64,000 nt of DNA. It comes from an uncultured bacterium (GTDB taxonomy: Bacteria; Zixibacteria; MSB-5A5; UBA10806). Of this stretch, positions 1 through 64,000 are shown piece by piece (positions within the stretch are counted from its first letter, which is position 1; the number at the start of each line of letters is the position of its first letter). The notes under the pieces are model-generated. The model worked only from the letters and a program-made list of their open reading frames with translations. It made no database searches and had not been told where the DNA came from. The translations under genes and the position numbers were made by a program. The DNA lies in contig CBEUCH010000001.1 in the NCBI GenBank assembly GCA_965541585.1, positions 393,460 through 457,459 on the forward strand, read 5' to 3'.

Positions 1-119
1 TCGTTGCGGCAGCCTACTATTAAGCATCATTATTATCATCCGGCAAATTCCCTTGCCCGCATAGGCGTTAATGTTTAATATCAGATTGCCAATATTGTGA
101 TGATCGGGAGGAGGTTGTA

Positions 120-2252
120 ATGGATAGAAGTCTCGATGGGATTTTCAGGCCGAAATCGATAGCCGTGATAGGCGCCTCGACGAGAAAGGGAACTATCGGC
201 AGGGAAATCCTTCATAATCTCATAGAAAGTGAATTCAACGGCAAGGTTTTCCCTGTAAATCCCAAAGCCAGCGTGATTCATTCCATCAAATGCTATTCGA
301 CCATACTCGATGTCCCGGACGCTGTGGACCTCGCAATAGTAGTTGTGCCGCGCGACAGTGTTAAGATGATACTTGAGCAGTGCGGCGAAAAGGGGGTCAA
401 GGGCGTCGTGGTGATTACATCGGGATTTAAGGAGACAGGTGAAGAGGGGGCTGAAAAGGAACTCGAGCTTATGGAGATCATCCGTAAATACAATATGCGG
501 ATGGTTGGCCCGAATTGTTTCGGAGTGCTCAACACCGATCCGAATTACTCCATGAATGCTACGTTTTCAAAGACAAAACCTCCCGTGGGTAATGTCGGTT
601 TTATGTCCCAGTCCGGCGCGCTGGGTGAGGCGATACTCGATTATGCCGATAGACTGCGGCTTGGCATCTCCATGTTTGCATCTGTGGGAAACAAGGCGGA
701 TATCTCCGGCAATGATATTTTAGCATACTGGCAGGACGATCCTATCACCGAGCTAATCCTTTTGTATCTCGAGAATTTCGGTGACCCTCGCCGGTTTACA
801 AGAATAGCTCGCGGTATCACTCGCAAAAAACCGATCGTGGCGGTAAAGGCAGGGCGCACTGCTGCCGGGGCCAGGGCCGTAAGTTCGCACACGGGAGCGC
901 TGGCAGGGCTCGATGTCGGTGCCGATGCCCTGTTTGATCAGTGTGGAGTCCAGAGGGTAACATCGGTGGATGAGCTTTTCGATGTTGCCATTGCCTTTAC
1001 CAATCAACCATTGCCGGAGGGCGACAGAATAGCCGTGATCACCAACGCCGGCGGCCCGGGGATACTGGCCACCGATGCCGTGGTTAGCCTGGGCATGAAA
1101 ATGGCCGATTTTGAACCGAAGACACTTAAGCAGCTAAAAGCGAATCTACCTCCGATTGCCGCCATTAATAACCCCATTGACGTCATAGCCGCGGGCGGGT
1201 CGGATTCTTATCGGGTGGCCATGGATGCCGTCTTATCGGATAAGAACGTCGACGGCGTAATAGTCATTTTTGTGCCTCCAATCGTGGTTGACCACGGGGC
1301 GGTGATAAAAGCCATTGTGGAGATGATAGCCAAACACCGTAACAACAAAACCGTTTTAGGCTGTTTTATGGGCACTCCCGACGGAATCGCAGGTATAGAG
1401 GAGATGGCGAAGCACAAGATACCGATCTATACCTTTCCAGAATCCGCAGCCAAAGCTATGTGGGCCATGACCCGCTATCGCAAATGGATCGAGAGACCTG
1501 AGGGAAAAATAGTTGATTTCAAGGTCAAAAAGGATCGGGTTCGGAGGATAGTAGATGCTGCGGCTAAAGCGAAGCGTGAGATTATAATCGGCGAAGAAGC
1601 CCTGGAGATTCTCGATGCCTATGGTGTCGGGGTCGCCAGATCGATGAAGGCGAAATCCCAGCAGGATATGAAAAAAGCCGCATCGAAACTGGGATTTCCA
1701 CTGGTAATGAAAATCGACGATCCGAAGATTATCCATAAGACCGATGTCGGGGGCGTTGTAACAGATCTTCGCAATCAGGCCGAGTTGGACGATGCTTTCA
1801 GAAAAATGAAAAAGAGATTCAGTCGTCAGGGGAAGACGTTTATCGGAGTAATCCTGCAGGAAATGGTGACAAGCGGAGTGGAAACCATCGTGGGTATGCA
1901 CGACGATCCGTCCTTTGGTCCCCTGCTGATGTTCGGTCTCGGCGGGATATATGTAGAGGTTATGAAAGACGTGGCATTCAAGATACATCCGTTAACAGAT
2001 TATGATGCCGAGGAGATGATAAAATCGGTCAAGGGATATCCCTTGCTGACCGGTTTCCGCGGTTCTCCGGCTGTGGATATAAAGATCCTCGAGAAGACTC
2101 TCCTGAGGCTCTCGCAATTGGTTTCAGATTTCCCTATATTTGAATCATTCGATGTCAATCCTTTTATCGCCAGCAAGAAAACCGGGAAATCGAAAGCAGT
2201 GGATGCCCGGTTCGTTCTGAAGATTGATCGGGATGAGGATCCATCCAGGTAG
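120..2252 (+). CDS. Acyl-CoA synthetase (NDP-forming), fused alpha/beta (acetate--CoA ligase ADP-forming family)
   Basis: 710 aa. CoA-binding N-terminus (PKSIAVIGAS), GPNCFG, SQSGALG, phospho-His motif SSHTGALAG, TNAGGPGILATD, C-terminal ATP-grasp (HKTDVGGV, DPSFGPLLMFGLGG). RBS GGAGG upstream. Confidence 0.9.
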   Translation: MDRSLDGIFRPKSIAVIGASTRKGTIGREILHNLIESEFNGKVFPVNPKASVIHSIKCYSTILDVPDAVDLAIVVVPRDSVKMILEQCGEKGVKGVVVITSGFKETGEEGAEKELELMEIIRKYNMRMVGPNCFGVLNTDPNYSMNATFSKTKPPVGNVGFMSQSGALGEAILDYADRLRLGISMFASVGNKADISGNDILAYWQDDPITELILLYLENFGDPRRFTRIARGITRKKPIVAVKAGRTAAGARAVSSHTGALAGLDVGADALFDQCGVQRVTSVDELFDVAIAFTNQPLPEGDRIAVITNAGGPGILATDAVVSLGMKMADFEPKTLKQLKANLPPIAAINNPIDVIAAGGSDSYRVAMDAVLSDKNVDGVIVIFVPPIVVDHGAVIKAIVEMIAKHRNNKTVLGCFMGTPDGIAGIEEMAKHKIPIYTFPESAAKAMWAMTRYRKWIERPEGKIVDFKVKKDRVRRIVDAAAKAKREIIIGEEALEILDAYGVGVARSMKAKSQQDMKKAASKLGFPLVMKIDDPKIIHKTDVGGVVTDLRNQAELDDAFRKMKKRFSRQGKTFIGVILQEMVTSGVETIVGMHDDPSFGPLLMFGLGGIYVEVMKDVAFKIHPLTDYDAEEMIKSVKGYPLLTGFRGSPAVDIKILEKTLLRLSQLVSDFPIFESFDVNPFIASKKTGKSKAVDARFVLKIDRDEDPSR

Positions 2253-2326
2253 ACTTATCTTCAGCACGAATTCTCTTGGATACATATGATCTCCGCGCAA
2301 AAGTAGCGGATAAGCCCCATTTCCAC

Positions 2327-2355
2327 TTGCAGGCCTGCACGATCAATGTTATTAT
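2327..2355 (+). promoter_or_regulatory. Putative sigma70 promoter for the oah operon
   Basis: TTGCAG-17 bp-TATTAT with extended -10 TG; same TATTAT -10 as other promoters in this window. Confidence 0.45.
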
Positions 2356-2489
2356 GGTCAGGGCGCAGATCTGACGTTTTAGCTGGCGGGGGCGGAGCGA
2401 TAATCGGATCGAATTGAGTCAAAATCGATTAAACTTGTTTAAATTTAATAGATGAGGTTTTAAGAACATATAGCAAAGAAGAGGGAGAT

Positions 2490-3449
2490 ATGGATACTTT
2501 TCAGCCTAAAAAACCGGAAGATTACGGATTTAAAGAGATTATCTACCAAAAGAAAGACTGGGTGGCTCGTATCACGATAAACAGGCCGAAGTTTTACAAC
2601 GCCTACAATACGCCGTGCCTTCAAGAATTGACGACGGCTTTCACCGATGCTTCCTGGGATGATGCAGTCGGAGTGGTGATCTTCACCGGCGCAGGCGAAA
2701 AGGCCTTTTGCACCGGCGGCGATGTCAAGGAATATGCCGCTTATTACACCCAGAAACCGCGTGATTATTTTAAGTATATGGGGCTTTTTGCGGGCTACAT
2801 CGAGGCGATTCTTAAGTGCGGCAAGCCGGTTATCTGCCGTCTGAACGGTATGGCCGTGGGCGGCGGCAACGAGTCGCACATGGCATGCGATCTCTCCATA
2901 ATGGCTGATGATACGTACATAGGCCAGATTGGGACCAACGTCGGTTCAGTGGCCTGCGGGGGGGCCACGCAATGGCTGCCTATTTTTGTCGGCGACCGGC
3001 GTGCCAGGGAGATTCTCTTCCTGAACGAAAGAATCAAACCGGAAAAAGCGCTGGACTGGGGATTGGTCACTCAAGTCGTACCTCGCGATCAACTGGATGA
3101 CGCCTGCGCGGAGATGGCCGACAAAATGCTCAACAAGTTCCCGGAATGTATGCGTTACACCAAGACACAGATTAATTATTGGAAGGAGCAGGTCTGGTAT
3201 GCCACTATCGGCCATGCCCGAGACTGGCTGACCCTGCATTTTTCCTCCTGGGAGCCTAACGAGGGCATGCAGGCATTCGTAGAAAAACGCAAGGCCGATT
3301 ATATGGGTCTGCGTAAGATTGCTGCCGAAGGGGGCTCATCGGAATTCAAATACGGGCCATATAAGCATGTATGCAAAGCCTGCGGCGCAACCCAGCTTCC
3401 GGGATTGCACAAATTCTGCGGCATGTGCGGCGCAAAATTAGAGGTATAG
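2490..3449 (+). CDS. oah: 6-oxocyclohex-1-ene-1-carbonyl-CoA hydrolase (Oah/BzdY/BamA) with C-terminal zinc ribbon
   Basis: Crotonase fold (AFCTGGDVKEYA, RLNGMAVGGGNE, GSVACGGATQWLP); C-terminal CxxCG...FCGxCG; located in the benzoyl-CoA reductase cluster. Confidence 0.85.
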   Translation: MDTFQPKKPEDYGFKEIIYQKKDWVARITINRPKFYNAYNTPCLQELTTAFTDASWDDAVGVVIFTGAGEKAFCTGGDVKEYAAYYTQKPRDYFKYMGLFAGYIEAILKCGKPVICRLNGMAVGGGNESHMACDLSIMADDTYIGQIGTNVGSVACGGATQWLPIFVGDRRAREILFLNERIKPEKALDWGLVTQVVPRDQLDDACAEMADKMLNKFPECMRYTKTQINYWKEQVWYATIGHARDWLTLHFSSWEPNEGMQAFVEKRKADYMGLRKIAAEGGSSEFKYGPYKHVCKACGATQLPGLHKFCGMCGAKLEV

Positions 3450-4205
3450 ATGTCTAAAAAAGACTCCGGCTGGTGGGATGATTTCTTCCCGGCGTTCACG
3501 CCGATTTTCGGCACTGTATCTCAAAAAGTGACTAATGCTCACGCCCGCTACGTCATTAAGAAACTGGATCTCAAACCCGGGAAAAAATTCCTCGATTGCG
3601 CCTGTGGTATCGGCAGAATCGCATTGCCCATGGCGAAAAAGGGTATCAGGGTCACGGGCGTTGATTTTATGCAATCCTATCTTGACGAGCTTGCAAAAAA
3701 GGCCAAACGGAGCGGTTTGAAAATCGACCTGCAGAATTGTGATATGAGGCGGATAAATTTCGATTCTGCGTTCGATGCGTGCGGCAATCTCTGGACATCG
3801 TTCGGTTTTTTTGAAAAGGAATCGGACAATCTTCTCGTGCTGAAGAAGATGTATCGTGCGCTCAAGCCGGGGGGGAAGTTCATGCTGCATGTTATCAATC
3901 GCGATTGGATCATGGCCAAATATGAATCCACCGATTGGTTTGAGGTTAAGGGTGTGAAGGTTATGCAAAAGCGCAGTTTCGATTATGCCAGATCGATCAA
4001 TTGCGGCACCTGGTTTTTCCTTAAGGATGGCAAAGAAGAGTCTTTTGATGTCAACATTCGGATGTATTCTTTCCATGAATTGATCGGCATGTTTAAATCT
4101 GTCGGGTTCGTCGATATAGAAGGGTATGGGTCGGTGAAGGATGAACCTATCAGCCGGGATACGATGATGATGTTTATAATCGGCACCAGGCCCAGAAGGA
4201 GTTGA
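3450..4205 (+). CDS. Class I SAM-dependent methyltransferase
   Basis: Motif I LDCACGIGRIA, VTGVD, DMR, TSFGFF, LKPGGKF; starts immediately after the oah stop. Confidence 0.85.
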   Translation: MSKKDSGWWDDFFPAFTPIFGTVSQKVTNAHARYVIKKLDLKPGKKFLDCACGIGRIALPMAKKGIRVTGVDFMQSYLDELAKKAKRSGLKIDLQNCDMRRINFDSAFDACGNLWTSFGFFEKESDNLLVLKKMYRALKPGGKFMLHVINRDWIMAKYESTDWFEVKGVKVMQKRSFDYARSINCGTWFFLKDGKEESFDVNIRMYSFHELIGMFKSVGFVDIEGYGSVKDEPISRDTMMMFIIGTRPRRS

Positions 4206-4206
4206 A

Positions 4207-4953
4207 ATGTTTGATTTGAAGAATAAAGTTGCCATAGTAACCGGATCGTCGCTGGGTATCGGCTCGGCGGCGGCGCTATACCTGGCGAAATGCGGCGCCG
4301 ACGTGGCCGTGAATTACCGTAAGCACGACGCCGAGGCCAATGCACTGGCCGACGAGATTAAGAAGCTCGGCCGAAAATCGATGGCTATTCAATGCGATGT
4401 ATCGTCATTTGAAGACGCGGCGAAAATGGTCGAGGATGTTATTGCGGAATTTGGCAAATTGGATTTTCTGATTAATAACGCCGGCATAAACCGCGACGGT
4501 GTCATCTGGAAAATGACCGAGGAGATGTGGGATTCGGTGCTGGATACCGACCTCAAAGGGTATTTCAATTTCATCCGGGCGGCATCGCCGAAATTCCGCG
4601 AGCAGAAATCGGGCAGGATAATCAACGTCACATCGATTAACGGGCTAAGGGGCAAATTCGGTCAAGCTAACTATTCGGCTGCCAAGGCCGGTATTATAGG
4701 GCTAACGAAGGCGGTGGCAAGAGAATTGGGTAAGTATTCTGTCAACGTGAATGCCGTTGCCCCGGGTATGATACTCACCGATATGATGTCGGACCTTCCC
4801 GAAGAGGTTAAGCAGAAGGCTGTTGATGAGACGGTGCTCGGCCGGCTCGGCGAGCCGCAGGAGGTGGCGTCGGTGATAGCGTTTCTTTGCAGCGAGGAAT
4901 CTCGTCATATAACAGGCGAGGTGATCAAGATAGACGGCGGGCAATATATGTAG
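4207..4953 (+). CDS. SDR family 3-oxoacyl reductase / 3-hydroxyacyl-CoA dehydrogenase (FabG/BzdZ-like)
   Basis: TGSSLGIG, NNAGI, catalytic YSAAK, NAVAPG, IDGG. Confidence 0.9.
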   Translation: MFDLKNKVAIVTGSSLGIGSAAALYLAKCGADVAVNYRKHDAEANALADEIKKLGRKSMAIQCDVSSFEDAAKMVEDVIAEFGKLDFLINNAGINRDGVIWKMTEEMWDSVLDTDLKGYFNFIRAASPKFREQKSGRIINVTSINGLRGKFGQANYSAAKAGIIGLTKAVARELGKYSVNVNAVAPGMILTDMMSDLPEEVKQKAVDETVLGRLGEPQEVASVIAFLCSEESRHITGEVIKIDGGQYM

Positions 4954-4978
4954 GGTAGTATTTTAACGGGGGATAAAT

Positions 4979-5036
4979 GTAGGCGGCCAGCTCGTCCGGC
5001 CGCATGCGGGGTGTCGGCATTAAAATGCCGACCTAC
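4979..5036. repeat. REP/REPIN-like doublet (GTAG...CTAC) with two hairpins
   Basis: Starts GTAGG, then hairpin GCGGCC..GGCCGC; ends with perfect GTCGGCATT-AA-AATGCCGAC followed by CTAC; intergenic. Confidence 0.6.
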
Positions 5037-5079
5037 GAAAGAAAAAGACAATAAAGAAACAAATGAAAAAGGATAATCG

Positions 5080-6264
5080 ATGAACCTAAACGATGTAGTC
5101 TGTATCTCCGCCTGCCGCACGCCCATGGGAAGATTTGGCGGTACGTTGAAGAATATGGCCGCTTTCGATATAGGCGCGGTAGCCATAAAAGAAGCTGTTA
5201 AAAGATCGGGCCTGAAACCTGATGATATAAGCGAGGCAATACTCGGCAGCTGCCGGCAGGCGGGAAACGGCCCCAACCCATCGAGGACGGCGGCCGTTAG
5301 AGGAGGAATTCCAGAATCAGTTCCCACTCAAACGATAAATATGGCCTGCCCGTCGGGGATGAAAGCGATCCAGCTCGCCAGCCAGGCGATTCGGCTGGGC
5401 GATTCGGAAGTCGTCCTGGTCGGTGGTTTCGATTCTATGTCGACCATACCGTATCTTTTGAAAAATGCCCGCTGGGATGGTTTCAAGATGGGCGATAAGA
5501 CGCTTCAAGACGGGTGGTCTGATTCTATCGATCCTTTGATCAACCAGGGGATGGGCCAGACGGCGGAAAACCTCGCGGATAAATATAAGATCACTCGTGA
5601 GGAGCAGGACCAGTTTGCGTTATCATCGCATACGAAAGCTGCGAAGGCCCAGGACGAGGGATGGTTCGATGAGGAGATAGTGCCGATAGAGGTTATCTCG
5701 AGGAGAGAAACTATTACGTTTGCAAAAGACGAAACGGTCAGGCGCGACACAACCATAGAAAAACTGGCGAAGCTGAGGCCGGCATTTAAGAAGGACGGTA
5801 CAGTTACAGCCGGCAATGCCTGCGGCATGTCTGACGGCGCCTGCGGATTGGTGTTAACCAGCAGGGATAAAGCGAACGCTATGGGCGCGAAACCCATATT
5901 TTCAATCCTGGCATATTCGGCTGTGGCTGTGGGACCGTCGACAATGGGGGAGGGCCCCGGCGTAGCCATCCCGGCAGTTCTTGAAAAAACGGGTATGGGT
6001 ATAAACGATCCCGACCTGATTGAGGTCAACGAGGCGTTTGCTGTGCAGATTCTCTCAAATGAGAAAGTCCTCGGCTGGAACCGCGACAAACTGAACGTCC
6101 ACGGCGGAGCGATTGCGCTGGGTCACCCTACAGGGATATCGGGCGCAAGAATATTGGTAACGTTGTATCATGCTCTCAAGACCCACAATGGCGAAACAGG
6201 TCTGGCGGCGATATGCGGCGGCGGTGGTGTATCCATGGCCATGATGATCAAAAGGGAGTCGTAA
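5080..6264 (+). CDS. Acetyl-CoA C-acyltransferase (thiolase)
   Basis: RTPMG, active-site Cys in NMACPSG, NEAFA, GHPTG, ICGGGG. Confidence 0.93.
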   Translation: MNLNDVVCISACRTPMGRFGGTLKNMAAFDIGAVAIKEAVKRSGLKPDDISEAILGSCRQAGNGPNPSRTAAVRGGIPESVPTQTINMACPSGMKAIQLASQAIRLGDSEVVLVGGFDSMSTIPYLLKNARWDGFKMGDKTLQDGWSDSIDPLINQGMGQTAENLADKYKITREEQDQFALSSHTKAAKAQDEGWFDEEIVPIEVISRRETITFAKDETVRRDTTIEKLAKLRPAFKKDGTVTAGNACGMSDGACGLVLTSRDKANAMGAKPIFSILAYSAVAVGPSTMGEGPGVAIPAVLEKTGMGINDPDLIEVNEAFAVQILSNEKVLGWNRDKLNVHGGAIALGHPTGISGARILVTLYHALKTHNGETGLAAICGGGGVSMAMMIKRES

Positions 6265-6265
6265 G

Positions 6266-7039
6266 ATGGCTGAATACAAACATATTTGCTATGAGGAATC
6301 GGATAAAATCGGCTTCCTTACTCTGCAGAGAGATGACGGTATAAACGTGCTCAATATCGAGATGATGGAGGAGATCAATTCTGCATTGAAATCTCTGGAC
6401 GCTGGCCGGAACCTGAAAGCTCTAGTATTAAAGGCCAAAGGCAAGGCCTTCTCGGCCGGCGTTGATGTATCAGAACATACCGCGGAACTGGTCAATAAGA
6501 TGATTGATGCATTTCATAAGATATTTCGTCTCCTCGATAAGATGGAATGCCCGACCATCGCCCAGGTTCACGGCGCCGCGCTGGGTGGTGGCTGCGAGTT
6601 GGCATGTTTCTGTGATATGGTTCTTGCCGGGGAGGGAGTCAAATTCGGGCAGCCTGAGATCAAGGTAGGCGTTTTCCCGCCGGTGGCGGCAGCGGCGTTT
6701 CCGCAATACGCTCATCTGAAAAAAGTCTATGAGCTTTTGCTTGTCGGAGATGTTGTACTTTCCGACGAAGCCGAAAGAATGGGGCTGGTCAACCGAGTTT
6801 ATCCGAAAGAGGAGTTCGAGAAGAAATGCCAGGAGTTTGTATATAGATTAGCCTCCAATTCGGCGGCCATCCTGCGCTTGACCAAAAAGGCAATAAGGGC
6901 CGGTATGGGAAAACCGTTCTCCGAAGCATTGCCCGTGATTGAGAACATGTATCTTAAAGATATGATGCAAACCAAGGACGCTCATGAGGGCTTGGCGGCA
7001 TTTATGGGAAAAAGAAGGCCGGAGTGGAGGGATGAGTAG
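6266..7039 (+). CDS. dch: Cyclohexa-1,5-diene-1-carbonyl-CoA hydratase (Dch/BzdW-like enoyl-CoA hydratase)
   Basis: Crotonase motifs FSAGVDVSEH, GAALGGGCEL, GQPEIKVGVFPPVA; cluster context. Confidence 0.75.
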   Translation: MAEYKHICYEESDKIGFLTLQRDDGINVLNIEMMEEINSALKSLDAGRNLKALVLKAKGKAFSAGVDVSEHTAELVNKMIDAFHKIFRLLDKMECPTIAQVHGAALGGGCELACFCDMVLAGEGVKFGQPEIKVGVFPPVAAAAFPQYAHLKKVYELLLVGDVVLSDEAERMGLVNRVYPKEEFEKKCQEFVYRLASNSAAILRLTKKAIRAGMGKPFSEALPVIENMYLKDMMQTKDAHEGLAAFMGKRRPEWRDE

Positions 7040-7099
7040 AACCGACTTTACACGTGGAACTTTCCTGTATAGTGATTTACATAAACAACGGAGTTTGCC

Positions 7100-8269
7100 A
7101 TGAGAGCTTTATTTGTTTATCGGAGGCATGCCATTTGGCTTTTGTCATGTTTTCTTGTTCTTATGGCAAGTGTAGGGCGATCTGAGGTAATCTCCATCGA
7201 AGAATTTTTACGCGTAAGCATGGCATCAAAATCAGTAACTCAAGTTTATTCATATGATATTGGGGAGGATATTAAGGGATATGAAAGTGGGAATGGTCTT
7301 TTTGCTGTACGAACTAGCAGCAGTATAAAGATTTTTAATTCAGAAGGTGAAATCCAAACCTTCACTCCCTCATCGCGTATGGTTATAAAGGAATTCCTGG
7401 AAAACAAAAATATGTTTTTCGCGTCTACTCAGAATGAAAATGGAGATTACGTACTTGGGTTATTTAAATTGGATGGGTCTCCCATAAAGTTTTACTCTAA
7501 TCCTTATGTCCTGCCTTCTCCAGGAGGAGAATATTTATACACCGGGTGCTCAATGTTAAGTTCGGGTCCCATTTACGTATATGATAAGGAAGATAATTTT
7601 AATTTTCAAATTCCGAATCGGTTCGAATGTCAAGTATCTGCCCCTTCGGACTCCCAATTGATTGTCTTACATTACCAATCTCTTTCCTTGTGGAATGTTA
7701 ACACCCGGCAAAAAATATGGGAGTCAGATATTCCCAGGGAAGACTATTTTACCGACAGTGCATTCAAGATTACATATTCTGTTAAGGCAAATATCATTGT
7801 CGTTCGAGACATGATTGGCTGCCATTGTTATGATTTTCAGGGCAATTTCCTGTGGGCACAGGAAAGCCCTGGCAATAACAGGCATATTAACATGGTTGGA
7901 GTCTCCGAGGAAGACGGGAATGTTGTAATAACCGCTAATGAGGGCTTGATCAAATTAAATATATTTAGCCGCGACGGCGGTTTGCTTAGCGAGCCCGAGA
8001 TTCCCTTAGGCCCGGATTGCCTTTTCTCAGCAAACGTGACCCCCGGTACCGCAGAGGTTTTTCCTAATTTCATATTTCTTCCATTCATGGCGAATACTGG
8101 TGAAGACAGGAAGCGGGTCACCGGTATTCTCTATTATGATGATAGTGAATGGATTGCCGGCGTGGTAGAAGGATCCTGGTATTTACTGAGATCCTCAAAT
8201 GATGAATGCACCTTAATTGGCCTGAAAAAAGAAACAAGAGAATTATCGGCTTTTTCAATAAACTATTGA
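7100..8269 (+). CDS. Hypothetical secreted protein, probably beta-rich/propeller-like
   Basis: 389 aa ORF with N-terminal signal-peptide-like segment; visibly AT-richer than its neighbours. Confidence 0.6.
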   Translation: MRALFVYRRHAIWLLSCFLVLMASVGRSEVISIEEFLRVSMASKSVTQVYSYDIGEDIKGYESGNGLFAVRTSSSIKIFNSEGEIQTFTPSSRMVIKEFLENKNMFFASTQNENGDYVLGLFKLDGSPIKFYSNPYVLPSPGGEYLYTGCSMLSSGPIYVYDKEDNFNFQIPNRFECQVSAPSDSQLIVLHYQSLSLWNVNTRQKIWESDIPREDYFTDSAFKITYSVKANIIVVRDMIGCHCYDFQGNFLWAQESPGNNRHINMVGVSEEDGNVVITANEGLIKLNIFSRDGGLLSEPEIPLGPDCLFSANVTPGTAEVFPNFIFLPFMANTGEDRKRVTGILYYDDSEWIAGVVEGSWYLLRSSNDECTLIGLKKETRELSAFSINY

Positions 8270-8308
8270 TTATGATTCCCGTAATCGATGAATAATTCCA
8301 TTTTTCCC

Positions 8309-8337
8309 TTGACACCGATACTTCTACCCTATATTAT
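8309..8337 (+). promoter_or_regulatory. sigma70 promoter of the tetR-bzdNOPQ operon
   Basis: TTGACA (8309-8314)-17 bp-TATTAT (8332-8337). Confidence 0.7.
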
Positions 8338-8360
8338 TAGAACGAACGTTCGATTTAATA
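8335..8360. promoter_or_regulatory. Palindromic TetR-type operator overlapping -10/+1
   Basis: TATTAGAACGAACGTTCGATTTAATA: 26-bp imperfect palindrome with perfect core CGAACGTTCG, directly upstream of the TetR gene. Confidence 0.65.
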
Positions 8361-8382
8361 AATTTCGGGTGAGGAGCCCAGG

Positions 8383-8994
8383 ATGCCGGAAGCTAGCACA
8401 AAATCGATCCCAATACGGCGTAACCGTCAGTATGAAAAGAGGTTAGGCTCCATATTGAAAGCCGCGGCGGAGATCATCGCCAATGACGGCTTCGAGGGGG
8501 CCTCGGTCAGGAAAGTGGCTGCCAGAGCCGGAATCGGGCTTTCAGGCATCTACTACTATTTCAAAAGCAAAGACGAGATGCTTTTCGCGATGCAGGAAAA
8601 CACGTTTTCCATGCTGGTGGAATCTCTCGAGCAAAAACTAAAAAATGCTCATTCTCCAGAGGACAGGTTGAAAGCCGTGATAGACAACCATCTTCAATTC
8701 TTCTCGCAACAGATGAACGATCTCAAGGTCTGCTCCCATGAAATAGAATCGTTATCGGGCGCCTATTATGATGAGATTCTGAAGATCAGGAAAGAATACT
8801 ATAAACTGGTCAGGGATGTCATCAATGAGAATATTCCCGGACCCGGTTGTATCGATGCCAACCTGGCGGCGTTATTTTTATTTGGCTCTTTGAACTGGAT
8901 GTATATGTGGTATGACAGAAAAATAAATCCCGATCTTGAAAAACTCTCCAATCAGCTCTTGAGGATATTTCTGGAGGGAATAAAAGCAACCTAA
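8383..8994 (+). CDS. TetR/AcrR family transcriptional regulator (KstR2/PaaR-like)
   Basis: HTH GFEGASVRKVAARAGIGLSGIYYYFKSKDEML; C-terminal LNWMYMWY typical of acyl-CoA-sensing TetRs. Confidence 0.9.
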   Translation: MPEASTKSIPIRRNRQYEKRLGSILKAAAEIIANDGFEGASVRKVAARAGIGLSGIYYYFKSKDEMLFAMQENTFSMLVESLEQKLKNAHSPEDRLKAVIDNHLQFFSQQMNDLKVCSHEIESLSGAYYDEILKIRKEYYKLVRDVINENIPGPGCIDANLAALFLFGSLNWMYMWYDRKINPDLEKLSNQLLRIFLEGIKAT

Positions 8995-9010
8995 CCATCG
9001 CAGAGGAGTT

Positions 9011-10135
9011 ATGTTCTCAAAATTTTTCGAATGGTACGATAAAAGGCACGATTATGCCAGAAACTGGCTGGCCGAAAACGGCGGCGAGGTGGTCGGCTGT
9101 TTCTGCAGTTACGCGCCGGAGGAGATAATCTACGCCGCCGGGCATCTGCCGATGCGGATGTTGGGTTCCCACGAACCTCAGGATGTCACCGAACCGCATA
9201 TCTTCGGCATGTTCTGTCCCTTCTGCCGCGATGTTCTGGCACAGGGGCTCAAGGGGCGATACGATTATATGAAGGGGATAATGATCTCACAATCCTGCCT
9301 TCATTTGCGGCAATCGTTCACATCATGGAAGAAACATGTCCCGGTCGATTACGCTTATTATCTCTACATGCCGAATAAAGTGCAGACCGAACATTCCCGT
9401 CCGTATCTCAAAGGCGAGCTGGAGAAATTCAAGAAATCTCTGGAGGAATGGACTGGGAAGACTATCACAGATAAGGCGTTGCGTGAAAGCATCGATCTGT
9501 ACAACGAAAACCGCCGGCTGATGCATGATGTCTATAATCTTCGCAAAGGGCCCAATCCACCGGTTACGGGCCTCGAAGCCATGGTCATGGTGGCCTCATC
9601 GTTTTTCGTTGATAAGAAGGATCATAATGCCGAATTAAAGAGGATTCTCCCCGAGCTGAAATCCCTAAATCTCGAGCGGGAGACGGGGTCGCGGCTGATG
9701 ATTGTCGGTTCGGAAGACGATGACACCGAATTTGTCAAAATGGTGGAGTCTGTGGGGGCGACAATTGTTGCCGACGATCATTGCACCGGCTCTCGTTATT
9801 TCTGGAATCTCACCGAATCGAACGGCGATATCCTGCAGGACATAGCCAACAGGTATATAGATCGTCCGCCCTGCCCGACCAAGGATTGGGAGGAACGCCG
9901 ACGGTTTCCGCACGTTCTGCAGATGGCGAAGGATTTCAAGGTTGACGGCGTCATTCTGATTCAGCAAAAATTCTGCGATCCGCATGAATGTGATATACCG
10001 ATCTTGAAAAATTATCTGAACGAGAATGGGTTCCCGTCGCTGTTTTTGGAATTCGACGTTACCGTGCCGCTCGGGCCGATGAGGATCAGGGTAGAGGCGT
10101 TTCTGGAAATACTTGGAGAAGACGAACTATTTTAG
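9011..10135 (+). CDS. bzdN: Benzoyl-CoA reductase, Bzd-type, subunit N
   Basis: 2-hydroxyacyl-CoA dehydratase family: [41 protein letters not shown]. Confidence 0.9.
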
Positions 10136-10161
10136 GCGGTTATCCGCAAGAGGGAAAGATC

Positions 10162-11469
10162 ATGGCAGAATACAGGACAGAACCGCTGAAATGCTGGAAC
10201 AAGGCTAAAGAGCTGCGGCTCAAATATTATAAGGATTACCAGGAGGCGCACAAGAAAGGCGGTATCCGCTGGACGGGCGGCGCCTGGGCGTTCGATGCCA
10301 TCCCCGCCGGTCTGGGCCGCGACGTTTACAATATCACCGGCGAGCCTTACGCGGCCTCGGTGGCATTCGATAAGCCGTTTTCACAGAAATGTATGGAGGC
10401 GGCTGAGGCCAAGGGATGGGCCCGCGATTTGTGCAGCTACATGCGGAATTACTGGGGCTCGATGTATCTTAATAAATATGAGTTCGGTGGTGAATATCCC
10501 ACTCCCGATTTCTGTTACCAGGATCATATCTGCTGCAGCCATGCAAAATGGTATCAGCACGTGGCAGAATACAAAAAGATCCCTTATTTCTGTATCGATG
10601 TCTCAGTCGGCCCATACAATGAACTCGACGAGAACAGGCTGATGTTCGTGGTCAACCAGATGCACGAGGCCATAGAGTGGCTGGAGAAGGTGACCGGCAG
10701 GAAATACCAGGACGAGCTATTAATCGAAGCCGTGGAAAACGAACTGAGATCAACCTCGACCTGGGCCGAGATCTGCTATTATAACATGGCCAAGCCTGCA
10801 CCCCTTGATGAAAAAACCATGTATTCTCTCTATGTGCACGGCACTCTGGCCAAACATTCAAAAGAGATGGCGGATTTCTACGAGGAGCTACGGGATGAAG
10901 TCAAATACAGGGTAGAGAATTATATTGCCGCCCTGCCCGAGGAGAGATGCCGGCTGATGTCCGATACTCAGCCGCCGTGGGGATTTTTAAAGGTTTTCCG
11001 TTACCTGGAGCAGTATGGCGCCGTGTCGATCGGTTCATTGTATACGTTCGGGCTGATCGGTATCTGGGAGACGAAACCGGATGGCACCTGGGGACCGAGA
11101 ACAACTCCCATGCAAAAAGGCGAAAAGATCACCTCCCGCGACCAGGCGTTGAGGATATTGGCCGATTGGAATCTCTCCAAACCGGAATGGCAACATTTTT
11201 ACTCTCCGCATCTGAAAACCGAGATGATGCTTCAGATCGTAAAGCAATGGAAACTGGACGGCGTTATGCTGCACCTGAATCGTGGTTGCGAGGGTCTATC
11301 GTGCGGCATTATGGAGAACCGGCTGGGAATAGCCGAAGCCGGCGTGCCGGTCATGACTTTTGAAGGAAATATGGGCGATGAACGTGAATTCGATGAGAAA
11401 AGAGTCATTACCAGAATCGATTCTTTTATGGAAACACTGGATCTACAGCTATTAAAGGCTGAGAAATAG
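10162..11469 (+). CDS. bzdO: Benzoyl-CoA reductase, Bzd-type, subunit O
   Basis: [17 protein letters not shown]-terminus, [28 protein letters not shown]. Confidence 0.9.
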
Positions 11470-11498
11470 TGAGCCGGGAAGTTTAAATTTGATCAGAT

Positions 11499-12284
11499 AT
11501 GGGAGCTATGATGACTACAGCGGGTATTGATATCGGGGCCAAGTTAGCCAAGGTTCTGATACTGAGAGATCGGGAGGTTCTTGGTATTTCTCAGGAGCCG
11601 GTGGGGTTTGAACCCGTGGTGGCTGCAGAGAGAGCCTTCAATCAGGTCTTGAAGCAATCCGGTTTGACTGAGAAAGATGTTGAAGTAGTTTATGCGACCG
11701 GGGCCGGCCGGAAAGTTGCGCCGCGTACAAATGGTTCAATCACGGAGGTAACCGCCGCCGCCAGAGGGGCTGTATATTATCATCCTTCCGTGCGAACGAT
11801 TATCGAAGTGGGCGCTGAGGAAGGCCGGGCCGTGAAATGCGATGAAAAGGGGAAGGTTCTGGATTTTGCCATCAATGAGAAATGCGCCGCCGGCGCCGGC
11901 TCTTTCACCGAGGCCATGTCCAGGGCGCTGGAGCTCGATCTGGAGGATTTCGGGAAGATTTCTCTGGAATCCACCAAATCGATACCCATGAATGCCCAGT
12001 GCGCGGTATTCGCAGAGAGCGAAGTGGTTTCGCTAGTGCATGCCAAAACGCCGAAACAGGATATCGCCCGGGCGGTTCATGATGCTATCGCCAGCCGAAT
12101 TGTATCTATGGTCAGGCGGGTGGGAATCAATAAGGATATTGCGCTTGTGGGAGGCGTTTCATACAATCCCGGGTTTGTGGATTCCCTAAATCGGGCACTG
12201 GAAGCGGATGTGATTGTCCCGGATAATCCGGAATATGTCGGGGCGTTAGGGGCGGCGATTATTGCCGGTGAAAGGGGTAAATGA
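11499..12284 (+). CDS. bzdP: Benzoyl-CoA reductase activase subunit P (ASKHA ATPase)
   Basis: AGIDIG, ATGAGR, NEKCAAGAGSF, CAVFAESE, GALGAA. Confidence 0.88.
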   Translation: MGAMMTTAGIDIGAKLAKVLILRDREVLGISQEPVGFEPVVAAERAFNQVLKQSGLTEKDVEVVYATGAGRKVAPRTNGSITEVTAAARGAVYYHPSVRTIIEVGAEEGRAVKCDEKGKVLDFAINEKCAAGAGSFTEAMSRALELDLEDFGKISLESTKSIPMNAQCAVFAESEVVSLVHAKTPKQDIARAVHDAIASRIVSMVRRVGINKDIALVGGVSYNPGFVDSLNRALEADVIVPDNPEYVGALGAAIIAGERGK

Positions 12285-13165
12285 TGCCTGACGAAAAGAA
12301 AGAATTCTGGCGCTGGAAGGAATACAACTGGCATGATGAAACCGGGGATTGGAAGGGATCCGAGACGATCACTGCCGGTGCGGATGTGGGTTCGGTCAGT
12401 TCCCAGGCCGTAATTCTGGTAGATGGTAAGCTTTACGCTTACTCAAATATGCGTACAGGCTCAGATAGCCCGGATAGCGCCAGGAATGCAATGGACTGGG
12501 CTCTTCAGGATACCGGTATAAAGATGGAGGATATCCATTATATTGTGGGCACTGGTTATGGACGCGTGAATGTCCCGTTTGCCAACCGGGCCATTACGGA
12601 GATAGCCTGCCATGCTCGCGGGGGGAATCTTATGTACGGGCCGACGGTTCGGACTATCCTCGATATGGGAGGGCAGGATTGCAAGGCGATTCGTTGCGAT
12701 GAGAGAGGGAAAGTCACAAATTTCCTCATGAATGATAAATGTGCTGCTGGAACCGGAAGAGGGATGGAGGTTTTCGCGGATCTTTTGGCTGTCCCGATCG
12801 AAGACGTCGGAGACCTGTCTCTGGACGTGGATGAGGAGCCCCCGCCAGTGTCCTCGACCTGCGTCGTGTTCGCAAAGTCCGAGGCTTCTTCTCTGCTCAG
12901 AGAGGGATGGTCAAAGAAGCGGGTGCTGGCCGCTTATTGTTCTGCCATGGCGCACCGGGTTGTTACTCTCCTTGACCGTGTAGGGGTTGAGAAAGATTTC
13001 GCTATTACGGGCGGTATCGCCAAGAATAGCGGTGTTATTACCAGGCTTGAAAAAGAATTGGACCTTGTATCCTTGAAGTCGAATTATGATACTCAGATCG
13101 CGGGCGCTCTGGGCGCCGCTCTTTTCGCAAAAACGCTGGTGGAAAAACAGAGGAAAAGTGCCTGA
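12281..13165 (+). CDS. bzdQ: Benzoyl-CoA reductase activase subunit Q (ASKHA ATPase)
   Basis: EFWRW N-terminus, DVGSVSS, GTGYGR, DMGGQDCK, MNDKCAAGTGRG, STCVVFAKSE. Confidence 0.9.
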   Translation: MMPDEKKEFWRWKEYNWHDETGDWKGSETITAGADVGSVSSQAVILVDGKLYAYSNMRTGSDSPDSARNAMDWALQDTGIKMEDIHYIVGTGYGRVNVPFANRAITEIACHARGGNLMYGPTVRTILDMGGQDCKAIRCDERGKVTNFLMNDKCAAGTGRGMEVFADLLAVPIEDVGDLSLDVDEEPPPVSSTCVVFAKSEASSLLREGWSKKRVLAAYCSAMAHRVVTLLDRVGVEKDFAITGGIAKNSGVITRLEKELDLVSLKSNYDTQIAGALGAALFAKTLVEKQRKSA

Positions 13166-13446
13166 TGAAAGCCAATTACGGATATATGGACGGCAGCGGA
13201 GAATATTTCATCACCATCGATACCGATCTCTGCATCAAATGCCCTCATCATGGCTGTGTTGATGCCTGCCCGGTGAACTTTTTCGAAGTTATCGTGGATG
13301 ACTATGATGATGAAGTGGTTGCTGTTAAGGAAGAGCACCGCAAGAAACTGAAATACGACTGCGCTCCCTGCAAGCCGATTTCCGATCGACCGCCACTGCC
13401 ATGTGTTACAGCATGCACGCCCGGCGCCATCACTCATTCCTGGTAG
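13165..13446 (+). CDS. bzdM: Ferredoxin of the Bzd cluster
   Basis: ANYGYMDGSGEYFITID, CxxC..CxxxCP and CxxC..CxxxC motifs, ends HSW. Confidence 0.8.
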   Translation: MKANYGYMDGSGEYFITIDTDLCIKCPHHGCVDACPVNFFEVIVDDYDDEVVAVKEEHRKKLKYDCAPCKPISDRPPLPCVTACTPGAITHSW

Positions 13447-13530
13447 ACAGGGAGTCGGTCGCTGTTTTAGGTAATGCCGGTATCAATCTGCAATTTCGAT
13501 TGGGCAATTAATTAGGATATCAAAAGAGCA

Positions 13531-16062
13531 ATGGCAAAGCTGACCATCGAGATTGACGGGGCCCGAATTGAATGTTCCCCGGGAAAGACAATTCTCGAGG
13601 CGGCCGATTCGTCGGGCATTTATATCCCGCGCCTGTGCTATCACCCCGACCTGTCACCAACCGGCGAGGTACCCCGGGTAGACTCCATCTATCAGGCAGA
13701 TGTTAAAATCTCCGGAGAGAGGCCGGGTATTGCGACTGGGGAAGAGACCCATTGCAATTTATGCTTGGTCGAGGTCGCCGGGTGCTCCGAACCTGTGAAT
13801 TCCTGTATCACTGCCGTCGAGGATGGCATGGTCGTGCGAGCGAATACGGAAAATATAAGAAATCTGCGAAAAGGAGCTTTAAGCAAGATTCTCGCCGACC
13901 ATCCTCACGCCTGCCTGACCTGCGCCCAGAAGGAGGGATGCAGCAGAACTGAATGCTCGTTGAATGTCCCGACGGATGAGCGGTGTTGTATCCTTCTCGG
14001 TCACTGCGAATTGGAAAAGGTGGCCGATTGCATCGGTATCCCTCCCGATACTTTAAAATATAAGCCGAAGCATTACCCCGTAGTCAAAAGCGACCCCTTG
14101 TTCGACAGGGATTTTAATCTCTGCATCAATTGTCTGCGTTGCGTAAGAGTCTGCAGCGATATTAGAGGTGTGAATGCATTGGGCACTGTATGGAAGGATG
14201 GTCGCTTCTGGGTGGGAACGGTTGGGGGCGCTAAGCTCAATGAGACTGACTGCCGGTTCTGCGGCGCCTGTGTTGAGGTTTGCCCTACAGGGGCGCTACT
14301 TGATAAAGAGGGTGTTCCCGCAATTCGAAAAGATGTCCCGGTTCCCTGCGTCGGGAGTTGCCCGGCAGGCATAGATATCCCCCACTACGTACAATTGATA
14401 GCAAAGGGCAGAAATCGCGAGGCGCTGGAACTGATTCGAGCTCGCGTGCCGTTCCCCGGTATCCTCGGTTATGTATGTTTCCATCCCTGCGAAGATGTCT
14501 GCCGGCGGGGAGAGATCGATCAACCGATAGCTATATGCGCTTTGAAACGTTTTGTGGCGGATTATGCAAATGACGGAGATCTACTGCAGGTCGAGAAACA
14601 ACCAGATAAAGGAAGAAAAATAGCGGTTATAGGTTCAGGCCCCACTGGCCTTACTGCGGCCTATTACCTATGCGTTTCGGGGTATCAGGTTGATCTCTAT
14701 GATGATGCCGATAAACCGGGCGGCATGTTACGCTATGGCATTCCCGACTATCGTCTTCCTCCGGAGATTCTGGAGCGGGAATTAAAGATCATGGATAAGA
14801 TGGGTATTAATTTTATAATGAATCAGAGAATCGACAGCCATTTCGGGATTCCTGAGCTTAAAGCCGGCGGTTTCGATGCAATTCTGATAGCAGCGGGAGT
14901 ATCGACAAGCAAGAAACTGTCCCTTCCTGACTCCGATCTTGAGGGAATATTCAAGGGGCTGGAATTCTTAAGATCAGCTAAAATATCTCATGAGCCTCAA
15001 CTGACGGGCAAGGTAGTGGTCATTGGCGGTGGTAACGTTGCTATCGATGCCGCCATGACGGCCTTGCGTCTGGGTGCAAACAACATTAATCTTGTATGTC
15101 TCGAATCGCGGGAGGAAATGCCCGCTCATGAATGGGAGATAAATCAGGCAATAGAGGAAGGTGTGGAGATTCATTCGTCGTGGGGGCCTGGGGAATTCAA
15201 ATCCCGGAATAACAGGGTATCGGGCGTGGAACTGGTTAGATGCACAAGGGTAGTAGATGAGCAGGGTCGGTTTGATCCGCAATACGATGAAGATGAAACC
15301 AGCCATATTGATGCTGATTATGTGATTATTACAATCGGTCAGGAAATCGACCGGGGGCTCTTCGAACATGTTGCAAATCTTCAAAAGGGTCCGGGACAGC
15401 CATTGAAGGTAGATGAGAATCTGGCAACCGGCATTGACGGGGTTTTTGCTGCTGGGGACGTTGTGCGCGGACCATCGTCGGTGGTGGAGGCCATAGCCGA
15501 CGGACGGAAGGCGGCGGAGGCCATAGATCGATATCTGGGTGGCGACGGCATTTGTGAGATTATTCTTGATCTGGCCGGCCTCGACTCTCCCATTCTGGGT
15601 AGTTCCGGCGATTCGATTAAGCGTCCGAGGCAAACTGCAAAAATAGCCGCCCCTGTGGAGCGAAAATCGGGATTCGGTCCGATCGAGGAAACATTTCAGG
15701 AACAGGCAGCGAAATATGAAGCAGAAAGATGCCTGCAATGTCAATTACGGCAGATGATTACGCCGGTCATCCTGCCGCCAGAAAGGTGGTTATCTCTGGA
15801 TAAAGAGGGGGTGGAATCCATACCTGATTCAGAGGGCGTTTTTCAGTTGCTCGACGCTGAGAAGAAGGTAATCAGGATTTCGGGAACCGCAAATCTGCGG
15901 CAGGGCCTGTCGGAATGTCTGGAAAATCCGGGCGATGGGGCTTATTTTATATGTGAAGAAGATCCCATGTATACCAAGCGGGAGAGTGAATTGATTCAGA
16001 AATATCTTCAGGAACACGGAAGGCTACCGGTCGGCAATGATATGGGAGACGAGTTATTCTGA
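13531..16062 (+). CDS. bzdV: BzdV-like Fe-S/FAD NAD(P)H:ferredoxin oxidoreductase
   Basis: NuoG-like 2Fe-2S N-terminus, two 4Fe-4S motifs (CINCLRCVRVC, CRFCGACVEVCP), GltD-like core (CPAGID, GSGPTG, GGGNVAID, FAAGD), extra C-terminal domain. Confidence 0.8.
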   Translation: MAKLTIEIDGARIECSPGKTILEAADSSGIYIPRLCYHPDLSPTGEVPRVDSIYQADVKISGERPGIATGEETHCNLCLVEVAGCSEPVNSCITAVEDGMVVRANTENIRNLRKGALSKILADHPHACLTCAQKEGCSRTECSLNVPTDERCCILLGHCELEKVADCIGIPPDTLKYKPKHYPVVKSDPLFDRDFNLCINCLRCVRVCSDIRGVNALGTVWKDGRFWVGTVGGAKLNETDCRFCGACVEVCPTGALLDKEGVPAIRKDVPVPCVGSCPAGIDIPHYVQLIAKGRNREALELIRARVPFPGILGYVCFHPCEDVCRRGEIDQPIAICALKRFVADYANDGDLLQVEKQPDKGRKIAVIGSGPTGLTAAYYLCVSGYQVDLYDDADKPGGMLRYGIPDYRLPPEILERELKIMDKMGINFIMNQRIDSHFGIPELKAGGFDAILIAAGVSTSKKLSLPDSDLEGIFKGLEFLRSAKISHEPQLTGKVVVIGGGNVAIDAAMTALRLGANNINLVCLESREEMPAHEWEINQAIEEGVEIHSSWGPGEFKSRNNRVSGVELVRCTRVVDEQGRFDPQYDEDETSHIDADYVIITIGQEIDRGLFEHVANLQKGPGQPLKVDENLATGIDGVFAAGDVVRGPSSVVEAIADGRKAAEAIDRYLGGDGICEIILDLAGLDSPILGSSGDSIKRPRQTAKIAAPVERKSGFGPIEETFQEQAAKYEAERCLQCQLRQMITPVILPPERWLSLDKEGVESIPDSEGVFQLLDAEKKVIRISGTANLRQGLSECLENPGDGAYFICEEDPMYTKRESELIQKYLQEHGRLPVGNDMGDELF

Positions 16063-16319
16063 TGGCAACCGGCATAATAGATAGGTTGAAGGCCGATGGC
16101 TGGGAGCAACAATTCACCGCCTCCGGGGCTCGATTGGAGGAGGCCGTGGACAATTACAGGGCCCTGGGATTCGAGGTCAAAACTGTTCCGGTGAAGGAGC
16201 TCGGGGGCAACGGTTGTACAATCTGTTTCGATGATGAAAACGATATTAGTATGATGATTTTCACAAGAAAAGCGGGCATTCGGCAGAGTAATGAATTATT
16301 TTCAGATAATGGTGGTTAG
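16062..16319 (+). CDS. Small hypothetical protein with CxxC, coupled to bzdV
   Basis: 85 aa, start overlaps the bzdV stop; GWEQQF...YRALGFEV...GCTICF. Confidence 0.7.
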   Translation: MATGIIDRLKADGWEQQFTASGARLEEAVDNYRALGFEVKTVPVKELGGNGCTICFDDENDISMMIFTRKAGIRQSNELFSDNGG

Positions 16320-16376
16320 TTCCAGCCGGGATTTTCTTGCGATGGAGATTGTTGTTGTGAGTGAAAGGAGTATTCG

Positions 16377-17399
16377 ATGAAAGCGGCAGTATTTTACGGT
16401 CCGGGTCACCCGTTGAAGATAGAGGAAGTTCCCACTCCGGAACCAATTGCCGGGCAGGTCTTGATCAAGACGGCCGCCTGTGGTGTATGCCATACGGATT
16501 TGCATTATATAGATCACGGGGTACCGACTTTCAAGAAACCGCCTCTCATTCTGGGTCATGAGCCCTCGGGGACAATAGCCGGCCTGGGGAAAGATGTCAG
16601 CGGTTTTAAGGAAGGCGATAGGGTTCTGGCGCCGGCTGTCCTGACCTGTGGTAAATGTGAATTCTGCCGCACCGGGCGTGAAAATATATGTGCCGCTATG
16701 GTGATGTTCGGCAACAATATCGACGGCGCCTATGCCGAGTATTTTCTCGCTCCCGCCAAAGATATTTTCCATCTGCCGGACGAAATACCTCTGCAAGAAG
16801 GTTCTATTATAGCCGACGCTATATCCACACCTTTTCATGCTATCAAGAACCGGGCGGAAGTTAAACCGGGCGATACTGTTGTCATTCTTGGTTGCGGCGG
16901 AGTCGGCATAAATCTTGTCCAGATGGCGGCCGCGGTCGGAGGATCGGTTATCGCCGTCGATATATCGCCGGAGAAGCTCGAATGGGCTAAAAAACTGGGT
17001 GCCGACATTACAATAAATCCATCGGAGGATGAAAACTGGACGAAAAGCGTCAAAAAAATGACCGGCGGCGGGGCGGATATCGCTATCGAGGCAATTGGCA
17101 ATCCATCCACCATCGAGACGGCGTTCAATACCTTGAGGAGCGGCGGCCGGCTAGTTGTGCTGGGCTATACCCACAAAAATATTTCGCTTAACGCCGGCAA
17201 GATCATGTTTCGTGAGATGGAAGTAGTGGGGTCGCTCGGATGTCGTCCCGTTGATTATCCGAAACTGATCGAGCTTTGCCGTCTGGGGAAGATAAAGGTC
17301 AAGGAGCTGGTGACAGGCAGATTTCCGCTCGACAAGATAAACGACACTTTTGACATCCTGAGGAAAGGTGAAGGGCTGAGGTCTATTATAACTTTTTGA
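16377..17399 (+). CDS. had: 6-hydroxycyclohex-1-ene-1-carbonyl-CoA dehydrogenase (Had/BzdX, Zn-MDR family)
   Basis: CGVCHTD, GHE, CGKCEFCR..C, ADAISTPF, GCGGVG; cluster context. Confidence 0.8.
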   Translation: MKAAVFYGPGHPLKIEEVPTPEPIAGQVLIKTAACGVCHTDLHYIDHGVPTFKKPPLILGHEPSGTIAGLGKDVSGFKEGDRVLAPAVLTCGKCEFCRTGRENICAAMVMFGNNIDGAYAEYFLAPAKDIFHLPDEIPLQEGSIIADAISTPFHAIKNRAEVKPGDTVVILGCGGVGINLVQMAAAVGGSVIAVDISPEKLEWAKKLGADITINPSEDENWTKSVKKMTGGGADIAIEAIGNPSTIETAFNTLRSGGRLVVLGYTHKNISLNAGKIMFREMEVVGSLGCRPVDYPKLIELCRLGKIKVKELVTGRFPLDKINDTFDILRKGEGLRSIITF

Positions 17400-17435
17400 T
17401 TTAATGTGAAGTTTTCTTCATAGAGGATTAAGGAC

Positions 17436-18581
17436 ATGAATTTTGAATTAACGGAAGATCAACTGGCGGTCCGGGATGTAGCCCGGGGTTTCGCAGAGAA
17501 GAAGTTGAAACCGAGGGCCGAGGAGTTCGATGCCGAATCGAAAATGGATACGGGCCTGATAAAGGAGATGGGGAAGCTGGGTCTTTTGGGAATCGCACTA
17601 CCGGAGGAGCATGGCGGCGGCGGCATGGATACCGTTTCGTACATGGTTGCGGTGGAGGAATTATCCAGAGGATGTCCATCCCACGCGGCGGTACTGGCAT
17701 TGCATAATTCACTCTATGGTGATCCGATCGTCCGGTTCGGGACTGACGAGCAGAAAAAAAAGTATCTTCCCGGCGTGTGCAGCGGGGATCAAATCGGTGC
17801 ATTTGCGCTTTCGGAACCGGGGGCGGGTTCGGATGCTGCCGCTCTCGCGACTACGTATGTGAAAAAGGATAATGGTTTCATTATAAACGGCACTAAAATA
17901 TTTATCACCATGGGCTCACTGGCGGATAGTGTGATTGTATTTGCCACATCGAAAAAGGGTTCCGGTCCGAAGGGGATCACGGCATTTTTGGTGGATAAGG
18001 GAACCGAAGGATTCGGGATCGGTACCATTGAAAAGAAAATGGGATTCAAGGCGTCACCGACAACGGAGATGATTTTTGATGATTGCTTCGTACCCGGCGA
18101 GAATATTCTCGGTGACGAGGGCCAGGGATTTAACATCGCCATGTCCACGTTGGATTGCGGAAGGATCAGCGCGGGAGCGCTTGCCGTTGGTATTTCCCAA
18201 GCCGCATTCGATATAGCCCTGCAGTATTCGAAACAGCGTGAGCAGTTCGGCAAACCGATATCTGCATTTCAAGCGATTCAGTTCCATCTGGCGGATATGT
18301 CGATCATGATAGAAAACGCCCGGCTTCAGGTTTACCGGGCGGCCTGGTTAAAGGACCAGGGTCGACCGTATTCGCTACAGTCGGCGCAGGCCAAGGTTTA
18401 CGCCTCCGAGATATCATCGCAGGTGACCCACAGGGCGATTCAGATTCTGGGCGGTTACGGATATATGCGGGAATACCATGTCGAGAGGATGTATCGGGAT
18501 GCCAGAGTTACGGAGTTGTTCGAAGGCACATCGGAGATACAGCGGCTGGTAATTGCCAGGCAACTGCTGAAAGAGAAATGA
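17436..18581 (+). CDS. Acyl-CoA dehydrogenase
   Basis: FALSEPGAGSD, GTKIFIT, REQFGKPI, GGYGY, RDARVTELFEGTSEIQR. Confidence 0.93.
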   Translation: MNFELTEDQLAVRDVARGFAEKKLKPRAEEFDAESKMDTGLIKEMGKLGLLGIALPEEHGGGGMDTVSYMVAVEELSRGCPSHAAVLALHNSLYGDPIVRFGTDEQKKKYLPGVCSGDQIGAFALSEPGAGSDAAALATTYVKKDNGFIINGTKIFITMGSLADSVIVFATSKKGSGPKGITAFLVDKGTEGFGIGTIEKKMGFKASPTTEMIFDDCFVPGENILGDEGQGFNIAMSTLDCGRISAGALAVGISQAAFDIALQYSKQREQFGKPISAFQAIQFHLADMSIMIENARLQVYRAAWLKDQGRPYSLQSAQAKVYASEISSQVTHRAIQILGGYGYMREYHVERMYRDARVTELFEGTSEIQRLVIARQLLKEK

Positions 18582-18594
18582 TAGATTCTTTAAA

Positions 18595-19140
18595 ATGAAA
18601 GAGATCACGTTTTACGGACGGGGCGGACAGGGGGCGGTGGTTGCCTCCGAGATCCTGGCCAACGCATATTTCAAGGAGGGATACCAGGTGCAGAGTTTTC
18701 CATCGTTCGGGGTGGAGCGTCGCGGAGCGCCGGTTACAGCCTTTCTGCGGATCGACAGGGAATTTATTTACCTGAGAAGTATGATATATAAGGCGGATAT
18801 GGCAATCGTGCTGGCCCCCGATATTGTGAATTCTCCAACCTTCATACCGTCGCTGAAGAATGATGCCGTGATAATAGTAAATTCAAAAGAGGAATTAAAG
18901 GAATTATCGGAATATCGAGTTTATTTTGTGGATGCAACCGGGATCGCCGTTGAGCACGGGCTGGGATCCAGCGCCCAACCGCTGGTAAACACAGCCTTGC
19001 TGGGGGCATTTGCAAAGATAAGCGGCAACCTTGGTCTGGATAATTTACTGCATGCGGTAGAGAAACAGGTACCGCAAAAAACCGATCAGAATATTCAGGC
19101 GGCAAGAAAGGCGTACGACTCGGTGGTGGGAGATGAGTAA
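18595..19140 (+). CDS. 2-oxoacid:acceptor oxidoreductase gamma subunit
   Basis: GRGGQGAV, FPSFGVERRGAPV, NTALLGA. Confidence 0.9.
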   Translation: MKEITFYGRGGQGAVVASEILANAYFKEGYQVQSFPSFGVERRGAPVTAFLRIDREFIYLRSMIYKADMAIVLAPDIVNSPTFIPSLKNDAVIIVNSKEELKELSEYRVYFVDATGIAVEHGLGSSAQPLVNTALLGAFAKISGNLGLDNLLHAVEKQVPQKTDQNIQAARKAYDSVVGDE

Positions 19141-20776
19141 ACTCATAGTATTCAAGACCGTCGATGAGATGCCGGAGATGGCGGTCAGCCGTCAATCGAT
19201 GAGCTGGAATAAGACCGGCTCCTGGCGCTCATCCACTCCCGTCCACAGAGATCAATTACCGCCATGCAATTACAACTGTCCCGCGGGTGAAGATATCCGC
19301 GGCTATATGGAACTAGTGAAAGATAAGAAGATCAAGGAGGCCTTCGAACTGTTGACTCAGGCGAATCCGCTACCCGCAGTTTGTGGCAGGGTTTGTTATC
19401 ATCCCTGTCAGGCTGATTGTAATCGTCAAGGGTTCGATCTTTCCATCCGTATACGTCTGATAGAAAAATTCCTCGGGGACTGGGCGATCGACAATAAAGC
19501 CTCGCCGCCCGTATCAAAGAAAACGTCCAAAAAGATCGCAGTGATTGGGGCAGGGCCTGCCGGTCTGGCAGCTGCGTATTACCTGCGCAGGGAAGGGCTA
19601 TCAGTAACGATATATGATGAAAACCAGCTGCCCGGCGGAATTCTTCATTATGGCATCCCGTCATATCGGCTTGCAAAGGAAGTGCTGGCCGCCGAACTCT
19701 CAAGGATTCTGAGGGGAATAGAATTGAAATCAAATATGCGGTTGGGTTCCGATGTGGATGCAGGGCACCTGCTGGAATATGACGCAGTCTTTCTGGCTAC
19801 AGGTGCGCATCTTTCAAAGAGGATGAATATCGAAGGGGAAGATTTACCTGGAGTTGAAGCGGGCCTTGATTTCTTGAAAGAGGTGAACTCCGATGCCAGG
19901 ATCGATCTGAAAGATAAAAAGGTTGTTGTTGTCGGCGGCGGCAATACTGCCTGCGATGTTGCCCGCACGGCCTACCGCCTGGGCGGTGATGTAAGTTTGG
20001 TTTACAGGAGAACCGAAAAGGAGATGCCCGCTTTTGCAGATGAGATCGAGGATCTTAAATCGGAACCGGTAAAGACTGAATTTCTTGCAGCGCCGTTGAG
20101 GATAGAGAAAAACGACGATGGGACTCTCAAGATTGTTTTTTCGAGGATGAGACTCGGCGAACCGGATGAAACCGGCAGAGCCAGGCCCTTGCCGATAGAG
20201 GGATCGGATTTCTACTTGCAGGCAGATAAAGTATATTCCGCCATAGGGGAGGACCCTGATCTATCGTTCTTTCCCGAGGTACGGGTGGAGAGAAAAGACA
20301 TCTTTGATTTTTCAGGTGTGGATAGGCGATTGAGCAATAAACTTTTTGTCGGAGGAGACATTCTGCCCAATCCCAGGACCGTGCCTCATGCGGTAGGCTC
20401 AGGACGGCTGGCGGCTCTTAAGATTAGTGCATTCCTTAAGGGCGAGATCTTTAAAAAGCCGAGCGATATCGTCGAAATAGCGGGTCCGGATGACATAAAT
20501 AACGCCTATTTCACCTGTATCAACGCTAAGAAATGGGAAAAGAATATTATTGTCGATGGCCGGATTCCCGATACGGATGCGGCCGTTAAGGAGGCCAGCC
20601 GTTGTTTTTCCTGCGGCGTCTGCAACAAATGTGATAATTGCTACAATTTCTGCCCCGATATGGCGGTAATTAAAACCGAAAGCGGTTATCATGTAAGTCT
20701 CGATTATTGCAAGGGATGCGGTATCTGCGCTGAGGAGTGTCCGCGTGGATCATTGAAGATGGAGTGTGGTAGTTGA
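19133..20776 (+). CDS. 2-oxoacid oxidoreductase delta-like subunit fused with a GltD-type FAD/NAD(P) oxidoreductase
   Basis: Delta-type KTGSWR N-terminus, PPCxxxCPAG, CGRVCYHPC, GAGPAG, GGGNTA, C-terminal ferredoxin CNKCDNCYNFCP / CKGCGICAEECP. Confidence 0.85.
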   Translation: MSKLIVFKTVDEMPEMAVSRQSMSWNKTGSWRSSTPVHRDQLPPCNYNCPAGEDIRGYMELVKDKKIKEAFELLTQANPLPAVCGRVCYHPCQADCNRQGFDLSIRIRLIEKFLGDWAIDNKASPPVSKKTSKKIAVIGAGPAGLAAAYYLRREGLSVTIYDENQLPGGILHYGIPSYRLAKEVLAAELSRILRGIELKSNMRLGSDVDAGHLLEYDAVFLATGAHLSKRMNIEGEDLPGVEAGLDFLKEVNSDARIDLKDKKVVVVGGGNTACDVARTAYRLGGDVSLVYRRTEKEMPAFADEIEDLKSEPVKTEFLAAPLRIEKNDDGTLKIVFSRMRLGEPDETGRARPLPIEGSDFYLQADKVYSAIGEDPDLSFFPEVRVERKDIFDFSGVDRRLSNKLFVGGDILPNPRTVPHAVGSGRLAALKISAFLKGEIFKKPSDIVEIAGPDDINNAYFTCINAKKWEKNIIVDGRIPDTDAAVKEASRCFSCGVCNKCDNCYNFCPDMAVIKTESGYHVSLDYCKGCGICAEECPRGSLKMECGS

Positions 20777-21927
20777 AGAGGGTTATCTCCGGAAACGAGG
20801 CGGTCTCGGTAGCATTGAAGCTTTCCCGGGTACAGGTAATATCCGCCTACCCCATAACGCCTCAGACGACCATCGCAGAGAAGCTCTCGGAGATATGCGG
20901 CTCGGGGGAACTGGATGCCAGATTCGTCAAGGTCGAGTCGGAGCATTCGGCCATGGCAACACTGATCGGGGCGGCATCGACAGGAGCACGTACCTTTACG
21001 GCAACATCTGCGCAGGGTCTGGCATTGATGCAAGAGTTACTGTTCTGGGCCTCGGGGGCAAGGTTGCCAATAGTGCTGGTCGATGTCAACCGCGCTATGG
21101 CTGCTCCCTGGACAATCTGGTGCGACCAGACCGATTCAGTGGCGCAGCGGGATACCGGCCTTATGCAGTTTTACTGCTGGTCCAACCAGGAGATCTTAGA
21201 CAGTGTAATCTGCGCTTTCAAAATCGCCGAAGCGCTTTTGATACCATGTATGATCTGCTACGATGGCTTTTTCATCTCTCACACTCATGAGGCGGTGGAA
21301 ATTCCAGATCAGGATGAAATCGATAAATTCCTTCCCCGAAGAGAGGGGGGCAACCTGCTCGATACGAAGGACCCGCAGACCTTTTCGGGCGGCACCCTGC
21401 CTAATAATTTCATGGAGTTTCGCTATAAGCTCCAGAGATCATTTGAAAGGGCGCAGGAGGAAATTGACAATACATATGAAGAATTCGGGAATAAGTTCGG
21501 CCGTCAGTATAAAGGTATCAAGCCATATTTTATCGATGATGCCGATTCGGTACTCGTAGCTTCCGGCTCGGCGTCATCGACGGCTTTTCATACTGTACGA
21601 AACATGCGCAACGCGGGGAGGAAAGCGGGACTTTTAAGAATCCGGCAGTTAAGGCCCTTTCCGCAGGCTGAGTTTCTGTCGTTATTGAGACCGGACGTAT
21701 CGTATGGGATTCTGGATCGCAATCTCTCGCCCGGTGCAGGAGGTGTGTTCACCCAGGAAATAAGGGCGATTCTAAGTCGCAACGGAAGGCAAAACAGGGT
21801 GAGTGAATTCATAGCTGGATTGGGCGGAAGAGATATTACTGCGGAGAATATCGAGCTGATTTTTGACAGGCTGGCTGATAGCGAAATCGATAGATCGGAG
21901 ATACAATGGATCGGCTTGAAAGATTGA
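20773..21927 (+). CDS. 2-oxoacid:acceptor oxidoreductase alpha subunit
   Basis: AYPITPQT, VESEHSA, TATSAQG, GLGGRD. Confidence 0.9.
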   Translation: MKRVISGNEAVSVALKLSRVQVISAYPITPQTTIAEKLSEICGSGELDARFVKVESEHSAMATLIGAASTGARTFTATSAQGLALMQELLFWASGARLPIVLVDVNRAMAAPWTIWCDQTDSVAQRDTGLMQFYCWSNQEILDSVICAFKIAEALLIPCMICYDGFFISHTHEAVEIPDQDEIDKFLPRREGGNLLDTKDPQTFSGGTLPNNFMEFRYKLQRSFERAQEEIDNTYEEFGNKFGRQYKGIKPYFIDDADSVLVASGSASSTAFHTVRNMRNAGRKAGLLRIRQLRPFPQAEFLSLLRPDVSYGILDRNLSPGAGGVFTQEIRAILSRNGRQNRVSEFIAGLGGRDITAENIELIFDRLADSEIDRSEIQWIGLKD

Positions 21928-21977
21928 TTATAGAAAGCGTTTTGCGGATTTGGCCTTACTGAGGGTAACAGAATAAT

Positions 21978-22883
21978 ATGCCAGGATACGAGTTTTTTGT
22001 TGAAAGCGATTATTGCGGCCACATGGCCTGCCCGGGTTGCGGAGAGAAGATTATACTAAGACACATTCTCGGCTCCCTGGGGCCGGAGACTGTGATAGTA
22101 TCGCCGGCGGGTTGTGCTGCTGTTACTGATGGTGTCTTTCCGCACTCGGTTTCGCCGGTGCCATTCCTGCACGTGCCGTTCGGGGCCACTGCCTCGGCGG
22201 CTGCCGGTGTTCGCGCCGGGCTGGATATGTTAGGACGCCACGATGTAACAGTCCTGGCCTGGGCGGGCGACGGGGCCACGTTCGACATAGGTATGGGCCC
22301 ATTATCCGCGGTGGCGGAGAGAAATGAGAATATTCTATACGTCTGCTATGACAACGAGGCTTATATGAATACGGGCGTACAGCGCAGTTCGGCGACCCCT
22401 TTCGGAAGCTGGACCACAACCACCCCCGAGGGACAATTGAAAAAGGAGCCCAAGAAAAATATTGATTTTATATTGGCGTCGCATAAGATCCCGTATGTCG
22501 CTACATGCTCCCCCGCGTTCATCGATGATATGAAGTCCAAGACTGCCAGGGCAAAAGAGATGGCTGGATTCAGATTTCTTCATATATTTTCGCCATGCCC
22601 TCCCGGTTGGAAATCCGATCCCAAAGATAGTATTGCCATTGCGCGGCTGGCGGTGGAATCCAACGTCTTTCCGCTTTATGAGATCGAGGATGGGTCTCGA
22701 TACAAGGTGTCACATAAGTCTCAGCGGCTTCCGGTATCAGAATACCTGAAACTCCAGGGTAGATTCAGGTATCTTTCTCCGAAGGCTACGGAAATAATAC
22801 AGGCTGAGGTCGATCGATTCTATGATCTGCTGCTGATGCGTCAGGAAGCAAACCAACAATCCCGGACCGTATTGGAGGAATAA
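21978..22883 (+). CDS. 2-oxoacid:acceptor oxidoreductase beta subunit (TPP-binding)
   Basis: ACPGCG, GDGATFDIG, DNEAYMNTG, PCPPGW. Confidence 0.9.
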   Translation: MPGYEFFVESDYCGHMACPGCGEKIILRHILGSLGPETVIVSPAGCAAVTDGVFPHSVSPVPFLHVPFGATASAAAGVRAGLDMLGRHDVTVLAWAGDGATFDIGMGPLSAVAERNENILYVCYDNEAYMNTGVQRSSATPFGSWTTTTPEGQLKKEPKKNIDFILASHKIPYVATCSPAFIDDMKSKTARAKEMAGFRFLHIFSPCPPGWKSDPKDSIAIARLAVESNVFPLYEIEDGSRYKVSHKSQRLPVSEYLKLQGRFRYLSPKATEIIQAEVDRFYDLLLMRQEANQQSRTVLEE

Positions 22884-24217
22884 TGGGCAGGAAATTATCG
22901 GAGAAGGCCTTAATATACGATTGGAACAAGCGAAAGAGATTTAAATTCCGTCATAAGCGAAACCTTCAGCTCGATGATGAGACCTTAAGGGACGGACTGC
23001 AGTCGCCATCCATAACGGACCCCACTATTGAAGAGAAAATAGAATTGCTGGAATTGATGGAGCAGCTTCAAATAGACACCGCGGATATAGGATTGCCGGG
23101 TGCAGGCCCCAGGGCGCGCGCCGATATCACCACCATGGTTAAACATCTTATAGATAACAAGATGAAAATCACGCCCAACTGTGCGGTCAGAACGGTTAAA
23201 CAGGATATCACCCCCCTGATAGAGATTTCGCAGAAAATCGGTTATCCGATCGAGGCCTGTACGTTTATCGGATCTTCGCCCATCAGGCAATATGCCGAAG
23301 ACTGGACGCTGGATACAATGCTGAAGCTAACCGAGGAAGCGGTGAGCTACGCCGCCGGGAATGGATTGCCGGTGATGTATGTCACGGAAGATACTACCCG
23401 TGCCGATCCCGTGACACTTAAGAAACTTTACAGTACTGCCATCAATGCCGGCGCCAAAAGAATCTGCGTTTGCGACACTGTAGGCCACGCCACACCGATC
23501 GGCGTGTATCATCTGATGAAATTTATTAGAGATCTTGTCGACAAGCTGAATCCCAGGGTCAAGATTGACTGGCATGGCCATTCGGACAGGGGGCTTGCGA
23601 TTCCAAACAGCATGGCGGCCATAGCCCAGGGAGCGGATCGAATTCACGCCACCGCACTGGGTATAGGTGAGAGAGTCGGGAATACACCCATGGACGTGTT
23701 GTTGGTCAATCTGAATCTGGAAGGCATATATAAGAGGGACTTAAGCGCACTTGCCAGGTATTGCGAGCTGGTCTCGCAGGCCTGCGGGATTTCAGTGCCG
23801 ACGAATTACCCCGTAATGGGCAGGGATGCTTTTAGAACCAGCACGGGAGTACATGCCGCAGCAATCATCAAGGCTCAGAACAAAGGTGACGATTGGCTGG
23901 CCGATAGGATTTATTCAGGTGTCCCGGCCAGTATGGTCGGATTAAGGCAGGTAATCGAGATCGGATTCATGTCGGGAGTATCGAATATAGTATACTGGCT
24001 CAAGGTCAGGGGCATAGAACCCACAAAGCAGTTGGTTGATGAAATATTCAGGGCCGCCAAGCAACACAACCGGGTGTTGACCGAAGAGGAGATCGAGGAG
24101 CTAATAAAATTCCAATCTGACGAACAGAGGGTATTGGCCATAGATACTCTAAGTCAGTCGGATAATGAGATTAAACCGAAAAAAAGGCGCAAAGGGCGTA
24201 AGAAAAAGAAAACTTAG
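22883..24217 (+). CDS. DRE-TIM acyltransferase (LeuA/homocitrate/Re-citrate synthase-like) without regulatory domain
   Basis: DETLRDGLQ, EDTTRA, DTVGH, WHGHSDRG, GERVGN; basic C-terminal tail. Confidence 0.85.
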   Translation: MGRKLSEKALIYDWNKRKRFKFRHKRNLQLDDETLRDGLQSPSITDPTIEEKIELLELMEQLQIDTADIGLPGAGPRARADITTMVKHLIDNKMKITPNCAVRTVKQDITPLIEISQKIGYPIEACTFIGSSPIRQYAEDWTLDTMLKLTEEAVSYAAGNGLPVMYVTEDTTRADPVTLKKLYSTAINAGAKRICVCDTVGHATPIGVYHLMKFIRDLVDKLNPRVKIDWHGHSDRGLAIPNSMAAIAQGADRIHATALGIGERVGNTPMDVLLVNLNLEGIYKRDLSALARYCELVSQACGISVPTNYPVMGRDAFRTSTGVHAAAIIKAQNKGDDWLADRIYSGVPASMVGLRQVIEIGFMSGVSNIVYWLKVRGIEPTKQLVDEIFRAAKQHNRVLTEEEIEELIKFQSDEQRVLAIDTLSQSDNEIKPKKRRKGRKKKKT

Positions 24218-24418
24218 AACAAAACGGAGGCGACCATAATTTTCAAGCCGTTGGCTAACCCGACAATTTCCTCATATAAAAGTCTATGGGTATCCCGCCG
24301 GCACCTGTGGTCCGAAAGAAACCAGCGGCCTGTTCGGCGATCCGAATATCGATTGGCGATACCCGTGCAAGAATCTGGCAAACAAAGGCATCTATCATGA
24401 ACTATAAAAGAGGTTTTT

Positions 24419-26257
24419 ATGGCGTACCAACCGATTGAAAATTACGGCCTGATCGGAGATATGCTTACCGTTGCCCTGGTTGGGGTGAACGGCTCTATAG
24501 ACTGGCTTTGTTATCCTTATTTTGATTCCCCGAGCGTTTTTGCCGCCATACTCGATGATGAAAAAGGCGGGCGTTTTAAAATCTCGCCTTCCGCTTCCGA
24601 CGGGGTCACGTTTAAACAGTTCTACTGGCCGGATACCAATGTCTTGACCACCAAGTTCTTTTCCGCCGATGGAGTTGGCGAGATTCTCGATTTTATGCCC
24701 ATTAACTCATCCGGGAAAACCCAGAATGATCGTCCCTTGATTCGCAGAGTCTGCGTTCTGAGAGGAACCGTTTCTTTTCGAATGGAGTGTTATCCCGCGT
24801 TCAATTATGCGAGAGATCGACATCAAGTCTCAATCAAGCGCGGGGGAGCTATTTTCAATTCGAATAATCTGAGCCTGGAATTATCCGCCTCATGCGAGCT
24901 AAGACAGACGGATAATGGAGTCTTTGCCGAATTTACACTGAATGAGGGCGAGGTCACTTCCTTTGTTCTCAGAGAATTTCTGCCCGAGCCGGATGATTCT
25001 CCGCATTTCTCGCAAGAGGAGATTCAAAGGCTGTTTGATGACACGGTGGATTACTGGCAACGATGGATTTCGAGATGCACCTATACCGGTCGCTGGCGAG
25101 AGGTAGTATACAGATCAGCATTCGTGCTGAAGTTATTGACATTCGAGCCCACCGGCGCCATCGTGGCTTCCCCCACCTGCAGCTTACCTGAAATTATCGG
25201 CGGAGAACGCAACTGGGATTATAGATACACTTGGATTCGTGACGCTGCTTTCACGCTTTACGCCTTGCTCCGGATCGGATTTACGGAGGAAGCCGAAAAA
25301 TTCATGGGCTGGCTTGAAAAACGCTGCCAGGAACTCGATTTCGATGGCTCTCTGCAGATTATGTATACCATCAGCGGTGGCCATGAGATAAAGGAAGAGA
25401 TTCTGGACCATCTGGACGGGTACATGGGTTCCGGGCCGGTTAGGATTGGAAACGCCGCTTACAAACAGTTTCAGCTGGATATCTACGGCGAGTTGATGGA
25501 TTCGGTATATCTCTATAACAAGTATGGCGCGCCAATCTCGTATGACCTCTGGACCAAACTCAGGATGATTGTCGACTGGGTATGTGAGAATTCGCAACGA
25601 AAGGACTATGGCATCTGGGAGGTGAGGAGCGAGCCGAAACATTTTGTTTATTCCAAGCTCATGTGCTGGGTGGCGCTCGACAGGGGTCTTAGACTGGCTG
25701 ACAAGAGATCGTTTCCCGCCGATCGCAGCCGCTGGCTCAAATGCCGGGATTCGTTGTATGAAGAGATCATGGCTAAAGGCTGGAATCCCCAGAGGAAAAC
25801 ATTTGTCCAGCATTACGGCAGTGATAGTCTCGATGCCGCCAATCTTATAATGCCTCTGGTTTTTTTCGTCGCACCCAACGATCCCAGGATGCTCATGACA
25901 CTGGATGCGATCAGCAAATCCCCGGCAGAAGGCGGGCTCCTGTCCGGCAGCCTGGTTTACAGGTATGATATTGATAAGACAGGTGATGGTCTTGAAGGGA
26001 AGGAGGGGGCTTTCAATATCTGCACCTTCTGGTTGGTGGAGGCATTGACGCGGGCAGGAAGATCCGATGCAAAACGTCTTGATATGGCGAGAGTCATATT
26101 TGAAAGGATGCTTGGATATGCCAATCATCTGGGTCTTTATGCCGAAGAAACTGCTCAAAATGGAAAGGCCACCGGGAACTTCCCTCAGGCTTTCACTCAT
26201 CTATCTCTCATTAGCGCGGCTTTTAATCTCGACAGGGCGCTCAGTGCCAGCAGATGA
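24419..26257 (+). CDS. Glycoside hydrolase family 15 (trehalase/glucoamylase-like)
   Basis: [47 protein letters not shown]. Confidence 0.92.
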
Positions 26258-26534
26258 GTTTCAGAGGCAAATCCTTTTGAATATCATCGGATTTATGTTC
26301 AGTAAGTTATTGTCTTTTGAGAGATAAATGAAACCGGAATTGCACATTTTTGATACCGCATCGGCTTTCGGCATCTCTGATAAAGGAATGAATCTCTTTT
26401 AGCTCAATACCTTTCTTTTCTGTACGAGTTCGGTCAGTCATAAATTTTTAGCTGTTGAAAAGGTTTAACATAGATGGTATTGTCATGCGGTGGTCGAGAG
26501 ACGAAAAGGTTGCCAGGTCTGATAGGAGAGAATA

Positions 26535-27281
26535 ATGGAGATCTATACTGCTAAGCTGATTCTTTATACGTTCGGAATCTTCGCGATTGCAATAATCGCT
26601 GCTCTTCCTCCTCTCTTCAAGAAATGGAGCGACAGGCAGTTGCATCTATTCATAGCCTTCGGTGCCGGAGTATTTCTGGGGGCCATATTCCTGCATCTCC
26701 TGCCGGATGCCATGGCAGGGGATTCGTCCAATACGGCTAGCGGGATGATACTTCTGGGTTTTTTGATTATTCTGCTGGTGGAGAGAACTCTACTGCGGAG
26801 TCACAAATTACATTGCGGCAATGCCTGTGCTCACAATCATGAAATGGTCGGTATAACTGCCTTTATCGGACTTTCGATTCATTCCCTGACCGCCGGTTTC
26901 GCTCTCGGCGTCGGGATGACTGAGCCGGAACTGGCACTGATAATATTTATCGCTATCATCGCGCACAAGGCAACCGCTGCATTCTCGCTTTCCACCATGT
27001 TTCGGCTGGCCGAATTTTCCAAGAAAAAGACTCTGAGCCTCATCCTCTCTTTTTCCCTGATGACGCCGCTTGGCGCTTTAATCTCTCTTCCATTCATTTC
27101 ATCATTGAGTGGTCTCAGCTTGGCGATTCCAACCGGCCTCACGGCAGGAACGTTTCTCTACGTGGCCACACTGGATCTTTTGCCAGAGGCTTTCCACAGT
27201 GACAGGGAGCGGGTATCAACATTCGTCTGGCTGATATTGGGTGTATTCGTAATGTTCTTGATCAAATTGATCGGGGCTTGA
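26535..27281 (+). CDS. ZIP family metal transporter
   Basis: Multiple TM helices, HLLPDA, His-rich loop, HSLTAG, AHK, GTFLYV..DLLPE. Confidence 0.9.
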   Translation: MEIYTAKLILYTFGIFAIAIIAALPPLFKKWSDRQLHLFIAFGAGVFLGAIFLHLLPDAMAGDSSNTASGMILLGFLIILLVERTLLRSHKLHCGNACAHNHEMVGITAFIGLSIHSLTAGFALGVGMTEPELALIIFIAIIAHKATAAFSLSTMFRLAEFSKKKTLSLILSFSLMTPLGALISLPFISSLSGLSLAIPTGLTAGTFLYVATLDLLPEAFHSDRERVSTFVWLILGVFVMFLIKLIGA

Positions 27282-27633
27282 GGGTGCCGGGCTGTCAGGA
27301 AAACCGACCCCGATAGCTGCGATAAATAGATAATTAATGCAGCCGTTTTGAATCCTATCAATCCGGATCTATAGCCTTCTTTCGAATCTGGGAGAATTTG
27401 CTCTCAGAAAGGATAATCTCCGAAGATAAATTATTTCTCTAATTGTGACTTTGCTGAGAAAAATACGAAAAAGCGCAGCTGTTTCTTTATGATATCTTTT
27501 TGATTACCGGGCCGCGATCCGGATAAGAAATCGTACTCTAATTTATCCGTTTCTTTCCCCGCATAGCGGTCAGGCACGTCTTTCAGATTAATTAATAGCC
27601 TGGATGTATGATGCCAACTTCGAACATATCTCG

Positions 27634-28413
27634 CTAAGTCTGTGGTGCCGGTATCGCTGTCGACCTGATCCGATAGGCAATAATGGCGGCCAGGCTCAAC
27701 ATTACGCCGATAAGTTGTGTCTGACTGAGATTGAAGATATAATTATGCGTTACATCACCCCTGAATATATCGTTAAGAGCTCTGAACAATAGATACGTCG
27801 TCAGGAAAAGCAAAAATATCTGTCCTGGGAATTTACGACGTTTTCGGACAATCAGAAAAATTATGAAAACAATTAGGCCGAAGAACGACTCGTAAAGCTG
27901 GGCAGGATGTACGAGATGCGAGACACCGTATTTTTGTGCCGCTAGACTCGTATCGGGAAATCGCACGCCGGTGAAAAAGTGAGTTTCTTTACCATAACAA
28001 CAGCCTCCCAGGAAACATCCAATTCTGGTCAGGCATATCCCCAGCGCCATTGGGCTGGCGGCAAAATCGGAGATATCCCAGAAGGGGAGGTTATTTAGTC
28101 TTATATATAAGATTCCACCCGCCAGCCCCAGAATTAACCCTCCGTTAACGGCGAATCCGCCAGGGCTTAAACTGAACATCATGGATAAATCCGATTCAAA
28201 TTGTGAGTAATTACTCAAAACAAAAAGTAAACGAGACCCCAAAATAGCAGTCACCTGGATTGAGATTATCAAGCCAAATAGCTTGTTTATGGAGATGTTC
28301 TTTCTCCTGTAGCTATAGATGAATAACAAAGAGCCAACGATAAAAGACAGACTGAGCATCAACAGATAGGATGGAATGGCTATCTCACCTATTTGGAATA
28401 AGATCGGTTTCAT
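27634..28413 (-). CDS. lgt: Prolipoprotein diacylglyceryl transferase (Lgt family, likely a paralogue)
   Basis: MKPILFQIG, GSRL, GGFAVNGG, RIGCFLGGCCYG, HPAQLYE, FRGD, SQTQ. Confidence 0.85.
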   Translation of the reverse strand: MKPILFQIGEIAIPSYLLMLSLSFIVGSLLFIYSYRRKNISINKLFGLIISIQVTAILGSRLLFVLSNYSQFESDLSMMFSLSPGGFAVNGGLILGLAGGILYIRLNNLPFWDISDFAASPMALGICLTRIGCFLGGCCYGKETHFFTGVRFPDTSLAAQKYGVSHLVHPAQLYESFFGLIVFIIFLIVRKRRKFPGQIFLLFLTTYLLFRALNDIFRGDVTHNYIFNLSQTQLIGVMLSLAAIIAYRIRSTAIPAPQT

Positions 28414-28607
28414 CTGTCAGGTCGCCCTATTATCTACCTATCTATACAATTCTTGAATGATCTTGTTGAGCTTGCTCATATTTGGTTATGTAGACTATAG
28501 TTCCCGACAAACCTCTGCTAAGGCATTGAGCATCGCTGGTGTTATCAAATTGATAAGCAGCAATTCAACCTCTCATCTTTGCAACTCAACACCCGGGCCA
28601 GGATCAG

Positions 28608-28652
28608 TCAAAAGAATAAACAGAAGCGGGGGACCCTGTTTTGGGGCCCCCG
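28608..28652 (-). terminator. Putative intrinsic terminator after the S8 protease gene
   Basis: Minus strand CGGGGGCCCC-AAAACA-GGGTCCCCCG followed by CTTCTGTTTATTCTTTT, about 27 bp after the stop. Confidence 0.55.
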
Positions 28653-28678
28653 ACAGCTTGAGGCGAGTGCCCGAGGAA

Positions 28679-30505
28679 TTAACCGTCAAAAAATACTCTT
28701 CTGAACTTCCGAAATGCCTGGACTATGAAGAATAGCAGGATGGTTGAGAACAACAGGGCAACGTAAAGCATAATTTGCCCAATATTGGGTCTGGCGAAAG
28801 GACCGACCGGGGAGATTGTTGCGCAGCTGGTTGGCGGGGGGAGCATGCAGCCGTCGAGAGCTTTGCATGCATTCACCCTGCCGTGCCCGAATTTGTTATC
28901 GAAGCCCGGGGGCCCGAGGTCATCCGCTGTGGTTTGAAGCCGGTTTCTGACTTTAGTCGGACTCCATCCGGGATTTTGAGATAAAAGCAGGGCGGCAACT
29001 CCGGCCACGATCGGCGTGGCGCTGGAAGTCCCGTTAAATTTGGAAAAGTAGTTGCCGTTGCTATATCCTGCCGTTCCGGAAATATCAGTAGTGTAAATAT
29101 GGACACCGGGGGCAGCAACACTGATCTGCGGACCGAAATTGCTTCCCCACCACCATTCACCGTCGGCGCTGGTTTTGGTTTTTAACTTATCCCACTCGTT
29201 GGTAGCGCTGACGGTAATTATCACTTTACTCGACGACAGGTAAGCCGGGTATGACACCGGCCCGGCATCATTGCCGGCAGCGAATACGACGACGCGGTTG
29301 TTGGTAATGGCATAATCTATGGCCGAGTTGATGGCCGAAGAGGGGTAACCTCCTCCCCAGCTGTTGCTGAGAACCTTGGCGCCACGATCCACTGCCGTGC
29401 GAATACCGTCTTCAATAATTGAGTTGGACGTGATCCAATCCCCGCCATCGTAGTTACTGTAAGCAATCCTGACCGGCATGATTTTCGTTTTCCACCCGGT
29501 TCCGGCAACGCCCTTATTGTTATTTGTGATTGCGGCGGCTATCCCGGCGCAGGCCGTACCATGCCCATCCCAGGATTTGGGCTGTTGATTATTATCACCA
29601 TCTGTCGCATCGTATGGAGTTACGATCTTGTTTTGCAGATCTTCATGATTTGTATCGACGCCTTCATCTATGATTGCGACTATGATACTGGCGGATCCCT
29701 TATCGATATCCCAGGCCTCCGGAGCATCTATGTCTGCGTCGGCTATCCCGACTGCACCGGTGTTGTTTAGATACCACTGTTTCGAAAACAGAGGATCGGA
29801 TGGGGTTACCATCGGTGACGGCGTCAGCGCCCCCTCGGGCTCCATGCCTTCTTCCTCAATTTCCGGACGTTTCGGAACGATTCGAATAAAATTGGGTTCC
29901 GAAAATTCCACCAGGGCATCCTGATGATATTGGTTGGAAATGGCAAGCGCTTCCCTCGCGGATTTGCCCGGGAATCTCACGGTATATCTGTTGGCGATCT
30001 TGTCGTGTTTTTCGATTATCTCCGCATTCCTGCTACTGAGGGATCGATTGATGCTCTCCTCGGAGGCATCAGGCGTGAATTGAATAATAAACTCGTTTGT
30101 GAGAACCTGATCAACGTCCCCGATTGAATACACCGGGTTTGGTGATTCTACTTCCTCCTTTGCACTCATAATATCCATTGCTGCCTTAAAAGAGCTTGGC
30201 CCCACGCCTTCTCCTATCTCTACAAGTACTATACCGTATTTTTCCAGGACGGGTGACTCCCTGACTATGCCAACAGCGCCTGAGTCAATAGTTGCCTTCA
30301 GAGATTGCACACCTGCCGCATCTATCGCCGGAGCGACTTTCAGGGCCATGTATTTCTGGGAAACAGCCAGTTCAATTCTTTGCCCGTCAACAACATAATA
30401 ATCTGTTCCGGTCTCCTGCCCTCTGGCATTTTCAAAGAGCCCGATGCTCAAAATAGATGCCAGCAGGATTGATAACATCATTTCAAAGTTCTTACAGATT
30501 CTCAT
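28679..30505 (-). CDS. Secreted S8 (subtilase) serine protease with C-terminal Cys/TM/basic anchor
   Basis: Signal peptide, pro-domain, triad IIDEG / HGTACAG / GTSSATP, AAGN; tail ..GCMLPPPTSC.. then hydrophobic helix then RKFRR. Confidence 0.92.
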   Translation of the reverse strand: MRICKNFEMMLSILLASILSIGLFENARGQETGTDYYVVDGQRIELAVSQKYMALKVAPAIDAAGVQSLKATIDSGAVGIVRESPVLEKYGIVLVEIGEGVGPSSFKAAMDIMSAKEEVESPNPVYSIGDVDQVLTNEFIIQFTPDASEESINRSLSSRNAEIIEKHDKIANRYTVRFPGKSAREALAISNQYHQDALVEFSEPNFIRIVPKRPEIEEEGMEPEGALTPSPMVTPSDPLFSKQWYLNNTGAVGIADADIDAPEAWDIDKGSASIIVAIIDEGVDTNHEDLQNKIVTPYDATDGDNNQQPKSWDGHGTACAGIAAAITNNNKGVAGTGWKTKIMPVRIAYSNYDGGDWITSNSIIEDGIRTAVDRGAKVLSNSWGGGYPSSAINSAIDYAITNNRVVVFAAGNDAGPVSYPAYLSSSKVIITVSATNEWDKLKTKTSADGEWWWGSNFGPQISVAAPGVHIYTTDISGTAGYSNGNYFSKFNGTSSATPIVAGVAALLLSQNPGWSPTKVRNRLQTTADDLGPPGFDNKFGHGRVNACKALDGCMLPPPTSCATISPVGPFARPNIGQIMLYVALLFSTILLFFIVQAFRKFRRVFFDG

Positions 30506-31104
30506 TTTCTCTCTCCCCCTTGGTTGGGATGAAACAGATATCCTCTATCCTCAAATTGCGCCTCAAAAAGGGATTTTCTCAAATTATCAAGTTGCTCTCC
30601 TTTCCTGAAAGATGAAGTTAGAGGTTCAGATCTTATTTTTTCCAGCCTGTTGTTCTCAATGTGCTGCACAAGATGTATTTCTGATGCAACATGTATTGCC
30701 AATATCATTATCTTGTGACAATTAAAGGATCGCTGAATCATATGCAATACTAAAAAAATGCTTAGACAATGCGTAGGGTATCATACGCATTTAGGTGCTT
30801 TTCTCTTACTGGGAAAAGGATTTGCTGATCAGATAGTCCGATGCGGCGGAGCCCATATACAAGAATTCGGCGTTGGATTCCGGACAAGCAGAGCATCTAA
30901 TCGAACCGTCGGCCTTTGTAACCACTGCAAAGACCATGGGGAAGTTCGATCGGGAGTCGGCTGCTCGAACGATTAGATTAGGAGCAGGTCGTGTATTCGT
31001 GACAATGGTAGTGTCAAGATCCACACGGTTCTCAATGATCAGCCTTCGGCCGGAACGAATTTAATCCTATATACGATAACCGATTATGGGCACCTAAAAA
31101 AAGT

Positions 31105-31133
31105 TTGCCGATGGCACAGAATTAGCGTAAAAT
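31105..31133 (+). promoter_or_regulatory. Putative promoter of the SBP-HK-RR operon
   Basis: TTGCCG-17 bp-TAAAAT (sigma70-like); the spacer also holds TGGCAC-N5-TAGC (GG-N10-GC, sigma54-like). Confidence 0.45.
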
Positions 31134-31176
31134 AGATTGCAGACCATAAATTATCGCCAGCAAAGATGAGAGGCGG

Positions 31177-32943
31177 ATGAAAAAGCATTTAATCTTGGTG
31201 ATTCTTCTATGCGGCCGCAGCCTGGTTATGGCGGGGACGCAGGACTATGTCAAATGTGATGTGATCTATATGAGGCCCAATGTGCTCTATTTTAACGCCG
31301 GGGGATCTGACGGCGTGGCAGCAGGTGAATCCTTCGAGATCCTGTATGATGAGAGACTGGTGGCAATAGGCAAGATAGACTGGGCCGATAAGAACATATC
31401 GAGGTCAGAGGAACTGGATTCCACGATTTTCGCAGAAATCTACTTTTACGACGATCTCAAGGCAAGAATCAACCTCTTCGCTCCTCAGGCTAACCGTGGG
31501 GGATTCATCAATATACCGTATTTTTCAGATCTGAGTCTCGAACCATCCACCATAAATACGGTCGACGAGAAAACAGTGGGGAGATTGATCCACAGGGGCT
31601 TGCTGGCTAAAGACGGAAACAGTGATATCGTTCCGGATCTGGCAGGTGTTTACGAAGTCAGGGCGTTAACCTATACATTTTACCTAAGACCCGATGCCAG
31701 GTTTCATTCAGGCAAGCCGGTGGAGGCAACCGACGTGGCTTATTCTCTGGAGCAACTCGCCCTCTCGCCAAAATTAACTGCGGCTTCGTGTTTTGTTTTA
31801 GGAATTAAAGGGGCAACAGAGTTCCGCCACAGGATAACAAATGAGATTTCCGGCTTATTCTTAATAAATAAGAAAACGATCTCAATAACATTGAAGCAAC
31901 CCTTTCCCGCATTCGAGGAATACCTGGCAGGGCCGGCCGGTTATATAATACCCCGGCCGGGGTTGGCGATGCCGGGAGGAAACATCCTTGGTGCGGGAAC
32001 ATACAGGATCAAGTGGCGCAACCCCGATGGCTTTACCCTCGGGAGATACGCCTCCGATGCCGCTGCAGGATTTCTGGACAGCATCCGTTTCCTCAGATTT
32101 CCCGGCGTGGAGGAGGCAGCGCTGGCTTTCGAGCTCGGCCGGCTGGATTTGATGTCGGCGCTGGGTTCGCCACCGCCAAAATTCATTTCCAGGGAAGAGC
32201 ATACATCGATGCTAACGAAATCGTTCTGCTCCGTGGTGCTTGGCGTCAACGGCAGACGAGATTTTCAGAAAAATCAGGCGTTTTCCAAGGCGTTATCATT
32301 TATGCTCGATCGCGAGACTACTATTAGAGTTATACTTGGCGGTTCTGCGAGGATTCCTGAAAGTCCAATCCCGGGATTCGGGTCGGGTGGCGAAATGGAC
32401 TTCAGCTTTGATCCGGATTCCGTCGATTATTATCTTAACTCAATTGAAAAACTACCGACGGTTGTCACTCTCTATACGGATTCTCATTACCCGGCCCTGG
32501 AGAACGTCGCTCGATATATTACAGGGCAATTGCGAAACAGGGGCATTCGCGTTGAAGAGAGAAAAACCGATCTTTCTTTTCTGGAGGAGGTCGATGCAGG
32601 TTCCCGGATCGATCTATACCTCGATTACTTCAATCCCGTCTCAGATGACCCGGATTGTCTAACTTATCCACTCTACAGCCTCAGGCTGTCGGGACAGACG
32701 AATTTCCTGTATTATGATGATGACGCATTCCAGACGTTCCTTGATAAGCTTCGTATTGAAACTGACATCGAGAGACGAAACAGCATAGCTCATGGATTAG
32801 CGCAATCTCTGGCCAAAGATCCGCCGGCGGTTATATTATACCAGCCACATCTGATTACGATTGTGAAAGCGGACATTTCCGGGTTCATACCTCTGGAGGA
32901 GGGCTTCTTAGATTTGCGCGGGACCTTCATAGAGTCTGAATGA
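31177..32943 (+). CDS. ABC-type family 5 (peptide/nickel) solute-binding protein with extra N-terminal domain
   Basis: Signal peptide; VPDLA, YTFYLRPDARFHSGKPVEATDVAYSLE, GAGTY, AFELGRLD. Confidence 0.8.
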   Translation: MKKHLILVILLCGRSLVMAGTQDYVKCDVIYMRPNVLYFNAGGSDGVAAGESFEILYDERLVAIGKIDWADKNISRSEELDSTIFAEIYFYDDLKARINLFAPQANRGGFINIPYFSDLSLEPSTINTVDEKTVGRLIHRGLLAKDGNSDIVPDLAGVYEVRALTYTFYLRPDARFHSGKPVEATDVAYSLEQLALSPKLTAASCFVLGIKGATEFRHRITNEISGLFLINKKTISITLKQPFPAFEEYLAGPAGYIIPRPGLAMPGGNILGAGTYRIKWRNPDGFTLGRYASDAAAGFLDSIRFLRFPGVEEAALAFELGRLDLMSALGSPPPKFISREEHTSMLTKSFCSVVLGVNGRRDFQKNQAFSKALSFMLDRETTIRVILGGSARIPESPIPGFGSGGEMDFSFDPDSVDYYLNSIEKLPTVVTLYTDSHYPALENVARYITGQLRNRGIRVEERKTDLSFLEEVDAGSRIDLYLDYFNPVSDDPDCLTYPLYSLRLSGQTNFLYYDDDAFQTFLDKLRIETDIERRNSIAHGLAQSLAKDPPAVILYQPHLITIVKADISGFIPLEEGFLDLRGTFIESE

Positions 32944-34685
32944 TGAGACTTAAAAGACGAATAATACTCCTCTTAATAGTAGCCGCAGTATTGCCATTGT
33001 TTGCCGTGTTTGTCTCTCTGGCGGTGTATGCCAATAAGCAACGGGATTCGCTGGTCGAAATGAAATTGAACAGCGTATATGGCGGTGCGGTCAGCTTGTA
33101 TGAAAGGCAGGGGGCGGCCATTCTCTCTCAGATGAGCCACCTGGCGGAGGATCCCGGGCTAATGCGATACCTTCTGGTCAAAGACAGAAACGGATTTATC
33201 GACCAGCAGGGACTGATCGATCTTACGGTGAAGATGAAAAACCTTCTCAACCTTGATTTCTTAACGGTTGTGGCTCCCGGCGGTTTGGTTGTGGCTCGCG
33301 GACATGATCCGGGCTTGTTTGGAGATTTCGTTTCGACCGATCCTGTTTTTATGGAGGCCCTGAAGGGGCAGAAAGTCCAGTCGCTGGATAAGGTTTCATA
33401 CGCCGGGAGCGAATTTTTAATCTCTATGGGTATAGCTCCTATCTGGTATGAGAACAGAGAGATGATCGGAGTGGTCGCTGGCGGCGAATATCTCGACGAT
33501 GAATTCTGCAGAAACCTCCAGGTTCTTTCAGGGGCCGAAATTCTCTTGGTCGAAGGCAACAATCTGCTTGCCAAAACGATACCGGGAAGAGCAGACGAGC
33601 TTTTGATCTATCTACAGGACAAGAAACAGTTTCGCACGAAAGTCGAGGGTTTCTGGTATACTTTCTCGCGGTATCCACTTCTGGATTTCTCGGGAAATAA
33701 GGTCGCCGATCTTCTTATGGGCGTATCGACACATGATCTCGATATACTCTTCGGCAATATGCGCCTGATCTACGGCGGTTTTGCCATAGGAGGACTTATT
33801 CTGGCGGTGATATTCGGCTATTTTTTTGCAATAGGATTTACACGACCCATATACAAGCTTACCTGGGTTGCCGACCGCCTGGCAGACGGCGACTTTTCTG
33901 CAAGAGTGAATTACAATGGCCGTGGTGAGCTTGGCAATTTAATCGATACTTTTAACAAGATGGCCGCCGATTTAGAAGATTACCGCAATAAGATCGTGGA
34001 GACAGAGAGGCTTTCCGCATTCACCATGATGGCGCGTAAGGTGGCACATGAAATCAAAAATCCCCTGACTCCCATCAGGATCGCAGTCGAGGATCTCAGG
34101 CGGGCGTTTACTAAAGCCGATTCGAAATTCGCAGAGGATTTCGACCGCTCCACCACAACAGTCCTTCAGGAGGTGCAGTCGCTTTCGAAGATCGTGGAGG
34201 AATTTTCTGAATTCGCTAAATTTCCTCCGCCTGTACTTGCGCCCGATGATTTAAACAAGATTGTAGAAGCCACCCTCTCCCTTTACGGAAAAGAACTGGA
34301 CGAGGGCACGCTCAAGGCCGATCTATCATCGAAACCGATTCCGGTGTTCGCAGACAGAAACCAGATCAAGAGAGCAGCCTTGAACCTCATCAAAAATAGT
34401 CTTGAAGCTATTCCTCCCCGAGGACATGTTACCCTCAGAACATTTTCGTCGGATCGGACCGCGACTCTGATAATTGCCGACAATGGCCCGGGGTTATCGA
34501 TTCAGGCCAGGGAAAACCTCTTTAGTCCCTACTTCACGACGAAGCCGGGGGGGTCGGGGTTAGGATTGGTGATTGTCAAAAAAATAGTCAGCGAACATGA
34601 AGGCCGGATAAAGATCGGCAGCTCAACCGAGGGCGGCACCGCAGCGATCCTGGAACTTCCTCTGCGAAAAGACCGTCCACAATGA
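32940..34685 (+). CDS. Membrane sensor histidine kinase (Cache-HAMP-HisKA-HATPase, NtrY-like)
   Basis: Two TM helices, HAMP, H-box VAHEIKNPLTPI, NLIKNS, DNGPG, FTTKPGGSGLGL. Confidence 0.92.
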   Translation: MMRLKRRIILLLIVAAVLPLFAVFVSLAVYANKQRDSLVEMKLNSVYGGAVSLYERQGAAILSQMSHLAEDPGLMRYLLVKDRNGFIDQQGLIDLTVKMKNLLNLDFLTVVAPGGLVVARGHDPGLFGDFVSTDPVFMEALKGQKVQSLDKVSYAGSEFLISMGIAPIWYENREMIGVVAGGEYLDDEFCRNLQVLSGAEILLVEGNNLLAKTIPGRADELLIYLQDKKQFRTKVEGFWYTFSRYPLLDFSGNKVADLLMGVSTHDLDILFGNMRLIYGGFAIGGLILAVIFGYFFAIGFTRPIYKLTWVADRLADGDFSARVNYNGRGELGNLIDTFNKMAADLEDYRNKIVETERLSAFTMMARKVAHEIKNPLTPIRIAVEDLRRAFTKADSKFAEDFDRSTTTVLQEVQSLSKIVEEFSEFAKFPPPVLAPDDLNKIVEATLSLYGKELDEGTLKADLSSKPIPVFADRNQIKRAALNLIKNSLEAIPPRGHVTLRTFSSDRTATLIIADNGPGLSIQARENLFSPYFTTKPGGSGLGLVIVKKIVSEHEGRIKIGSSTEGGTAAILELPLRKDRPQ

Positions 34686-34707
34686 AGCCATAAATAAGGA
34701 GATCCTT

Positions 34708-36081
34708 TTGAGAATTCTCATTGTCGATGATGAACCTAACATACTTTCGTCGGTTGGTTCGGCATTGAAGCGTTCGGGTCATGAGGTGACAACGGCGGGA
34801 TCTTTCGCGGAGGCCAGGGGAATCCTGGATGATTCGATCGACGTTGCCCTGCTGGACGTGTGGCTGGGAGACGGAGACGGTATCGAGCTTCTATCGATAA
34901 TAAAGAAAAAGATTCCACATGTTGAGTGCGTGATGATCTCCGGGCATGCTGAGATCGAGACTGCTGTCACTGCCGTGAAATCAGGTGCTTACGATTTTCT
35001 TGAAAAGCCTCTTTCCCTGGAAAAGATCGATGTTATCCTAAGCAACATATCGCGCCTTAAAAGGCTTGAGACCGAGAGGAATGATCTCCGCCAGCTTCTC
35101 GTCGATGATGGTCGCCTTATCGGTCAATCAAGAGCCATTCGGGAATTGGAAAAGGCTGTTAAACGGGTAGCGCCGGAGGATTCGCGGATATTGATTACAG
35201 GCGAGAACGGTACCGGTAAGGAGCTTGTGGCCCGAATGATACACGAACTATCCCTTAAGAGCGAGGGGCCGTTTGTGGCTGTCAACTGCGCGGCCCTGCC
35301 TGATGATCTGATAGAATCGGAACTTTTCGGATACGAGAAAGGAGCTTTTACGGGTGCGGTGAGATCGAAACCAGGGCGGTTCGAGATGGCTGCGGGAGGG
35401 ACCTTATTCTTGGATGAGATCGCGGAGACGTCCTCCAGAACCCAGGCTAAGCTCTTGCGAGCAGTCGAAGAGGGCACGTTCACTCATCTGGGAGGGACGG
35501 CTGAGATCAGATCCGACGCCAGGTTGATAGCGGCTTCGAATAAGAATCTCAAACAGGTAGTAGCCGACGGTAAATTTCGTGAAGATCTGTTTTATCGTCT
35601 GGCGGTGCTACCGATCGAGATTCCCCCGTTGCGAGAGAGACGGGAGGACATTCCGCTATTAGTCGAATATTTCTCAGAAAGGTTCTGCCGCCGGAGAGGG
35701 CGTCCGGCGAAGAGGTTCAGCAAATCTACCATGGATTTGTTCGTGAAATATTCCTATCCCGGAAATATCCGGGAGCTGGCCAATTATGTCGAAAGAATTG
35801 CAATAATGTCGGAATCTGAGACTATCGACTCGGCGGAGATTGAAAATCTGCTTCCACATCTCGTGGGAGGGGGACCGTGCGGCACGCTAAAGATTGCGTC
35901 CGAGCAATTCGAGCGAGATTATATAAAAAAGACAATTACCGGTGCCGGAAGCAATATGACCAGGGCTGCCGAGATATTAGGTCTTGAACGCAGCCATCTT
36001 TATAAAAAGATGAAGGCCCTGGGCATGGAACACAAGGGCAGGCAGGGGGGTGTCAATGATCGGCAGGATTGCCGGGAATGA
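34708..36081 (+). CDS. sigma54-dependent response regulator (NtrX/NtrC-like)
   Basis: Receiver (IVDDE, LLDVWL), GENGTGKE, GAFTGA, FLDEI, Fis-type HTH. Confidence 0.93.
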   Translation: MRILIVDDEPNILSSVGSALKRSGHEVTTAGSFAEARGILDDSIDVALLDVWLGDGDGIELLSIIKKKIPHVECVMISGHAEIETAVTAVKSGAYDFLEKPLSLEKIDVILSNISRLKRLETERNDLRQLLVDDGRLIGQSRAIRELEKAVKRVAPEDSRILITGENGTGKELVARMIHELSLKSEGPFVAVNCAALPDDLIESELFGYEKGAFTGAVRSKPGRFEMAAGGTLFLDEIAETSSRTQAKLLRAVEEGTFTHLGGTAEIRSDARLIAASNKNLKQVVADGKFREDLFYRLAVLPIEIPPLRERREDIPLLVEYFSERFCRRRGRPAKRFSKSTMDLFVKYSYPGNIRELANYVERIAIMSESETIDSAEIENLLPHLVGGGPCGTLKIASEQFERDYIKKTITGAGSNMTRAAEILGLERSHLYKKMKALGMEHKGRQGGVNDRQDCRE

Positions 36082-36173
36082 TCTCTTTTTATTTCCAGAA
36101 CAAGATTGATTACGGCATCAGGCGGTCTGGCCCTGGAATAATGACTTGACATGGAAAGCAATATTATTATTTA

Positions 36174-36773
36174 TTGTCCTGGGAGGACGGTATCCGGCCC
36201 CTGATCAGAGTGGTTACCGGTCTGGGTAATCCGGGGCGGGATTCTGAGCGAACGAGGCACAACCTCGGTTTTGAGGTTGTTGATTTTTTAAAGGGGAAAT
36301 CGGAATTCGCAGCAGGCGAGGGGGACTTTTACCGTTGCGATACGGTTATTTCCTCTGTAAAGATAGTTCTTTTAAAACCGACCACATTTATGAACCGTTC
36401 CGGGATCGCCATCCGGCAGATAATCGCGGCCGAGGGTCTTTCACCGAACGAAGTTCTGGTGATCGCCGATGATTTCAATCTGCCCCTGGGGAGGATAAGG
36501 CTCAGGATTTCGGGTTCTGACGGCGGTCACAACGGACTGGCCTCGGTAATCTACCAGCTCGGTACGGAGGATCTCCCGCGCATCAGGCTGGGGATCGGGC
36601 CGGTGCCCGAGAGTGTTCCTTCAGAGGATTTTGTTCTGGAGAAGTTTAAACCGGGCGAGGTGGCCTCGGCTCAGAGAATGGTGGAGCGAGCTGCGAATGC
36701 CGTTTCTACCTGGCTGGAGCAAGGATTTGAAAAGTCGGCGTCCATATTCAACCTGGCGCCTGTTGATAACTGA
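36174..36773 (+). CDS. pth: Peptidyl-tRNA hydrolase
   Basis: GLGNPG, TRHNLGF, KPTTFMNRSG, GGHNGL, RIRLGIG. Confidence 0.95.
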   Translation: MSWEDGIRPLIRVVTGLGNPGRDSERTRHNLGFEVVDFLKGKSEFAAGEGDFYRCDTVISSVKIVLLKPTTFMNRSGIAIRQIIAAEGLSPNEVLVIADDFNLPLGRIRLRISGSDGGHNGLASVIYQLGTEDLPRIRLGIGPVPESVPSEDFVLEKFKPGEVASAQRMVERAANAVSTWLEQGFEKSASIFNLAPVDN

Positions 36774-36788
36774 AGACGCGTAGCGCGT

Positions 36789-36854
36789 TTCCCTACCCCG
36801 CCGCTTACTTGTGGTAGCTGCGGCCGGGGTCTTGAAAGTCCAAAGGGAGGTAGC
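36789..36854 (+). ncRNA. S6:S18 ribosomal protein leader (autoregulatory cis-element)
   Basis: TTCCCT (36789) can pair with the RBS AGGGAG (36844), enclosing a GC stem ACCCCG-CCGC...GCGG-C-CGGGGT; ends CCAAAGGGAGG just before the rpsF ATG. Confidence 0.7.
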
Positions 36855-37217
36855 ATGAGGCTCTACGAGCTTACCCTGATCATTGATTCATCCTTGGATG
36901 AATCCACCATACAAACTGAAATCGAAAAGATCGAAACTCGTATTACAGATTCTGGCGGGAAGATCCACCGGCTTGACCGTTGGGGTTTGAAGCGGCTTGC
37001 GTACGAGATTAAAAAGCACACCCAGGGGTATTATGTTTTCTTCCTGTTTGAAGCTGATCCCGGTCTAACTACTGAAATAGAGAAGAATCTAAAACTCAGC
37101 GAAAACATTCTCCGCTACCTGACTATTCTTTCACCTTCCGAGGTTCCTGCTGCGAAGAAATCCGAAGAGACAGGAGAAACCGGCCAACCTGATGAAACTG
37201 CGCCGGTACGGGAATAA
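36855..37217 (+). CDS. rpsF: 30S ribosomal protein S6
   Basis: MRLYEL, WGLKRLAYEIKK, GYY, ILRY. Confidence 0.97.
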   Translation: MRLYELTLIIDSSLDESTIQTEIEKIETRITDSGGKIHRLDRWGLKRLAYEIKKHTQGYYVFFLFEADPGLTTEIEKNLKLSENILRYLTILSPSEVPAAKKSEETGETGQPDETAPVRE

Positions 37218-37220
37218 ACG

Positions 37221-37631
37221 ATGGCATCTACGAGACTGCCGAACTTGAATCGTGTTATGATAGTGGGCAATCTGACCCGCGACCCGGATCTCAGGGCAAC
37301 TACGTCAGGGGTCCCGGTCATCAATTTCAGGATAGCCTCTAACAGGCGATTCAGGGACAATTCAGGGGAGTGGAGAGAGGATGTCTGCTATGTAGGAGTG
37401 GTAGCCTGGCAAAAACTGGCTGAATCCTGCGCCGCCATGCTCAGAAAGGGAAGCGCCGTGTATATCGAGGGTGAGCTTCGTTCCCGAACGTTCGACAATG
37501 GCGATGGCACTAAGCGTAACCTGCTGGAAATCAGGGCGTACCATATTCAATTCCTCGATAAGGAAGAAAAACCTGATGGAGATATCGGAGATTCCGAATA
37601 CCTTGAATCTGACGAAAACGATTGTAATTGA
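37221..37631 (+). CDS. ssb: Single-stranded DNA-binding protein
   Basis: LNRVMIVGNLTRDPDLR, LRKGSAVYIEGEL; lies between rpsF and rpsR. Confidence 0.95.
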   Translation: MASTRLPNLNRVMIVGNLTRDPDLRATTSGVPVINFRIASNRRFRDNSGEWREDVCYVGVVAWQKLAESCAAMLRKGSAVYIEGELRSRTFDNGDGTKRNLLEIRAYHIQFLDKEEKPDGDIGDSEYLESDENDCN

Positions 37632-37644
37632 ACAGGGAGAATAA

Positions 37645-37869
37645 ATGGAGAGGCGAAGAAGGAAAGTATGCAGATTCTGCGAGCACAAGTCGATGCTTAT
37701 CGACTACAAAGAGGAACGGCTATTAAGGAGGTATGTCACCGAACGGGGGAAGATTATTCCCAGACGGATTTCCGGTAATTGCGCCAAGCACCAGAGAGAA
37801 TTAACCAGGGCCATCAAGCGAGGCCGGATTATAGCGCTATTACCATATACCGCGGCATCGCGCGATTAA
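37645..37869 (+). CDS. rpsR: 30S ribosomal protein S18 (Zn-binding type)
   Basis: [29 protein letters not shown]. Confidence 0.97.
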
Positions 37870-37889
37870 GATTGAAAGGCATTCGACCA

Positions 37890-38876
37890 ATGCGGTCGGT
37901 TGAATACAGGCTCTCGCTCTGGGGCGGAGTTGCTGTCGCTCTCTCCGGCTTGATGTGGGTAACGCCGGGGATAAATGCAATCGCGGCCACGGCAGGGATT
38001 GCCGGGTTAACGCTCGTTATCGCCAGGCTCGGATTTTCAAGGGGATTTCTAACTGCTCTCACGGGAGCCGCCTGGGCGCTTTTGATTTGCTCTTTGACAA
38101 AAGGATATCAAGCTGGATTAGCACTTACTCTGATCTACATTCTGGCCGTCATTGCGCCGGCTTTTATGATGGGATGGGGATCCCGCAAACTGGCGACTCC
38201 TGCAACAACAGTTTCTTACGGCCTGATACCTCCCGGCATACTTCTTGTGTTATTCTTGTTTATCTATCCTGGGATAATTGAGGATTTGCCAGTGCTGATT
38301 GCCGAAATCGATATTGCGCTGAGGTCGATAGTCGAGGCGAGTCCGGAGCTCTCGGGTCTGATAGCAAAACAGTATGCTCCCGCTGACGGTTCGCTGGAGA
38401 GGTTCCTCAAAGAGCTCGGTAAAATGATCGAATTCGTGATGAAGATTGTGCCATCAATAATCATACTGGGGTCTTTAGGCATGATAATGGCCGGGCTGGC
38501 AGTTGCAGGTCCGGTAGCTTCAAGATTGGGGATTATGATTCCCCGTTTCCGACCGTTTTATCTGTGGCGCGTCAGCTGGCATTGGCTTCTACCGACCATT
38601 CTGGGTCTGATAGCTGTGGTCTTTCTAAAAGACGATTTCTGGTTTTACTCAGGTATAAACCTGCTTATCGTAAGCGGTCATGTTTATGCGGTGGTAGGCA
38701 TGGCGATAGTGGAGGCTTTTTTCAAAAGGGTCATGATCCCTGTACCTATCAGAGTGATTTTCTATGCAATTCTGTTGCTATCCAGCGTGTTTGCCCTAAT
38801 ATTCCTGGCGGTACTGGGGCTTGCCGACAGTAAGTTTAACTTCGCAAGAGAGGAAACGGAAAATAAAAACGATTGA
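37890..38876 (+). CDS. DUF2232/YybS family membrane protein
   Basis: Polytopic membrane protein in the conserved rpsR-X-rplI position, ends LGLADSKFNF; likely ATG at 37890. Confidence 0.8.
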   Translation: MRSVEYRLSLWGGVAVALSGLMWVTPGINAIAATAGIAGLTLVIARLGFSRGFLTALTGAAWALLICSLTKGYQAGLALTLIYILAVIAPAFMMGWGSRKLATPATTVSYGLIPPGILLVLFLFIYPGIIEDLPVLIAEIDIALRSIVEASPELSGLIAKQYAPADGSLERFLKELGKMIEFVMKIVPSIIILGSLGMIMAGLAVAGPVASRLGIMIPRFRPFYLWRVSWHWLLPTILGLIAVVFLKDDFWFYSGINLLIVSGHVYAVVGMAIVEAFFKRVMIPVPIRVIFYAILLLSSVFALIFLAVLGLADSKFNFAREETENKND

Positions 38877-38889
38877 TTAAGGGACTAGA

Positions 38890-39345
38890 ATGAAAGTAAT
38901 ATTAAAAGATGATCTTGAGAATCTGGGCTCCGCCGGCGACGTGGTGGAGGTCGCCGATGGTTTTGGAAGAAATCACCTGCTATCCAAAAACCTAGCGGTG
39001 CGGGCCACCAAGGGCAATCTGAGATCAATCGATGAAATCAAAAAACAAAAGCGGCTGCGGGACAATAAAAGAAAACGGGACGCCGAGAAGATCAAGGATA
39101 AGCTTGAAAAGCTATCATTGACAGCAGAGGTTAAAACCGGCGAGGACGACAAGGTATTCGGATCCGTTACGGCTGCGACCATCGCCTCCCTCCTCACCGA
39201 TCAGGGATTCGAAATAGACCGCCGAAGGATTATTCTGGCGGAACCACTGAAGGCCCTGGGCGTGTATACCATAGATGTGAAGCTTGCCAGCGACGTGGTA
39301 GCCGGAGTAAAGCTCTGGGTGGTTAAGAAAGAGGAACAGATTTAA
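38890..39345 (+). CDS. rplI: 50S ribosomal protein L9
   Basis: MKVIL..LG..GDVVEVADGFGRN, KVFGSVT, LKALGVY. Confidence 0.97.
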   Translation: MKVILKDDLENLGSAGDVVEVADGFGRNHLLSKNLAVRATKGNLRSIDEIKKQKRLRDNKRKRDAEKIKDKLEKLSLTAEVKTGEDDKVFGSVTAATIASLLTDQGFEIDRRRIILAEPLKALGVYTIDVKLASDVVAGVKLWVVKKEEQI

Positions 39346-39357
39346 CTGCAGGGATGA

Positions 39358-39549
39358 TTTGAGACACATCGGCGGGAAAGTGCGGAAAGGCGCCGTGGAT
39401 CCGGGGCGGCTCTTAAGTCAGCAGGCCATATTTTCAGGGTCCTGAAAGAGAGGTTTAGCATGGATAATACTATCACCGTTGAGATCGGCCCCGATCTCAG
39501 AGTTCACGCGGGCCCGGGAACCTGCGATGTATTCTTCATGAAAGGATAA
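39358..39549 (+). pseudogene. Probable remnant of a DegV-family gene (3' end only), or a 29-aa small ORF from ATG 39460
   Basis: Open frame ending ..TVEIGPDLRVHAGPGTCDVFFMKG*, resembling the DegV C-terminal IGPxxxxHxGPG motif; TAA overlaps the next ATG; in-frame TGA at 39355. Confidence 0.5.
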
Positions 39550-40049
39550 TGATGGGATCTCCAAAAATGATCAAATCCAAAATAGGAGGCCTGGCGCTCG
39601 ATGTCACTACTAATTCGCCCGTGGTGACAGTCAAACCGATTGACTCAGAGAAGATTCTGCCGATCTGGATAGGTCATTATGAAGCCTGGGCCATAGGAAT
39701 GGAGATTTCGGGTATAGCGCCCAAAAGGCCTCTCACGCATGATTTGATTAATTCGCTCGTGACTGCCATGGGTGGGAAGATCGTGAGAGTGGAGATAACA
39801 GATCTCAAAGAGCAAACATTTTACGCCAGGATACACGTTTCGCTTAACGGCCAGACAGTGAAGGTCGATGCGAGGCCATCGGATTCCCTGGCGCTGGCTC
39901 TTAAAGCTAAGGCCCCGATCTATGTTAATGAGAAATTATATAATCTAAAGAAGGAACAACTGGAGGATTCCGGCCTGCCCGACCAGGAATCACTGCGAGA
40001 GCGGCTGAGGAAGATGAATCCAGAGGATTTTGGCAACTACAAGTTATGA
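39549..40049 (+). CDS. Bifunctional nuclease family (DUF151)
   Basis: LPIWIG..EA, RPLTHDL, TFYARI, DARPSDSLALAL. Confidence 0.92.
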   Translation: MMGSPKMIKSKIGGLALDVTTNSPVVTVKPIDSEKILPIWIGHYEAWAIGMEISGIAPKRPLTHDLINSLVTAMGGKIVRVEITDLKEQTFYARIHVSLNGQTVKVDARPSDSLALALKAKAPIYVNEKLYNLKKEQLEDSGLPDQESLRERLRKMNPEDFGNYKL

Positions 40050-40552
40050 TCCTGACTCACGACGGTATATCACCGTCGATTCACAGCTCCTGTTTTCTGG
40101 CCCAGGATTGCGTTATCATTGGCGATGTCACCATAGGCGCTGAAAGCTCGGTCTGGTTTAAGGCGGTTATCCGGGGCGACATCAATTATATCAGGATTGG
40201 GAAATGGACAAATATCCAGGATGGTTGTATTGTGCATGTGACGGGGGAAACATCCCCGGCTGAAATCGGGGATTACGTGACTGTGGGCCATGGAGCTATT
40301 CTGCACGGGTGCAAGATCGGGGACAGCTGTCTGATCGGTATGGGAGCGATAATAATGGACGATACCGCTGTTGGCGGAGGATCTTTGATCGCCTCGGGTT
40401 CCGTCGTGAAGTCCGGAATGGAAATTCCACCCGGTTCCATGGTGGCCGGGAATCCGGCTGTGATCAAAAGAAAAGTAGCGAAGGATGAAGCGCGATCTTT
40501 CATTTTATGGGCGAGAAAATACCGAGATTACACGAAGGAGTATCTAAATTGA
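40046..40552 (+). CDS. Gamma carbonic anhydrase family protein
   Basis: Hexapeptide repeats; IRGD, NIQD..VH, VGH..LHGC. Confidence 0.92.
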   Translation: MILTHDGISPSIHSSCFLAQDCVIIGDVTIGAESSVWFKAVIRGDINYIRIGKWTNIQDGCIVHVTGETSPAEIGDYVTVGHGAILHGCKIGDSCLIGMGAIIMDDTAVGGGSLIASGSVVKSGMEIPPGSMVAGNPAVIKRKVAKDEARSFILWARKYRDYTKEYLN

Positions 40553-42369
40553 AATGCGCTTGCGCAATATGCTCTTTGCTGTTTGTGATCCTTTCGCCAG
40601 TGGCGTTGCCCCAGGAGTATATCGATGATCCTTCGGAGGGAATGAAGATTGCAACTATTGACTATCAAAAAGGAGATTACGAGAACGCATATAAGAAATA
40701 TAATTCGCTGGCGAACCGTTATTCACTGGATGGTCACAATAGTGTTTTTCGTTTTATGGCCGCCAAGTCTCTCTATAAAGCAGGCGAATATAAAGCTGCG
40801 ATCAAATTGTTTGATGGTTTCGTATCTGAATTCCCGCAATCCAGATATACCGGGGCTGCCTTTCTGTTCAAGGGACACTCGCTTTATGCGGAAAGCGACT
40901 TGTTGGGAGCTGCAGCGGCATATATCGCGGCTGTCGACGCCGATTCCGATAATACCAGCGCCGATATTTCCCGGAAAAACCTCCGACCACTCATAGATAG
41001 AGGCTTATCAATCTGGCAGCTTGAACAGCTGATCGAGGAACATCCGTTATCCTCCGTGGTGGAGGAAATGGAATTTACCATCGCTTTAAGAGAGTTTGAA
41101 TCGGGTCGGTACAGGAGCGGACTCAAGACGCTGCAATCTTATCACCGGAGATTCCCCGGTGGCAAGCACTCCCGGCAAGCGCGCAGTCTCCTCCAGCGAT
41201 ACATGGAGAGGACGACCGGCAGCCAGGTGATAGGACTCATGGCGCCTCTTACCGGAAGCTACGCAGAATACGGTCGGTCGATGGTGGAGGGAGCCAGACT
41301 CGCCATAAAATATCTTGCTGATGATTCGACAACGCTGGAATTGATTGTGAAGGATACGCAAGGAGACCCGGTAAATGCTGCTAAGGCGGCCGTCAGGCTT
41401 GCAAGAGAAGAGCCGCTGGCCGTTATAGGTCCCCTCAGGTCCGAATCGTCAGTTGGCGCCGCTGTGGTTTTAAACGAAGAAAACATACCCATGATCACGC
41501 CGACAGCTTCCGAGAACGGTATTGCGAGCCTGGGAGCATACATTTTCCAGATATCCCCGGCCATAGATCGGCTCGGGCAGGCTATGGCGACTTATGCGGT
41601 CAACGAGCTCGGGATCACGGAATTTGCGGTAATCTCTCCCGATGATGCGGGCGGGATAGCAGTATCGAAAGCATTTATTCAGACCGTTTATCGTCTGGGA
41701 GGGGAAGTCGTATCAACAAGTTATTATAGACAGGGCGAGACCGATTTCAAACAGCAGATCAGGCCGTTGCGCGAGTTTCTTCTCATGAAAACCGAAGAGC
41801 AGTTGGCAGCCGGCGAGATAGACAGCACAGCTTATATAGACCTTGACGAGATTGATCCGGAGTTTCCTGATTCCGTCGTTCTGATCGACCGCGAAGAATG
41901 GCCGGTCGGGTTGGGCGGACTTTTCCTTCCGGGCTATCCGGATGAGTTGAAACTTCTTATCCCCCAGGTGCGGTATCATATAATACGCCCACAGTTTTTG
42001 GGTGCCGACGGCTGGGATTCGGAGGAGCTGATCAGAGAGGTCAAGCGGTATGTTGGCAACGCTGTATTCGCCACTGACTTTCATGCCGGTTCAGATGAAG
42101 TTAACTGGGTTGAGTTTGCCAATGCGTATACAGCGGAATTCAATCATCCGCCCGATAAAGTGGCTGCGCTTACATTCGACGCCGTGGCCTTGATTCTCAC
42201 GGGCCTTCGTCATGTTGACCCGAGCCCCGAGGAGTTGCGGAAGTATCTGAACAATATCGAGAAGTATCAGGGAGTTTCGTGCATGATCACGTTTAAGGGG
42301 ACGGGTAGAGCGAACAACGAGATACGTATTTATTCAATCAATGAGGGGAAAGTTGCGTCCGGCAGGTGA
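40549..42369 (+). CDS. TPR + periplasmic-binding-fold protein (LpoA/LppC-like)
   Basis: Signal peptide, TPR-like helices, then IGLMAPLTG..VIGPL..GETDF type-1 PBP domain; TTG start with RBS AAGGAG. Confidence 0.75.
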   Translation: MKCACAICSLLFVILSPVALPQEYIDDPSEGMKIATIDYQKGDYENAYKKYNSLANRYSLDGHNSVFRFMAAKSLYKAGEYKAAIKLFDGFVSEFPQSRYTGAAFLFKGHSLYAESDLLGAAAAYIAAVDADSDNTSADISRKNLRPLIDRGLSIWQLEQLIEEHPLSSVVEEMEFTIALREFESGRYRSGLKTLQSYHRRFPGGKHSRQARSLLQRYMERTTGSQVIGLMAPLTGSYAEYGRSMVEGARLAIKYLADDSTTLELIVKDTQGDPVNAAKAAVRLAREEPLAVIGPLRSESSVGAAVVLNEENIPMITPTASENGIASLGAYIFQISPAIDRLGQAMATYAVNELGITEFAVISPDDAGGIAVSKAFIQTVYRLGGEVVSTSYYRQGETDFKQQIRPLREFLLMKTEEQLAAGEIDSTAYIDLDEIDPEFPDSVVLIDREEWPVGLGGLFLPGYPDELKLLIPQVRYHIIRPQFLGADGWDSEELIREVKRYVGNAVFATDFHAGSDEVNWVEFANAYTAEFNHPPDKVAALTFDAVALILTGLRHVDPSPEELRKYLNNIEKYQGVSCMITFKGTGRANNEIRIYSINEGKVASGR

Positions 42370-42373
42370 GTCA

Positions 42374-43213
42374 ATGCAAGCAGCCACTATAAGCAAACTC
42401 GAGAGATTGCAGACGAGGCTGGGAGATTTGAATAAGGTGGTCATCGGTTTTTCAGGGGGAATCGATTCAACATTGCTGCTGAAGGTTGCAGTAGAGACCC
42501 TTGGCCGCGACAATGTCTGGGCGGTCACGGGCGATTCGGAATCGTTCTTGCCGGAAGAGTTGGACTCCTGCCGAAAACTAATAAACGATATAGGCCTGCG
42601 CCCTGAAAATTTCATGGAGATTAAAACCAATGAGCTATCCGACCCTGATTACAGGAAGAATCCGATAGATAGGTGTTTTTTCTGCAAATCAGAACTGTTC
42701 GGCCGTCTTAACGAGATTGCAGGCAATGTCGGCACCTCATATGTGCTTGATGGCTCCAACGCTGATGATTTGAATGACTGGCGACCGGGACGTAGAGCAG
42801 CATCGGAGTTGGGAGTAATCTCCCCGCTGGCCGATGCGGGGATTGACAAGCAGGATATCCGCGAAATGGCAAAAGATCTGGGTCTGCCCAACTGGGACAA
42901 ACCGGCGCTTGCCTGCCTCTCATCGAGGATACCTTATGGCTCGGAGGTGACAGTGGAGAAACTTGATCAGGTGGCGGAGGCTGAACGATTCCTTCGTTCG
43001 CTTGGATTCGGGCAGTTGAGAGTACGCCACCACGATAAAATGGCCCGAATTGAACTCCTGCCCGACGAGATACCGCGAATATTTGAGAATAATCTTGTGA
43101 GCCTCGTAGTCGGAAAGCTAAAATCGATCGGCTTTAAATACGTTACTATAGATCTTCAGGGTTATCGCAGTGGAAGTATGAACGAAGATATAGAAATGGA
43201 TAATAAAAGATGA
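42374..43213 (+). CDS. larE: ATP-dependent sulfur transferase LarE
   Basis: PP-loop FSGGIDST, RCFFCK, DGSNADD..RPG, ACLSSRIPYG, LRVRHH, GYRSGSMN. Confidence 0.92.
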   Translation: MQAATISKLERLQTRLGDLNKVVIGFSGGIDSTLLLKVAVETLGRDNVWAVTGDSESFLPEELDSCRKLINDIGLRPENFMEIKTNELSDPDYRKNPIDRCFFCKSELFGRLNEIAGNVGTSYVLDGSNADDLNDWRPGRRAASELGVISPLADAGIDKQDIREMAKDLGLPNWDKPALACLSSRIPYGSEVTVEKLDQVAEAERFLRSLGFGQLRVRHHDKMARIELLPDEIPRIFENNLVSLVVGKLKSIGFKYVTIDLQGYRSGSMNEDIEMDNKR

Positions 43214-43425
43214 ATGAAGATCCGTCGAAAAGAATAGCCTTAAAAGTAGTGGTCGGCGATCAGACTCGCGAAGTGACATTCGATGAGCTGACCCTTTCCA
43301 ATAATCTCGGCCTGGAGGCCCTGGTGAAGGTACTGGTAGACAAGGGCGTTTTCAAGCCCGAGGAGCTGCAACAGGAGATGGAGCGAATCCGGAAAGAACG
43401 TTACCGCGACCCGTCCAGCGTATAG
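43210..43425 (+). CDS. Hypothetical protein
   Basis: 71 aa, overlaps the larE stop, operonic spacing. Confidence 0.7.
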   Translation: MNEDPSKRIALKVVVGDQTREVTFDELTLSNNLGLEALVKVLVDKGVFKPEELQQEMERIRKERYRDPSSV

Positions 43426-43428
43426 TTT

Positions 43429-43902
43429 GTGAAATCGTTTTCATGGAAATCTCACCCGGCTAAAGAGAGGCGGGTGGCGACTGTTTTTGTATTGCTATTC
43501 ATGCACGGCATATTCTATTTCGTTTTCAGCGTTACCGGCAGTGTGATAATGGTGTTGATCGCAGGATTGATTTTCTTGATAACTCTGTCAACCTATTTTC
43601 TTCCCACCACATACACAGTTGATGAAAAGACGGTCTCTATCAAGTTTCAATTCAGTGCCAAGAAACGCAATCTGTCGGCCTTCAGGATGATGTATCCCGG
43701 CCGGCGCGGTGTGTTGTTATCGCCATTTCTGGGACCGTCGCGGCTGGAGAATTTCCGCGGATTTTATCTGAGATACGGCAAGGACAATAAAACTGAAGTC
43801 GATGAATTCCTCGCCGGACTCCTGGATGACCAAAGACAGGCCCAGGCTCTAGAATCCTCTGGATCCGAGGGAACTGAAACGGAGAAGACCGATGGCGTCT
43901 AA
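43429..43902 (+). CDS. Hypothetical membrane protein (2 TM + PH-like domain)
   Basis: Two hydrophobic helices, then FLPTTY..LLSPF..PSRLENFRG; operonic spacing. Confidence 0.7.
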   Translation: MKSFSWKSHPAKERRVATVFVLLFMHGIFYFVFSVTGSVIMVLIAGLIFLITLSTYFLPTTYTVDEKTVSIKFQFSAKKRNLSAFRMMYPGRRGVLLSPFLGPSRLENFRGFYLRYGKDNKTEVDEFLAGLLDDQRQAQALESSGSEGTETEKTDGV

Positions 43903-44359
43903 ATCAGCGTTCGGGCCACAGGAATTGCCGCCGGAAGAAGAGGAACTCGCTCCCGAGGAGCGGGAGATGCTTCTGAAGATCGGCCAGAAAGTTGTCGATA
44001 TGCGTTTGACCGTTCCGGCCATACTCTTTTTAGAATCTGTCAAGCCGCTCAATTATATAGGCTCCCAGGTGATGGTATTTTTCGAGCCGTTTGTGGGAGC
44101 GATCTTCAGTTTCAGGACTGTACATATGTCCGGAATTGAGCTTAACGAATACGATCTTTTCCGGCGGATGATGGAGAAGCGTGATAATGTCGAGAGATTG
44201 CTGCAGAAAATAGAGGAGCTCGATGCCGTCCAGTACCAGAAGGAACGGGAAATAAAGAAGAAATATAAAGCGGAAAAAAGAGCCAAAAGAAAGCGTTTCT
44301 GGCGCAAGCTCCTGGGCCGGGAATTGCCCGAGGATACCGGGAGTATTGACAGAAAATAG
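43892..44359 (+). CDS. Conserved-looking hypothetical protein
   Basis: PAILFLESVKPLNYIGSQ motif; overlaps the upstream gene. Confidence 0.75.
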   Translation: MASKSAFGPQELPPEEEELAPEEREMLLKIGQKVVDMRLTVPAILFLESVKPLNYIGSQVMVFFEPFVGAIFSFRTVHMSGIELNEYDLFRRMMEKRDNVERLLQKIEELDAVQYQKEREIKKKYKAEKRAKRKRFWRKLLGRELPEDTGSIDRK

Positions 44360-44447
44360 ATTCTGCTCATTTTGATCGTCTAAAAGAATTATCCCGTAGG
44401 GGTCGGGAGCCTTTTACGAGCCTTCGGCGTGCGCACCCAACAAGCGA

Positions 44448-44556
44448 TGTCATTCCCGCGAAAGTCCTACGGATCTGTAAGACGGGAATCCAGCGGGGAG
44501 CAGACATTTCTGGATTCCCAATCAAGTCCTACGGATCTGTAGGATTGGGAATGACA
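44448..44556. repeat. Two-hairpin palindromic element (TGTCATTCCC...GGGAATGACA) carrying two 18-bp insertions
   Basis: 10-bp terminal inverted repeats; hairpins ATTCCCGC-GAAA-GCGGGAAT and ATTCCCAA-TCAAG-TTGGGAAT are each interrupted by TCCTACGGATCTGTARGA (44465-44482, 44527-44544). Confidence 0.85.
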
Positions 44557-44772
44557 CCCGGTTACCGCGAAAAAATATATTGACACCGATGGCGATATTC
44601 GCTTTTGTATATCAATGTCACCCCAGCCTCTGGCGGGGCGGCGGTTTCCCTCCCCCGGGATGATGAGACAAGGATGCTATGTGTGCGTTTGGAATGCTAT
44701 TTCTTGGAGGCTATAGGCGCTAAGGAGTGATTTCCTTATTTCCTGATGCGGAGGAGTTGAAGGCCTTTAAAA

Positions 44773-45813
44773 TTGGAGGATGAATTGAGAGTTTTTAACA
44801 TAGGATTAATTATAACCACTGTGATTATTCTTTCCTGCGCAACCTCGCGAATATCCAATCTAACTCCTATGGCGCTAAGAGATGAACCGTTAATTGAATC
44901 ATATAAAGATCCCGATTTTAGTTTCGAAAACTTTAGGACCTTTAGTGTATTTCCTAAATCATTCATAGATAGTAGTGCTCAGATACAAAATCCCATTTTG
45001 GAAAAGCAAATGCTATTTTTGCTAAGGAACTTTTTTGAAATGAATGGGTACACATTTGTTGATATCAGCGAAAACCCGGATTTTCTGGTTACCATTGATG
45101 GTTCCTCTAATTATAAGGAATCTTATGTGCCCCCACAAACTTATATGCTCCCTAGATGGGTACCAGGGAAAACCAGTACAACATATGAAACAAATAGAGG
45201 GTCATTTAATTTTAGCAATTACGGCGATTATTCTTCATATGGATGGGGTAACTGGACTGGGAATTCTAGTTCTACTACCTATACACCTGGCCACATGTCT
45301 TTCGATTCCTATTCGATTGGCGGATATTATCGTGGATCCTACTATCCTGTTCTATCTGTGCAGGCCTTCGAAGGAAGAGAATTCAAACAGATGTGGTATA
45401 GTATTGGAGTTGGGACGTCTCCAATTTCGGATTTACGAATATCCTGCCAATTTGTGCTGGCCAACATGATTTTTGATGATTTTCCGCCTTATTCAAAGCT
45501 GCCAGACTTGAAGAACGAAAGCACAGGTGCAATTGGGATTGATGTTGCTGTCTTAACGAATACAGGCAATAATTATTATCCATTTATTTCGGCTATACTA
45601 CCATATTCACCGGCATCAAAGGCAGGACTCAAAAAATGGGATATTATCCTGGAAATGAATGGAGTTTCTACCCTAAATAAGCCTTTTATAGAGACATATG
45701 AAATGTTAATGGGTGACGAAAGCACTATTATACGTCTGCGAATAAAAAGATTGGATAAAGAAAAGGAAGTAGAGGTTAGAAGAAAGCCACGTAACGAAGT
45801 ATATAGGGAATAG
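44773..45813 (+). CDS. Putative lipoprotein, DUF4136-like N-domain plus C-terminal PDZ domain
   Basis: Lipobox-like IILSC; DPDFSFENFRTF; PDZ signature AIGID..ILPYSPASKAGLKKWDIILEMNG; AT-rich; the true start may be TTG 44785. Confidence 0.75.
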   Translation: MEDELRVFNIGLIITTVIILSCATSRISNLTPMALRDEPLIESYKDPDFSFENFRTFSVFPKSFIDSSAQIQNPILEKQMLFLLRNFFEMNGYTFVDISENPDFLVTIDGSSNYKESYVPPQTYMLPRWVPGKTSTTYETNRGSFNFSNYGDYSSYGWGNWTGNSSSTTYTPGHMSFDSYSIGGYYRGSYYPVLSVQAFEGREFKQMWYSIGVGTSPISDLRISCQFVLANMIFDDFPPYSKLPDLKNESTGAIGIDVAVLTNTGNNYYPFISAILPYSPASKAGLKKWDIILEMNGVSTLNKPFIETYEMLMGDESTIIRLRIKRLDKEKEVEVRRKPRNEVYRE

Positions 45814-45869
45814 GAAGGAATGCCCTCCGGGGCGGAGCGGAACGTGAATTAAACTGAGGAGCGTAGGAA

Positions 45870-46370
45870 ATGGACGAATATAGAGAAACACGGTTGGATG
45901 ATAATGATGAAAGAAACAAGATTTGGTATGAGATTTACAATGAATCTACTTCATTGCTTGTAGAGATAGATAAAGTCCACCTAAAGCTAGGCGAATTAAG
46001 TTTGCCAAAGATGTCTCCGTTTCGGCTACGCAAAGGGTTTAATTCCATAAAAATAGAAGGGGAGAGTATCTATCCTAAATTAAATAACTGGTTGAATAGA
46101 GCGAGGGATTTTACGGAAAATCCTCATATGGTCATTATGGCAAGAATCGATGACGAGATTGATAGAGCGGTATCATATTTGCATTATGTTTCTATCATAC
46201 AGAATCGCATAAATACGTTAGAAATAAAAACGAATAACTTCCAAAGAGATCTTTACCAAGTGTGGTTACTCGTAAAACACCGAGAATCCTCTTTTTTTGC
46301 GCTTATCTTTTTTTCCGTTGGTATTATTATAGCGGTAGTTAGCACGGTTATCGGAATTATTCGCAGTTAA
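45870..46370 (+). CDS. Hypothetical protein with C-terminal TM helix
   Basis: 166 aa AT-rich ORF with upstream RBS-like sequence and hydrophobic C-terminus. Confidence 0.6.
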   Translation: MDEYRETRLDDNDERNKIWYEIYNESTSLLVEIDKVHLKLGELSLPKMSPFRLRKGFNSIKIEGESIYPKLNNWLNRARDFTENPHMVIMARIDDEIDRAVSYLHYVSIIQNRINTLEIKTNNFQRDLYQVWLLVKHRESSFFALIFFSVGIIIAVVSTVIGIIRS

Positions 46371-46577
46371 TCTTCTGCAATCCTTTGGTCTATACGAGAA
46401 TTCCCTACTCACCAAAACATGGTCTCACCTCACCACCCCGACCCGCTCCGCTACCACCGTCAGGCGGCTTATGTCGCGTTGCACCGTGCCGGTAATATCG
46501 AGGATCGATTTGCGGAAGATCCGTTCGCTGAACCGCCAGAAAGCCGCCCTCCTGGCCCAAAATCCGCAAATCCCCCC

Positions 46578-46606
46578 TTGATTTGCCTTTCCCGTCTGAT
46601 TATTAT
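46578..46606 (+). promoter_or_regulatory. Putative sigma70 promoter of the ALDH gene
   Basis: TTGATT-17 bp-TATTAT. Confidence 0.45.
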
Positions 46607-46690
46607 CGAGTTCGTGGAAAATGGGTGATGTCGGGTTATATGGCCGGACATGAATAAATGAATGAGGTGAAATAATACGGCGGAGGAACA

Positions 46691-48175
46691 ATGGCTGAGA
46701 CTTACAAAAACTACATAAACGGTGAGTGGGTGGAATCGAAGACGGGAGAGACGTTTGAGAATCGCAATCCCGCCGATACGAGCGATCTTGTGGGCGTATT
46801 CCAGAAATCCGGCGCCGAGGATGTCAATGATGCCATCACCGCCGCTTCGGAGGCATATAAGAAATGGCGTCTGGTGCCGGCTCCCAAGAGAGCGGAGATC
46901 ATATACATTATCGGTCAGAAGCTTATTGAGAAGAAGGAAGAGATCTCTCAACAGATGACCCGTGAGATGGGCAAGGTCATCAAGGAGACCCGCGGCGATA
47001 CGCAGGAGGCGATCGACATGAGTTTCCTTTACGCCGGTGAGGGACGCAGGATGTTCGGGCATACGACACCGTCGGAGATGCCCGATAAGTTCCAGATGTC
47101 GATGCGAATTCCTCTCGGCGTGGCGGCCATGATAACCCCCTGGAATTTTCCCATAGCAATACCGGCCTGGAAGATGATCCCGGCTTTAGTGTGTGGCAAT
47201 ACGTGCGTAATCAAGCCGGCCACCGACACCCCCGTTTCGGTTGTCAATTTCATGAAGGTCATGGAGGAATGCGGGATTCCGCCCGGTGTAGTGAATATGG
47301 TTACCGGTTCAGGTACGAGTGTGGGTGAACCGTTAATGACCGATAAACGGGTTAAAGTGGTGTCCTTCACAGGCTCGACCGAGACGGGACGCCGGGTCTC
47401 CGAAGCCTGCGCTTCCGATTTCAGGCACTGCCATCTCGAGATGGGCGGCAAAAACCCCATTATTATTATGGACGATGCCGATGTCGATCTGGCGGTTGAC
47501 GGCGCCGTCTGGGGCGGTTTCGGCACCACCGGACAACGCTGCACGGCAGCCTCGAGGGTGATCGTGCATAAGAGAGTATATAAACAATTTCTGGATGGAT
47601 TCGTCAAGCGGGCCAAAGCGCTGAAGGTAGGAAACGGTCTCGATGAATCGATTGAGATGGGGCCGGCGATTTCCGAGAGCCAGATGAACACCGTCCTGGA
47701 ATATATGGAGATCGGTAAGAACGAGGATAAAGCCAAACTGATGTGCGGCGGCGGCCGACTTACCGGCGGCGATTACGATCGCGGCTGGTTTACGCAGCCG
47801 ACAATATTCGCCGATGTCGATCCCCTGATGAGAATCGCAAAAGAGGAGATTTTCGGATCGGTGGTTTCGGTTATTCCATGCGATAATCTGGATCACGGAA
47901 TCGAAATAGCCAACGATACGATCTACGGGCTATCTGCGGCAGTATACACCAGTGATGTCAACAAGGCGTTCCGGGCCATCCGCGATGTTTACACCGGCTT
48001 ATTCTATGTTAACGCCTCGACAATCGGCGCCGAGGTGCATCTGCCGTTCGGAGGCACCAAACATACAGGCAACGGCCATCGTGAAGCGGGCACGGCCGCG
48101 CTCGATGTCTTCTCCGAATGGCGTTCTATCTATATCGATTTCTCGGGCAAACTGCAGAAGGCCCAGATCGACTAA
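46691..48175 (+). CDS. NAD(P)-dependent aldehyde dehydrogenase
   Basis: [22 protein letters not shown], catalytic GQRCTA, EEIFG, PFGG. Confidence 0.95.
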
Positions 48176-48200
48176 TTCTAAGATTGATCTTGATTTGCGT

Positions 48201-48336
48201 GTCACAACTTGTCCCTACGCCCATACGGGCGTCCGTATGGACGGATCTGTAAGATTGTGACCGCATGCAAGATTGTTATATGTATAACATGTAGGGGCGT
48301 CTTACAGATCCGTAGGATATTGCAATACGCCCCTAC
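48201..48336. repeat. Cluster of REP-like palindromes, each interrupted by the 18-bp micro-element
   Basis: GTCACAAC-TT-G[insert 48212-48254]TTGTGAC and GTAGGGGCG[TCTTACAGATCCGTAGGA 48300-48317]TATTGCAATACGCCCCTAC, between convergent genes. Confidence 0.85.
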
Positions 48337-48349
48337 GAGAGGATCTTAT

Positions 48350-50542
48350 TTATTTCAACAAAACCATTCTCTTCGATTCAACCGTTTCTGCCGTCTTTAA
48401 GCGATAGAAATAAATCCCGCTGGAAAGATGGGAAGCGTCGAACGTGATATGGTGAATTCCCGCCGGTCGATGAGCATCAAGCAACGTCTCGACCTCCCGG
48501 CCAAGGAGATCGTAGACGGTGAGCCTGACATCCCCCGGTTCGGGCAATGAAAAGCTGATTGAGGTGGAAGCGTTGAACGGATTCGGATAATTATGCTCAA
48601 GCGAAAACTGCTCAGGTAGGTTCTGTACTTCTTCAATGCCGGTTTGCGGGTCAAACCGCAAGATCATCAGTGAAGAAATGTCTGCTACGTAAATATAATT
48701 ACCAGCCACAAGAACATCAACAGCCTGGCCGCCCATATAGTATTCACCGGCAAATGTGGGGACTGCGGGGTCGGAAACGTCTATTATCTGGAGGCCGGAA
48801 TAATAACATGCCACATATGCGTAACCGCCGGAGACGAAAACGTCATAAGCACTACCCGGCGTATCGTAGTTTCCGGCGAGCGTCGGGTCCGTAGGCTCGG
48901 AAACGTCTATTATCTTAAGGCCGGCATATCCATCAGCCAAATAAGCGTAATCGCCGATGGCGAAGACGCCTATATAATCTCCACCCATGTCTGGAGAATA
49001 ATATCTTCCGGCGAACGTCGGGTTTGAGGGGTCGGAGACGTTTATTATCTCCAGGACGCCATCGGGATCAGATGGCCAGCAGACATAGGCGTAATTACCA
49101 GAGATGGAAACGTCAAAAATATCATAGGAGGTATCGTAGCTTCCGGATAATGTCGGATTTAAAGGATCAGAGACATTTATTATTCGGAGACCTGGATCCC
49201 AGGAATCAGCCACATAAGCGTAACTGCCGGAGACGAAAATGCCCACTGCCGCGCCCGGGGTATTACAACTTCCGACAGATCTCGGATTTGAAGGATCAGA
49301 GATATCCAAAATTTGAATACCAGGAAATGCGTCCGCCACGTAAGCGTAGCTGGCAGAAATAAAAACGGCATTGGCAGAGCCCGGCGTATCCCAGCTTCGG
49401 GTTATCGTCGGGTTTGCAGGGCTGGAAACGTCTATTATCTCGAGGATACCGTTGGGATTACGTGGCCAGCAGGCATATGCGTAACTCCCGGAGGCGAAAA
49501 TGCTGAAAACCTCATAGGGGGTATCGTAGCTTCCGGCTAAGGTTGGATTTGAGGAATTGGTGACATTTATTATTTTAATTCCGCGCTCGGCATCAGCCAT
49601 ATATGCGTAATTGCCGGATACGGAAACGCCACGGGCATCGCGGGTATCGTAACTTCCTACAAGTAACGGACTTGACGGGTCGGAAACGTTTATTATCTGA
49701 AGACCGGAATAGGAATCGGCCAAATAGGCGTAAACGCCGGAAATGAAAACGTTACAGGAGGAACTCGGTGTATCGCAGCTTCCGGCTAAGGTTGGGTCTG
49801 AGGGATCGGAAACATCGATTATCTGAAGGCCATCTTCGACGTCGGCCATATAGGCATAATTGCCGGTGACGAAAACGCCATCGGCATGGCCCGGGGTATC
49901 GTAACTTCCGGCCAGTATCGGATTTGCCGGGTCGGAAACGTCTATTATCTGGAGACCGTGAGCCCACTTGGCCACGTAGGCGTAACCTCTGGAGACAAAA
50001 ATACCATAGGCCCATTCCCCTATATCGTGTGATCCAACGAGCGTTGGATTCGAGGAGTCGGAGACGTCTATTATGTGAAGGCCCCCATCATTTCCATCAA
50101 CCACATAGGCATAACTGCCGGAGACGGAAACGTCAAAGCTCCATTCCGGCGTATCGCAGCTTCCTGTCAATATCGGATTTGACGGGTCGGAAATATCTAT
50201 TATCTGAAGGCCTGAATACCGACCGGTTACATAGGCATAACTGCCCGAAACGTCGAGACGGCGTCCGCGACCCTGTAAATGAAGCTGGCTCAGGAAGAGC
50301 GGGTTTGAAGGATCTGAGACGTCGAGAATCAACAGCCCATTGTGGAAGGCACAGTAGGCGAAATCATCGACGACCTGCACGTCTCTAACGTTATTCCATA
50401 GTGTCGAGCCGATATACTCAACATTCTGGGCGAATGCAGAACCGGCGAATGACGTACACAGGATCGCCACCAGCGAAATTGTAGATAATGGTTTTATTTT
50501 TTGCTCTCCTTGATGCTCACTATTCTTAATCTGCATATTCAT
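48350..50542 (-). CDS. LVIVD-repeat beta-propeller protein with T9SS type A C-terminal sorting domain
   Basis: Signal peptide, 13 full ~42-aa repeats (VSGNYAYVAD..GLQIIDVSDPSNP) plus one partial, C-terminal FSLEHNYPNPFN...SSGIYFYRL...KRMVLLK. Confidence 0.9.
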   Translation of the reverse strand: MNMQIKNSEHQGEQKIKPLSTISLVAILCTSFAGSAFAQNVEYIGSTLWNNVRDVQVVDDFAYCAFHNGLLILDVSDPSNPLFLSQLHLQGRGRRLDVSGSYAYVTGRYSGLQIIDISDPSNPILTGSCDTPEWSFDVSVSGSYAYVVDGNDGGLHIIDVSDSSNPTLVGSHDIGEWAYGIFVSRGYAYVAKWAHGLQIIDVSDPANPILAGSYDTPGHADGVFVTGNYAYMADVEDGLQIIDVSDPSDPTLAGSCDTPSSSCNVFISGVYAYLADSYSGLQIINVSDPSSPLLVGSYDTRDARGVSVSGNYAYMADAERGIKIINVTNSSNPTLAGSYDTPYEVFSIFASGSYAYACWPRNPNGILEIIDVSSPANPTITRSWDTPGSANAVFISASYAYVADAFPGIQILDISDPSNPRSVGSCNTPGAAVGIFVSGSYAYVADSWDPGLRIINVSDPLNPTLSGSYDTSYDIFDVSISGNYAYVCWPSDPDGVLEIINVSDPSNPTFAGRYYSPDMGGDYIGVFAIGDYAYLADGYAGLKIIDVSEPTDPTLAGNYDTPGSAYDVFVSGGYAYVACYYSGLQIIDVSDPAVPTFAGEYYMGGQAVDVLVAGNYIYVADISSLMILRFDPQTGIEEVQNLPEQFSLEHNYPNPFNASTSISFSLPEPGDVRLTVYDLLGREVETLLDAHRPAGIHHITFDASHLSSGIYFYRLKTAETVESKRMVLLK

Positions 50543-50650
50543 CGCAATGCCCTGGCCATCACGTTAACAGATGATAAAATTGACCCCGCAACCGCACCAA
50601 CAGAAGGGAACGTTCTATCCTGTCTATTTGATTACAAGAAATCCCACTAA

Positions 50651-50679
50651 ATAATACCTTCGAACTCCAATATTGTCAA
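50651..50679 (-). promoter_or_regulatory. sigma70 promoter of the LVIVD gene
   Basis: Minus strand TTGACA-17 bp-TATTAT. Confidence 0.65.
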
Positions 50680-50747
50680 GCGGAATGTCAGTATCAGGTT
50701 GGAGACGTACGTTGAGCATAAATCTATTGACTTCCCGACGCCCAATT

Positions 50748-50773
50748 GCTGGCAGGAAGGGGTTCCTGCCAGC
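50748..50773. repeat. REP-like perfect hairpin
   Basis: GCTGGCAGGAA-GGGG-TTCCTGCCAGC (11-bp perfect inverted repeat) in a divergent intergenic region, no U-tract. Confidence 0.6.
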
Positions 50774-50803
50774 GCACACGCAACGTCGTCGAGGCGTTAT
50801 TTG

Positions 50804-50832
50804 TTGACATATATATTGTTGAATGCCATATT
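50804..50832 (+). promoter_or_regulatory. Putative sigma70 promoter of arcE-arcC
   Basis: TTGACA-17 bp-CATATT with extended -10 TG. Confidence 0.45.
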
Positions 50833-50973
50833 CACCTCATGCATTACTGGTCCAAAAAGCTTTACGACCACTGATATCCCCTTTTTGTCGGGTTGTTACG
50901 ACAGCTTTAAAGATCAGATTCAAGCTTGTATAATGATCAGGAGAACTAATTAGGTTTGATAAATTGAGGATTT

Positions 50974-52311
50974 ATGAATAAGAAAAAAATAATCATAATG
51001 GGTGCGGCGGGAAGAGATTTTCACAATTTCAATCTTCTGTTCCGCGATAATGAGGCTTACGAGGTAGTCGCTTTCACCGCCACTCAAATCCCCGATATCG
51101 AAGACAGAAAATATCCCGCTAAACTTGCAGGGAAACTTTATCCGGACGGGATTTCGATCCATCCGGAATCACAACTCGCAACCCTGATAGCCAAACACAA
51201 AGTAGACGAGGTTGTATTTTCGTATTCCGATGTCAAGTATAACTATGTCATGTCCAGGACCGCCCTCGTTAACGCCGGCGGGGCTGATTTCAGGCTTGTG
51301 GGGGGATTTTCAACCATGCTGAAATCCGAAAAGCCGGTCATAGCAGTATGCGCGGTCAGAACCGGTTCTGGAAAATCTCAGAGCACACGCAGAGTATGTG
51401 AGATCCTCAAAGAGATGAATTTGAAAGCGGTAGTGGTACGTCACCCCATGCCTTATGGAGATCTATTGAAACAGATCTGTCAGCGTTTCGCCACGCTTGA
51501 GGATCTGGACAAGCATAAATGCACCATCGAGGAGCGCGAGGAATACGAGCCGCATATTGCCAGGGGCCAGGTTGTTTACGCTGGAGTCGATTACGATGTC
51601 ATTCTCAAAAGCGCTGAGGCCGAAGCTGATGTTGTGGTATGGGATGGAGGTAATAACGATCTTCCGTTTTACATGCCCGATCTGCATATCACTATAGTCG
51701 ATCCTCACAGGGCCGGCCACGAAACATCGTATTATCCCGGCGAGACGAATGTCCTGCTTTCGGATGTCATTATTATAAATAAAGTCGATACCGCTCCTCC
51801 AGAGGGGATTAACGCAGTGCGGGAATCCGTCCGGCAACTGAATCCCGGTGCGATAGTAATAGAGGCGGCTTCGCCGGTGTCGGTTGATGATGCCGATCTA
51901 ATCAAGGGAAAGCGAGTGCTGGTTATTGAAGACGGCCCGACATTAACTCATGGCGAAATGACATTTGGCGCAGGTATCGTGGCGGCCCAGAAATACGGTG
52001 CGGCTGAGATTGTGGATCCCCGTCCCTATACGGTGGCATCGATAACCGCCACCTATGAAAAATATCCCAGGATAGGGACTCTGTTACCGGCCATGGGATA
52101 CGGTGCAGAACAGTTAAAGGACCTGGAGACCACCATCAATAGTACCGAATGCGATACAGTTATAGTCGCCACCCCTATCGACCTGGGCCGGATCATCAAG
52201 ATCAGCAAACCGTCGGTACGGGTCCGTTACGAATTGCAGGAGACAGGGAAACCGAGCCTCGGCGACGTGATAAGAGATTTTTTCGAAAAGCCAGGCAAAG
52301 AAAAAGAATGA
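50974..52311 (+). CDS. arcE: Arginine synthetase ArcE-like P-loop protein (family often annotated GTPase or cyclic 2,3-diphosphoglycerate synthetase)
   Basis: GAAGRDFHNFN..EVVAFTATQIP, RTGSGKS P-loop, RHPMPYG, EEREEYEPH, WDGGNND, EDGPTLTHG; overlaps carbamate kinase. Confidence 0.75.
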   Translation: MNKKKIIIMGAAGRDFHNFNLLFRDNEAYEVVAFTATQIPDIEDRKYPAKLAGKLYPDGISIHPESQLATLIAKHKVDEVVFSYSDVKYNYVMSRTALVNAGGADFRLVGGFSTMLKSEKPVIAVCAVRTGSGKSQSTRRVCEILKEMNLKAVVVRHPMPYGDLLKQICQRFATLEDLDKHKCTIEEREEYEPHIARGQVVYAGVDYDVILKSAEAEADVVVWDGGNNDLPFYMPDLHITIVDPHRAGHETSYYPGETNVLLSDVIIINKVDTAPPEGINAVRESVRQLNPGAIVIEAASPVSVDDADLIKGKRVLVIEDGPTLTHGEMTFGAGIVAAQKYGAAEIVDPRPYTVASITATYEKYPRIGTLLPAMGYGAEQLKDLETTINSTECDTVIVATPIDLGRIIKISKPSVRVRYELQETGKPSLGDVIRDFFEKPGKEKE

Positions 52312-53252
52312 ATGTGAAAAAGGCTGTAGTTGCCCTCGGCGGTAACGCTATATCCAACCGCGATCGGGAGGATACTATTTCTCACCAGTTCGAGAACACA
52401 TATGCCAGCCTGGGCTCCATCGTGGAGCTGATCAAAGACGGCTATCAGTTGGCGATCACTCACGGTAACGGTCCCCAGGTGGGAAACGCTCTGTTGCGTG
52501 TGGAGCTGGCCAAGGGAAAAGCCCCCATATTGCCTCTCTATATCTGTGTAGCGGATCTCCAGGGCGGCATGGGTCATATGATTGCCCAGTGTCTTCAGAA
52601 CCGCCTGAAAAAGGAAGGGATAGCTCGAGAAGTTGTGACAATGGTATCCCAGGTGCTCGTCGATGAGAACGATTCGGCCTTTGCCAGACCCACCAAGTTC
52701 ATAGGCCAGTTTTATGATGAGAAGACCGCTGAAATACTGCATAAAGAGATGGGCTGGAAAATGACTCCATTTCCCGGGGATAAGAGATGGCGTCGCGTAG
52801 TGCCATCCCCCAGACCTTTGAAGTTGATCGAGCGAAAAACGATCAACAGGCTTCTGGATAATAACAGCATAGTCATAGCGGCTGGCGGTGGCGGTATACC
52901 GGTTGTCTGCAGAGATGAAAAGCTATTCGGAGTTGACGCCGTAATCGACAAAGATCTGGCGGCGGCAGCGATGGCCAGAGATATCGGCGCGGAGCTTCTT
53001 ATCATTTTCACTGACGTTGACAGAGTGGCTATCAATTTCGGCAAACCCGATCAAAAGGATCTTGACGAAGTTACACTTGGTGAGATAAAAGCCTATCGTG
53101 ATGAGGGACATTTCCCGGCTGGTTCCATGGGGCCGAAGATAGAGGCCGCAATTGACTTTCTGGATAACGGCGGCGGGAAAGTTATTATCAGCTCCATAGC
53201 GAGGGGTTATGAAGCGGTGGTCGGCAAAGCCGGCACCAGGATATTGCCATAA
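52308..53252 (+). CDS. arcC: Carbamate kinase
   Basis: VALGGNA, THGNGPQVG, PTKFIG, WRRVVPSP, GGGGIPV, AVIDKD, GSMGPKIEAA; ATG 52308 overlaps the upstream stop. Confidence 0.95.
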   Translation: MNVKKAVVALGGNAISNRDREDTISHQFENTYASLGSIVELIKDGYQLAITHGNGPQVGNALLRVELAKGKAPILPLYICVADLQGGMGHMIAQCLQNRLKKEGIAREVVTMVSQVLVDENDSAFARPTKFIGQFYDEKTAEILHKEMGWKMTPFPGDKRWRRVVPSPRPLKLIERKTINRLLDNNSIVIAAGGGGIPVVCRDEKLFGVDAVIDKDLAAAAMARDIGAELLIIFTDVDRVAINFGKPDQKDLDEVTLGEIKAYRDEGHFPAGSMGPKIEAAIDFLDNGGGKVIISSIARGYEAVVGKAGTRILP

Positions 53253-53299
53253 GATTTTAATAGTAATCCGTAGAAAAACAATCGCAAATACATAAAGAA

Positions 53300-54655
53300 A
53301 TGAAACACGCCCTGTCCCCTGGTCTTTCCGAGAGTATCTTAAAAGCCGGCAAACTTTATGAGGTAGGCGGTTCTGTTCGCGATTCGCTGGTCAACCCCGA
53401 TTTCGAACTCAAGGATCGGGATTACCTGGTCACCGGCATTCCTCTTGAAGATCTGATATCCATTCTGCGGCGGTTCGGGCGGGTAGATGTCGTGGGCAGG
53501 TCATTCGGAGTTATTAAATTCACCCCGAAAGGGCAGGATTCTACATGCGATATGGCCATACCCAGGACCGAAAAATCGACCGGCATTGCTCATAAAGATT
53601 TCGAAGTTTCATATGATCCCGATCTTTCGGTGGAGGTTGATCTCAAACGTCGTGATTTCACTATCAACGCCATGGCCAGGGAAATCCCCTCCGGGGAGTT
53701 GATCGATCCCTGCGGCGGAAAGCAGGATATTCGGAAGAAAATTATTCGGATCGTCTTCCCGAAAGCGATAGCAGAGGACCCGCTGAGGATTCTAAGAGGC
53801 ACACAGTTTTCAGCACGTTTTGAATTCCAGATAGAAGCCGGTACGTTGCGGTCCATGAAAGAAAGTGCCGCACTTTTGAAGACTGTATCTCCGGAGAGGA
53901 TGGCCGAGGAGATCGGCAAAATGCTTACGAAAGCGGATAAGCCCTCGATAGGATTTCGCTACTTACTCGAAATCGGCGCGCTGGATATCATATTCCCCGA
54001 GCTGGTCGAATGCATCGGGGTCGATCAACCCGGCGGTTACCATAAGTGGGATGTTTTCGATCATACCATGGTCTGTGTTGATAATGCACCGAGGCGGTTG
54101 GCCGTCCGCCTGGCGGCTTTATTCCATGATATTGGCAAGCCGCAAACCAGGGAATTAGTCAAAGATGGAGCTACTTTTTACGGACATGACAGGCTTTCGG
54201 CGACTATGGCGACGAAGGCTCTCAAGAGATTGCGATACTCCAACGAGATAATCGAACAGGTCTCGAAATTGGTTTCCAAACATATGTTCAGCGACAGTGC
54301 GGGCGAAAAAGGCGTGAGGCGTTTGATCAGGGCCGTTGGGATAGAGTTTATATATGACCTTCTGGATTTGCGAAGGGCGGATATTGTAGCTCAGGGAATG
54401 GGTCAGGATCCATCGGAGGTGGATGAATTCGAGGCCAGGGTTACCGAAGAAATCGAGAAAAAATCACCGTTTGGTTTTCAGGATCTGGCAGTCAATGGAG
54501 ATGAAATAAAATCCGAATTCGGCATTCCGGAAGGGCCTCTGGTCGGTCAGATCCTGGATGACCTTTTGGAGATGGTTCTGGATGATCCCTCCTCCAATAT
54601 TCGGGAGACACTGCTATTGAAGGCAAAAGAGTTTTTGGCTCAACAGCGGTCTTGA
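53300..54655 (+). CDS. CCA tRNA nucleotidyltransferase / poly(A) polymerase family with HD domain
   Basis: VGGSVRD, DRDY, DLKRRDFTINAMA, EDPLRILR, SPER, FHDIGKP, FYGHD. Confidence 0.92.
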   Translation: MKHALSPGLSESILKAGKLYEVGGSVRDSLVNPDFELKDRDYLVTGIPLEDLISILRRFGRVDVVGRSFGVIKFTPKGQDSTCDMAIPRTEKSTGIAHKDFEVSYDPDLSVEVDLKRRDFTINAMAREIPSGELIDPCGGKQDIRKKIIRIVFPKAIAEDPLRILRGTQFSARFEFQIEAGTLRSMKESAALLKTVSPERMAEEIGKMLTKADKPSIGFRYLLEIGALDIIFPELVECIGVDQPGGYHKWDVFDHTMVCVDNAPRRLAVRLAALFHDIGKPQTRELVKDGATFYGHDRLSATMATKALKRLRYSNEIIEQVSKLVSKHMFSDSAGEKGVRRLIRAVGIEFIYDLLDLRRADIVAQGMGQDPSEVDEFEARVTEEIEKKSPFGFQDLAVNGDEIKSEFGIPEGPLVGQILDDLLEMVLDDPSSNIRETLLLKAKEFLAQQRS

Positions 54656-54741
54656 CATTGGAGAAAAATTTCACTTAATAAGCGGATCGAAAACATGGCT
54701 TAATGGCCTTGGTTTACCGGAGGAAGAATGGAGAGCAGTGC

Positions 54742-55872
54742 ATGAAAATACATGAATACCAAGCCAAAGAGATTTTTTCAAGATTCGATATACCGATCCC
54801 CAAGGGCGAGGTTACCTCATCTCCCGATGAAACCAGGCAGATTGCCGTTAGGTATGAAAAGCCGGTCATGGTGAAAGCCCAGGTGCATGTGGGCGGCCGG
54901 GGAAAGGCCGGGGGTATCAAATACTGTGCCGATCCCGACGAGGCGTATTTCGCAGCGGAGGAAATTCTCGGGATGGACATAAAGGGATTACCGGTGAAAA
55001 AGATCCTGGTGACGGATGCCCTTGATATCGTCAATGAGGCGTATGTGGGCGTTGTATTGGATCGGTTAAGCAAAAAGCCGGTCATTATGGTTTCACCGGC
55101 GGGAGGCATTGATATCGAAGAGGTGGCGAGGGAGACGCCGGAGAAGATCATGAAATTCGAGGTTGACCCGATTTTGGGCCTGCGCGGGTTTGAAGCCACC
55201 AGGCTGGCAATGTTCGTCTATGACGATTTCAGACTCGCTCGCCAGTGTGCGGGAATAATAAGAAAGCTTTTTAAAGTTTTCATTGATAATGATGCCTCGC
55301 TGGCGGAAATCAATCCGCTCATAGTCACAAAAGAAGGTCAGCTTATAGCGCTGGATGCCAAGATCAATCTCGACGATAACGGCCTTTACCGTCATCTCGA
55401 TCTGGAGGCGATGAGAGACCCGGATGCCGAGGAACCGGAGGAAGCAGATGCCCGAAAGGCGGATCTCTCCTACGTTAAGCTCGACGGCGATATAGGATGC
55501 TGTGTCAACGGCGCCGGATTGGCCATGGCCACCATGGATCTGGTCAAGCACCTGGGCGGCACGGCGGCGAACTTTCTGGATATCGGCGGATCATCATCGC
55601 CGGAAAAGGTCATCGCTGCCATGAAGATTATCCTGGGAGATCCGAACGTGAAGGTTATACTTTTTAATATCTTCGGAGGTATCACAAGGTGCGATGATGT
55701 TGCCAGAGGAATAGTGGAGGCCGTGGGGCATTTGAAGCCCGGAGTTCCGATCGTGGTTCGTCTGACGGGCACCAACGAGGATAAAGCTCGCAAAATTCTC
55801 AAGGAGATCGGCCTGGAGGCGACTTCATCCATGGAGGATGCGGTTAAAATGGCTCTGGAAAAGGCGGCATAG
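54742..55872 (+). CDS. sucC: Succinate--CoA ligase beta subunit
   Basis: [56 protein letters not shown]. Confidence 0.96.
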
Positions 55873-55907
55873 AATCTTGGATATTTCGGGTTAGACGGGG
55901 GAATAGA

Positions 55908-56927
55908 ATGGCAATATTCGTTGATAGAAAGACCAGACTGATCGTGCAGGGTATAACCGGGCGCGACGGTTCCTTTCATACAAAGCAGATGCTCGATTAC
56001 GGCACGAAAGTCGTCGGCGGCGTAACTCCCGGTAAAGGAGGCACAAATGCTCACGGGGTTCCCGTCTTCGATACCATGGCGGAGGCAGTGGCAAAGACCA
56101 GAGCCAACGCCTCGGTGATCTACGTGCCGCCGCAATTTGCTGTGGATGCCATATATGAGGCTGCCGAGGCCGGAATCAGCCTTATAGTCTGTATCACGGA
56201 GGGTTTGCCTGCCAATGATATGCTTTTGGTGTACCATTATCTGAAATCGAAGAGGGTCAGGCTGATCGGCCCGAATTGCCCCGGCATCATCTCTCCGGGA
56301 TTGACCAAGGTGGGCATCATGCCGGGCCAGATACATAAAAAGGGAGATATCGGTGTGGTTTCGCGTTCCGGCACCCTGACCTATGAAATTGTCTATCATC
56401 TGACGCAGGCCGGCCTGGGGCAGTCGAGCTGTATAGGTATCGGCGGTGATCCGGTGATCGGCACGGATTTCATCGATTGTCTTGAAGCGTATGAGAACGA
56501 TTCGGCCACAAAGGCAGTTGTAATGATTGGAGAGATCGGCGGTTCAGATGAGGAGATGGCGGCTGAGTTCATAAAAAAGAAGATGAAGAAGCCGGTGGTA
56601 GGATTCATAGCCGGCCGCACAGCCCCCCCTGGTAAGAGGATGGGACATGCCGGCGCCATCATTTCGGGCTCGTCCGGATTGGCATCCGATAAGATTGCAG
56701 CTTTAAACAGCGTCGGGGTGCCGGTAGCGGATATTCCATCGCAGGTGCCGATATTAATCAATGAGCTTCTGGCGCCGAAGAAGCGAAAGATGGCGAAAAA
56801 AGCGGGAAAGAAAGCGACTCCGGCTAATGTCAGGAAACCGCCCGCCAAAAAGAAAGCGGGCAGGAAAAAGGCCAAGGCTAGATCCAAAAAGAAGATGCAG
56901 AAGTCGCGGAAATCCAGGAAAAGATAA
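55908..56927 (+). CDS. sucD: Succinate--CoA ligase alpha subunit with ~50-aa Lys/Arg-rich C-terminal extension
   Basis: [34 protein letters not shown]. Confidence 0.96.
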
Positions 56928-56929
56928 AG

Positions 56930-57160
56930 ATGGCGATGGTCGAGGAAGCTAAGAAGAAATGGAAAAAACGCACCGATCCGGTTGTGATCTATAAAAAATG
57001 GTGTAAAACCTGTAATATCTGTATCGAAATGTGCCCGAAAAAGGTATTCGATATCGATCCGGATGGATATCCGGTTGTTGCCAGAGGTCTGGACTGCACC
57101 CAGTGTTCGATTTGCTGGTTGCACTGTCCCGAATTCGCGATAACATCCAATGAAAAATAG
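56930..57160 (+). CDS. korD: 2[4Fe-4S] ferredoxin-like delta subunit of 2-oxoglutarate oxidoreductase
   Basis: CKTCNICIEMCP and CTQCSICWLHCP. Confidence 0.8.
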   Translation: MAMVEEAKKKWKKRTDPVVIYKKWCKTCNICIEMCPKKVFDIDPDGYPVVARGLDCTQCSICWLHCPEFAITSNEK

Positions 57161-57178
57161 AATCGTGCAAGCTTCTGA

Positions 57179-58357
57179 TTGAGTACAATGGTGTTCACAT
57201 CGAGAAAACCACAGATTTATAGAACCAACACGCCTCTTTTGATGCAGGGAAACGAAGCCTGCAGTTGGGGCGCGCTGGCAGCCGGATGCAACTTTTTCGC
57301 CGGGTATCCGATCACGCCCTCGACGGAGATCGCGGAGATTTTGGCCCGCAATCTGCCGAGGATCGGAGGGCATTTTATTCAGATGGAGGACGAGATTGCC
57401 TCCATAGCAGCCGTTATCGGAGCCTCGGTTGCGGGAGCTAAGGCTATGACCGCCACCTCGGGCCCTGGCTTTTCGCTGATGCAGGAAAATCTGGGGTATG
57501 CTTACATGGCCGAAGTGCCAATTGTGGTTATAGACGTTCAGCGCGGCGGGCCGTCGACAGGACTGCCCACAAAGGTCTCGCAGGGCGATTCCATGCAGGC
57601 CAAATGGGGAACGCACGGAGACTACTATCCCATAGTCCTGGTGCCGTCGTCGGTGAAAGAATGTTTCGATTTAACCGTTAGAGCGTTCAATTTATCGGAG
57701 CAATACCGGAGCCCCGTAATCGTCCTGGCCGATGAGGTTCTCGGACATATGAGGGAAGTGGTGAGTTTGCCTGCGTCGGAGGAGTTGAAAATAAGAAATC
57801 GGGCCAAGCCGGTAGAACCGCCGGAATGGTACAAACATTTCGAGATTACTCCCGATTATCGATCTCCCATGGCGTCATTCGGCGAAGGATACAGATTCCA
57901 TCTGACCGGCCTGACACACGATGAGTATGGATTTCCCACGGCGAATCCGGGTGAGATTCACAACAAGCTTGAAAAGCTGAAACTGAAAACGCAACGTCAT
58001 ACCCGCGACATATGCGAAGTTCGGACAGAATTGATGGATGATGCGCATATCCTGGTGTTTGCTTACGGATCCACGGCGAGAGCGGCCAGGCAGGCTATTA
58101 GAATCGCCCGCAAGAAGAGGTTCAAGGTCGGGATGATGCAGCCGCTTACTCTATGGCCATTTCCTGACGAACCGGTCCGCAGGATTCTGGAGAATGTCAA
58201 TCTGGTGGTCGTGCCTGAGCTAAATCAGGGGCAGATAATCGGAGAAATACGAAGATTGAACCATCGTCACCTGAAAATAGTCGGTTTAAACAGGTTCGAC
58301 GGCGAACTGATTACGCCGCAGCAGATCGTCGACAAGATTAAAGAGGAGCGGCTTTAG
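57179..58357 (+). CDS. korA: 2-oxoglutarate:ferredoxin oxidoreductase alpha subunit
   Basis: GNEA, GYPITPSTE, QMEDE, TSGPG, QRGGPSTGLPT; sucCD context (start may be ATG 57188). Confidence 0.85.
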   Translation: MSTMVFTSRKPQIYRTNTPLLMQGNEACSWGALAAGCNFFAGYPITPSTEIAEILARNLPRIGGHFIQMEDEIASIAAVIGASVAGAKAMTATSGPGFSLMQENLGYAYMAEVPIVVIDVQRGGPSTGLPTKVSQGDSMQAKWGTHGDYYPIVLVPSSVKECFDLTVRAFNLSEQYRSPVIVLADEVLGHMREVVSLPASEELKIRNRAKPVEPPEWYKHFEITPDYRSPMASFGEGYRFHLTGLTHDEYGFPTANPGEIHNKLEKLKLKTQRHTRDICEVRTELMDDAHILVFAYGSTARAARQAIRIARKKRFKVGMMQPLTLWPFPDEPVRRILENVNLVVVPELNQGQIIGEIRRLNHRHLKIVGLNRFDGELITPQQIVDKIKEERL

Positions 58358-59241
58358 TGGAACAGAAATCAAACGTTACCCATAAATATCTTAGACACCA
58401 GAAGAAATTTCCCAACGTCTGGTGCGCCGGCTGCGGAATCGGGATTGTCATGGGCGCCATGATCCGGGCCATCGATAACCTCGGGTTGGAAAAAGACAAT
58501 GTGGCGGTAGTCTCGGGAATCGGCTGTACGGCGCGAATTCCGGTATATCTTGATTTCAATACCCTTCATACCACTCACGGCCGACCTCTGGCTTTCGCTA
58601 CCGGCGTGAAACTGGCCAATCCCAAATTGAAGGTGATAGTAGTATCCGGCGACGGTGATCTTCTGGCAATCGGTGGGAATCACTTCATCCATGCGGCACG
58701 CAGGAATATAGATATAACCTGCATTCTCGTTAACAACTATATATACGGCATGACGGGCGGCCAGTATTCAGCGACGACTCCTTACCAGAAGATAGGAACC
58801 ACTGCTCCGTACGGCATGATTGAACAGGCCTTCGATCCTGTTTTGCTGGCTAAATCGGCCGGCGCAACATTCATAGCCCGCGGGACCGTATATCATGCAT
58901 CCCAGCTTTCCCGGTTGATCACCCAGGCGCTGGGCAGAAAAGGATTCTCGCTAGTCGAGGTAATCTCCAATTGCCATACCCAATATGGCAGGCTTAATCG
59001 TGAGGGCAGCGCTGTTAAGATGATAATGTGGCAGAAAGAGAATGCTGTGCCTGTCACGGCGGCGTCGAAGAAAACTCCGGAAGAACTTGAAGGAAAATTC
59101 ATTACAGGCGTGCTTCATGAGCAGGAGAGGCCGGGGTATGTGGAGGAATACCAAAAAATAATCGATCGTTTCCAGGCAGCGGAGGAAGAGGTAGAACCGG
59201 AGAGGTTGGTCGAGGAAACAGGACCGGGCGATAAGGATTAG
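58357..59241 (+). CDS. korB: 2-oxoglutarate:ferredoxin oxidoreductase beta subunit
   Basis: WCAGCG, SGIGC, HTTHGR, GDGD..IGGNH, YGMTGGQ. Confidence 0.88.
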   Translation: MEQKSNVTHKYLRHQKKFPNVWCAGCGIGIVMGAMIRAIDNLGLEKDNVAVVSGIGCTARIPVYLDFNTLHTTHGRPLAFATGVKLANPKLKVIVVSGDGDLLAIGGNHFIHAARRNIDITCILVNNYIYGMTGGQYSATTPYQKIGTTAPYGMIEQAFDPVLLAKSAGATFIARGTVYHASQLSRLITQALGRKGFSLVEVISNCHTQYGRLNREGSAVKMIMWQKENAVPVTAASKKTPEELEGKFITGVLHEQERPGYVEEYQKIIDRFQAAEEEVEPERLVEETGPGDKD

Positions 59242-59289
59242 GATATCCGCTATGCGGGTCTGTTTTCATTCGCTATTGTTGGTGAATTT

Positions 59290-59859
59290 ATGAAAGATAA
59301 GAATGACAAGAGCCGGTATGAGATAAGGCTCTCGGGCTCAGGCGGTCAGGGTCTGGTTCTGGCGGGCGTCATACTGGCAGAAGCGCTGGGAGTGTATGAG
59401 GGGAAAAACGTATCGCAGACTCAGTCTTACGGACCGGAAGCGAGGGGAGGGGCCTCCAGATCGGATGTCATAATCTCAGAGGGGGAAATTTATTACCCTA
59501 AGGCCACCGATCTCGATATTCTTCTATGTTTGACACAGGAATCGTGTGACCAGTATTATTGCTTCTTGAAAGAGGAGGGGATACTGATTGTGGATTCGGA
59601 TAAGGTTCACCAGGTTCCCACTAACAGGGCCTACTCCCTGCCCTTTATAAGAATGGCCAGTGAGAAGGCAGGCACGCCGGTAGTGGCCAATGTGATCTCC
59701 GTGGCGGCAATCGCCGAGATCTCAGGTATTTGCTCGCGCGAATCGTTGGAGAAAGCAGTCCTCGGTCGGGCGCCGAAAGGCACAGAGGATAAGAACAGGC
59801 TGGCCTGCGAGATAGGTTTCGAGGCCGGGTATAATGCCAAAAGAGAAAAACATGGCTGA
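59290..59859 (+). CDS. korC: 2-oxoglutarate:ferredoxin oxidoreductase gamma subunit
   Basis: GSGGQG, QSYGPEARGG. Confidence 0.85.
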   Translation: MKDKNDKSRYEIRLSGSGGQGLVLAGVILAEALGVYEGKNVSQTQSYGPEARGGASRSDVIISEGEIYYPKATDLDILLCLTQESCDQYYCFLKEEGILIVDSDKVHQVPTNRAYSLPFIRMASEKAGTPVVANVISVAAIAEISGICSRESLEKAVLGRAPKGTEDKNRLACEIGFEAGYNAKREKHG

Positions 59860-60256
59860 CAGGACGCTTTTGATCATTAAACCGGATGCGGTAGAGAGGA
59901 ACCTGATCGGCCAGATTATTGAGCGGCTGGAAAAGGCCGGATTTAAAATCGCCGCTATGAAGATGATCCAGCTATCGTACGATCAGGCCAGAAAATTTTA
60001 TGCGGTTCATGAGGGACGCCCTTTTCTCGATGATCTCTGCAATTATATGTCATCAGGGCCGGTCGTTCCCATGATCATAGAATCCGACAGTGATACAATA
60101 TCCGGAGTTCGGGCATTGATCGGTACCACAGATCCATCCAAGGCTGCTCCGGGCACGGTTCGTCACGATCTGGCGATCAGTCTCACCAAAAACTCTGTTC
60201 ACGCCTCCGACGGCAAAGAGACCGCGAAAACCGAGATAGAATTCTTCTTCTCCTGA
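59852..60256 (+). CDS. ndk: Nucleoside diphosphate kinase
   Basis: RTLLIIKPDA, FYAVH, SGPV, PGTVR, NSVHASD. Confidence 0.96.
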   Translation: MADRTLLIIKPDAVERNLIGQIIERLEKAGFKIAAMKMIQLSYDQARKFYAVHEGRPFLDDLCNYMSSGPVVPMIIESDSDTISGVRALIGTTDPSKAAPGTVRHDLAISLTKNSVHASDGKETAKTEIEFFFS

Positions 60257-60268
60257 CCGTTCGGCAAG

Positions 60269-61498
60269 ATGGAGATACAGATTCCATATGACGATAAGCC
60301 GGTGAAGGTTGAATTTCCTGAGGACACCGCAATTCTCGGGGAGACCTCTCATATACCTCTGTCTGAAGAATCAATTAACAAAAAGATCGTAGCTGATCTG
60401 GACAAATGTCAGGCGAGTTTTAGAGGGAGAAAGATATCGGTTGTCGTTAACGATGCTACCCGCCGCATCCCCACTTCCAGAATCCTGAAGATGCTTGTGA
60501 AGCAAATACCCCCCGAATCTCTGGAAATCTTGATAGCGACAGGGACTCATCGGGCGCCCACCGATGGCGAAATAGACCAGATCCTGGGCGATATGCGCGC
60601 TTTTTTCGAGGGACGGATTTTCGTTCACGACTGCTATGACGGCAGTTCGATGGTTGAATTGGGACGTACAAGTCGGGGGACTCGCATTATCATCAATAAA
60701 AAGCTTGCGACCGCAGAAGCCGTTATCTGTATAAACTCCGTGGAACCGCATTTTTTTGCCGGTCTTACCGGGGGACGAAAATCGCTCGTCCCCGGAATGG
60801 CGACTTTTGAGACAATAGTCGCCAACCATAGCCACGCGAAATCGGAGTATGCGAAAAGTCTTAATCTCGAAAATAATCCGGTTCACCTCGATCTCGAGGA
60901 GGCCGCAGCAATTGTGGCACAGATGCCGATTTTCTCGATTCAACTGGTTCTCTCCAGAGAAAGGGACGTTATCGGTCTACATTGTGGAGGATTGAAAGAG
61001 AGTTTCATTCGAGCGGCTGGAGAGGCTGGACAGGAGTATCGTATCCCTATTGATAAATATTATGATATCGTTTTCGCAATCGGGGAGCCGCCTCTTGATA
61101 ATGATCTTTATCAGCTTCAAAAAGGACAGGAGCATGGGGCTGAAGCGGTGGCCGATGGCGGAATTCTGATTGTGGTCGGCGCCTGCCATGAGGGAGTAGG
61201 GTCTCCTTATTTTGTGAAGTTGGCGGAAGATTATCCGACACCGCAGTCGGCGCTTTCAAAACGAGCGCTGATGGATGACCGATTCGGGATTCACAAATTG
61301 GTCAAGAGCGCCAGACGGCTGGAGAAAATAAAAATATGGTATGTTACGAATTTGGATGACAACATTATAAGAAAACTATATTTTGAGCCAAAGCGATCGC
61401 CGGGGGTTGCTTTAAAAGATGCCCTTGATAGCTTCGGCGGTTCCGCGACAGTTGCGATTTTGAAAGATGCTTGTTTTTTGGTACCGGTAAGAGTTTGA
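60269..61498 (+). CDS. larA: LarA-family nickel-pincer-dependent 2-hydroxy acid racemase
   Basis: NDATR, ATGTHR, HDC, GRTSRGT, EPHFFAGLTGGRKS, ANH, NPVH, LYQ, C.EG.G. Confidence 0.85.
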   Translation: MEIQIPYDDKPVKVEFPEDTAILGETSHIPLSEESINKKIVADLDKCQASFRGRKISVVVNDATRRIPTSRILKMLVKQIPPESLEILIATGTHRAPTDGEIDQILGDMRAFFEGRIFVHDCYDGSSMVELGRTSRGTRIIINKKLATAEAVICINSVEPHFFAGLTGGRKSLVPGMATFETIVANHSHAKSEYAKSLNLENNPVHLDLEEAAAIVAQMPIFSIQLVLSRERDVIGLHCGGLKESFIRAAGEAGQEYRIPIDKYYDIVFAIGEPPLDNDLYQLQKGQEHGAEAVADGGILIVVGACHEGVGSPYFVKLAEDYPTPQSALSKRALMDDRFGIHKLVKSARRLEKIKIWYVTNLDDNIIRKLYFEPKRSPGVALKDALDSFGGSATVAILKDACFLVPVRV

Positions 61499-61514
61499 TG
61501 GAAAAAGGAGGAAT

Positions 61515-62444
61515 GTGGTGAGAAAGAAGGTAACAATAATAGGGGCAGGGCATGTCGGGGAGTGTACGGCAATGTACCTCGCCGAAAAGAATATTTGCGA
61601 TATTACCTTGCTTGACGTCATAGAGGATATGCCGAAAGGGAAGGGGCTTGATCTCTGCCAGGCCGGCCCGATCCGTAACTACGAAACTGTCATAACCGGC
61701 TCCAATGATTTCGGCGATATGAAGGGATCGGATATGGTCGTTCATACCGCCGGAGTACCGCGAAAACCGGGCATGTCGCGCGAGGATCTGATTAATACTA
61801 ATGCCGGTATCATAGGCTCGGTCTCAGAAAAAATAAAAGAGCTATGTCCTGATGCGATCGTAATTATGGTAGCCAATCCGCTTGATATTATGACCTTTCA
61901 CTGCTGGAAAAAGACCGGCTTCGAGAGCAGCAGGGTTTTCGGGCAGGCAGGGATTTTAGATTCCATCCGCTTCCGGACTTTTGTAGCCTGGGAACTGGGC
62001 GTTTCGGTTACCGACGTTCAGGCTATGGTCCTGGGAGGCCATGGCGATACCATGGTTCCGGTTCCCCGATATACAACCGTGAGTGGAATACCGATAACGG
62101 AGCTTATTCCGAAGGACAGAATTCAAGCCATTTCGGATCGGACACGTGTTGGCGGTGGGGAGATAGTCAAGCTTCTCAAGACCGGTTCGGCTTATTACGC
62201 TCCGGCGGCGGCAACGGTTGAAATGATCGATTCTGTCCTGAGGGATCGTAAGAGGGTAGCGCCATGCTCTGTTTTGCTCACCGGCCAATATGGTATAAAG
62301 GATTTGTATATCGGAATCCCTACCCTGATCGGCGCCGACGGTGCAGAGAAGATATTCGAGTTGAAGCTCGATGACGACGAGTTGAAATCGCTGCAAGTTT
62401 CTGCCGAGAAGTATAAGGAGACTCTGGCGATTTTAGGCTATTAA
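61515..62444 (+). CDS. mdh: Malate dehydrogenase (LDH-like)
   Basis: IGAGHVG, AGVPRKPGMSREDL, NPLD, LDSIRF, GGHGD, GSAYYAP. Confidence 0.95.
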   Translation: MVRKKVTIIGAGHVGECTAMYLAEKNICDITLLDVIEDMPKGKGLDLCQAGPIRNYETVITGSNDFGDMKGSDMVVHTAGVPRKPGMSREDLINTNAGIIGSVSEKIKELCPDAIVIMVANPLDIMTFHCWKKTGFESSRVFGQAGILDSIRFRTFVAWELGVSVTDVQAMVLGGHGDTMVPVPRYTTVSGIPITELIPKDRIQAISDRTRVGGGEIVKLLKTGSAYYAPAAATVEMIDSVLRDRKRVAPCSVLLTGQYGIKDLYIGIPTLIGADGAEKIFELKLDDDELKSLQVSAEKYKETLAILGY

Positions 62445-62526
62445 GAGACTGAATAAGGACAGGATGAATCATACCGATGCGTTTGAGTAGCATGATCGGT
62501 CTTTTAGAATATTAGAGGAGATACTA

Positions 62527-64000
62527 ATGGGCAGAACACTTGCGGAAAAGATATTAAGCTCACATGCCGGGCATGATGTCTCCGCCGGCGAGATTACGAT
62601 TGCCGATGTAGACCTCTGCCTTTTGCAGGATGGCACCGGGCCGCTGGCTATACGTCAACTGGAGAAGCTGGGAGTAGAGAAGCTCGCGGACCCTGAGAGG
62701 GTGGTATTCTTCCTTGATCATTCCGCACCGTCGTCGCGCATGGAGCTTTCCAACGATCACCAATTCATAAGAAGGTTTGTCGGGAAGATGGGCGCGCATG
62801 TTTCGGAAGTCGGCAAGGGGATCTGTCATGTGGTGATAAACGAGAGGTATGTCAATCCGGGTGAGGTTTTGATAGGCGCCGACAGTCATACCTGCACCGG
62901 CGGCGCACTGGGATGCTTCGCCACGGGGATGGGTTCAACCGACGTCGGTATCGGGATGGCTTTCGGGAAAACCTGGTTCAGAGTTCCCGAGACCATAAAG
63001 ATCTATGTAACGGGAGAATTTCCTCTGGGTGTATTTCCGAAGGATTTGATTCTACATCTCATCGGCCTCATTGGCGCTGACGGGGCCACCTACATGTCGC
63101 TTGAATTCTGCGGCCCCACCATCGAGAATATGGATATGTCGGGGCGGTTCACTCTGTCTAACATGGCAGTGGAAGCTGGAGCCAAGGTCGGTCTTATAGC
63201 TTCCGACGAGACCACGCATCGATACCTTGATGAAATGGGACGCGGCGATAAGTGGATTCCGTTGACGGCAGACGACGATGCTTCGTACCAGCGGGTTATA
63301 GAAATTGATGTCTCGAAGCTGGCGCCCACGGTAAGCTATCCGCATACGGTAGACAATACGCATACAATCGATGAGGCGGCGGGGATCAAGATTGACCAGG
63401 TCTTCCTCGGTACCTGCACCAACTCCCGAATAGAGGACTGGGAGATCGTTGCCAGGATGGTCGAGGGTAAAAAGCTTGCCCCAAACTTAAGATTCGTGGC
63501 CATACCGGGATCCGAGGATGTCTTGAAGGAAGCGCTGGCCAGGGGATATTACCAGACGCTGATAGAATTCGGTGCGGTTATGGTTGCGCCCGGTTGCGGG
63601 CCATGCGTCGGGATACACGGCGGTATACCTGCTGATGAGGAGGTCTGCCTGACAACCCAGAACAGGAACTTCCATGGCCGGATGGGTAATCCGAATTCAG
63701 AAATATATCTTGGATCACCAGCGGTAATTGCGGCGTCAGCCATCGAGGGTGTTATCGCCGATCCCAGAAAGTATGTCAGAGAGCTTAAAGCCGCGGGCAA
63801 ATCACGGGTGATGGACACTGAAAAAGTCAAAGCTGTGGCACTATCGGCGCAGAAGACTATCGAGCGGGTGGCAGCCGACACGGCGGCGGTTGTCGGACCG
63901 AGGGCGAAAGAAGCATCCCAAAAAGTTGAGCGCATGGCCAGGAAGGCGATGGCGGAGTACGGGCCGAAGGCTCGCAAGGCGGCCAAGGACACCGCGGCGG
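62527..64000 (+). CDS. 3-isopropylmalate dehydratase/homoaconitase large subunit family, partial (runs off the window)
   Basis: Not in the ORF track because no stop falls in the window. RBS GAGGAG, then MGRTLAEKILS, DGTGP, DSHTCTGG, GTCTNSR, GCGPCVG, NRNFHGRMG, followed by an Ala/Lys-rich extension. Confidence 0.92.
   Translation, partial: MGRTLAEKILSSHAGHDVSAGEITIADVDLCLLQDGTGPLAIRQLEKLGVEKLADPERVVFFLDHSAPSSRMELSNDHQFIRRFVGKMGAHVSEVGKGICHVVINERYVNPGEVLIGADSHTCTGGALGCFATGMGSTDVGIGMAFGKTWFRVPETIKIYVTGEFPLGVFPKDLILHLIGLIGADGATYMSLEFCGPTIENMDMSGRFTLSNMAVEAGAKVGLIASDETTHRYLDEMGRGDKWIPLTADDDASYQRVIEIDVSKLAPTVSYPHTVDNTHTIDEAAGIKIDQVFLGTCTNSRIEDWEIVARMVEGKKLAPNLRFVAIPGSEDVLKEALARGYYQTLIEFGAVMVAPGCGPCVGIHGGIPADEEVCLTTQNRNFHGRMGNPNSEIYLGSPAVIAASAIEGVIADPRKYVRELKAAGKSRVMDTEKVKAVALSAQKTIERVAADTAAVVGPRAKEASQKVERMARKAMAEYGPKARKAAKDTAA

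Follow-up and report, generated by a model that had tools for sequence, protein, structure and literature searches.

A 16- to 24-nt twin-hairpin DNA unit, likely among the smallest mobile elements, at the tips of unrelated repeat hairpins

Four intergenic hairpins within a few kilobases of one bacterial genome are each split by nearly the same 18 nt, which raises the question of whether so short a sequence moves as a unit and, if so, what it recognizes. We analyzed the window, a 64,000-nt stretch of contig CBEUCH010000001.1 (positions 393,460-457,459 of the forward strand), and all coordinates are positions within it. The first-pass annotation had reported four copies of an 18-mer; three are exact, and the remaining one (48212-48254) is a variant of 19 nt that carries a 24-nt sister element at ~48219-48242. 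All four lie outside genes, as claimed. The 18-19-nt sequence is referred to below as element A, the 24-nt sequence as element C, and the split hairpins as hosts 1 to 4.

44452-44489, + strand: host 1, a CGTC/TGTC-tagged REP hairpin with an 8-bp stem and a GAAA loop, interrupted 1 nt past the loop on its 3´ side
44465-44482, + strand: element A, 18 nt, TCT..AGA variant, predicted TAC-loop then GTA-loop mini-hairpin
44514-44552, + strand: host 2, the REP that partners host 1 in inverted orientation, with an 8-bp stem and a 5-nt loop, interrupted where the loop ends on its 3´ side
44527-44544, + strand: element A, 18 nt, T-G wobble variant
46691-48175, + strand: neighboring aldehyde dehydrogenase gene, context only
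48201-48261, + strand: host 3, a hairpin with a 7-bp stem, split immediately 3´ of the CTTG loop
48212-48254, + strand: element A, 19-nt variant whose first loop has 4 nt, with element C nested inside; spanned gap-free by an independent contig
48219-48242, + strand: element C, 24 nt, two predicted mini-hairpins with 4-bp stems and ATAC and GTAT loops, the register being uncertain by ~3 nt
48291-48336, - strand: host 4, a 28-bp palindrome of the GTAG type, interrupted 3 nt past the loop on its 3´ side
48300-48317, - strand: element A, 18 nt, TCT..AGA variant
48350-50542, - strand: neighboring LVIVD-repeat secreted protein gene, context only

The three exact copies in the window compare with a chance expectation of 0.08 (allowing up to three mismatches), and none of 100 shuffles equaled this count. 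Genome-wide, element A was found at 43 loci, as against 0, 0 and 0 in three shuffled (Markov) genomes, with three of the 43 overlapping ORFs of at least 150 aa (mechanical calls). The loci collapse to 25 junction classes, several insertions recurring within and between genomes, and a second copy of element C was detected on C6.

A short, palindrome-associated sequence found in metagenome-assembled genomes could be an adapter or assembly artefact, an objection already raised in the first-pass annotation. This objection is countered by an independent contig from sequencing run X3 that runs gap-free across 47422-48264, nested copy included (65 differences from the window in 843 letters). Each of 10 sequencing runs contained only a fraction of 0.05-0.13 of the words. 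A contig from run X1 bypasses 44408-44570 entirely, and a loose X3 contig end resembles an empty host 1, though this match comprises 10 letters on one contig, perhaps from another locus, and was excluded from the counts. The element also varies with covariation, is common to matching loci of different species, and is restricted in lineage, its pattern occurring in 21 of 285 genomes of the phylum with no matches for a reversed-pattern control. We consider the artefact reading refuted, with a negligible chance of being correct. The other genomes provided 64 further distinct junctions. Six matches titled as other phyla, each a lone copy lacking a host hairpin, were attributed to chance; before the 64 were counted, five of the six had been removed by their label and the sixth as a duplicate. 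None of 35 contig matches to the exact 18-mer carried a cyanobacterial title, and neither of the two matches on viral contigs passed the hairpin test.

The element had been described as a single hairpin. Only the GGA-ended copy gives a stable fold of this kind (-4.4 kcal/mol; -0.3 for the AGA-ended 18-mer at 44465 and 48300), and the single-hairpin model of element A was rejected since the AGA variant does not hold the fold. Instead, covariation favors the prediction that element A is two abutting mini-hairpins, with a TAC loop followed by a GTA loop. Twin 3+3-bp hairpins in the TAC-then-GTA order were found 16 times versus 0 by chance, and 0 times in the reverse order; a broad twin-hairpin class gave 123 matches versus 10 by chance. 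All three variable pairs were complementary in 56 of 76 loop frames, a count that takes in both strands and overlapping registers, and in 0 and 0 frames of Markov genomes; the covarying stems were GCC/GGC, CCC/GGG, GTC/GAC and CTC/GAG. The mini-hairpins are 8-12 nt each, units of the family are 16-24 nt (A, 18-19 nt; B, D and E, 16-18 nt; C, 24 nt), and the units nest, with B and C inside A, and A inside D/E-type sisters. GTA triloops belong to the GNA motif, whose loops are described in PMC13037366 as making unusually stable DNA mini-hairpins. When folded as circles, eight of eight sequences gave a two-loop dumbbell; the closed circle of element C reached -7.5 kcal/mol, and the 16-18-nt dumbbells had standard energies near zero (-1.6 to +0.8 kcal/mol) in an energy model that omits GNA bonuses. 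None of the four filled hosts in the window took the form of a four-way junction in its minimum-energy fold. A genome pattern search found no circularly permuted or tandem element A, and the lack of circularly permuted copies is consistent with a fixed nick.

Removing the window copies in silico restored the reported host hairpins, and the window junctions do lie 2-5 nt 3´ of the host symmetry axis, as noted before. The genome also contains exact unfilled copies of host 1 (one), host 2 (three, alongside four filled copies) and host 4 (three); for host 3, only empty close relatives were found. The proposed absence of target-site duplication was borne out, 41 of the 43 loci having no flanking direct repeat of at least 2 nt. 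Insertion into perfect hairpins, correct for the window, did not generalize to the genome, where 24 of the 43 loci passed a strict tip test; by inspection, the loci that failed involve sister-element mini-hairpins, long-loop or decayed hosts, the REP foot, or chimeric flanks. Hairpin tips with stems of at least 7 bp were enriched among the junction classes (10/25 versus 157/1716 nearby control positions, p=5e-5, with the cut-off chosen afterwards), in support of the suggestion that structure directs targeting; with stems of at least 5 bp, the test was weak and not significant (11/25 versus 346/1285, p=0.07).

Junctions mostly fall -1 to +3 nt relative to the 3´ end of the host loop. The tip was on the strand of the element at 17 asymmetric loci in this genome and on the opposite strand at none; elsewhere, among the 64 junctions, 20 were on the same strand, seven on both and one on the opposite strand. 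The purine|pyrimidine step noticed in the window proved half right. A pyrimidine follows the insertion in 25/25 cases here and at 59/64 junctions in other genomes, but the 5´ purine is not conserved, the full step being found in 23/25 asymmetric copies here versus 40/64 of the new junctions elsewhere. The junction dinucleotides of the element are G|T, A|C, G|C and T|C, and left flanks vary freely. CGTC-type REPs are the commonest hosts, many hosts are not CGTC REPs, and GTAG REPs are also among them.

These features would also fit a unit with no mobility of its own, inserted a few times long ago and since carried along by its host REPs, or else maintained by selection as a protein-binding site; the recurring sites, and two matching loci that are both filled, agree with this possibility. 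Matching loci were compared between genomes. From G001 and G002, 39 loci were fetched, of which 22 were aligned to G000 and the other 17 left out, hand-picked anchors being used for the element A loci. At five of the 22 aligned loci, in two same-genus genomes, the host stays in place and the only difference is a precise indel of the element or of a sister element; at the G002 site that matches the C6 copy, element C is absent from A. The remaining aligned loci comprise the two shared filled sites and 15 at which the host repeat is missing, replaced or unalignable. For the four window copies, matching sites were uninformative: the entire REP cluster at 44400-44570 is replaced in G002, and the region past the dehydrogenase gene differs. 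Read from the alignments, the five indels show precise gain or loss of the unit. Together with the 25 junction classes in one genome and the 64 junctions elsewhere, they largely refute the hitchhiking view, which we regard as highly improbable. Empty and filled matching sites support the earlier proposal of a very small non-autonomous mobile element, and the 18-nt element is likely among the smallest known.

The shape of the element suggests travel as a closed two-loop mini-circle. We propose, with a probability of roughly one half, that non-coding 16-24-nt twin-hairpin units move as closed single-stranded DNA dumbbells by one strand exchange, catalyzed by a putative trans-acting enzyme. Joining the ends of the unit would give a 5-8-bp duplex with a loop cap at each end, and the filled host lends itself to being drawn with four arms, as a four-way junction. 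An enzyme that nicks and rejoins would cut 3´ of the hairpin loop in donor and target alike, and strand exchange would interconvert host plus dumbbell and filled host without duplication. Candidate classes that best fit this chemistry are HUH/Y1-type and tyrosine-type phosphotransferases; HUH Y1 enzymes are described in PMC6006769 as cutting and rejoining single-stranded hairpin substrates via circles. Repeated sites and chimeric flanks could have arisen later, as copies travelled with the host REP and recombined with one another.

Enzyme-free copying, in which template switching or a short tract of gene conversion patches in the unit where a nascent strand folds back past a hairpin loop, with REP recombination spreading the copies, would account for some of the same observations: junctions lie 0-3 nt past the loop, where the nascent strand could first fold back, chimeric flanks (five among the loci listed) suggest recombination through the element, and the 43 loci yield only 25 junction classes. 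However, the same 18 nt with exact ends are found in unrelated hosts without homology to the element, and the strict pyrimidine on the 3´ side, together with the compensatory stems, points to recognition of the structure of the unit. We consider this explanation rather unlikely.

The dumbbell model can be set against known small elements. SDR1-8 of the Nostocaceae, reportedly described by Elhai et al. in Genome Res in 2008, are said to be 21-27 nt long; we know of no mobilizer for them. SDRs share with the element a dispersed, multi-copy, non-coding unit under 30 nt (here at 43 loci), precise insertion into palindromic sites, nesting in other repeats and related units, presence or absence at conserved sites, and compensatory structure. 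They differ in length, only C (24 nt) of the 16-24-nt family falling in their range, in targets, which are HIP1 or heptamer arrays rather than the loop tips of many REP families, and in phylum, the element being probably from Zixibacteria. The likeness to SDRs drawn in the first-pass annotation is supported by nesting, presence and absence at sites, and compensatory structure, and the element works like a smaller SDR. An RNA-mediated route has been proposed for SDRs, and a transcript could here be reverse-transcribed or reverse-spliced into hairpins. The absence of target duplication, the conserved structure and one copy within tRNA-Gly-derived sequence accord with this route. Nevertheless, no RVT_1 match to a reverse transcriptase was found in the 98%-complete genome, the element halves are strand-symmetric, GTA triloops are a DNA mini-hairpin motif, and no Rfam match came near the gathering score around the window copies, making RNA-mediated spread very unlikely. 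SDR5 is cited in PMC4390886 and PMC5861425.

MITEs are likewise non-autonomous, with empty and filled sites, but those listed in PMC3184786 are ~80 nt or longer and have duplications, whereas the element is 16-24 nt with none. IS200/IS605 (peel-and-paste) elements share the lack of target duplication, two end hairpins and a proposed single-stranded circle intermediate; in contrast to the element, they have 20-25-nt subterminal hairpins, guide tetranucleotides, a linked transposase and a target tetranucleotide that is conserved on the 5´ side of the insertion. A literature search, in the sources as far as they were available, found no published description of the element or of its like in the phylum, and the main-text portions of Geobacter multicopy-sequence papers describe no such insert, though their supplements may bear on the point.

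The exact ends, covarying twin fold, donor and target nick geometry, and empty and filled pairs place sharp constraints on how an SDR-sized element moves; between them they bring the mechanism within reach of assays that need just short synthetic oligonucleotides and a few candidate enzymes. Were the model true, the size limit for mobile DNA would fall to ~17 nt, pointing to a structure-guided, scarless single-stranded DNA insertion activity, and copies may serve as recombination patches that reshuffle REP arms. More tentatively, a minimal class of mobile DNA might exist, a covalently closed 16-24-nt dumbbell that one strand exchange would swap in or out at any accessible hairpin tip, in which structure rather than sequence would define both element and target; possibly the same chemistry drives cyanobacterial SDRs.

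With respect to candidate enzymes, a link to GTAG REPs and RAYTs had been suggested. GTAG REPs/REPINs mobilized with RAYT (TnpA-REP) are, like the element, intergenic and hairpin-based, with proposed single-stranded cut-and-rejoin mobility. However, GTAG REPs have an unpaired conserved GTAG at the stem foot and a flanking RAYT, and the element has neither: GTAG is here the loop plus closing base, varies (both ends in 20/43 copies, neither end in 5/43) and forms no unpaired tag, and none of the four Y1/RAYT-like genes in the genome has a copy within 5 kb. Characterized RAYTs use CT/CA sites, according to PMC8266576, and the element junctions do not match these.

An Ssn-like GIY-YIG nuclease might instead nick REP hairpins, with repair capturing a stable mini-hairpin oligonucleotide. 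To our knowledge, GIY-YIG enzymes are hydrolytic and do not transfer strands, which counts against this route. Copies lie within 300 nt of three of eight small GIY-YIG (Ssn-like) genes (4/43 copies), compared with none of the four RAYT-like genes, and in G003 two genes of this kind have B-type matches ahead of them; this linkage is confounded, as shared host REPs cluster at these genes. Many hosts belong to the CGTC-type REPs, or NTS/SRM, that are the Ssn substrate class (PMC11893778), and host 1 fits the features of the CGTC-tagged family given in PMC3733652, but many hosts are of other kinds. An SRM is a tagged 8-9-bp stem that flanks ssn genes and is cut upstream; the hosts fit this description, the element, an insert in the SRM, does not, and the SsnA cut lies upstream of the hairpin, away from the loop (PMC11893778). 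We regard Ssn nicking as quite unlikely. Among 41 relatives, RAYT-like genes were found in 35 and GIY-YIG genes in 40, so that neither tracks the element, and co-occurrence did not discriminate between the enzymes. As a separate observation, the genome contains six tyrosine recombinase matches.

Four copies of an 18-19-nt unit, element A, lie in the window, each within a hairpin (hosts 1-4, in the order listed); chance matches of the 18-mer averaged 0.08 in shuffled sequence.

44465-44482, + strand: element A, exact copy of the 18-mer by sequence match
44527-44544, + strand: element A, exact copy of the 18-mer by sequence match
48212-48254: element A, 19-nt variant carrying a 24-nt insert
48300-48317, - strand: element A, exact copy of the 18-mer by sequence match

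The first-pass annotation had counted four copies of the 18-mer, three of which proved exact, the fourth being the interrupted variant. All four are intergenic, as it had stated, the first two lying between genes for a 155-aa unknown and a DUF4136/PDZ protein and the others between those for an aldehyde dehydrogenase and an LVIVD-repeat protein. Deleting the unit in silico restored the same host hairpins that it had described, and exact empty versions of hosts 1, 2 and 4, for which it had advised searching, are present in the genome. It had also raised an adapter or assembly artefact; the nested copy is spanned without gaps by an independent contig (~92% identity) and therefore is no assembly artefact, and we regard artefact as an extremely improbable explanation. 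Adjoining the REP (palindromic intergenic repeat) cluster are two AT-rich genes (window 44773-46370), encoding the DUF4136/PDZ protein and a 166-aa unknown. Since coverage of the former was poor in three of the four runs compared and one contig bridges across the latter, both look like variable accessory genes.

Element A reads TCC-TAC-GGA and then TCY-GTA-RGA, that is, two abutting mini-hairpins with one GTA loop on each strand of the unit. Variation at R is compensatory in this twin fold (T-A, T-G or C-G). The single hairpin originally proposed was rejected, as the R variant breaks it (-0.3 versus -4.4 kcal/mol). GNA triloops are a known stable DNA mini-hairpin, according to the available part of PMC13037366. 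A structure search for two directly adjoining 3-bp hairpins, the first with a TAC and the second with a GTA loop, gave 16 matches versus 0 by chance, with 0 for the reverse loop order and 0-5 for other GNA loops. The sister units are B, D and E (16-18 nt; first stems GCC/GGC, CCC/GGG, GTC/GAC, CTC/GAG) and C (24 nt, 4-bp stems). All three variable pairs were complementary in 56 of the 76 frames having both loops, a count that takes in both strands and overlapping registers. Units also nest, B and C inside A and A inside D/E-type units.

The genome-wide search for the 18-mer that had been advised, run with a strict grammar and at most one mismatch, returned 43 loci in the 3.52-Mb genome (G000) versus 0, 0 and 0 in Markov controls. 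Three of these overlap a mechanical ORF of at least 150 aa, though such ORFs leave just 13% of the genome uncovered. The loci form 25 junction classes, and the hosts include CGTC/TGTC-tagged REPs (family features from the available part of PMC3733652), GTAG-type palindromes, other hairpins, sister elements and a tRNA-Gly-derived sequence. In the last, the copy sits in the T-arm, adjoining a small GIY-YIG gene, and an intact tRNA-Gly 300 nt away represents the empty state. At 41 of the 43 loci the flanks lack any repeat of at least 2 nt, in line with the absence of target-site duplication reported for the window. Arms of two different hosts at five loci (C10:21536, C12:61067, C7:98863, C11:82547 and C2:68302) suggest recombination or deletion through the 18-mer. 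Another insert, in a CGTC-type REP at C1:265746-265786, is ~21 nt long with two GAA-loop mini-hairpins on one strand and is possibly a second family resembling the small dispersed repeats (SDRs) of Nostocaceae.

Comparison of empty and filled sites in related genomes, also advised, covered 22 matching loci between G000 and two same-genus genomes (G001 and G002). At five, the host is kept and the unit alone differs, by gain or loss:

Indel 1: A in G001, missing in G000 (18-nt gap)
Indel 2: A in G000, missing in G001 (18 nt)
Indel 3: A with nested B in G000 and G001, missing in G002 (35 nt)
Indel 4: B in G002, missing in G000 (17 nt)
Indel 5: C nested in A in G000, missing in G002 (~24 nt)

The filled state was shared at two further loci, and 15 were uninformative. 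We put the probability that the unit is independently mobile at about 0.9; hitchhiking only, for which the shared filled sites speak and against which the five unit-only differences count, appears quite improbable. At the REP position occupied by element A in G001 (L130), G000 has a ~140-nt insert (C11:84220-84380) with inverted ends, containing a REP pair with an E-type unit; this position is one site used by different elements.

The spread of the element is patchy, even inside genera. Of 285 genomes of the phylum, 21 contain its 15-nt core, eight of them with at least three matches (reversed control, 0), and 7 of 41 relatives had 7-30 matches to the B/D/E core, versus no more than 3 in the control. 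By title, the 35 exact matches in a species collection were from Candidatus Zixiibacteriota (8), uncultured Ignavibacteria (5), uncultured bacterium (16) and other phyla (6), so that the organism carrying the element is probably a zixibacterium.

Of the 25 G000 copies oriented by asymmetry, the 3´ arm of a stem (~6 bp or longer) holds 16 and the 5´ arm none; 1500 random non-ORF positions gave 109 and 78, respectively. Junctions within -1 to +3 nt of the loop 3´ end were scored as tip matches. For stems of at least 7 bp, a threshold picked after a looser one of 5 bp, these comprised 24 of 43 loci, and 10/25 classes versus 157/1716 positions near elements (p=5e-5); the looser threshold gave 11/25 classes versus 346/1285 control positions (p=0.07). 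Exceptions in G000 include copies at a REP 3´ foot and between mismatched arms. Genome, viral and metagenome scans added 64 distinct new junctions, a set that includes related hosts and is not independent. With a window of -2 to +3 nt, 20 had the tip on the element's strand alone, 7 on both strands, 1 on the opposite strand alone and 36 on neither. Of the purine/pyrimidine step proposed earlier, the 3´ pyrimidine stood (25/25 oriented copies, 59/64 new junctions), but the 5´ purine was present at just 43 of the 64.

Circular folds of all eight sequences tested gave a short duplex closed by a loop at each end, with energies near zero except for C. A model in which the unit moves as such a dumbbell has, in our estimation, an even chance of being correct. 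In a filled host, the lower host stem, the host tip and the two mini-hairpins can be arranged as a four-helix junction; a single strand exchange there would free the unit as a closed dumbbell and leave the host sealed again, and the opposite reaction would insert it without duplication. Nicks would fall within ~3 nt 3´ of the loop in both partners, and with the same geometry in donor and target, one enzyme could serve both. No computed minimum-energy fold of a filled host was a four-way junction, and no circular form of the unit was seen. As a rival, we consider enzyme-free template switching or conversion somewhat unlikely. All 12 tip matches of the wobble variant, which is fully paired on one strand only, were on that strand, as were all 5 of the both-strand-pairing variant, so their strand does not discriminate.

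The observation is real and the element is of the SDR kind. It works like the SDRs, a resemblance the first-pass annotation had drawn, but it is outside their size range (21-27 nt) and its lineage is not Nostocaceae; on these two counts, and with the comparison being one of general features, we do not assign it to the SDR family. SDR5 inserts precisely into HIP1 and is restricted to Nostocaceae (PMC4390886 and PMC5861425, available parts). Membership tests likewise failed for GTAG REPs, IS200/IS605 derivatives, SRMs (Ssn-related) and MITEs. No such unit occurs in the available parts of PMC2884548, PMC3184786, PMC2996986, PMC2700814 and PMC6006769, and no published description was among the papers listed in our literature searches. 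New here are the covarying twin mini-hairpin family, the pairs of empty and filled sites and a proposed dumbbell mechanism that lends itself to testing.

Mobilizing genes beside the 18-mer, which we had been advised to seek, were not found among the RAYT/Y1 (HUH transposase-like) or reverse transcriptase candidates. None of the four Y1/RAYT-like genes of G000 (L001, L002, L003 and L004) has an element copy within 5 kb, and each is flanked by its own palindromes; L002 (C4:206402-209653) has a clear REPtron-like layout, flanked on either side by GTAG-tagged REP pairs. Nor do the element junctions match the GTAG-guided cutting at CT or CA of characterised RAYTs (PMC8266576, available part). The genome yielded no reverse transcriptase, and an RNA route seems improbable. 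Eight small GIY-YIG genes resemble the nuclease Ssn, three with element copies within 300 nt, a proximity that the sharing of host REPs could explain. The SsnA cut site lies upstream of its hairpin (PMC11893778, available part), and an Ssn nick followed by capture of the unit is unlikely. Both the Y1/RAYT-like and GIY-YIG families are nearly universal among relatives. Small Ssn-like GIY-YIG genes lie between tRNA/tmRNA genes and partial copies of them at C5:213760-214244 (L081), C6:95130-96025, C6:210181-210718 and C14:53547-53741. In several of these partial copies a short hairpin replaces the anticodon arm, one being like half of element A, and at C6:95264-95832 an identical GIY-YIG gene is present as a tandem duplicate with a partial tRNA-Asp copy.
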